Source: a virus
Taxonomy: Duplodnaviria > Caudoviricetes
Reading direction: 5' to 3' (one strand)
Virus record (IMG/VR): IMGVR_UViG_3300031732_000201
Span: 1 to 24,379 of that record
Length of the DNA stretch: 24,379 nt
Each line of letters starts with the position of its first letter. Position 1 is the first letter of the stretch. Below, one piece after another: positions 1-24,379 of this stretch. The notes beneath the pieces are model-generated. The model was not told where the DNA came from and made no database searches. It was given only the letters and a program-made list of their open reading frames with translations. The translations under genes were made by a program, and so were the position numbers.

Positions 1-222
1 CGGTCTGTCGAGGGGGTCGGAATCGACGACTCTTGGCAGTACTTCCACGAGCGTCCTGCAGCGCAGGACGAGGGCGAAACTGTCGACGCGACCGATCCTG
101 AACCAGCCGGCGAGGTTCGGACCGAGAACGTCCCTCTCCCTCCGAAGACAGCTGACGAACGACGCCCCGATGTCGACGAAGACCGCCAGACCAGCCTCGA
201 CGACTGGAGGTGGTCAGCGTGA
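1..222 (+). CDS. Hypothetical protein, 3' part only (…DEDRQTSLDDWRWSA*)
   Basis: Frame 1 open from base 1 to TGA 220-222; acidic; stop overlaps next start (GTGA); not in ORF track because it is 5'-truncated. Confidence 0.75.
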   Translation, partial: RSVEGVGIDDSWQYFHERPAAQDEGETVDATDPEPAGEVRTENVPLPPKTADERRPDVDEDRQTSLDDWRWSA

Positions 223-464
223 CGACGTGGGTACTTCGGGCCGACGACGGCTACGGCTGCCACCTTGAGTCCGGGCTCCAGTACGTCTCCCTGTGTGGTC
301 GGACGTTCGATCCCGACGATGTCGATCGCGAGCGCTACGAAAACCCGTCGGATCATGATCACCCGCACGCCAGTCTCTGCTTTGACTGCCACACCGTGGG
401 GGTCGGCGGGGAGATCGATGAACTGCGCAGGGAGATCCACTTCGTCGGAGGTGCGTCGGCGTGA
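219..464 (+). CDS. Small Zn-binding protein (H...C...CxxC)
   Basis: GTG 219 preferred over 210: SD GGAGGTG at 206-212 and GTGA overlap; motifs GCHL, SLCGR, LCFDCH. Confidence 0.7.
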   Translation: MTTWVLRADDGYGCHLESGLQYVSLCGRTFDPDDVDRERYENPSDHDHPHASLCFDCHTVGVGGEIDELRREIHFVGGASA

Positions 465-3400
465 GAGACGAGGTTCCCGATGCGGTCGGCGAGGCCATCG
501 TCGACTGGACTAGCCAGAACGATCCTGTCTCCCGAGCAGAGTTTGACCGCCTCAACTCGGTGCTAATCCGGAGCGTCGGCGAGGCCGCTGAGCACGAAGA
601 GTACGGTCGCAACCAGCACCTCCGTCAGACTGATGCCGAGACAGCTGGGGTTTTCGCCTTCGACCACGACGTTGCGCTCGCCCGGCTGGACGACGACATT
701 GAGTACGTCGACCTCCACGGCTACGCCCTTGAGGAGGGATTTGTCCCGATCCTGGTCTGTCTGGCTGGCGACATAGACGACGTCGCCGATCGCCAGCATC
801 GCCTTTATCATCTCGTCGACAATACGTCACCCTGCGAGTGCAGGGCAGTGACCGATGGTGTTCCGCTCGAAGATTGCGTCTCTCGCTTCCTGGACCGCTA
901 CCCCGACGCGAGTATCCCGATGATCGCGGGCGGCGTCAATGCACCTCCGTCAGCGGTCGCGGAGGTCCTCGACGAGAATACCCCAGAATCGGGAGAACAT
1001 TCAAGTAGTAGAACCGGAGATCGCGTAAGCAGGCCGTTTTCGCGGTCGCGTCAGGACCGCCTTCGACGCTCGTGTAACACGGGGCAGTGGGAGGATGCTG
1101 ACTTCCCGACACCTGAGTCCGGCATTTTCCCACCGGGACAGTTCGAGCGCGTGCAGTGGATGGGACATCAGCAGAAGAAACCGTTCGCGCCGTGGGGCGA
1201 TCGCAATGCGCCGGCCCCGTGCTCGAAGAACCATCATCCCGAGACTGCGGCCGACTGCGAGTGCGATGCCCGATATAAGTGGGGCTACGACGGCCACTAT
1301 CTCGACGGAAAAACAGCCCAGATGGCCGAGGTCGATCCCCGACTCGATGGATTGGCGTACATCCAACTGCCCGACGACCCCTACGTCTACGTTGACGGCG
1401 ATGACGTTCGGGACCCGGAGACTGGCGACGTCCACCCGGCGCTCATCGCAATTCTCGAACATCTGGGGCTGACCTACGCCGACGTCTCCCAATCAGGAAA
1501 GGGTGTCCACGCGATCTACAAGGGTGACCTCCCCGACGGGGTCAAACAGGCCAGCTGGCGACTTGACGAGGATCCGTGGGAAAGCAACGAGGACCTCCCC
1601 TCCATCGAAGTGTATCCCGGCAAGCGCGTCTGTGTGATGACCGGCGCTCACGTCCCCGGGACGCCGACCGAGATCGCCGAGTGGAATGACGACGTCCTCG
1701 ACGCCCTCTTGGAAGCCAACGATCAGGTCGCGATCAACCAGCGAGATAACGCTGATCGCGACGATGTGTTGACGGCACGGGAGGACTACGATCTTGAGGA
1801 CTACGAGCCCGCAGCGACAGCGTCCTCGGAGACGACCGACGACATCCGAGACGTCTTCGCGGCGCTCGACCGGTTGGACGCTCGCCGAGTCGCCGAACGG
1901 ACGATCATCCACCGCTGGAACGACGACGCCTCGACGAGCGACGGCTACCGCGCGTTCTACCCCACCTGGGGGAAGACCTCGAACGGGACCGCGAACGTCG
2001 TCAACGACCAGATCTGGCAGGACACCGGCGACCTCGGCGGCTACGGCGGTCCGGTCGTCATGTCCCTTATTGACATTGGCGAGATGCGGCCCTCGAACGC
2101 CTCCCCCCGGAAGGCAACCGGCCGACTGTGGTTCCAGGGCATCGAGCACCTCCAGGACCTCGGCTTCGACATCCCGACCCTGGTGCCGCCGACACCCGAC
2201 TCCGAATCGGCGAACAGCGAGTGGACCGTTGAGGAGTGTGAGCCGCCGCCGCGGGACGCCGAGACGTTCGACCGCGAACAGCGCTGGGCCGAGCTGCAGG
2301 GCGAGCGCTTCGACGATGTCCTCGAGCACGACGGCATCGACCTTTGGAGTGACGAGGCGGGCGCCGGGAAGACCACGAATGCTCCCCTCGGCGCCCTCAA
2401 GCGCGACCAGGGCCACGCCATCTACTTCGACAAGCACGAGAAGGCCCGCGAGTTCACCAAGGACGACGCGATCCAGGACTTCGAGGGCGACGCCTTACAG
2501 GACGCCGAGTACTTCCACATGAAGGGCGGCGAGCAGAAGCGCCACGGCCACTGCATGGACGCCGATCACGCCGACGAGGACTGCCCCGAGCACGGCCACC
2601 CCTCGCAGTGCCCATCGATGTGCCCGATCTACGACCTCGACCCCGAGCACGAGACCCGGCAGGCCTACGAGGCCCTCGTCCGCGAGGTCGGCCCGAACAA
2701 GGCCCACCAGATCCTCGACCTCCACGAGGCGGGCGAATACGAGTGGCACGGCGAGGAGTGCGCCTGGCAGGCGCAGTACTCCGCGGTCGAGAGCGAGCCC
2801 TTCGTCGTCGGCGTCCACCCGTATGTCATCCAGAAGAGCGTCCGCTCTGGGCTGAACATCATCGACGAGACGCCCGACCTCCACTCTCGGGAGACGACGG
2901 CGGGCCCGACCGAGCTGACGCGCATCGCGAACACGCTCGAACGCATCGCCGATCTCCGGGCCCGCGACGACCCGGTCGCGTACACCGCTCGCGAACTCGC
3001 TCGGTTCACCCGCGACGTCGTCGACGTCATCGCCGACGTCGAGAACGCCGACGGCCTCAAGGATCTCACGGCGCCGACCATCACTTGGAACGCCTACGAG
3101 ACCTATGACGACGCCGCCGGACACTATCTCGAGCAGGAGCAGCCCGAGGGGGACTGGCAGCTCGCCGAGGCGCTCGCGAAGGCGAAGGTCGCCCACGGCG
3201 AGACCGTCCTCACCCGGATGCAGAACGACAACTGGGAGGGGACGCCCATCTCAATCGACGCGGTGCTCGCCGCCGCGGTCGAAGCCGGGCTCGACGAAGA
3301 GCCCGTCATGCAGGCGGTCGCCCTCTCCCCGATCATCGACAACTGCCCCTGGTGCCATGGGGAACTCAAGCACCACAATGGGGCCCGCTGCTGCGCGAGC

Positions 3401-4768
3401 GACGACTGCGACTGGCACGAGGCCGAGCATGCCCTCATCCACCAAGGCGCCGAGCCCGCCCGCGCCAGCGCGTGGTTCGCGACCGACCCATCCGACGCGA
3501 TCGTCGCGCTCCGCTACCGCGAGCTTCCCCTCACCTCCGAGCTCCCCGCCCCCGAGGACACGCTTGTCCTGGACGCGACCGCGACCCCTGATAAGGTCGC
3601 GACGCTGTTCGGCGTCGACCGCGATGAGGTCCGCGTCGCCGGCGACGATCCCCTCGAAATCCCGAACCTCCACACGACGCAGGTCCTCGACGGCCAGTAC
3701 CACGCCGGCACCATCCGCAGCGCCCTCGAGGACGACGGCTCGCTCGCGGGGCGCATCCAGCGCGCCATCGACACGGCGGCCGACGTCCACGAAAAGCCCC
3801 TCTACATTGTGAAGAGCGACCTCATCCCCGAGTTCGACTTCCCAGAGCGCGGCGAAGTCCTCCACTACCACGCGACCCGCGGCTTGAACCGGAACGACTG
3901 CGACGCCGTGATGTGCATCGGCGCGCCTCACCCCGACGTCGAGGACCTCAAGCGGGACGCCCAGCTGCTCGCGATGGCTCGCGACGATGTCGCCGCCGGC
4001 GGCGCCGAGCACTCGACGCGGCGCGGCGCCGAGAACCCTCCGGTCTACCGGAAGCTCCACTATGAGGACGACGCCGGCCGCGGGCGTGCCGTCCCGACGA
4101 AGCACTACACCGGCCTAGTCGGCACGCTCTTTCGGGAGTCCCGGGAGAAGGAACTCGTCCAGGCACTCCACCGCATCCGCCCCCTGATTGCCGACGAGGC
4201 GAAGCACGCCTACCTCCTGACGAACGTCCCGACCGAGATCCCCGTCGACGAGCCTGCGACGTTCGAGGACCTCGCCGATCCCCTTGAGGCGATTATCGAC
4301 GTCCCCTCCGGCGCGGTCGACCTGCTGAAGGCGACCCACGACGTCGTCGCCGGCGACGGCCCGAACGGGTTCCGCGCTGGGCAGCTCGTCGAGGAGTGCG
4401 ACGGCGTCGTCTCGAACAAGGTCGACGGCTACTACCGGCTCGCCCAGCTGTCCGGCCTGGACGTCTCGAAGCGCACGGTCTACAACTGGGTGAACGCGCT
4501 CAAGGAGGTCGGCCTCCTACGGCCCGAAGGATACGAACAGCACGCTGGGGTGTCCTACGCAGTCGATACTGCTACTTTGAAATCGGCCCTATCGGTGCTC
4601 TCCCATAACGGTGGCTTCAAAGTAGCCGCAGTCCGGCGCTTCCGCCGCATAATCGCCGATTCGACGTCTGGGTTCGACTGGCTGGAGTGGGCCCGCGACG
4701 CTTTCACCCTCCAGGGCAACGGGGAGATCGCCGATTCGCCTCCGGCCGGGGGTGGGTTGGGGACGTGA
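461..4768 (+). CDS. Replication protein: AEP-type primase-polymerase fused to SF2 (XPD/DinG-like) helicase and C-terminal wHTH
   Basis: AEP motifs YVDGDD, SQSGKGVH, IEVY-x-GKRVCVMTG; Walker A EAGAGKTT; Walker B NIIDETP; VLDATAT (III), TRGLN (V), QALHRIR (VI); C-terminal SGLDVSKRTVYNWVNALKEVGLL; SD GGAGGTG 447-453. Confidence 0.8.
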   Translation: MRDEVPDAVGEAIVDWTSQNDPVSRAEFDRLNSVLIRSVGEAAEHEEYGRNQHLRQTDAETAGVFAFDHDVALARLDDDIEYVDLHGYALEEGFVPILVCLAGDIDDVADRQHRLYHLVDNTSPCECRAVTDGVPLEDCVSRFLDRYPDASIPMIAGGVNAPPSAVAEVLDENTPESGEHSSSRTGDRVSRPFSRSRQDRLRRSCNTGQWEDADFPTPESGIFPPGQFERVQWMGHQQKKPFAPWGDRNAPAPCSKNHHPETAADCECDARYKWGYDGHYLDGKTAQMAEVDPRLDGLAYIQLPDDPYVYVDGDDVRDPETGDVHPALIAILEHLGLTYADVSQSGKGVHAIYKGDLPDGVKQASWRLDEDPWESNEDLPSIEVYPGKRVCVMTGAHVPGTPTEIAEWNDDVLDALLEANDQVAINQRDNADRDDVLTAREDYDLEDYEPAATASSETTDDIRDVFAALDRLDARRVAERTIIHRWNDDASTSDGYRAFYPTWGKTSNGTANVVNDQIWQDTGDLGGYGGPVVMSLIDIGEMRPSNASPRKATGRLWFQGIEHLQDLGFDIPTLVPPTPDSESANSEWTVEECEPPPRDAETFDREQRWAELQGERFDDVLEHDGIDLWSDEAGAGKTTNAPLGALKRDQGHAIYFDKHEKAREFTKDDAIQDFEGDALQDAEYFHMKGGEQKRHGHCMDADHADEDCPEHGHPSQCPSMCPIYDLDPEHETRQAYEALVREVGPNKAHQILDLHEAGEYEWHGEECAWQAQYSAVESEPFVVGVHPYVIQKSVRSGLNIIDETPDLHSRETTAGPTELTRIANTLERIADLRARDDPVAYTARELARFTRDVVDVIADVENADGLKDLTAPTITWNAYETYDDAAGHYLEQEQPEGDWQLAEALAKAKVAHGETVLTRMQNDNWEGTPISIDAVLAAAVEAGLDEEPVMQAVALSPIIDNCPWCHGELKHHNGARCCASDDCDWHEAEHALIHQGAEPARASAWFATDPSDAIVALRYRELPLTSELPAPEDTLVLDATATPDKVATLFGVDRDEVRVAGDDPLEIPNLHTTQVLDGQYHAGTIRSALEDDGSLAGRIQRAIDTAADVHEKPLYIVKSDLIPEFDFPERGEVLHYHATRGLNRNDCDAVMCIGAPHPDVEDLKRDAQLLAMARDDVAAGGAEHSTRRGAENPPVYRKLHYEDDAGRGRAVPTKHYTGLVGTLFRESREKELVQALHRIRPLIADEAKHAYLLTNVPTEIPVDEPATFEDLADPLEAIIDVPSGAVDLLKATHDVVAGDGPNGFRAGQLVEECDGVVSNKVDGYYRLAQLSGLDVSKRTVYNWVNALKEVGLLRPEGYEQHAGVSYAVDTATLKSALSVLSHNGGFKVAAVRRFRRIIADSTSGFDWLEWARDAFTLQGNGEIADSPPAGGGLGT

Positions 4769-5013
4769 CAGGCTCCGAGTCGGAGGGAGTCAGCCCCCTC
4801 CCGCCGAGCGCCAAGTACGTCTACTACGTCCTCGAGAACGCGGAGGACGGGAAGCTCACGCGCAGCGAGCTAATCGAGGAGACCGAGCTCCCTGAGCGCA
4901 CCATCGACGACGCCCTGCAGACCCTCAAAAACCGCGATTACGTCTTCACGTCGCGCAAATCCACGGACATGAGACAGGTCGTCTGCAGAATCCGCGAGGA
5001 TACTGACATATAA
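4765..5013 (+). CDS. Winged-HTH (MarR-like) transcriptional regulator, haloarchaeal type
   Basis: LPPSAKYVYYVLE...LTRSELIEETELPERTIDDALQTL; GTG 4765 overlaps upstream TGA; GGGGGTG at 4748-4754. Confidence 0.8.
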   Translation: MTGSESEGVSPLPPSAKYVYYVLENAEDGKLTRSELIEETELPERTIDDALQTLKNRDYVFTSRKSTDMRQVVCRIREDTDI

Positions 5014-5104
5014 CAGACTGAACACCCCTCTCACACATGTAGGCCGTCGACGACTCGGTCGGGCTCGCTCTCAAGCCGCCGTCCGGCGGTATCCCACCCC
5101 AGCT

Positions 5105-5668
5105 ATGGCTACGTCATCCACCCTCTCGCCGACGATGTTGTCCCGCAATCTCGAAGAAGACGCACTGGAAATCCCGGACGACCCGGCGAGGGTCTTCGGC
5201 GAGGTCGTCGAACGCAACGACCGCGTCTGCCGGAACTGCTACCGGCGCCTCCGCCGGAAGGCCACCTTCCCCCAGACCGCCGGTTTCGACTACGGCGACG
5301 TCCTCAGCTACGTCGACTGGGTCCTCCCAACCGGCTCGAAGTGGGACCTCCTGGACCGCGAGTACTACGAGCGCCTCAAGCTCCCGCAGCGGCTGGGCCC
5401 GGCCTACTCTGACGACGGCAAGACCTCTTACTGCAGGAACTGCGGAACCATGGACCCCCACCGAACCCCGACGACGCGGTCGAAGCAGAACGCCCGCGAC
5501 GTCGCAATCAACCTCACGACCACGCTCCACGAGCTCGGCATCGACCACGACTGGGTCTACCTCGTCAAGCGCGTCGTCGAACTGAAAAGCCAGCCAGACA
5601 CCGCCGGCGACGACTTCACCTGCTTCCGTCGGCCGACGGCTGAGGCCATCCAGATCGTAAAAGAATAA
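5105..5668 (+). CDS. Hypothetical protein with two CxxC motifs (possible Zn-binding)
   Basis: CRNC occurs twice (VCRNCY, YCRNCG); host-like codon use; ends in tandem stops TAA TGA TAG. Confidence 0.7.
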   Translation: MATSSTLSPTMLSRNLEEDALEIPDDPARVFGEVVERNDRVCRNCYRRLRRKATFPQTAGFDYGDVLSYVDWVLPTGSKWDLLDREYYERLKLPQRLGPAYSDDGKTSYCRNCGTMDPHRTPTTRSKQNARDVAINLTTTLHELGIDHDWVYLVKRVVELKSQPDTAGDDFTCFRRPTAEAIQIVKE

Positions 5669-5777
5669 TGATAGGAACGCCCCGCGGCGCCGAGGTCCCA
5701 CCCTCGCGCCGCCGCAGTACCACGGTTTCCCCCGCGAATTTGGGAGTTCAGGCGCGCAGGCGCGCGAGGCAATTGCG

Positions 5778-6251
5778 ATGAAGCCGGAGCTGGTTGACCG
5801 TCGCGAGCGCACCTTCAAGCTCCTGATTGTCGAGGGCCGGAAGTACACCGACGTCGTTGAGACGATAGCTCGCGAGTACGACATCACCGAGTCGGGCGTT
5901 CAAACCGATATCGACCGGATGGACTCCTGGCTCCCGAAGATTGTCGAGGAAAGCGACGTCACCCGGGAGGACGGACTCGTACGACTGAAGGAACTCCGGC
6001 AGAACCGACAGCGCCTTCAGCAGATGGCGCTCGAAGCGAGGAAGAACAACGACCTGATGGACGAACTTCAGATACGTCGGAAAGTCGAGGATAATATCGA
6101 ACTCGATATCGCACTCTCGCAGTCGCTCGGGCACACGTCGCGGGAACCGACGCCGATGGAGAACGCGATGGAAGAGTTCGCGACCGGCGCGATGCGAGTC
6201 GAGTTCGAGGGCGACGGCGACGCCGAGGAAACTGAAAGCGAGGTAGAATGA
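5778..6251 (+). CDS. Putative terminase small subunit
   Basis: N-terminal HTH (YTDVVETIAREYDITESGVQTDIDRM), central coiled coil, 157 aa, upstream of TerL. Confidence 0.65.
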   Translation: MKPELVDRRERTFKLLIVEGRKYTDVVETIAREYDITESGVQTDIDRMDSWLPKIVEESDVTREDGLVRLKELRQNRQRLQQMALEARKNNDLMDELQIRRKVEDNIELDIALSQSLGHTSREPTPMENAMEEFATGAMRVEFEGDGDAEETESEVE

Positions 6252-6385
6252 CCGGAGGGGTCGCCTCAACGGTCGATGTCGACGCGAGTCGCGGAACGTA
6301 TCGGGAACTCGAAACGTCGTTGCGACGGCGCCGCGACCGCACGACTGCGCTCGGACAACGGGTATCAACGCGAGTCGATAGGTAA
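6248..6385 (+). CDS. Possible 45-aa microprotein (MTGGVASTVDVDASRG…)
   Basis: ATGA overlap with upstream stop; TAA followed by CG-ATG of the HNH gene; fills the gap exactly; no recognisable motif. Confidence 0.4.
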   Translation: MTGGVASTVDVDASRGTYRELETSLRRRRDRTTALGQRVSTRVDR

Positions 6386-6387
6386 CG

Positions 6388-6678
6388 ATGCCGACGTATC
6401 CCGACGATTGGAGCGAACGACGCGAGCGAGTCCTTCGTCGCGACGGCTACCGCTGTCGTCGGTGCGGCGCTCGCGGTCGACAGCACGGCGGCGAGGCGAC
6501 GCTTCACGTCCACCACACAAACGGCCGAGACCACGATATATCGAATCTCGTAACTCTCTGCGGGGACTGCCACGCCGACCAGCACGAAAACGACCACCTT
6601 CGCGACCGACGCTCGCGAAAATCGAAACGCGGACCGCGACGTATCCGGCGACCATCCCGGTCGAGGTCGAGACGATGA
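6388..6678 (+). CDS. HNH endonuclease (terminase-associated type)
   Basis: YPDDW..RRERVLRRDGYRCRRCG...LHVHH...SNLVTLCGDCHADQH. Confidence 0.9.
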   Translation: MPTYPDDWSERRERVLRRDGYRCRRCGARGRQHGGEATLHVHHTNGRDHDISNLVTLCGDCHADQHENDHLRDRRSRKSKRGPRRIRRPSRSRSRR

Positions 6679-6708
6679 CCGAGTTAGAACAGTCCGGCAT
6701 TTGACGAA

Positions 6709-6900
6709 ATGATGACACCAGATCGAACCTTCACGGCACAGCCGAGAGACGAACAGGCGACCGAGGACCAGACCTGCGAGAACTGCGGCGGCGACCTTCG
6801 GACCGATACCGAACGGTTACACGGGAAACACCGCGACTGTCGCGAGGCGGCGGTCAACAACGATGTCGCCGACGCCGTCGAGGACGCGGTCGGCGAGTAA
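6709..6900 (+). CDS. Small Zn-finger protein (CxxC...HxxC)
   Basis: CENCGG...HRDC; acidic; TAA-CG-ATG junction to next ORF; start could be 6709 or 6712. Confidence 0.65.
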   Translation: MMTPDRTFTAQPRDEQATEDQTCENCGGDLRTDTERLHGKHRDCREAAVNNDVADAVEDAVGE

Positions 6901-6902
6901 CG

Positions 6903-7016
6903 ATGGCGACGACGATTTGCTTCCGGTGCCGAACGCCGATACGCGAGCGGCGGGCTTCGATACGAGACCGACGCGGCGAACCGGTACACCGCCCGTCGAA
7001 CTGTAACTTCGCCTAA
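6903..7016 (+). CDS. 37-aa Zn-finger microprotein (MATTICFRCRTPIRERRASIRDRRGEPVHRPSNCNFA)
   Basis: Translated manually; CxxC...H...C; fits exactly between neighbours with 2-nt spacers on both sides. Confidence 0.6.
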   Translation: MATTICFRCRTPIRERRASIRDRRGEPVHRPSNCNFA

Positions 7017-7018
7017 CT

Positions 7019-8326
7019 ATGTCGGCCGTATCGGACCCCATCGACGCGCCGGTCGACCCGGTCGGCGGTCTCGACGTCGACGACCCGAACGCGGCGACGC
7101 CGGTCGTCAAGATAACGTGGGCGCCACACCCCCGCCAGCAGGAATACCTCGCCGCTCGCGGCCAGTACCGGTTCCGCGTCTGTTGTTGGGGCCGCCGGTC
7201 CGGTAAGAGCGAGGTCGCCGGCGTCGAGGCGTTCCGGTACGCCGTCGAAAACCCCGGCAGTAAAATCTATTGGGTCGGACCGACGTACGAGCAGTCGAAC
7301 AAGTACGGATTCGATAAACTCTTTCCGAAGATACCGAAGGCGCTACTCGACGGAACGCCGAAGCGCTCGAAGCCCCGCGAGATATACTTCAAGAACGGGT
7401 CAGTTATCGAGTTCCGAACGTCCGACCGACCAGACTCCCTCGACGGCGCCGGCGTCGACTTCCTCGTGGTCGACGAAGCGGCGCAGACGCCGGAGCTCGT
7501 CTGGTACCAGCACCTTCGTCCGACGCTCGCCGACTCGAACGGCGACGCGACGTTCATCTCGACGCCGCGTGGCAAAAACTGGTTCCACGACTGGTTCAAG
7601 CGAGGGCAGTCAGGTGAGCACCCGAACGTCTGGTCGAGTCAGGTCGCGTCGTACGAGAACCCGCACGTCGACGACGGCGAGATCAACGCGGCGGCGCAGG
7701 AGATACCGGACCGCGTTTTCAAGCAGGAGTACCTCGCGGTCTTCGTCGACGACTCGACCGGCGTCTTCGTCGACGTCCGCGAGCGGAACGTCGAGAACTA
7801 CGACTGGCGCGAGCGGAACGGGAACGCGCCGTATACGACGGGCGTCGACTTCGCTCGACATCAAAACTGGACGGTCGTTTCGACGCTCGACCGTGACGGA
7901 CTACTGGTTCACTTCGACCGGTTACAGAAGACATCGTGGACCGAGATACAGTCGCGTGTCGAGGCGGCGCACCAGCAGTACCCCGGTCCGGTTCGTCTCG
8001 ACGCGACGCGGGACAACAAAATCGTGTCGGACCTCGAGGACGCCGGCGTTCCGGTCGAGGCGGTGAACTTCCGTACGGAAAAGAAGCAACTCGTCGAGAA
8101 CCTGATTACGCGCCTCGAAGCCGCCGAGATACGGATACCGAATATCCCGCAGTTGGTGAACGAACTGGAAATATACGATTACGACACGACTCGAACCGGA
8201 AACGTCCGGTATCACGCGCCGGAAGGCTGGCACGACGACTGCGTCGACGCGCTGGCGCTCGCCGCTCGCGAGTCGGCGTCGGCGACGTCGGCGACGTGGG
8301 GTCCCGGTCGCAACGTCCGCGCTTAG
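7019..8326 (+). CDS. terL: Terminase large subunit
   Basis: PHPRQ, Walker A WGRRSGKS, Walker B LVVDEAA, ISTPRG, RNase H-like GVDFA and HDDCVDALALA. Confidence 0.96.
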   Translation: MSAVSDPIDAPVDPVGGLDVDDPNAATPVVKITWAPHPRQQEYLAARGQYRFRVCCWGRRSGKSEVAGVEAFRYAVENPGSKIYWVGPTYEQSNKYGFDKLFPKIPKALLDGTPKRSKPREIYFKNGSVIEFRTSDRPDSLDGAGVDFLVVDEAAQTPELVWYQHLRPTLADSNGDATFISTPRGKNWFHDWFKRGQSGEHPNVWSSQVASYENPHVDDGEINAAAQEIPDRVFKQEYLAVFVDDSTGVFVDVRERNVENYDWRERNGNAPYTTGVDFARHQNWTVVSTLDRDGLLVHFDRLQKTSWTEIQSRVEAAHQQYPGPVRLDATRDNKIVSDLEDAGVPVEAVNFRTEKKQLVENLITRLEAAEIRIPNIPQLVNELEIYDYDTTRTGNVRYHAPEGWHDDCVDALALAARESASATSATWGPGRNVRA

Positions 8327-8339
8327 ATGAACCTAAAAA

Positions 8340-9893
8340 ATGAGTATCAACGAACACGAAGACGACGGTGGGGAACAGGCATCGAACCGGTCAGTTTCGA
8401 TGGACGATGTCGACGACCTCGACGACCAGCAACTTCAGTCGCTCGCGTCGGACCTCGTACGACGAACCGCTATTGCGTCGGCGATGGGGCAGTCGTTCGG
8501 ACATATCGACGACCGCGATTACTTTGACACCCTCGGCTACCCCGGTCGATCTGAACTCACTATCGACGACTACTGGGCGAAGTTCGAGCGCGGCGGTATC
8601 GCCGAGACCATCATTACGGCGCCGTCCGGGCAGACGTGGTCGGACGTCCCCGATACCTTCGACGACGGAACGCCGGAAGACGACAACGACCAGAGCGCGT
8701 TCGAGCGCGACGTCGAAAGCCTGTTCGACGATACCGGCGCGCTGCACCACCTCGAACGCGCCGACACGCTTCAGCGCGTCGGGAAGTACGGTATCCTGCT
8801 CATCGGGTTCAACGACGGCGGCGACCTTGACGACCCGGTCGACGAGACGCAACTCTCGGGCGACCCCGACGATATCCTGTACTACCAGCCGTTCAGTCAG
8901 AAGCAGATACAGGACTTCGACCGCGAAGACGACCCGCAGAACGAACGGTTCGGGAAGCCGGTCGAGTACGACGTTAACTTCGGCGAGGAACACCCGTTAG
9001 GGAGCGAGACGGTACACCACTCGCGTATCCTTCATATCGCCGAGGGGGGGCTCGAAGACGAAGTCGTCGGGCACTCGGCGTACCGCCCGATTTTCAACTA
9101 TCTCATCGACTTGACGAAGGTCGTCGGCGGAAGCGCTGAAGTGTACTGGCGAGACGCGAAAGCGCGGTTCGTCGCGAACCTCGACGACGAAGCCGGCGCT
9201 CGACCGGACGAAGACAAGATCGCGACGCAGGTCGAAGAAATGGTGAACGACCTTCGCGACGTCGTATGGGGCCGGAACCTCGACCTCGACCGACTCGAAG
9301 GCGGGTCGCCGGACCCGTCCGGGTTGAAAGACGCTATCCTCGAACTCATCGCCGGGCAGACGCGGATACCGAAGCGCCGCCTACTCGGGACGGAACGCGG
9401 CGACCTCGCCTCGACGCAGGACGAAGCCGCGTTCGTCTCGATGATACAGGAACGCCGACAGAAGTTCGCGGAACCGAAGATTCTCCGCCCGTTCATCGAC
9501 CGACTCGTCGAGTTCGGCGTACTCTCACCACCTGAAGGCGACTCGTACGACGTCGAGTGGCCTGACAATTTCGAGTTGACAGAGGTCGAGAAAGCCGAGG
9601 TGATGCAGCGGAAGGCGAAGGCGTACAAAGACGTCGCCTCAATGGGCGACCCCGCCGAGGTCGCGACCGTCGAGGAACGTCGCGACGACGTTCTCGGTCT
9701 CGCGCCCGAGCGCGGGAGCGAGGTCGAGACGACGCCGTCGCCGGACGACGACGCGGTCGACGACGATACCGGCGTCGACGTCGACGGCGACCTCGACGAG
9801 ACAGACCCCGAGGTGGACGAGTTCTTCGATGAATACTTCGGCGACGACGCTGGCGCCGAGGAAGCCGTACCAGACGGGGGTAGCGATCGATGA
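8340..9893 (+). CDS. Portal protein (DUF1073-like)
   Basis: Follows TerL; 517 aa; GKPVEY, VHHSRILH, IAGQTRIPKRRLLG-ERGDLASTQD motifs. Confidence 0.9.
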   Translation: MSINEHEDDGGEQASNRSVSMDDVDDLDDQQLQSLASDLVRRTAIASAMGQSFGHIDDRDYFDTLGYPGRSELTIDDYWAKFERGGIAETIITAPSGQTWSDVPDTFDDGTPEDDNDQSAFERDVESLFDDTGALHHLERADTLQRVGKYGILLIGFNDGGDLDDPVDETQLSGDPDDILYYQPFSQKQIQDFDREDDPQNERFGKPVEYDVNFGEEHPLGSETVHHSRILHIAEGGLEDEVVGHSAYRPIFNYLIDLTKVVGGSAEVYWRDAKARFVANLDDEAGARPDEDKIATQVEEMVNDLRDVVWGRNLDLDRLEGGSPDPSGLKDAILELIAGQTRIPKRRLLGTERGDLASTQDEAAFVSMIQERRQKFAEPKILRPFIDRLVEFGVLSPPEGDSYDVEWPDNFELTEVEKAEVMQRKAKAYKDVASMGDPAEVATVEERRDDVLGLAPERGSEVETTPSPDDDAVDDDTGVDVDGDLDETDPEVDEFFDEYFGDDAGAEEAVPDGGSDR

Positions 9894-10279
9894 ATGCCAA
9901 AGACGCGCTTGACCGAGGCGAGGCGATCGACGTCCACCCGGTCGTACGGAATGTGATAATCATCGCCCTCGGCGTTCCGCCGATACTCGTCTTGTGGGCG
10001 GTCGGTATCGCCGCCGTCGGTCTCGCGTATCGAGTCGTCGAGACCGGGACGCTACCGGACGGCGTCGGCGCGCTTCCGGCGGTCGCGCAGAGCGATATCG
10101 CGGCGCTCGCCGTCGCCGGCGCGGTCGCGTACCTATACCTGATTTGGGCGAACGTCGTCTTCGGCGAGTCCGCCGTTGAGAGTGGTATCGAGCAGGCGAG
10201 CGAGTTACAGGAGCAAGCCGAGGAAGCGCGAAGCGACGGCGGAACGACGGACGCCGAGACCGACGACGCGAACGAATGA
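9890..10279 (+). CDS. Membrane protein with 2 predicted TM segments and acidic tail
   Basis: Hydrophobic stretches VIIIALGVPPILVLWAVGIAAVGLAY and IAALAVAGAVAYLYLIWANVVF; ATGA overlaps at both ends. Confidence 0.75.
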   Translation: MNAKDALDRGEAIDVHPVVRNVIIIALGVPPILVLWAVGIAAVGLAYRVVETGTLPDGVGALPAVAQSDIAALAVAGAVAYLYLIWANVVFGESAVESGIEQASELQEQAEEARSDGGTTDAETDDANE

Positions 10280-10734
10280 CGGTTCGATACCTGCCGTGGC
10301 GAGCGTTCCGCCGGGCGCACCGGTTCGTTCGACGCGTCGGCTTTACGGGACCGAAGCCGGATTTGCCGGCGTACGTGATCGAGACGCTGGACGACGACCC
10401 CGTCGCTGACGTCGTCCGGTCTCTCGGCGTTCGCGGATACACGCCGAACTGGGAGTTCTCCTATCGGTATAGAGGCGAAGACCTGAACGTCGCCGATACG
10501 TTCTTCGCGTACGTCGACGGCGCCGACGACGTCCGCTGGTGGCAGACGCACGTACGCGGCTGGCAGATCGACGACCGGTGCGTCGAACTTCTCCCGCACT
10601 TCGAGGCGGAACCGACGGAACACCCTCGGGCGCACCTCGACAGGACCGGGTACGACGTCGAGCGGGGCGTCGAACGCCTCGGTCGGTCACTCGACGTTGC
10701 GAACGTCCGCGTTATTGACGACCCGAGGAAGTAA
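10276..10734 (+). CDS. Hypothetical protein
   Basis: ATGA overlap; globular-looking, His/aromatic-rich (WQTHVRGW, PHFEAEPTEHPRAHL). Confidence 0.7.
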   Translation: MTVRYLPWRAFRRAHRFVRRVGFTGPKPDLPAYVIETLDDDPVADVVRSLGVRGYTPNWEFSYRYRGEDLNVADTFFAYVDGADDVRWWQTHVRGWQIDDRCVELLPHFEAEPTEHPRAHLDRTGYDVERGVERLGRSLDVANVRVIDDPRK

Positions 10735-10737
10735 CAA

Positions 10738-11817
10738 ATGGCTGTAAAGACTACCGTACGCGGCGACCTGAAAGCAAACCTCGCGAGCGTCGCGACTCGC
10801 CTCGGTGGTCTCGACGACGCCGACCCGGACGCGGTCGTCGCGCTGGCGCGAGCGGAACCGTCGGCGAACCGCGACCGCGCGCCGCCGGGACCGTCGGGGA
10901 CGAAGGCGATACAGACCGACTATCAGGCGGACGTCTTCAAGCGGTTCCGCCGACTGAAGGGCCTGATTCGAGAGACTATCGCGAAGAACGACGCGCTTCG
11001 CCTCACCAGCGATAGTTCGCCGGCGTCGCCGACGGCGCCGACGCCGCTCGAAGCGAACGAAGATGACGCCGGCTGGTGGAAGGCGTACGTCGAGGAACGT
11101 CGCGCCGGCGTCGTACAGGCGTCGCCGAGTAACGACTTCGACTTCCCCGACGACGGCGATAAAGTCGACGCCTTCCTGCGGTGGCTTCAGGAAGCGGAAG
11201 ACGACGAAGTTCTCGAAGTCTTCGAGCGGACGAACGCCGGCGACGTCGCCCGGCGGAACGAATGGCAGAACGTGTACGTCCGACGGGCGTACTCGAAGGG
11301 CGCGAAGTACGGGAACGCGCGGCTTCGAGAGCAGGGTCTCGACGTCGACGCCGTCGACGCGCAAGCGCTGTTTAACAAGCCGATACACGCCGACGCCCTC
11401 GGGATTCTCCATACTCGCAACTTCCGCGAACTTCAGGGGATAACCGAGGCGATGGACCAGCAGATATCGCGGACACTCGCCGACGGCTTCTCGCAGGGGT
11501 TTAACTCCCGGAAGATGGCACGCGAGGTCAACGACCGCGTCGACAAAATCGGCTTAACGCGAGCGCGGACGCTAGCCCGGACCGAGACGATACACGCTCA
11601 CAGCGAGTCGACACTGAACCGGTACGAGCAGATAATGGGGCCGGACGCGGAAGTCACCGGTCGCGCCGAGTGGGAGACCGCCGGCGACTCGCGAGTCTGC
11701 CCGATCTGCGCCGGACTCGAAGGAACGACGCGCTCGCTCGACGACGCGCGCGGACTGATACCGATACACCCGAACTGCCGGTGTACGTGGCTACCGGTGG
11801 TGTCGTCCGCGTCGTAA
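10738..11817 (+). CDS. Head morphogenesis/minor head protein (SPP1 gp7 / Mu gpF-like)
   Basis: RARTLARTET, WETAGDSRVCPIC, PIHPNCRC. Confidence 0.93.
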   Translation: MAVKTTVRGDLKANLASVATRLGGLDDADPDAVVALARAEPSANRDRAPPGPSGTKAIQTDYQADVFKRFRRLKGLIRETIAKNDALRLTSDSSPASPTAPTPLEANEDDAGWWKAYVEERRAGVVQASPSNDFDFPDDGDKVDAFLRWLQEAEDDEVLEVFERTNAGDVARRNEWQNVYVRRAYSKGAKYGNARLREQGLDVDAVDAQALFNKPIHADALGILHTRNFRELQGITEAMDQQISRTLADGFSQGFNSRKMAREVNDRVDKIGLTRARTLARTETIHAHSESTLNRYEQIMGPDAEVTGRAEWETAGDSRVCPICAGLEGTTRSLDDARGLIPIHPNCRCTWLPVVSSAS

Positions 11818-12297
11818 CCGGCGACTCGACCTCGACGCCCGATGACACCGACCGCGCCGGCGCCGGTCGGTTGAGGGAACAAGCGCCGGTATCTCCCCGC
11901 CTCAACCCGCGAACCAGAATCGCTCGCCAACTCCCGAGGTGGTACTCGGTCAACGCCGCCGTTCCACCGCCGCAACGTCGGCGACGTGGAACGTCTCGGC
12001 GGCGTTCGAGCGGTCGGCGGGAGTTGGAAGCGCAAACCCCACCGCTCCCGACCCCTTCGAGGTATAGTTCGACGCGGAGAACAACGCGGTCCGCGACACG
12101 AAGGCGCAACATCTCGACGGCTTTCCGTACCTTCTGGTGCCGGAAGCCAGTACGTCGAGGCGACCGGGTTCGAGTCCCGGCGCGGACGTCCGCCGCGCCC
12201 TCGAGGGTTCAAGTTTCTCATCCGGCGTGGCACTCCCGATGACCGACGGCGTAACCCGCCGCCGTTTGCGAGGGTCGAGCGGGTTCGCGACGCGACT
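11818..12297 (+). ncRNA. Candidate large structured RNA / structured intercistronic leader (two K-turns, long hairpin, tRNA-like domain)
   Basis: 480-nt gap with many manually identified helices, several containing + strand G-U pairs; ends bracketed by complementary segments. Confidence 0.65.
12089..12188 (+). ncRNA. tRNA-like element (not a canonical tRNA)
   Basis: Acceptor GTCCGCG/CGCGGAC; T-arm CCGGG-TTCGAGT-CCCGG; 4-nt variable linker; extended stem CTCGACG/CGTCGAG in place of the anticodon arm; no D-stem. Confidence 0.7.
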
Positions 12298-14181
12298 ATG
12301 AACGCGAAACCAGAAGCGGTCCGGTACCTCGACGTCGACGGTAGCACTCGGCGGTTCGCTACCAACGACGGCGATTACTACGGGACCGTCACGATACAGG
12401 TCGAACCCGACCCCGGAGCGGTCGAGGTTCGAGAGCTCCGGGGCAAGAAGCATCTCGTCGCCCCGGTGGTCGCGGTCGCGGAAGGTATCTTAAATGGCGG
12501 CTTCCTCCCGTTCAGGGAGATAGCGAAGTCCGCCCCCGGCTGGAACGGCGTTCCGGTCACGGTCAACCACCCGGAAGACGACGACGGGAACTTCGTTCCG
12601 GCGAATCAACCGACGACGCTCGAACGTTACCAAATCGGGCAGTTACTGAACATCGAGGCGAATCAGGAGAAACAGGCCCTTACGGGCGAACTCTGGATAA
12701 ACCTCGATGAAATCAAGTGGCTGGTCGAGAACGCCGACCGCCTCGGCGAACTCGCGAAACTCGCGGTCGAGAAGATACGAGACGGCGACCCTCTCGAAGT
12801 CTCGACCGGGTACTGGCACGGCGAGGTACAGGACTCGGGCCGGTTCGACGGCGAGCAGTACGACCGGACGCAGGTCGATCTGCTACCGGACCACCTCGCC
12901 GTGCTTCCGAACGCCGAAGGCGCCTGTAACTGGGAAGGCGACTCGACGACCGTTGGGTGCGGCGCACCGCGAACGAACGCGACGCCCGCCCGGAACGTCG
13001 TCGGCGTCGGCGCTGGCGCGTTCGCCGCGAACTCGACGACCGTTCGAGCGGCGTTCGAGACCGGTATCGACACGGCGTTGATACCGGACTCGCTCGACGC
13101 GACCGACGTCGTCGAGGCGAACCTGCTCGACTCGGCGCGACCCCCCGAGTATTCGGGGACATCGTCGAGCGAGTGGTCGCGACCGTCGCTGGCGGACTTC
13201 GCCGACGCGAACGGTTGGGACGACGTCGATAGCGTCGACGACCTGACCGGCGACCAGCGAACGACGCTCGCGATGCACTCGCTACTCGGCGACGCCGACG
13301 CCGATACGTTCGTCGACGCTACGTTTTTCCCCGTGGTCTCGGCGAGCGGCGACCTGAACGAAAACGCGCTCGACGCGGTCGTCTCGGGTCGCGGCGCGCA
13401 GGCTGACGTCAGCGAGTCGCAGCTCGAAAGCGCTCGCGGCGTCGCCCGGTCGCTACTCGAAGACGAGTTCGACCGAGACCTCGACGACAACGTCGACGGC
13501 TGGCGAGCGACGGCGGCAAACGCCTTCCTTCGGACGCTCGGCATCGACGCCGACGTCCGCTCGCTCGCCGACGCCGACGCCGGACCGGTCGGCGCGAGAG
13601 ATACCGACGCGACCGAGGTATCGTACGCCGTTCACGCGGCGAACTGTAACTGCGGTGGCTGTACCCACGAACCTATGGGAAGCAACGACCCGAACGACCG
13701 ACTCGAACGCCTCGCGAACTCGACCGAGTTCACGGTCGAGGAACTGCGCGAGATGGACGACGACGTCGTCGACAAGATCGACGAATCGCTCAAACAGAAC
13801 AAAGACGCGGACGGCGGTGACGGCGGCGACGGCGGTAGCGGTACCGACGACGACCCAACGCCTGACGCCGTACAGGAGCTCGAACAGAAGATCGACGCGC
13901 TCGAAGACCGTCTCGACGAGCAGAACGAAAACCGTCGCGACGAACTCGTCGAGGCAATCACGTCGCAGACGCGGATGGACGAAGACGACCTCGACGATAT
14001 CGGCGTTCTCGACGATGTCGAAGCGCTCGAACGCGTCGCCGAGAAGTTCGGCGCGCAGGTCGAGACCGTTCCGAACTACGGCGGCCGCGCCGCCGGTACC
14101 AACGAAAGCGACCCGGACGACCTCGAGGTCGAGGTCGGCGGGTACTTCCACGGTCAGGAAGACGAAGGGAGCGCTGACTGA
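12298..14181 (+). CDS. Prohead protease (DUF2213-like) fused to a middle domain and acidic coiled-coil scaffold
   Basis: WNGVPVTVNHP, EVSTGY, PDHLAVL...GAC; C-terminal coiled coil; ATG 12298 preferred because the 11986 extension is Arg-rich and overlaps structured RNA. Confidence 0.85.
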   Translation: MNAKPEAVRYLDVDGSTRRFATNDGDYYGTVTIQVEPDPGAVEVRELRGKKHLVAPVVAVAEGILNGGFLPFREIAKSAPGWNGVPVTVNHPEDDDGNFVPANQPTTLERYQIGQLLNIEANQEKQALTGELWINLDEIKWLVENADRLGELAKLAVEKIRDGDPLEVSTGYWHGEVQDSGRFDGEQYDRTQVDLLPDHLAVLPNAEGACNWEGDSTTVGCGAPRTNATPARNVVGVGAGAFAANSTTVRAAFETGIDTALIPDSLDATDVVEANLLDSARPPEYSGTSSSEWSRPSLADFADANGWDDVDSVDDLTGDQRTTLAMHSLLGDADADTFVDATFFPVVSASGDLNENALDAVVSGRGAQADVSESQLESARGVARSLLEDEFDRDLDDNVDGWRATAANAFLRTLGIDADVRSLADADAGPVGARDTDATEVSYAVHAANCNCGGCTHEPMGSNDPNDRLERLANSTEFTVEELREMDDDVVDKIDESLKQNKDADGGDGGDGGSGTDDDPTPDAVQELEQKIDALEDRLDEQNENRRDELVEAITSQTRMDEDDLDDIGVLDDVEALERVAEKFGAQVETVPNYGGRAAGTNESDPDDLEVEVGGYFHGQEDEGSAD

Positions 14182-14183
14182 CA

Positions 14184-14693
14184 ATGTCGGAAAACACGGT
14201 CATCCTGAACGGTAACATCGTTTCGTTCGCCGCCGACGAAGCGGACGCCGCGAGCGGCGAGACGGATATCACCCCCGGTCACTTCATCGACCTCGACTCG
14301 AACGGCGAAGCGAACCTTCAGTCGGGCGAGGCGACGACCGGACGCGGTCTGATGGCGACGCTTCCTCGCGACGCTTTCGGTCGCGGGAAGTCCGACAAAT
14401 ACAACACCGACGACGACGGCGAGCGCGTTCACTACGCGCACGTCCCGGTCGGCGGCGAGTTCGACGGCTTCCTCGCCGCCGGCGGCGACCTCACGACGGC
14501 GGCGAACGCGAACGTCACCGAGAACGACCTACTCGTTGAGACGGACAACGGCGCGCTCGCGAACTTCTCCTCGGCAGAGACCTCGGGAACGCCCGAGGGC
14601 GCGCTGTACCGCGCACAGGAGTCGGTCGACAACAGCGGCGCCTCGGCTGGCGTCGATAATCAGGTCCGCATCGAAGCGGAACGAATCGCGTAA
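14184..14693 (+). CDS. Capsid decoration/cement protein
   Basis: Between protease and MCP; 169 aa, G/A-rich beta-type sequence (ITPGHFI, GDLT...LLVETDNGAL). Confidence 0.7.
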   Translation: MSENTVILNGNIVSFAADEADAASGETDITPGHFIDLDSNGEANLQSGEATTGRGLMATLPRDAFGRGKSDKYNTDDDGERVHYAHVPVGGEFDGFLAAGGDLTTAANANVTENDLLVETDNGALANFSSAETSGTPEGALYRAQESVDNSGASAGVDNQVRIEAERIA

Positions 14694-14695
14694 CA

Positions 14696-15808
14696 ATGTC
14701 TGCAATCGAAGTGATGGACGAAGGCGGCGTCGACTCCGCCGATAGTCTCTCGGGCGGTAGTGGTATCGCGTACCAGAAACTCGTCGCGCACAGCCAACTG
14801 CGGCTGGCGCGGTATCGGGACGACGAAGAACTCGAACGACAGGCGAAGCAGACGCTCGCCGCGTACCAGAAGCAGGTGTTCAACCGAGGTCTCACCGGGA
14901 ACGACCAACTTCGGAAGGACGAATGGCGGCGGATGAACGACGTCCTGACCGCCGTCGCTCGCGACAACACCATCGGTATCGACACGCTTCGAGACCGTGG
15001 TATCGAAGTGCCGCTCGACCTCGGCGTGACCCGCTTCGAGTGGGGAGACGTCGACCAGTTCGGCGATGCCGAGGTCGACATGGCGGCGACGACCGGCGGC
15101 GGCGAAGACACGCTGAACTACACGAACAACGGCATCCCGCTCCCCATCGTTCACAAGTCGTTCAAAGTGAACTTGCGGAAACTCCGATCTTCGCGGAACC
15201 GAGGCCAGCCCATCGACACCGCCGGCGTCGAGGCGGCGACGGTCGCGGTCGCGCGAAAACTCGAAGACATCCTGTTCGGCGGGAACAGCATCACCGTCGA
15301 AGGCGACTCGGTCGCCGGGATGACGGACTTCACCGACCGCGAAACGGTGTCGGGGAACGCGACGTGGGACGGGGCGAGCGCTGACAACATGATCGACGAC
15401 GTGATGAGTACGGTCGAAGCGCTCGAAGACGCTCGAGCGTTCCCCGGTCAGTCCGGGTACGACTTCTTCATCCACCGCGGCAACTATCAGGAGGTCCGGG
15501 CGAAGAACGCCGGGACGGACGACAAGCGCGGCGTTCTGGAACTCCTGCGCGACCGGCTGGAACAGGAGGCAGATCTGCCGAACTCCATCCGGTTCTTCCC
15601 GTCCGACCGACTCAGCGACGGGAACGCGGTGATGGTGAAGCCGACCGAGCGGCACGTCCAGATGCCGACCGCCGCCGACATCCAGACCGTCCAGTGGGAG
15701 TCGATGGGCGGGATGGTCCAGCACTGGAAGGTGATGGGTAGCGTGATGCCGGCGCTTCGGTCCGACCAGAGCGGGAACAGCGGCGTCGCGCACCTGTCCG
15801 GTCTCTGA
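14696..15808 (+). CDS. Major capsid protein (HK97 fold, Linocin-M18/encapsulin-like branch)
   Basis: Position; 370 aa; LRKDEW, PLPIVHKSFKVNLRKL, VARKLEDILFGG, KVMGSVMPALRSD..GNSGVAH. Confidence 0.88.
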   Translation: MSAIEVMDEGGVDSADSLSGGSGIAYQKLVAHSQLRLARYRDDEELERQAKQTLAAYQKQVFNRGLTGNDQLRKDEWRRMNDVLTAVARDNTIGIDTLRDRGIEVPLDLGVTRFEWGDVDQFGDAEVDMAATTGGGEDTLNYTNNGIPLPIVHKSFKVNLRKLRSSRNRGQPIDTAGVEAATVAVARKLEDILFGGNSITVEGDSVAGMTDFTDRETVSGNATWDGASADNMIDDVMSTVEALEDARAFPGQSGYDFFIHRGNYQEVRAKNAGTDDKRGVLELLRDRLEQEADLPNSIRFFPSDRLSDGNAVMVKPTERHVQMPTAADIQTVQWESMGGMVQHWKVMGSVMPALRSDQSGNSGVAHLSGL

Positions 15809-15819
15809 GGTACTCGAAG

Positions 15820-16473
15820 ATGAGTAAATTAGTCCGGGTTAGGCGAGGGCGGCATCGGCGCGCGAGCGGCGAAGTCTTCGAGGAAGGCGAGGTGTTCAAG
15901 GCGACCGAGACGGAGCTTGACGCGTTCGGCGACCGGTTCGAGCCCGTCGAGGAAACCGACGCGGGCGTCGAAGCGGTCGACCAGCGAACGACTGCCGCCG
16001 ACGGACCGGCGGAAGCCGGCGAGTACCGACTCGTACGAGGCGGGACGCACCACGCCGGCGACCACGTCGTTCAGGAAGGTGAAACCGTTCACCTGTCAGA
16101 AGCCGACGTCAAGGCGTTCGGCGACAAGTTCGAGCGCGTTGACGACGCCGACGGCGCCGACGACGCCGACGATGAAGCGGACGGTAAAAGTGAAACTGGA
16201 ACCGAGTCGAGCGAGAGCGACGTGCAGAGCGGTTCCGGTTCCGAGGCGACCGAGGGCTCGGACGGCGACGAAGACGACGACGTCGCGAGCGAGAACGATA
16301 CGGACGACGCCGACAGCGGCGAGACGGAAGTCGAGACCGACGCCGGCGAGATATCGGCGGACCTTCCCGACGACTATCGCGAGCTCCAGACGCTCGCGAA
16401 GGATGTCGGTATCGACGCACGACAGTCGAAGGCAGAACTCAAAGAGCAACTGCGAGACCGTCGCGAGGCGTAA
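15820..16473 (+). CDS. Post-capsid protein with two N-terminal repeats, acidic linker and C-terminal HeH/Rho_N-like domain
   Basis: Repeats ending AFGDRFEPV / AFGDKFERV; DYRELQTLAKDVGIDARQSKAELKEQL. Confidence 0.75.
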   Translation: MSKLVRVRRGRHRRASGEVFEEGEVFKATETELDAFGDRFEPVEETDAGVEAVDQRTTAADGPAEAGEYRLVRGGTHHAGDHVVQEGETVHLSEADVKAFGDKFERVDDADGADDADDEADGKSETGTESSESDVQSGSGSEATEGSDGDEDDDVASENDTDDADSGETEVETDAGEISADLPDDYRELQTLAKDVGIDARQSKAELKEQLRDRREA

Positions 16474-16476
16474 CCG

Positions 16477-16851
16477 ATGGTGACGCTGGAATCGGGACTC
16501 GACGCCGACGTCAGCGACCTCGACACGATCTTCGACAGCGACCTCGACGACGACGCCAAGAAGTTCTGGTTGAACGTCGCGTACGACTTCCTCGATAACC
16601 GCCTCGACTGGTCGAAGTTCTCGACATCCGAAAAGAAGCGGATGGAAGCGGTCGGCGCCGCCGACGCCGCGTCGAGTCAAGACCCGCGTATCTACCGCGA
16701 GACCGTCGGCGACGCCGACTTCCGGTACCAGCGCGACCTGAACGACACCGATTACTGGAACTGGCTGGTCAACCTCGACCATACAGGGCAACTCCCGACC
16801 GAGAAGGGCGCGCCGGGCGTCGAGTTCAAGACCTTCGGACCGGGCCGATAA
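16477..16851 (+). CDS. Putative head-tail adaptor
   Basis: Position, 124 aa, helical N-half then RETVGDADFRY and TDYW...LDHTG. Confidence 0.7.
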   Translation: MVTLESGLDADVSDLDTIFDSDLDDDAKKFWLNVAYDFLDNRLDWSKFSTSEKKRMEAVGAADAASSQDPRIYRETVGDADFRYQRDLNDTDYWNWLVNLDHTGQLPTEKGAPGVEFKTFGPGR

Positions 16852-16853
16852 CG

Positions 16854-17195
16854 ATGACCGGGATGAACGTACTCGGGGTCGCCGATACGATAGAGGCGTT
16901 CACGTCGCTGAAGAACGCGGCGCTCGACGGCCGAGACGCCGTATATATCGTCGGGACGAACGTCGAGTACGCGGCGTACGTCGAGTTCGGAACGTCGACG
17001 CAGGAAGCGCAACCGTACCTTCGACCGGCGGTTCGACGCGTCGCGCGGAACCCCGGTAAGCACGTCGGCGACATCGACTCGACCGGCGAAATGGTACGGA
17101 AGATCGCGCTCGCTATCGAACGCCTCGCGAAGCAGGACGCGCCAGTCGATACCGGTCAGCTTCAGAATAGTATCGAAGCCGAGAGGGTTCGCTGA
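16854..17195 (+). CDS. HK97 gp10-like neck/tail-completion protein, motif order permuted
   Basis: VGTNVEYAAYVEFGT, QPYLRPA, APVDTGQLQNSI. Confidence 0.88.
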   Translation: MTGMNVLGVADTIEAFTSLKNAALDGRDAVYIVGTNVEYAAYVEFGTSTQEAQPYLRPAVRRVARNPGKHVGDIDSTGEMVRKIALAIERLAKQDAPVDTGQLQNSIEAERVR

Positions 17196-17566
17196 TGGTT
17201 CGATCTGCTGCGCGTCGAGCGCTATCTCGCGCCGGTCGCGACATCTCGCTATCGAACCGCGAGAAAATCGGCGAAGACGATTACGGGCCGAACTTCGACG
17301 AGACGACCGACTCGCCGCATACGGTAACGGCGAGAGTCGACCGCGATACATCTGCCGAGGTCGTTCGCGACTCGTCGGGTAGCGAGGTCCGCGTCGACGC
17401 CGATATCCTCATCGAAGACGATACCGCCGCCGTGAACGACGGACTCGACGACGGCGGGCATAAAGGCGCGTCGCGCGTCGACGTCGACGGCGAGACGTAC
17501 GTCGTCGTCCAAATCGACCGGCAGGATAACGGACTGCTTCGCCTCGAAACAGCGAGGAAAGACTGA
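17195..17566 (+). CDS. Putative head-closure protein (SPP1 gp16-like)
   Basis: Position, 123 aa, beta-rich, C-terminal VDVDGETYVVVQID; TGATG coupling. Confidence 0.7.
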   Translation: MVRSAARRALSRAGRDISLSNREKIGEDDYGPNFDETTDSPHTVTARVDRDTSAEVVRDSSGSEVRVDADILIEDDTAAVNDGLDDGGHKGASRVDVDGETYVVVQIDRQDNGLLRLETARKD

Positions 17567-18063
17567 TGGCACGGGAACCGCGCGAACGACTGGTTCTCGA
17601 ACTCCTGAAGGACGACTGGGGGAACGGCGACGTCGACGACTTCGGTATCACGCCGAAGATATCCTTCGGGTGGTTCGAGGAAGACGTCGACCAGCCGCAG
17701 GTGACGGTCGGTCAGCCTGAAGAATCGCCCGTCGACGGCGGGCAGACCGGGTACTCGCATATCTCGGCGGACGGCGACCCCGGTCAGACCGTCGGCGGGA
17801 GTATTGACGTTCACGTCTGGTCGTCGACTGACGACCTCGACGCGCAGAACGCGTCGACGGCGAACCCTCGCGAATTCAACGAACGCGCTTGCGAGGAAGT
17901 GCAGCGTATCGTCAGCGCGAACGCGGCGAGTCCGACGAACCCCGCGACAGGGAACGACCCGGTCTCGTCGATAGCGTACGACGGACGCCAGCCGGTACCG
18001 GAACCGGACCGTGACGATGTCTTCCATTACGTCGCAATCGTACAGTACGGGTACGAAGACTAA
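17566..18063 (+). CDS. Putative tail terminator
   Basis: Position upstream of tail tube; PQVTVG, IDVHVWS, EEVQRIV pattern; TGATG coupling. Confidence 0.65.
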   Translation: MAREPRERLVLELLKDDWGNGDVDDFGITPKISFGWFEEDVDQPQVTVGQPEESPVDGGQTGYSHISADGDPGQTVGGSIDVHVWSSTDDLDAQNASTANPREFNERACEEVQRIVSANAASPTNPATGNDPVSSIAYDGRQPVPEPDRDDVFHYVAIVQYGYED

Positions 18064-18280
18064 CGAGGGCCGAAACCCCTCGCTTCGTCCCGAAACGGAC
18101 TGCTGGACGGCGGTTTTCACCACTTGATCTCGGGGTAACGCGGTGCGAACGCTGGTCCAGCACGGCGAAAACCGGCGTCGATCTTCGCGGGTCGGCGTCG
18201 CGACCGGATGCAAACCGGTCGGCTTTGTCTCGCGCCGGGAACGCAACGCCCGGCTTGCGGCGAAGTAGTTACCGCCGATA
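18064..18280 (+). ncRNA. Candidate structured RNA: array of about 8 adjacent hairpins
   Basis: Stems at 18064-82, 18087-100, 18101-162, 18163-74, 18174-99, 18201-21, 18234-54, 18258-77; recurrent YGNAA loops. Confidence 0.6.
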
Positions 18281-18305
18281 GCAGCGGGTGCAGATACAAC
18301 CTGAA

Positions 18306-18524
18306 ATGTGGATACAGAACACCGACTCCGAGACGTATCCGACCGAGTCGTTCAGCGACGAGTACCTGACGGACGGCGAGACGGTCGAGTTCACCGAGAA
18401 CTGGACGGCGAACGTCAGCGAAGATGTCGCCGATCGTCTCGTCGAGGAAGTCGACCACATCGGACCGTACGACGCCGACGACGATGTCGGCGACGAACCG
18501 ATCAGCGACACCAACGACAACTAA
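18306..18524 (+). CDS. Small acidic protein preceding tail tube
   Basis: ATG 18306 (in frame with track ORF 18288); VEFTENWTANVSEDVADRLVE; TAA-CAA-ATG junction. Confidence 0.7.
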   Translation: MWIQNTDSETYPTESFSDEYLTDGETVEFTENWTANVSEDVADRLVEEVDHIGPYDADDDVGDEPISDTNDN

Positions 18525-18527
18525 CAA

Positions 18528-19829
18528 ATGAGTACGAAAGCAGAAAGCGGACTGCGGAACCACCGCCCCGAGTTCGTTCGCGAGAACGTCGATAGCGACG
18601 GCGACCCGACGACGCCGAGCGACCCGTCGTTCGAGAAGCCGAGTGACCGAGTCTACAACATCGACCCCGGCTTCGGTCCTGGTCTCGAAGCCGAGCGAGG
18701 TCTCGGCGACGTCGACGCGGACGAACACGAGAAGGGGCCGGAAGAACACGAACTGACTATCGAGTACGCGCTTCAGCGCTGGTTCGTCGACTCGAACGCC
18801 GACCCGCTCGACCTTGCCGGCGACGGCGTGACTCGCGACAGCGACGGGCTACTGCCGAACACCCATACGTTCCTTGACCGCGAGGACAAGGGAACCGTCG
18901 CCGCGATGTCGACCGTCGAAGGACAGGTCAACGGTAAGAGCGGCGCGACCGGGAAGTTGACGCGTATCTTCACCGTCGGGAAGGGCGGGAAGATCGCCGA
19001 CGTCACGCTGACGGTCGACCCCGGCGACCAACAGCCGGCGCGCGTCGAGGTCACGTACCAGTTCGAGAAGATGCGGCGGTATCAGGTCGACCAGCCGGAC
19101 TCGGAGACGCTACACGTCCAGTCGACCGACTCGAACGATACGAGTCAGACGCTCACCATCGAAGACGACGGCGCGAACACGACCGAAGATATCTCGCTGA
19201 ACGGGACGACCGCCGTCGCGACGACGTCGAACTTCGACGATATCGACGTTCTCGAACTCGACGCCGAGACGGACGGCGACATCGAGGTATACGACGACGA
19301 CGCCGGTAGCCCCGGCGAACTGCTCGCCGTTCTCGACGGCGCCGACTCGTACGACGGTATCGAGGGCGACCATGGTATCCCGGCGCTCGGGAGCGGCAGT
19401 CGCGCGTCGGCTATCGGGAACGACTACCTGCGGACGCTGACCGACTCGATTACACGCGGCGGGAGTTCCGACTACTGGTTCGAGATTAACAGTAAGGAAC
19501 TCTCGATTGATAACGGTCTCTCGACGCAGATGCGGGACGACTCGCTTCGGATGCGGATACAGGAAGGGACTCGTGAGACCGAAATGTCGGTCTCGACGTA
19601 CGGCGAGACGCAGTCATACACCGATATCCGTCGGTCGCTGACGAACGACGGCGCCGACATCGTCTGGACGTTCCCGGACGTCACGACCGGTCAGGGAACA
19701 ATTACCCTGTCGACGGCGAAGCTCACCGACCCCGGCACCGGACCGTACGAAGCGGAACAGTCCCAGATGACTATCGACGAGACGTTCGCGCCGGAAGGCG
19801 GCGGGACGAGCGCGCTGACTATCGCGTAG
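18528..19829 (+). CDS. Major tail (tube) protein
   Basis: Between terminator and chaperone/tape measure; beta-rich T/S/D composition; 433 aa suggests an accessory domain. Confidence 0.78.
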   Translation: MSTKAESGLRNHRPEFVRENVDSDGDPTTPSDPSFEKPSDRVYNIDPGFGPGLEAERGLGDVDADEHEKGPEEHELTIEYALQRWFVDSNADPLDLAGDGVTRDSDGLLPNTHTFLDREDKGTVAAMSTVEGQVNGKSGATGKLTRIFTVGKGGKIADVTLTVDPGDQQPARVEVTYQFEKMRRYQVDQPDSETLHVQSTDSNDTSQTLTIEDDGANTTEDISLNGTTAVATTSNFDDIDVLELDAETDGDIEVYDDDAGSPGELLAVLDGADSYDGIEGDHGIPALGSGSRASAIGNDYLRTLTDSITRGGSSDYWFEINSKELSIDNGLSTQMRDDSLRMRIQEGTRETEMSVSTYGETQSYTDIRRSLTNDGADIVWTFPDVTTGQGTITLSTAKLTDPGTGPYEAEQSQMTIDETFAPEGGGTSALTIA

Positions 19830-19878
19830 CCGGACCGGATAGCGGGGAGACCAACCGACCGTACCACTTCGATTACTT

Positions 19879-20388
19879 ATGGCGAGTAACACCGACACCG
19901 AGACCGAGACGGACGAACCGACCGAGAAAACGACCGACGAGCAGATCGGCGTCGACGACGTCGACCTCAGCGACGGGAAGCCGCCGGGAGGCGCTATCGC
20001 AAGCGAGGAAGACTTCAAAGTCAAGCGCGACCCGGACGACGACCAACCGCTTCCCGTGTGGGAAAAAGTGCCGGGGAAGGACAAGTACGTCGAGGTCGTT
20101 CCAGCGCGGCAGGGCGACGCCGAGAAGTGGCTACCCGAGTCCGGCGACCCGAACGATATGTCGGACCGCGAGATGGTCGAGGTTATCAACCGGTTCTTCG
20201 CGACGCCGGACTTCGACCTCGACCCACGGAACGCCGAGGAAGAACTCGAAGACTTCCTCGCGTTCGGCGTGACGCCGCTTATCGTCGCGTGGTACAACGC
20301 GAGCGGGTTCGAGATGAGTCGCGGGATGGTGATGGATAACGCCGAACTGCTCGAACTCGTCGAGGGAAATACGAGCAGTGGCAGTTAG
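19879..20388 (+). CDS. Tail assembly chaperone (gpG-like)
   Basis: Between tube and tape measure; slippery heptamer near the 3' end. Confidence 0.8.
   Translation: MASNTDTETETDEPTEKTTDEQIGVDDVDLSDGKPPGGAIASEEDFKVKRDPDDDQPLPVWEKVPGKDKYVEVVPARQGDAEKWLPESGDPNDMSDREMVEVINRFFATPDFDLDPRNAEEELEDFLAFGVTPLIVAWYNASGFEMSRGMVMDNAELLELVEGNTSSGS
20364..20370 (+). other. -1 programmed ribosomal frameshift site G GGA AAT
   Basis: X XXY YYZ correctly phased (GAG GGA AAT); -1 frame open to 20660. Confidence 0.85.
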
Positions 20389-20660
20389 AGGCGCGCGCCG
20401 AGTGGGTACTCCACGAAGCCGGGTACGCGTTTACCGAGTCGCGGACGATATCGTCGCTGACGATGCCCGAGATACGGCGCCTGCTCGAAGGCCAGCGCGT
20501 ACATACCGAGATTCAGCAGAAACTCAGGCAGGCGTCGGGGAAGAACGACCCGTCGACGTCGTCGACGTCGGCGTCGGACCTCGGCGGAAAGGCGTTCCCG
20601 CGAGCGTCAGATCGACAGAAACTTCGGGAGTTCGACCGCCGAGTCAGCGAGGAAAAATGA
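20364..20660 (+). CDS. Frameshift extension of tail chaperone (gpGT-like)
   Basis: -1 frame reads KYEQWQLEARAEWVLHEAGYAFTESRTISSLTMPEIRRLLEG…, in frame with track ORF 20463..20660. Confidence 0.8.
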   Translation, partial: GKYEQWQLEARAEWVLHEAGYAFTESRTISSLTMPEIRRLLEGQRVHTEIQQKLRQASGKNDPSTSSTSASDLGGKAFPRASDRQKLREFDRRVSEEK

Positions 20661-20685
20661 AACTAACCCGACAGGATAGGTAACG

Positions 20686-23100
20686 ATGGCATTTACACCC
20701 GGTATGGAGCAGGAACTCGTGGTACAGGTAAGTAGCGACGGCGTCGGCGGGTTCGCCGGCGCGATGGATAACGCCGTCGGGTCCGTACTCTCGCTGAAGA
20801 ACGCGGTCGGACTCGCCGGCGGCGCTATCGCCGCGCTCGCGACCGGCGCGCTCGCCGAGGCGACGCAGGCGGCGGCAGAGTTCAACGACTCGATGGTCGA
20901 GATCAAGAAGGTCGCGAGCGAGGAAGTCGCCGGCGAGATGCGGGGCGAGATACAGGAGATGGCGAGCGAGATACCGATGGCGCAGTCGGAACTCGTCTCG
21001 CTGACGGCGGACGCAGCTCGCTTCGGTATCGAAGGAAGCGAGAACCTTCGGTCGTTCACCGAGGCGGCGGCGAAGATGAGTACGGCGACGACGCTATCCG
21101 CCGACGAAGCGGGCGAGGCGTTTGCGAAACTCGCCGAACTAACGGATACGCCTATCGACGACGTCGAAAACCTCGGGTCGGCGATAAACGAACTCTCCAA
21201 TAACTTCGCGACGAGTTCGCAGGAGATAGTCGACGCGAGTCTTCGGTCGAGCGGCGCGCTGTCGCAACTCGGTCTCGAACAGACCGAGATATTCGGGTTG
21301 AACGCGTCGATGAACGAAGTCAGCGAGTCGGCTGAACGCGCCGGGACGCGGCTTCGACGTCTCGCGCAGGAGATGCTGGACCCGAGGAAGACCGAAGACC
21401 TCGCCGCCGCGCTCGGTATGTCCGTCGACGAGTTCGAGCGGATGCGCGAGGAAAGCCCAGACGAACTGATGATGCAGATGGTCGAGGCGTTCGAGGAAGG
21501 CGGCGACTCTGCCGACCGGCTTCGCAAAACCCTCGGGTCGGCGTCGCGGCAGGCTATCGGCGGACTCGCGCAGAACGTCGACGGGCTTCGAGACGCGATG
21601 GAGACCTCGAACCAAGCGTTCGAGGAAAACACCAGCCTGCAACGCGAGTTCGAGAAAGAGATGGATACGACGCGGGCGAAGGTACAACTCCTGAAGAACG
21701 CCGTCCGTAATCAGGCTATTGAGATCGGTGAGGTCTTACTCCCGTACCTGAACGACGCGCTCGACGCGTTCACCGAGTTCGTCGACTCGGGCGACTCGCT
21801 CCTGAACACGTTATCCGGTCAGGAGAAAGCGTTTGGTCTCGTCGCCGCCGCTATCGGCGGGACCGCCGTCGCGCTCGCGACGCTGGTGTCGGGACCGGTC
21901 GGTCTCGCGTTCGCCGCCGTCGCCGCCCTCGGCGCGGCGTGGGCGACGAACTTCCTCGGTATCCGCGACGTCACCGAACGCGTTATCGACCGCCTCGCGC
22001 AACGCTTCCGGACGGTCGCCAGCATCGTCTTACCGGTGTGGCGACAGTTCGCGAGCGTACTTCAGAGCGAGTGGGCGAAGACCGGCGACAGCATCCTCGG
22101 CGACGCGCAGTATATCTTCAATAAGATAATCGCGGTTATCACGAGGGCGAGTGACATTATCTTCGACGGTCTCATCGTTCCGCTACTCGAAGCGTGGGCG
22201 GACGTATGGGAGACCCATATGCAGGGCTTCGTCAGCGAACTCCTGCGGACCGTCGACGTCGTCCTGAGTCGCATACGGTTCTTCGTCGAGGTCTTCGAGG
22301 CGATATGGAACCGGTGGGGCGACGAGATTCTGGCAGTTACGAAGTATATCTTCGACGGTATCGTTACGACGGTCAAGATACTGATGGACGCGCTACTGTC
22401 GAGTATCCGTATCGTTCTCGCGCTGATACGCGGCGACTGGAAAGAGGCGTGGAATATCGCCGCCGGGTTCTTCGAGCGGACCTTCAACACGATACTCGAC
22501 TTCGCCGGCAAGTGGGGTGGGAAGTTCCTCGACTGGTTGGGGAACTGGATTAGTAATATCCTTAGCGATATCGGCGACTGGGCGACCGACCTATACGACG
22601 ACTTCACCGGCGGTATCAGCGACGCGCTTTCGAGAGGCAGAGAACTATTCGACGACTTCGCCGAATGGGTGATTGACAAAATCAGCGGGATAGCGAGTTC
22701 AGTCGGTAGCAGTATGAAGTCCGCGATAAATAGCGCGCTCGGGCTACCGTTCGAGCATACTATCGGCGAGGTCGAGGTGAAAGGCAACACCGTCTTCGGG
22801 GGCGAGACTGTCAGTATTCCGGCGCTCGCCGAGGGCGGTATCGTGACCGAGGCGACGCTTGCGACGGTCGGCGAAGCCGGAAGCGAAGCCGTCCTGCCGC
22901 TCGACCGCCTCGACGACGTACTCGGCGACGTCGGCGGCGGCGCGTCGAGCGGCGACGTCGTCGACCGCCTCGACTCGCTACTCGCCGAGGTTCGGGAGTC
23001 CGGCGGCGACATCGTACTCGTCGCCGGCGAGCGCGAACTCGCTCGCGCGACCGAGAACGGGACCGACCGCTTCATATCGACTCGCGAGGTGACGCAGTAG
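20686..23100 (+). CDS. Tail tape measure protein (TP901-like core)
   Basis: AAEFNDSMVEIKKV, LGSAINELSNNFA, AERAGTRLRR; Trp-periodic helical C-half; IPALAEGGIV...VGEAGSEAVLPL. Confidence 0.95.
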   Translation: MAFTPGMEQELVVQVSSDGVGGFAGAMDNAVGSVLSLKNAVGLAGGAIAALATGALAEATQAAAEFNDSMVEIKKVASEEVAGEMRGEIQEMASEIPMAQSELVSLTADAARFGIEGSENLRSFTEAAAKMSTATTLSADEAGEAFAKLAELTDTPIDDVENLGSAINELSNNFATSSQEIVDASLRSSGALSQLGLEQTEIFGLNASMNEVSESAERAGTRLRRLAQEMLDPRKTEDLAAALGMSVDEFERMREESPDELMMQMVEAFEEGGDSADRLRKTLGSASRQAIGGLAQNVDGLRDAMETSNQAFEENTSLQREFEKEMDTTRAKVQLLKNAVRNQAIEIGEVLLPYLNDALDAFTEFVDSGDSLLNTLSGQEKAFGLVAAAIGGTAVALATLVSGPVGLAFAAVAALGAAWATNFLGIRDVTERVIDRLAQRFRTVASIVLPVWRQFASVLQSEWAKTGDSILGDAQYIFNKIIAVITRASDIIFDGLIVPLLEAWADVWETHMQGFVSELLRTVDVVLSRIRFFVEVFEAIWNRWGDEILAVTKYIFDGIVTTVKILMDALLSSIRIVLALIRGDWKEAWNIAAGFFERTFNTILDFAGKWGGKFLDWLGNWISNILSDIGDWATDLYDDFTGGISDALSRGRELFDDFAEWVIDKISGIASSVGSSMKSAINSALGLPFEHTIGEVEVKGNTVFGGETVSIPALAEGGIVTEATLATVGEAGSEAVLPLDRLDDVLGDVGGGASSGDVVDRLDSLLAEVRESGGDIVLVAGERELARATENGTDRFISTREVTQ

Positions 23101-23101
23101 A

Positions 23102-24379
23102 ATGCCCCGAGAAATCGTTATCGAACACGCCGACGGGAGTACAGATCGACTCGACCACGTCTGGCACGAGACCGAGGAAGACGTCGGAAAGGTCACGCAG
23201 GCGACGGTTACGGCACGGAAGACCGAGGTCGACGACGAAAGCGTCGAGTTCGAGAAGAACAGCGACGACATCTTCGTCGATATCGACGGAACTCGCGAGT
23301 TCGGCGGTCGGCTTCGAGACGTCAACCCCGGTACCGACGTCGTCGAACTCCAATGCGAGTCGTTCGAGTTCGCCGCTCGTCGCGCGGAACCGTCGAGCGG
23401 CGGAGTTCGATACGAGAACGCCGGCGACGATACGATAATCACGGACGCACTCGACGACGTCGACGCGGTCTCGCCGGGGACTATCGAGAACGTCAAGAGC
23501 GGACTGGGGTTTATCTTCAGTCACGCGACGCCGGCGAAGCGGATACGAGAGGTCGTCGACTCGACCGGCGGCTTCGTCAGGTACAACGCCGACCGGACGG
23601 TCGACTACACGGAAGACTTGGGGACGGATAGATCGACGGTGATATCGCCAGCGAACGAAACCGTCGTCGACCGGTTCCGCGTAAATGAACTCGGTGGCGA
23701 CGAAGAACCGACGCACCTGCGGATGCTCGGCGCCGGCGAAGGTAAGCACCAGCGCGTCGCAAACGTCGTTCCCGACGCCGACACGAGTTCGTACGAGAAC
23801 AAGTACACGTATCAGAGCGACTGGGAAAGCGGCGACCCCGAGGTATGGCGGGTCTTCACGAATAAGGACGCGCAGGACGAAGACACGCTCGCGGAACAGG
23901 CGAAAGAGATAATCGCCGAACTCTCGAAGACGAACGTCGAGGTCGAGGCGACGCTGGTTGACGTCGACGCCGACCTCGGCGACACGTTCCCGGTCGAGAA
24001 CAACCGGCGCGGCATCGACCGACGGCTGACGGTCGTCTCGCTTCGATCTATCCTGAACGAATACGGCTGGAAGTACGAAGCGACGCTGTCGAGTCGAGAA
24101 CTCGACCACGAGACGTCGGACTCGAAGACCCGGAAGGATACCGACCGCTATAATAAGGCGGTCGAGGGGACCGCCGTTCCGATAAACGCGAGCGGCGGTC
24201 GACAGCCCGTGAACTCGACCCACAAGTATCAGATGAAACTGTACTATCCCGGCGAGGTCGAGTACGAACACCGGCTGAACGTCCGGGTTATCGGGCTACC
24301 GTATCGAGCGTACTCGCAGGGCGCCGCCGCCGGCGGCGACCATACGCACTCGGTGACGGTTACGCACCCGGAACACTCG
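23102..24379 (+). CDS. Baseplate hub / Tal-like tail tip protein, 3'-truncated
   Basis: ATG 23102, frame appears open to window end (MPREIVIEHADG…); THLRMLGAGEG and YYPGE…PYRAYSQG…GGDHTHS resemble prophage tail/Tal proteins; absent from ORF track because it has no stop. Confidence 0.7.
   Translation, partial: MPREIVIEHADGSTDRLDHVWHETEEDVGKVTQATVTARKTEVDDESVEFEKNSDDIFVDIDGTREFGGRLRDVNPGTDVVELQCESFEFAARRAEPSSGGVRYENAGDDTIITDALDDVDAVSPGTIENVKSGLGFIFSHATPAKRIREVVDSTGGFVRYNADRTVDYTEDLGTDRSTVISPANETVVDRFRVNELGGDEEPTHLRMLGAGEGKHQRVANVVPDADTSSYENKYTYQSDWESGDPEVWRVFTNKDAQDEDTLAEQAKEIIAELSKTNVEVEATLVDVDADLGDTFPVENNRRGIDRRLTVVSLRSILNEYGWKYEATLSSRELDHETSDSKTRKDTDRYNKAVEGTAVPINASGGRQPVNSTHKYQMKLYYPGEVEYEHRLNVRVIGLPYRAYSQGAAAGGDHTHSVTVTHPEHS

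What the first reader, a model, noticed from the sequence alone, without database searches (positions are those of the whole stretch)
11808..18305. Two structured-RNA cassettes punctuate the late operon upstream of the capsid block and the tail tube: candidate RNA-based stoichiometry/processing system
Seen: from 5.8 kb on, genes overlap or are separated by about 50 nt or less, except gaps 11818-12297 and 18064-18305. Both are almost fully occupied by helices, with G-U pairs favouring + strand RNA, and I see no AT-rich TATA box in either. Known: capsid, scaffold, decoration and tube proteins are needed in far more copies than terminase, portal or neck proteins; archaeal L7Ae binds K-turns; RNase P and tRNase Z cut tRNA-like folds. 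Inference: the virus may cut its late transcript at a tRNA mimic and protect the products with K-turn RNPs and hairpins to boost high-copy genes, or may release stand-alone ncRNAs. I know no description of this in archaeal viruses but cannot search.
Basis: partly seen in the sequence, partly recalled or inferred. Interest (0 to 1): 0.85.

Follow-up and report, generated by a model that had tools for sequence, protein, structure and literature searches.

The report
Halovirus tRNA mimic before capsid genes
A group of salt-loving archaeal viruses keeps a tRNA-shaped sequence with no fixed anticodon, followed by a kink-turn hairpin, just ahead of the capsid-building genes; it likely lets host tRNA-trimming enzymes cut the long viral message there, a trick I did not find described for archaeal viruses.

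Summary
The window is a haloarchaeal tailed virus. Both gaps exist. Gap 1 (11818-12297, gp7 to prohead protease) holds a real conserved RNA fold: a tRNA-like cloverleaf at 12089-12187 (7-bp acceptor, small D-arm, a third arm of free length with no anticodon, canonical T-arm), then a hairpin and a K-turn hairpin (12235-12274). The T-arm lies upstream of the protease gene in 10 of 10 contigs with protease identity of 61% or more (6 sequence types) and in 0 of 36 more distant contigs. Acceptor and D-stem change on both sides in 5 of 16 pairs; a model found a held-out homologue at E 4e-7. Rfam and ARAGORN miss it. Best reading (0.5): a viral 't-element' cut by host RNase P and tRNase Z, giving the protease-decoration-capsid message its own protected 5' end. 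Cleavage, expression and any effect on gene dosage are untested. Gap 2 (18064-18305) is hairpin-rich and unusually unchanged in its only homologue, but has no tRNA mimic or K-turn; it is not shown to belong to the same system.

The parts
10738..11817 (+). SPP1 gp7 / Mu F-like minor head protein gene (upstream neighbour)
   Evidence: PF04233 E 8e-16
11838..11877 (+). K-turn hairpin 1: 3-bp C-stem, 3-nt bulge, tandem G.A/A.G, 3b.3n = C.U, 8-bp NC stem
   Evidence: window, L002; L015; motif ends only in L003, L004; absent in L007
11892..11902 (+). conserved pyrimidine tract; may pair with a G-rich stretch after K-turn 2 (long-range helix, inferred) or act as terminator tract
   Evidence: present in 6 of 6 types; 7-bp complement in L003 and L004 with one two-sided change, 5 bp in window (read by eye)
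11919..12014 (+). middle domain: conserved closing helix (11919-11926 with 12007-12014) around a long hairpin (11952-12006) of variable sequence; less well supported
   Evidence: motif in all 6 types, changed in L015; 5 of the 6 pairs broken between window and L002 lie in this half of the gap
12089..12188 (+). tRNA-like element: acceptor 12089-12095/12181-12187, D-arm 12097-12108 (only 2 of 4 pairs in the window, 4 of 4 in L002, L003, L004, L007), third arm 12112-12160 without anticodon, T-arm 12164-12180, discriminator position 12188
   Evidence: held-out L007 found by model R1
12192..12231 (+). hairpin directly after the acceptor stem (8-bp stem; here it carries a second T-loop-like hairpin 12203-12219)
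   Evidence: a hairpin of other sequence at this place in L003, L004, L007; none in L015
12235..12274 (+). K-turn hairpin 2, 3b.3n = C.C, ending 23 nt before the protease ATG
   Evidence: 6 of 6 types (scan demanded 3b = C), 4 of 6 (no such demand); C-stem and NC stem change sequence and stay paired
12298..15808 (+). prohead protease/scaffold (DUF2213), decoration-position gene and major capsid protein: the downstream block
   Evidence: the 14184-14693 gene had no family hit and is named by position
18064..18305 (+). gap 2: run of hairpins with a terminator-like stem plus T-rich tail at 18201-18221 and a weak TATA-like hexamer at 18266-18271; function open, not shown to belong with gap 1
   Evidence: 0 substitutions in 241 nt against L056
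18306..19829 (+). small conserved ORF (18306-18524) and putative tail tube gene (18528-19829)
   Evidence: (phrog_34360, unknown function); 'tube' is by position before chaperone and tape-measure genes

Best explanation
Gap 1 encodes a conserved tRNA-shaped RNA element with a K-turn hairpin behind it, which likely acts as a processing signal: host RNase P would cut the late transcript before 12089 and host tRNase Z would cut after 12188. Shown by sequence comparison: the cloverleaf, the K-turn motifs, their fixed place before the protease gene, and the lack of a conserved anticodon or discriminator. Inferred: (1) the region is transcribed on the + strand within the late operon; (2) the two host enzymes cut it; (3) the downstream message (protease/scaffold, decoration, capsid) then starts with about 4 unpaired bases, a hairpin and a K-turn that folds and binds host L7Ae, which shields the new 5' end; the upstream message ends in a structured domain; (4) this uncouples the life-time of capsid-block mRNA from terminase/portal/gp7 mRNA and raises its share. 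Step 4 is the weakest. Gap 2 is most simply a terminator/promoter or stability region for the tail-tube block and is a separate matter.
For: Conserved exactly what RNase P and tRNase Z read: a 7-bp acceptor with G1-C72 stacked on a 5-bp T-stem with a canonical T-loop in 5 of 5 well-formed types, and GG in the D-loop; free to vary what aminoacylation and decoding read: third arm encloses 4 to 49 nt, discriminator G/A/A/G/U. 76 of 78 cells pair (97.4%); 5 of 16 pairs change on both sides, 2 of 500 shuffles reach that, slid controls 31-48% paired. Unconstrained folds give four-arm cloverleaves in L002, L003, L004, L007. Held-out L007: 47.5 bits, E 3.6e-7 in 1.29 Mb. T-arm within 700 nt upstream of the protease in 10 of 10 close contigs, 0 of 36 distant ones; it stays with the protease when other genes are inserted after gp7 (L007, L015). 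K-turn 2 in 6 of 6 types against a background of 0.38 per kb (28 in 73 kb). Window vs nearest relative: substitutions at 14 of 206 paired and 32 of 243 unpaired positions, Fisher p 0.03. No promoter-like hexamer at a constant distance before the element, so its 5' end would need processing. Position 74 is U in 5 of 5, fitting the recalled dislike of tRNase Z for C74 (recalled; search found 0 papers). Haloferax RNase P and tRNase Z process t-elements in vivo (PMC4326828, passages). True tRNA genes sit inside the late region of two more distant relatives.
Against: No RNA data bear on it. Only 6 sequence types; 3 of the 5 two-sided changes involve L007 or a single lineage, the T-stem never varies (5 of 5 pairs), the shuffle control ignores relatedness, and A10 was fitted to the acceptor/T structure. 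The window's own D-arm keeps 2 of 4 pairs, and an 11-nt insert offers a competing helix for its acceptor 5' strand in the whole-gap fold. L015 is divergent (4-bp T-stem, U1-A72, poor D-arm) and was not found by the model. Whole-gap MFE/MEA folds recover the acceptor stem only in L002 and L003. The element is missing from 36 of 36 more distant relatives, which need the same protein ratios. L007 has a TATA-like box just before the RNA domain, which could give the capsid block its own promoter with no need for cutting. Helices for the Fisher test were chosen by me from the window's fold.
Confidence: 0.5

Rival explanations
1. The product that matters is a stand-alone non-coding RNA: either the released tRNA mimic, or the whole ~390-nt domain closed by a long-range helix (11892-11902 with ~12276-12282), folded with K-turns as architectural kinks and acting as an RNP during infection or head assembly.
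For: The conserved region is far larger than a t-element needs (pyrimidine tract, middle helix, two K-turns); 7-bp end-to-end complementarity in L003 and L004 with one two-sided change; 3b = C in every K-turn seen predicts folding in metal ions alone (rule from PMC4382518, start of abstract), as in architectural K-turns.
Against: The long-range helix is only 5 bp in window/L002, imperfect in L007 and unclear in L015; arm lengths vary widely; the element is always in cis to the same gene; no Ro60 gene in 5 of 5 partial records. The 3b = C count is partly built into the scan.
Confidence: 0.2
2. The RNA stays uncut as a long 5' leader and controls translation or read-through of the capsid block, through L7Ae on K-turn 2 or a protein that reads the tRNA elbow.
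For: K-turn 2 ends 23-58 nt before the start codon and its 3' strand resembles a Shine-Dalgarno sequence in L003, L004, L007; the middle helix has alternative partners near the start codon in window, L002 and L007; L7Ae represses its own mRNA through a leader K-turn (PMC6298567, abstract).
Against: The distance to the start codon is not fixed and is too long to cover it; regulatory l7ae K-turns are of the type that cannot fold without protein (same abstract) whereas these have 3b = C; a 7-bp acceptor stacked on a T-arm would be hard to hide from RNase P.
Confidence: 0.15
3. Both gaps are ordinary terminator-plus-promoter regions; hairpins reflect 65% GC and the tRNA likeness is a decaying relic.
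For: Modest z-scores; TATA-like hexamers in window, L002, L007; terminator-like stem in gap 2 and TATA-like stretches in gap 2 of several relatives (read by eye). This is my preferred reading for gap 2.
Against: For gap 1 it does not explain two-sided changes in acceptor and D-stem, third arms of unrelated sequence that still pair (8-14 bp), or K-turn 2 in 6 of 6.
Confidence: 0.09
4. The tRNA-like piece is an attP site or an intron-bearing tRNA gene.
For: Halovirus HF2's tRNA-like gene is read as attP (PMC8707807, passages); the T-arm is conserved letter for letter.
Against: It is intact and internal in 3 records classed as proviruses; in G002 it lies about 28 kb from the integrase; integration there would split the head operon; both acceptor strands covary; no common anticodon and no bulge-helix-bulge in the third arm (by eye; L003's arm encloses 4 nt); tRNA model finds nothing in the window at E 10.
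Confidence: 0.06

Closest known systems
t-elements (Haloferax volcanii 5S rRNA leader; plant mitochondrial mRNAs)
   Same: tRNA-like fold without a decoding role, embedded in a longer transcript next to the RNA whose end it would define; same host enzymes (PMC4326828 and PMC3296008, passages; PMC1920247, abstract).
   Different: Viral, inside a protein-coding late operon, full four-arm cloverleaf with a free third arm, coupled to K-turn hairpins; cleavage not shown.
mascRNA/menRNA of MALAT1 and MEN-beta
   Same: tRNA mimic cut by RNase P and RNase Z next to a structured, protected end (PMC4919922, passages). Small D-arm and no true anticodon (recalled).
   Different: There the upstream lncRNA is the protected product (triple helix); here K-turn hairpins flank the mimic and the downstream RNA is an mRNA.
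tmRNA tRNA-like domain
   Same: Acceptor plus T-arm, GG-bearing D-loop, long helix in place of the anticodon arm.
   Different: No G3.U70 (C3-G70 in 5 of 5), no encoded CCA, D-stem present, no tag frame or pseudoknots seen; ARAGORN and Rfam negative; archaea lack tmRNA (recalled).
Bacterial/phage Y RNAs (YrlA)
   Same: Non-coding tRNA mimic, one of which is cut by RNase P (PMC4201824, passages).
   Different: YrlA is circularly permuted (acceptor-like stem between T and D arms) and lies beside Ro60; here the order is that of tRNA and no Ro60 was found.
l7ae mRNA leader K-turn
   Same: K-turn hairpin in an archaeal mRNA leader.
   Different: That K-turn covers the ribosome binding site and needs L7Ae to fold (PMC6298567, abstract); these lie 23-58 nt upstream and have 3b = C.

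Membership tests
t-element (RNase P / tRNase Z signal) | acceptor-like stem stacked on a T-arm with canonical T-loop | tested here: met
   7 + 5 bp in 5 of 6 types; 7 + 4 bp with a bulge in L015
t-element (RNase P / tRNase Z signal) | not a decoding tRNA | tested here: met
   third arm encloses 4-49 nt, discriminator varies; ARAGORN 0 genes, RF00005 no match
t-element (RNase P / tRNase Z signal) | cleaved by RNase P and/or tRNase Z, RNA ends map to it | not testable with these tools
   needs enzyme assays or end mapping
K-turn | C-stem, 3-nt bulge, tandem G.A/A.G, NC stem | tested here: met
   K-turn 2 in 6 of 6, 4 of 6 under the stricter scan; K-turn 1 in 3 of 6 by scan, ends only in 2, absent in 1; A at 2n in L004 and L015, a known rare form (PMC3985660, start of abstract)
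K-turn | kinked fold and L7Ae binding | not testable with these tools
   host L7Ae family present in H. volcanii control, none in 5 of 5 viral records
canonical or intron-bearing tRNA gene | 7-nt anticodon loop, or bulge-helix-bulge intron | tested here: not met
   ARAGORN with introns at default threshold gave no call matching the element's ends
tmRNA | G3.U70 alanine identity, tag reading frame | tested here: not met
   C3-G70 in 5 of 5; ARAGORN and Rfam negative
Y RNA (YrlA) | adjacent Ro60 gene and permuted tRNA domain | tested here: not met
   0 of 5 partial records hold PF05731; Rfam negative; arm order is tRNA-like
attP site | beside the integrase, split on integration | tested here: not met
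   identity with a host tRNA 3' end was not tested
any Rfam family (ribozymes, GOLLD, ROOL, riboswitches) | covariance-model match | tested here: not met
   window: one chance hit elsewhere at E 0.62; homologue loci L070, L075, L106: none at the element

The most novel reading that the evidence does not exclude
The whole of gap 1 is a new ~400-nt viral RNA machine: a tRNA mimic held inside a K-turn-kinked, end-closed fold that is cut out of, or stays tethered between, the two halves of the head-gene message as an L7Ae RNP, and sets capsid-protein output or serves in prohead assembly; the invariant gap 2 is a second, unrelated RNA of the same virus.
Probability: 0.15. Interest if true: 0.9.

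Novelty: new variant of a known kind. Interest (0 to 1): 0.7.

Why it matters
If cut as predicted, this is tRNA punctuation of a protein-coding operon in an archaeal virus: a natural mRNA-embedded t-element, where the known haloarchaeal case sits before 5S rRNA. Long halovirus late transcripts have been reported to end up as shorter RNAs by processing of unclear origin (PMC8707807, passage); this element gives two exact cut sites and a K-turn to test. It would also be a ready-made part for setting RNA ends in Haloferax. Standard tools miss it, so more such elements may be hidden in viral gaps. Limits: one clade, six sequence types, no expression data.

Tried and rejected
Rfam and ARAGORN on the window: nothing in either gap. 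BLAST of the gaps against cultured phages and of the gap-1 core against plasmids: only short chance pieces. Protease scan of 185,579 genomes: no relative. Genome-wide pattern scan: 2 hits, one an ordinary tRNA by eye, one unrelated. Metagenome scan: 2 loci, both the L004 type. Viral pattern scans: one search gave only known loci; one search gave 3 known loci and 5 others (L071, L073 tRNAs; L072 an ARAGORN tRNA call; L074, L077 unexplained tRNA-like pieces). Gap-2 pattern scan: the known relative plus 3 unrelated hits; gap-2 DNA against G001-G005: only G001. Model R1 over 5 more distant viral records: nothing convincing. Sequencing runs: no RNA holder listed; laying three offered RNA runs gave only short partial pieces, one 41-nt piece with 8 differences in gap 1: no evidence either way. 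Gap 2 as CRISPR mini-array: no repeat family; as hammerhead: core does not fit (by eye). N-terminal GTG extension of the protease (11986) rejected by frame-breaking indels. ARAGORN at lowered threshold with introns was noise. The four-fold rate for the small ORF was computed one base off frame and is not used. Earlier scan findings: none. The original Haloferax 5S paper is not held. Supplements of PMC10690425: 6 files searched without a hit, 3 not searched.
Full report
Setting. The window is a whole 24,379-base virus record, 43% complete. Its genes run terminase, portal, two small genes, gp7/Mu F minor head protein, DUF2213 prohead protease, a decoration-position gene, major capsid protein, neck genes, a terminator-position gene, a small ORF, a putative tube, chaperones, tape measure (genes without a hit are named by position). 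The closest cultured relative is Halorubrum phage Hardycor1, 36% in the capsid protein and 41% in the tube; tube homologues occur in Haloferax and Halalkaliarchaeum. So it is a haloarchaeal tailed virus.

Observation. Both gaps exist: 11818-12297 and 18064-18305. A third gap of 118 nt precedes terL. Frame-breaking indels in the nearest relative show both gaps are non-coding. Folding energy alone says little: z -2.16 and -2.18; 10.8% of 250 windows outside the gaps reach z < -2. Rfam and ARAGORN find nothing.

Gap 1, homologues. Protein-anchored scans gave 46 distinct contigs, the window included, with a protease start region. A T-arm motif lies within 700 nt upstream in all 10 with protease identity of 61% or more and in none of the 36 at 45% or less (duplicate loci of one contig counted once). 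The 10 fall into 6 sequence types: window, L002, L003, L004 (with L005, L006, L068, L069), L007, L015. In L007 an HNH gene and another gene, and in L015 an HNH remnant, lie between gp7 and the RNA, which stays next to the protease.

Gap 1, tRNA-like element (12089-12187). Five types have a 7-bp acceptor with G1-C72, a 1-3 nt linker, a 4-bp D-stem with a 4-nt loop ending in GG, a third stem of 8-14 bp enclosing 4-49 nt, a 1-4 nt linker and an invariant 5-bp T-stem with a canonical 7-nt T-loop. The window itself keeps only 2 of 4 D-stem pairs. Unconstrained folding of the isolated elements gives four-arm cloverleaves in L002, L003, L004 and L007, with z from -0.6 to -4.2; window and L015 fold acceptor, third arm and T-arm but not the D-arm. 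On the model-fitted alignment of five types, 97.4% of 78 cells pair, 5 of 16 pairs change on both sides (3 acceptor, 2 D-stem; 2 of 500 shuffles reach this) and slid controls pair 31-48%; the sample is small, related, and the T-stem never varies. A model built from four types found the held-out L007 at E 3.6e-7 in 1.29 Mb but missed L015. The discriminator is G, A, A, G, U, position 74 is U in all five, no CCA is encoded and no anticodon is kept. In whole-gap folds the acceptor stem appears only in L002 and L003, so the cloverleaf rests on comparison and local folding.

Gap 1, K-turns and the rest. After the acceptor stem come about 4 bases, a hairpin (5 of 6 types) and K-turn 2, found in 6 of 6 types by a scan with a background of 28 hits in 73 kb, and in 4 of 6 by a stricter scan that did not demand 3b = C. 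Its C-stem and NC stem differ in sequence among types and stay paired. It ends 23, 23, 53, 49, 58 and 24 nt before the likely start codons. K-turn 1, just after the gp7 stop, is clear in window, L002 and L015, reduced to its end motifs in L003 and L004, and absent in L007, which has a TATA-like box there. All K-turns seen have 3b = C, which by the published rule permits folding in metal ions unless 3n is G, as in L007 (PMC4382518, start of abstract); A at 2n is a known rare form (PMC3985660, start of abstract). Between them lie a pyrimidine tract and a conserved helix around a variable hairpin; between window and L002, 6 changed pairs are kept, 2 gained and 6 broken, 5 of the broken ones in this middle half. 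Substitutions fall at 14 of 206 paired and 32 of 243 unpaired positions (p 0.03). A long-range helix from the tract to a G-rich stretch after K-turn 2 is 7 bp in L003 and L004 and weaker elsewhere; I treat it as a lead.

Mechanism. What is kept is what RNase P and tRNase Z read, and what varies is what synthetases and ribosomes read. In H. volcanii a t-element precedes 5S rRNA and is cut by tRNase Z, and t-elements placed around a crRNA are processed in vivo by RNase P and tRNase Z (PMC4326828, passages; PMC3296008, passages). t-elements set mRNA ends in plant mitochondria (PMC1920247, abstract), and MALAT1 is cut the same way (PMC4919922, passages). I therefore infer cuts before 12089 and after 12188, leaving the capsid-block mRNA with a hairpin and an L7Ae-bound K-turn at its 5' end (L7Ae would come from the host). 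That capsid, scaffold and decoration proteins are needed in hundreds of copies and portal in twelve is established knowledge; that this RNA serves that ratio is inference, and 36 relatives manage without it. Confidence 0.5; rivals: released or intact non-coding RNA 0.2, uncut regulatory leader 0.15, promoter/terminator with a relic 0.09, attP or tRNA gene 0.06. The attP reading fails because the element is intact inside three proviruses and about 28 kb from the integrase in G002.

Gap 2. It is a run of hairpins with no T-arm and no K-turn. Its only homologue has 0 substitutions in 241 nt and one inserted base; this is part of the longest substitution-free run, 356 nt, of a 16-kb comparison (next 268, in coding DNA). 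At 3.7% neutral divergence, the lowest four-fold rate of any gene here, the chance is 1e-4, but a recent exchange would look the same. Of 41 tube loci, 15 have a gap of 7 nt or less at this place, 12 have 62-424 nt (some miscalled), and 14 could not be measured. L015 has a 210-nt hairpin run of unrelated sequence. A terminator-like stem lies at 18201-18221 (4 found against 6.8 in shuffles, so not above chance). I read it as a terminator/promoter or stability region, open to being an RNA of its own; it is not shown to share a system with gap 1. Notably, L059 carries an intron-bearing tRNA call at this same position, and HATV-3 a true tRNA-Gln just after its capsid genes, so tRNAs inside late operons occur in this wider group.

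Novelty. Nine literature searches on the topic returned no description of a t-element or K-turn RNA in the structural operon of an archaeal virus; the library lacks most subscription papers. The HF2 and Hardycor1 papers treat tRNA-like sequences only as attP or weak tRNA genes (passages); Y RNAs differ in arm order and Ro60 linkage (PMC4201824, passages). A catalogue of 10,006 viral RNA candidates (PMC10690425, passages) gave no hit for four contig ids, one motif and DUF2213 in 6 supplementary files, but 3 files could not be searched, so a fragment may be listed there. It works like a t-element; membership awaits cleavage data. Verdict: new variant of a known kind, interest 0.7.

Noticed in passing
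L038:4526-4598 (HATV-3, MZ334527, about 13401-13473): A true tRNA-Gln (Rfam 53 bits) right after the capsid gene and gp18, not annotated in the GenBank stretch.
   Followed up: partly
L059:7882-8000: ARAGORN call of an intron-bearing tRNA directly after the tail-terminator-position gene, the place of gap 2 (called Glu, by eye it could be Gln; below Rfam's cut-off).
   Followed up: partly
L007:6420-7210; L015:3150-3395: An HNH endonuclease gene inserted at the 3' end of gp7 with the last codons of gp7 duplicated behind it; L015 holds a broken, internally deleted remnant. HATV-3 also has an HNH gene between gpF and protease.
   Followed up: partly
L077:2494-2599: A tRNA-like domain with a long insert, head-to-tail before tRNA-Asn in a phage tRNA cluster; no Rfam or ARAGORN call; model R1 E 1.3e-5, but it was picked by a similar pattern.
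   Followed up: partly
L074:2495-2590 (- strand): Another tRNA-like piece with an extended third arm near a tRNA-Phe gene; not called by ARAGORN or Rfam.
   Followed up: no
L016:21135-21269 (-); L017:19944 and 21251 (-): Further T-arm motifs, two of them in tandem in L016, outside the late operon.
   Followed up: no
L015:9542-9574; L007:7862-7896: Nearly the same 15-nt palindromic unit occurs twice in tandem in gap 2 of L015 and forms the third arm of the L007 element.
   Followed up: no
window 12641-12820, 13061-13180, 16361-16480: The strongest folding z-scores of the scan (-6.0, -5.0, -4.8) lie inside coding genes (protease, gene 15820-16473).
   Followed up: no
window 19879-20683: Chaperone ORF followed by an overlapping ORF in another frame before the tape-measure gene, the usual frameshift arrangement (frameshift recalled, not tested).
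   Followed up: no
window 461-4768: 1435-aa protein with a primase-like segment (PHROGs E 6e-12 at residues 291-446) and no Pfam hit.
   Followed up: no

Follow-up and report, generated by a model that had tools for sequence, protein, structure and literature searches.

A tRNA-like domain without an anticodon lies at 12089..12188 on the plus strand of the window, i.e. of the whole 24,379-nt stretch of DNA analysed here, a complete linear virus record (24.4 kb) that represents ∼43% of the genome by completeness estimate. Identified by its fold, by comparison with shuffled sequences, by relatives and by covariation, the element is a real feature with a conserved fold. It is apparently an undescribed conserved RNA, part of a kink-turn-flanked module common to two halovirus families. 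With a probability of roughly 55% we take it to be a t-element, at which RNase P and tRNase Z would punctuate the late transcript while the new RNA ends are protected.

Family matches among the 24 ORFs scanned gave the gene order: primase-like gene, terL (7019), portal (8340), MuF (10738-11817), DUF2213 protease, major capsid (14696), neck and tape measure genes; all family-matched ORFs are on the plus strand. The MuF/SPP1 gp7 head-morphogenesis gene (10738..11817; PF04233, E = 7.7e-16; phrog_758, E = 7.5e-37) is the final gene of the terL-portal-MuF block and the upstream neighbour of the element. The DUF2213 prohead protease/scaffold gene (12298..14181; PF09979, with phrog_12864 and phrog_530, ‘head maturation protease’) opens the protease-stabiliser-major capsid block. 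Downstream in the same gene run is the major capsid protein gene (14696..15808; phrog_264 and phrog_771), whose product is 36% identical to Mcp of Halorubrum phage Hardycor1, the closest cultured relative (protease 42%, capsid 36% identity). The region is present in five sequencing runs, all of them halite metagenomes, from two studies; therefore, we infer an archaeal host for this tailed halovirus. DNA contigs of the region contained no variant in three of the runs and an L004-type virus in a fourth.

The start of the protease gene is ATG 12298 and not GTG 11986, as homologues begin at or after the Met encoded there; a gap of 480 nt thus separates the MuF stop from the true protease start, and the tRNA-like element is inside this gap. 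A 731-aa ORF running from GTG 11986 over the element was rejected: its homologues start at the later Met, and loci L004 and L010 have stops (in L004 in-frame) 17 and 19 codons, respectively, before the start.

Several observations concern the proteins themselves. At 461-4768 the window encodes a 1435-aa protein with a primase-like segment (PHROG matches at residues 264-446) and no Pfam match elsewhere. The protease (12298-14181) has an insert of ∼100 aa found in some homologues only; its acidic C-terminal part begins at a conserved internal Met and resembles the nested scaffold described for HFTV1 gp17. In the group of L006, L007 and L008 the protease gene has an apparent GTG start (L007:4025-4027).

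An initial description of the element from the letters alone (the sequence-only reading) was accurate in most structural details. The acceptor stem, GTCCGCG (12089-95) with CGCGGAC (12181-87), consists of seven Watson-Crick pairs; the T-arm (12164-80) is perfect and G is present at the discriminator position, 12188. The 17 nt at 12096-112 with GG at 12103-04, the long arm at 12113-59 and GCGA at 12160-63 are also as that reading gave them. Its claim that a D-stem is absent holds for the window copy, in which two of four pairs are left next to two A.C mismatches, but not for L004, L005, L007 and L010, which have a D-stem; the closest relative has G at both mismatched positions. We delimit a short D-arm at 12097-108, containing the GG, and a long variable arm at 12110/13-12159/62. 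The GCGA that was described as a 4-nt linker is there, but part of it can pair with 12110-12112, leaving a connector of 1-2 nt to the T-arm.

The long arm folds into 6 bp, a 5-nt bulge, 7 bp, a C.C, 5 bp and a UUCU tetraloop. An isolated 100-mer folds into acceptor, long arm and T-hairpin (−49.7 kcal/mol; tRNA geometry, if forced, costs 0.1); folded within 121 nt of context, the sequence reaches a z-score of only −1.9 with a mispaired acceptor. When the window was dinucleotide-shuffled 300 times, a 7-bp acceptor stacked on a T-arm appeared 0.02 times per window if G-U pairs were permitted and never (0/300) with Watson-Crick pairs throughout. ARAGORN, proposed as a check in the sequence-only reading, detected no gene at the element with default settings; relaxed thresholds produced 31-94 spurious calls in the window and were uninformative. 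No Rfam family, RF00005 (tRNA) included, matched the element at E ≤ 5.

Alignment of the protease retrieved 14 viral and two metagenome loci. The acceptor/T-arm element is located just 5′ of the protease gene at seven of the viral loci (61-93% protease identity) and at both metagenome loci; the other seven viral loci (38-42% identity) and Hardycor1 have no element before this gene. The carriers collapse to six distinct sequences, the window included, in five lineages, two of them close. Searches with capsid and portal added no carrier. In every carrier the element is in sense orientation and 70-127 nt ahead of the protease start. A covariance model was built from all six sequences, so that their scores of 61-90 bits are given by construction; everything else in 508 kb scored 29 bits or less. 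Each of the four full records (G001-G004) has a single copy, and the next best match there (29 bits) is to the antisense strand of the portal gene; in Hardycor1 the model detected no copy.

Among GTDB genome contigs, no relative was found by protease (0/387 candidate stretches) or portal (0/128) alignments, nor was any relative found among plasmids. A blastn search of the intergenic region against phage records returned five short chance matches. The exact T-arm/acceptor pattern matched only an ordinary phage tRNA (L002). A gapped pattern matched at 66 viral loci, of which only the known members (L006 plus L025, L037, L048, L066 and L068) had head genes; the remaining loci were tRNAs, tmRNAs or unrelated. 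The L002 match lies in an unrelated 108-kb phage contig with three adjacent genes (L002:1838-2072) that ARAGORN calls tRNA-Leu (CAG, GAG, CAA), yet they are 73-76 nt long.

The alignment used for covariation was fitted to its own model and contains few related lineages, which inflates the following figures: 12 of the 25 pairs changed on both sides and 86.6% of the cells pair, compared with 36-46% paired in slid controls; none of 500 shuffles reached any of five measures, a count that is not a probability. Changes between copies include G-U-preserving ones. Identity of the window copy to L004 is 88% in the element versus 94-95% at third codon positions, i.e. not above background; therefore, this pair supports the structure solely through the nature of the changes.

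The canonical features of tRNA (7-bp acceptor, T-arm, D-loop G18/G19) are present except for pairs lost in L009, where mismatches at 7:66 and 49:65 leave six of seven acceptor pairs and four of five T-stem pairs and where the D-arm is irregular. Unconstrained folding of L004, L005, L007 and L010 yielded a cloverleaf in which a 4-bp D-stem closes a 4-nt loop, (C/A)AGG. Invariant in all six copies are C3:G70, the D-loop GG, G53-C61 and the TTC.A.T T-loop; G at +1 and U at 74 occur in five of six, and no CCA is encoded. Other parts are free. The length of the element varies from 72 to 117 nt (106 in L009), that of the third arm from 18 to ∼65 nt with loops UUCU, AGCU, CGAU, 8-nt or branched, and the discriminator differs among the six copies (G, A, A, G, A, U).

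The element is embedded in a wider module of ∼350-440 nt, flanked by kink-turns, which was absent from the sequence-only reading; as a whole, the interpretation offered there is partly supported. Hairpins with a 3-nt bulge, tandem G.A and A.G pairs, and canonical and non-canonical helices are found at 11838..11877 and 12235..12274, both on the plus strand and both predicted L7Ae sites. Kink-turn 1 (CCC-GAU-GA-C ... U-GA-GGG) is 20 nt past the MuF stop and 251 nt before the acceptor stem; it is present in five of six copies at −195 to −259 relative to the element (with A.A at the second sheared pair in L007 and L009), and in L010 a TATA box is found in its place. Kink-turn 2, located in the protease leader, is present in all six copies, five found by scan and that of L007 (U.G at −1) by hand; its canonical and non-canonical helices vary in sequence while pairing is kept. 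The strict pattern occurs twice in the window versus 0.01 expected by chance. Since a loose scan was unspecific and incomplete (seven plus-strand and two minus-strand matches in the window; kink-turn 1 missed in three copies), we count as evidence only strict-motif matches and conserved position. 3b=C and -1b:-1n=C:G hold for the two kink-turns of the window; the available text of PMC6298567 gives these as rules for folding without protein. We infer from sequence that both would adopt the kinked fold and bind L7Ae. The 20-codon ORF at 12239-12301 was rejected, as its ATG start coincides with the GAU-G of kink-turn 2, a site that reads GUC or GAC in three lineages. A hammerhead core has, by consensus, GAAA following the stem; a hammerhead reading of CCGAUGA was rejected, as no GAAA follows the stem here.

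Between kink-turn 1 and the acceptor is a structured spacer (11878..12088, plus strand) with a UCUCCCC tract (11892-98), a CGCUCGC motif (11921-27) and a long hairpin (11952-12006). Its identity is 82% to L004 and 50-60% between lineages, and no single consensus fold could be aligned. Nevertheless, 11 of 15 pairs within the family have local similarity at z 2.5-8.8, CGCTCGC is present in six of eight lineages, and shared 7-mers number seven versus 1.4 in shuffled sequences (maximum five). Two further hairpins recur: one with G(G/A)CAA, at −75 to −85, in L005, L007, L009, L010 and phiH1, and one resembling a T-loop, at −36 to −51, in L005, L009, L010 and phiH1; by strict census the window, L004 and ChaoS9 have neither. 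On the other side of the element, a 7-8-bp hairpin follows 2-3 nt after the discriminator in five of six copies. In the window this trailer hairpin (12192..12231, plus strand) begins 3 nt past the predicted tRNase Z site, and its tip is a second T-arm-like stem-loop (12203-12219, TTCAAGT loop), fully paired in the window and L004 despite three substitutions; the stem-loop is not seen in other lineages and might alternatively be a TATA-like element. Folding of the whole unit gave z-scores of −1.3 to −4.4 in all six cases tested. In L009 (3285-3560) and L010 (2425-3620) additional DNA with HNH-like ORFs (assigned by eye) lies between MuF and the RNA module; the L010 insert has a small membrane-protein-like gene and then the TATA box.

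A similar layout exists in unrelated viruses. A relaxed scan of 328 kb (0.05 chance matches per 100 kb) flagged an anticodon-less mimic in phiH1; the other matches were a tRNA-like RNA of HFTV1, between portal and protease genes, and ordinary tRNAs in HATV-3 and HF2. No dispersed mini t-elements were seen in the genomes scanned. Five more matches were recorded in L134, L136 and L137, and one overlapping match in L128. The myoviruses phiH1, phiCh1 and ChaoS9, unrelated to the virus of the window, have an upstream kink-turn and a tRNA mimic before late genes: the phiH1 mimic (55043-55118) has counterparts in phiCh1 and ChaoS9, and kink-turn 1 is at −253 in phiH1, −227 in phiCh1 and −465 in ChaoS9. 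A pattern of the phiH1 element matched five IMG/VR loci; kink-turn 1 is at −253 in L143 and L145, and the flank of L144 is too short. Within 315,830 bases of halovirus DNA we counted 11 occurrences of the CCC-RAT-GA-C strand; eight of these sites have a partner strand and hairpin, all eight flanking a tRNA mimic, and the remaining three are without a partner. Local alignment of L009 with phiH1 gave z 4.1; ChaoS9 had no upstream similarity. Judged from sequence, common ancestry of the module in both virus groups is likely; it is not proven, because the phiH1 mimic matches the covariance model (22 bits) through acceptor and T-arm only.

Annotation at these sites is uneven. In phiH1 (54790-55118; L127:6791-7119) the hypothetical ORF PhiH1_455 starts at an ATG inside the kink-turn motif and overlaps the mimic, and PhiCh1_435 (L140:∼500-800) overlaps the mimic of phiCh1; both ORFs may be mis-annotated RNA. 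In ChaoS9 (L139:∼235-330) two nested kink-turn-like CC-GAU-GA-C strands open a 515-nt gene-free stretch before an annotated tRNA-Arg, an element described in the accessible part of PMC6471424 as a tRNA-Arg of unclear function; in that of the phiH1 genome paper (PMC6210493) the word tRNA is absent. The HFTV1 RNA (L125:6434-6552) has a structured insert of ∼41 nt between the D-arm and an anticodon-like arm, and ARAGORN with introns allowed reports it as tRNA-Thr. HATV-3 has an unannotated tRNA two genes past the capsid gene (L126:8049-8121; ARAGORN tRNA-Gln(TTG)). The ‘aberrant tRNA-Pro’ of HF2 (L120:12631-12702; AF222060 74630-74701) is annotated on the plus strand, while ARAGORN places tRNA-Pro(TGG) on the opposite, minus strand, in the same orientation as the late genes and 17 nt ahead of terL; a strand error may underlie the aberrant structure that was reported.

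RNase P and tRNase Z recognise the 12-bp acceptor/T helix and the D/T elbow. We favour punctuation because the conserved parts of the element are those that both nucleases read and the free parts are those that ribosomes or synthetases read, and because covariation, fixed operon position, single copy and structured flanks point in the same direction. A t-element has an acceptor/T fold without decoding, beside an RNA whose end it sets; the viral element has such a fold and lies just ahead of the protease gene. The late transcript would run through the MuF-protease gap, host RNase P would cut at the 5′ edge (12088/89) and tRNase Z after 12188 (12188/89). The expected products are a terL-portal-MuF RNA with a structured tail, a mimic of ∼100 nt and a protease-capsid mRNA whose leader, 109 nt long, begins with hairpin and kink-turn; the new RNA ends would be shielded by the hairpins on either side and by kink-turns predicted to bind L7Ae. 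The presumed purpose is a stable 5′ end for the high-copy protease/capsid message, which would be kept separate from the low-copy message for terminase, portal and MuF. In vivo cutting of t-elements by RNase P and tRNase Z is documented for Haloferax in the accessible text of PMC4326828.

An A/T hexamer precedes the acceptor in only two of ten elements, at unequal spacing, and the absence of a conserved promoter fits release from a read-through transcript; accordingly, TATAGT at −26 was rejected as an own promoter of the window copy. A sigma-70 scan gave no match, this consensus not being applicable here. The setting in a late gene run supports punctuation as well, since tRNAs or mimics lie inside late gene runs of HF2 (before terL), HFTV1, HATV-3 and phiH1. 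As the kink-turns follow the protein-free folding rules, end protection fits better than an L7Ae on/off switch of the l7ae leader type.

Several points count against punctuation. The seven viral loci at 38-42% protease identity and Hardycor1 evidently manage without the element, and only six distinct sequences in five lineages have it. The damaged D-stem of the window and the mismatches of L009 could reflect relaxed selection. A pure cut signal would leave unexplained that ∼250 nt of structured RNA and a 5′ kink-turn accompany the mimic into the different gene context of phiH1-like viruses, and in L010 a TATA box replaces kink-turn 1. The tRNA of HFTV1, probably in the same slot, co-sediments with ribosomes, which points to a role in trans.

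The strongest competitor, to which we give about half the weight of punctuation, is an independent viral RNA of ∼270-370 nt (540 in ChaoS9) extending from kink-turn 1 to the discriminator (11838-12188). Either the tRNA-like domain would set its 3′ end (tRNase Z, possibly CCA) or RNase P would free the upstream part as in MALAT1/mascRNA, and the RNA would work as an L7Ae ribonucleoprotein in late infection or head assembly; the tRNase Z step is shared with punctuation. Such an RNA would account for the recurrence of the kink-turn, 195-259 nt ahead of the mimic, in two virus families that are unrelated and differ in gene context, for a ∼250-nt spacer conserved together with the mimic and for the G(G/A)CAA and T-loop-like hairpins common to several relatives and phiH1. 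The L009-phiH1 similarity, the whole-unit folding scores and the TATA box at the 5′ edge of L010 agree with it, as does the title, quoted in PMC4284463, that calls phiCh1 a phage ‘containing DNA and RNA’. However, the middle part (50-60% identity) has no alignable common secondary structure, the window and L004 lack both hairpins, ChaoS9 lacks the upstream similarity, most copies have no promoter ahead of kink-turn 1, kink-turn 2 lies outside the unit, and the phiH1 mimic scores low with the covariance model, through acceptor and T-arm only.

A bolder version of this idea is slightly less probable still. Unrelated haloarchaeal tailed viruses would share an undescribed RNA of ∼350 nt with an L7Ae kink-turn cap and a tRNA-mimic tail, cut from the late transcript and acting as an RNP in head assembly or packaged, possibly among the RNAs reported for phiCh1 particles. 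If so, it would be an archaeal-virus counterpart of the MALAT1/mascRNA design.

It is rather improbable that the excised ∼100-nt mimic has a function in trans, either as a decoy for defence enzymes that target tRNA (one of two options in the sequence-only reading, the other being a processing signal) or as a modulator binding ribosomes or synthetases. The mimic would be released if both cuts happen, and release of a mimic has a precedent in mascRNA (PMC11693755, as far as its accessible text goes). The viral tRNA of HFTV1, according to the accessible part of bioRxiv 10.64898/2026.09.13.751334, accumulates late and co-sediments with 30S and polysomes with no codon-usage rationale. On the other hand, anticodon nucleases and synthetases would find no constant anticodon loop, discriminator or arm length to read: the part that anticodon nucleases recognise is the non-conserved one, which leaves the decoy poorly supported. 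Furthermore, the element is single copy without its own promoter, and its position is late while defence would act early.

We consider a decaying or intron-containing tRNA gene, or an attP remnant, very improbable and already largely refuted. ChaoS9 has an annotated tRNA-Arg in the homologous slot (42 bits with the Rfam tRNA model), ARAGORN at a relaxed threshold reports tRNA-Arg for L005 and L009, the window copy has lost D-stem pairs and G002-G004 are classed as proviruses. Nevertheless, the window copy has no strict bulge-helix-bulge; matches occur in two of six copies at unshared places, and no single excision, the test that also covered relaxed bulge-helix-loop forms, produces a canonical anticodon arm in any of the six. 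The changes are compensatory, not random as in decay; both acceptor strands are present and covary, and the element is flanked by MuF and protease genes and not by one for an integrase. With loops and discriminators varying between copies as well, the view that the element is not a decoding tRNA is supported.

Equally improbable is an action of the inverted repeats at the level of DNA or transcription (late promoter, terminator, packaging or protein-binding site) with an incidental tRNA shape: the pyrimidine tracts and repeated motifs of the region (UCUCCCC, AUCGCUCG, ACCCCUACC) and TATAGT at −26 in the window copy would fit it, but the TATA-like hexamer is not conserved, and G-U-preserving changes, a strand-specific T-loop, the D-loop GG and sheared G.A motifs are signatures of RNA.

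The element may bear on how archaeal viruses make short RNAs from very long late transcripts and set the ratio of packaging to capsid protein. In HF2, 35-kb units contrast with Northern species of 0.5-9 kb, and processing in phiH1 is cited (PMC8707807, accessible text). A conserved tRNA mimic between kink-turns, where packaging and capsid genes meet, would offer a concrete mechanism via two host enzymes and L7Ae, testable now in cultured phiH1, phiCh1 and ChaoS9, which have the same layout. If the proposal is true, an annotated ‘tRNA-Arg’ and two hypothetical ORFs will have to be reinterpreted. By extension, unusual ‘tRNAs’ in viral late operons may be punctuation, not decoders. We found no description of the element family or of a viral kink-turn/tRNA-mimic module in Rfam or in the open-access literature, subscription journals being outside this scope.

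Among the closest known systems is the t-element upstream of 5S rRNA in Haloferax volcanii (Hoelzle et al. 2008/2012), a tRNA-like substrate of RNase P and tRNase Z, compared here by its description in the accessible text of PMC4326828. Both are tRNA-like without a decoding role, occur in a haloarchaeal cell and lie directly 5′ of another RNA; the viral element differs in its protein-coding late operon, long variable third arm, short D-arm and kink-turn flanks. Plant mitochondrial t-elements (PMC1920247, accessible part) are likewise tRNA-like cis signals at mRNA 5′ or 3′ ends with proposed RNase Z/RNase P processing, but they are organelle remnants and not a conserved viral family with covariation.

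The ChaoS9, phiH1 and phiCh1 elements share with ours a third arm that varies in length and loop and a mimic that ends a gene-free stretch, opened by the same kink-turn, before late genes; they differ in an 8-nt D-arm loop and a leader of ∼22 nt to a membrane-protein gene, and no kink-turn 2 was found in the 70 nt inspected. The HFTV1 tRNA-Thr (6434-6552) is the only tRNA-like match in that genome and lies between portal and protease genes; we take it to be the viral tRNA of bioRxiv 10.64898/2026.09.13.751334. Unlike our element, it has a canonical D-arm and a proposed anticodon, and HFTV1 has no CCC-RAT-GA-C kink-turn in its genome and no covariance-model match at E ≤ 3.

The viral kink-turns resemble the L7Ae-bound kink-turns of archaeal mRNA leaders in GAU bulge, tandem G.A/A.G pairs and location in an untranslated leader, and differ from l7ae switches in following the protein-free rules (3b=C, -1 C:G) and in lying 20-70 nt from the start codon (accessible parts of PMC5539422 and PMC6298567). 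The open-access literature searched contained no L7Ae-type mRNA-leader kink-turn from a virus.

The tRNA-like domain of tmRNA and YrlA also combine acceptor and T arms without an anticodon loop. G3.U70 is the alanine determinant of tmRNA, and Ro60 is linked to YrlA. The likeness to tmRNA drawn in the sequence-only reading proved weak, as all six copies have C3:G70, not G3.U70, and the family has a D-stem; no tag reading frame or mRNA-like domain was found (ARAGORN and Rfam negative; third arm only 18-65 nt). YrlA had no Rfam match, and there was no Ro60/Rsr (TROVE) among the 24 ORFs scanned in this 43% complete contig.

A close structural parallel is with mascRNA/menRNA of MALAT1/NEAT1 (PMC11693755, accessible text), which have a 7-bp acceptor on the T-arm, a small D stem-loop with two conserved G, a longer anticodon-equivalent stem without anticodon, few linkers and structured RNA upstream. 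A small D stem-loop of this type (4-bp stem, 4-nt loop) is present in four of six copies, reduced to 2 bp in the window and irregular in L009. In contrast to mascRNA/menRNA, the element comes from an archaeal virus, shows no sequence homology to them (no Rfam match), has an arm of up to ∼65 nt, sometimes branched, and has protein-coding neighbours and kink-turns instead of the known triple helix. Since relatives fold a D-stem of 4 bp that closes a 4-nt loop, the fold is mascRNA/t-element-like and not tmRNA-like; the element is outside the tRNA, tmRNA, YrlA and mascRNA families and most likely works in the manner of a t-element or mascRNA.
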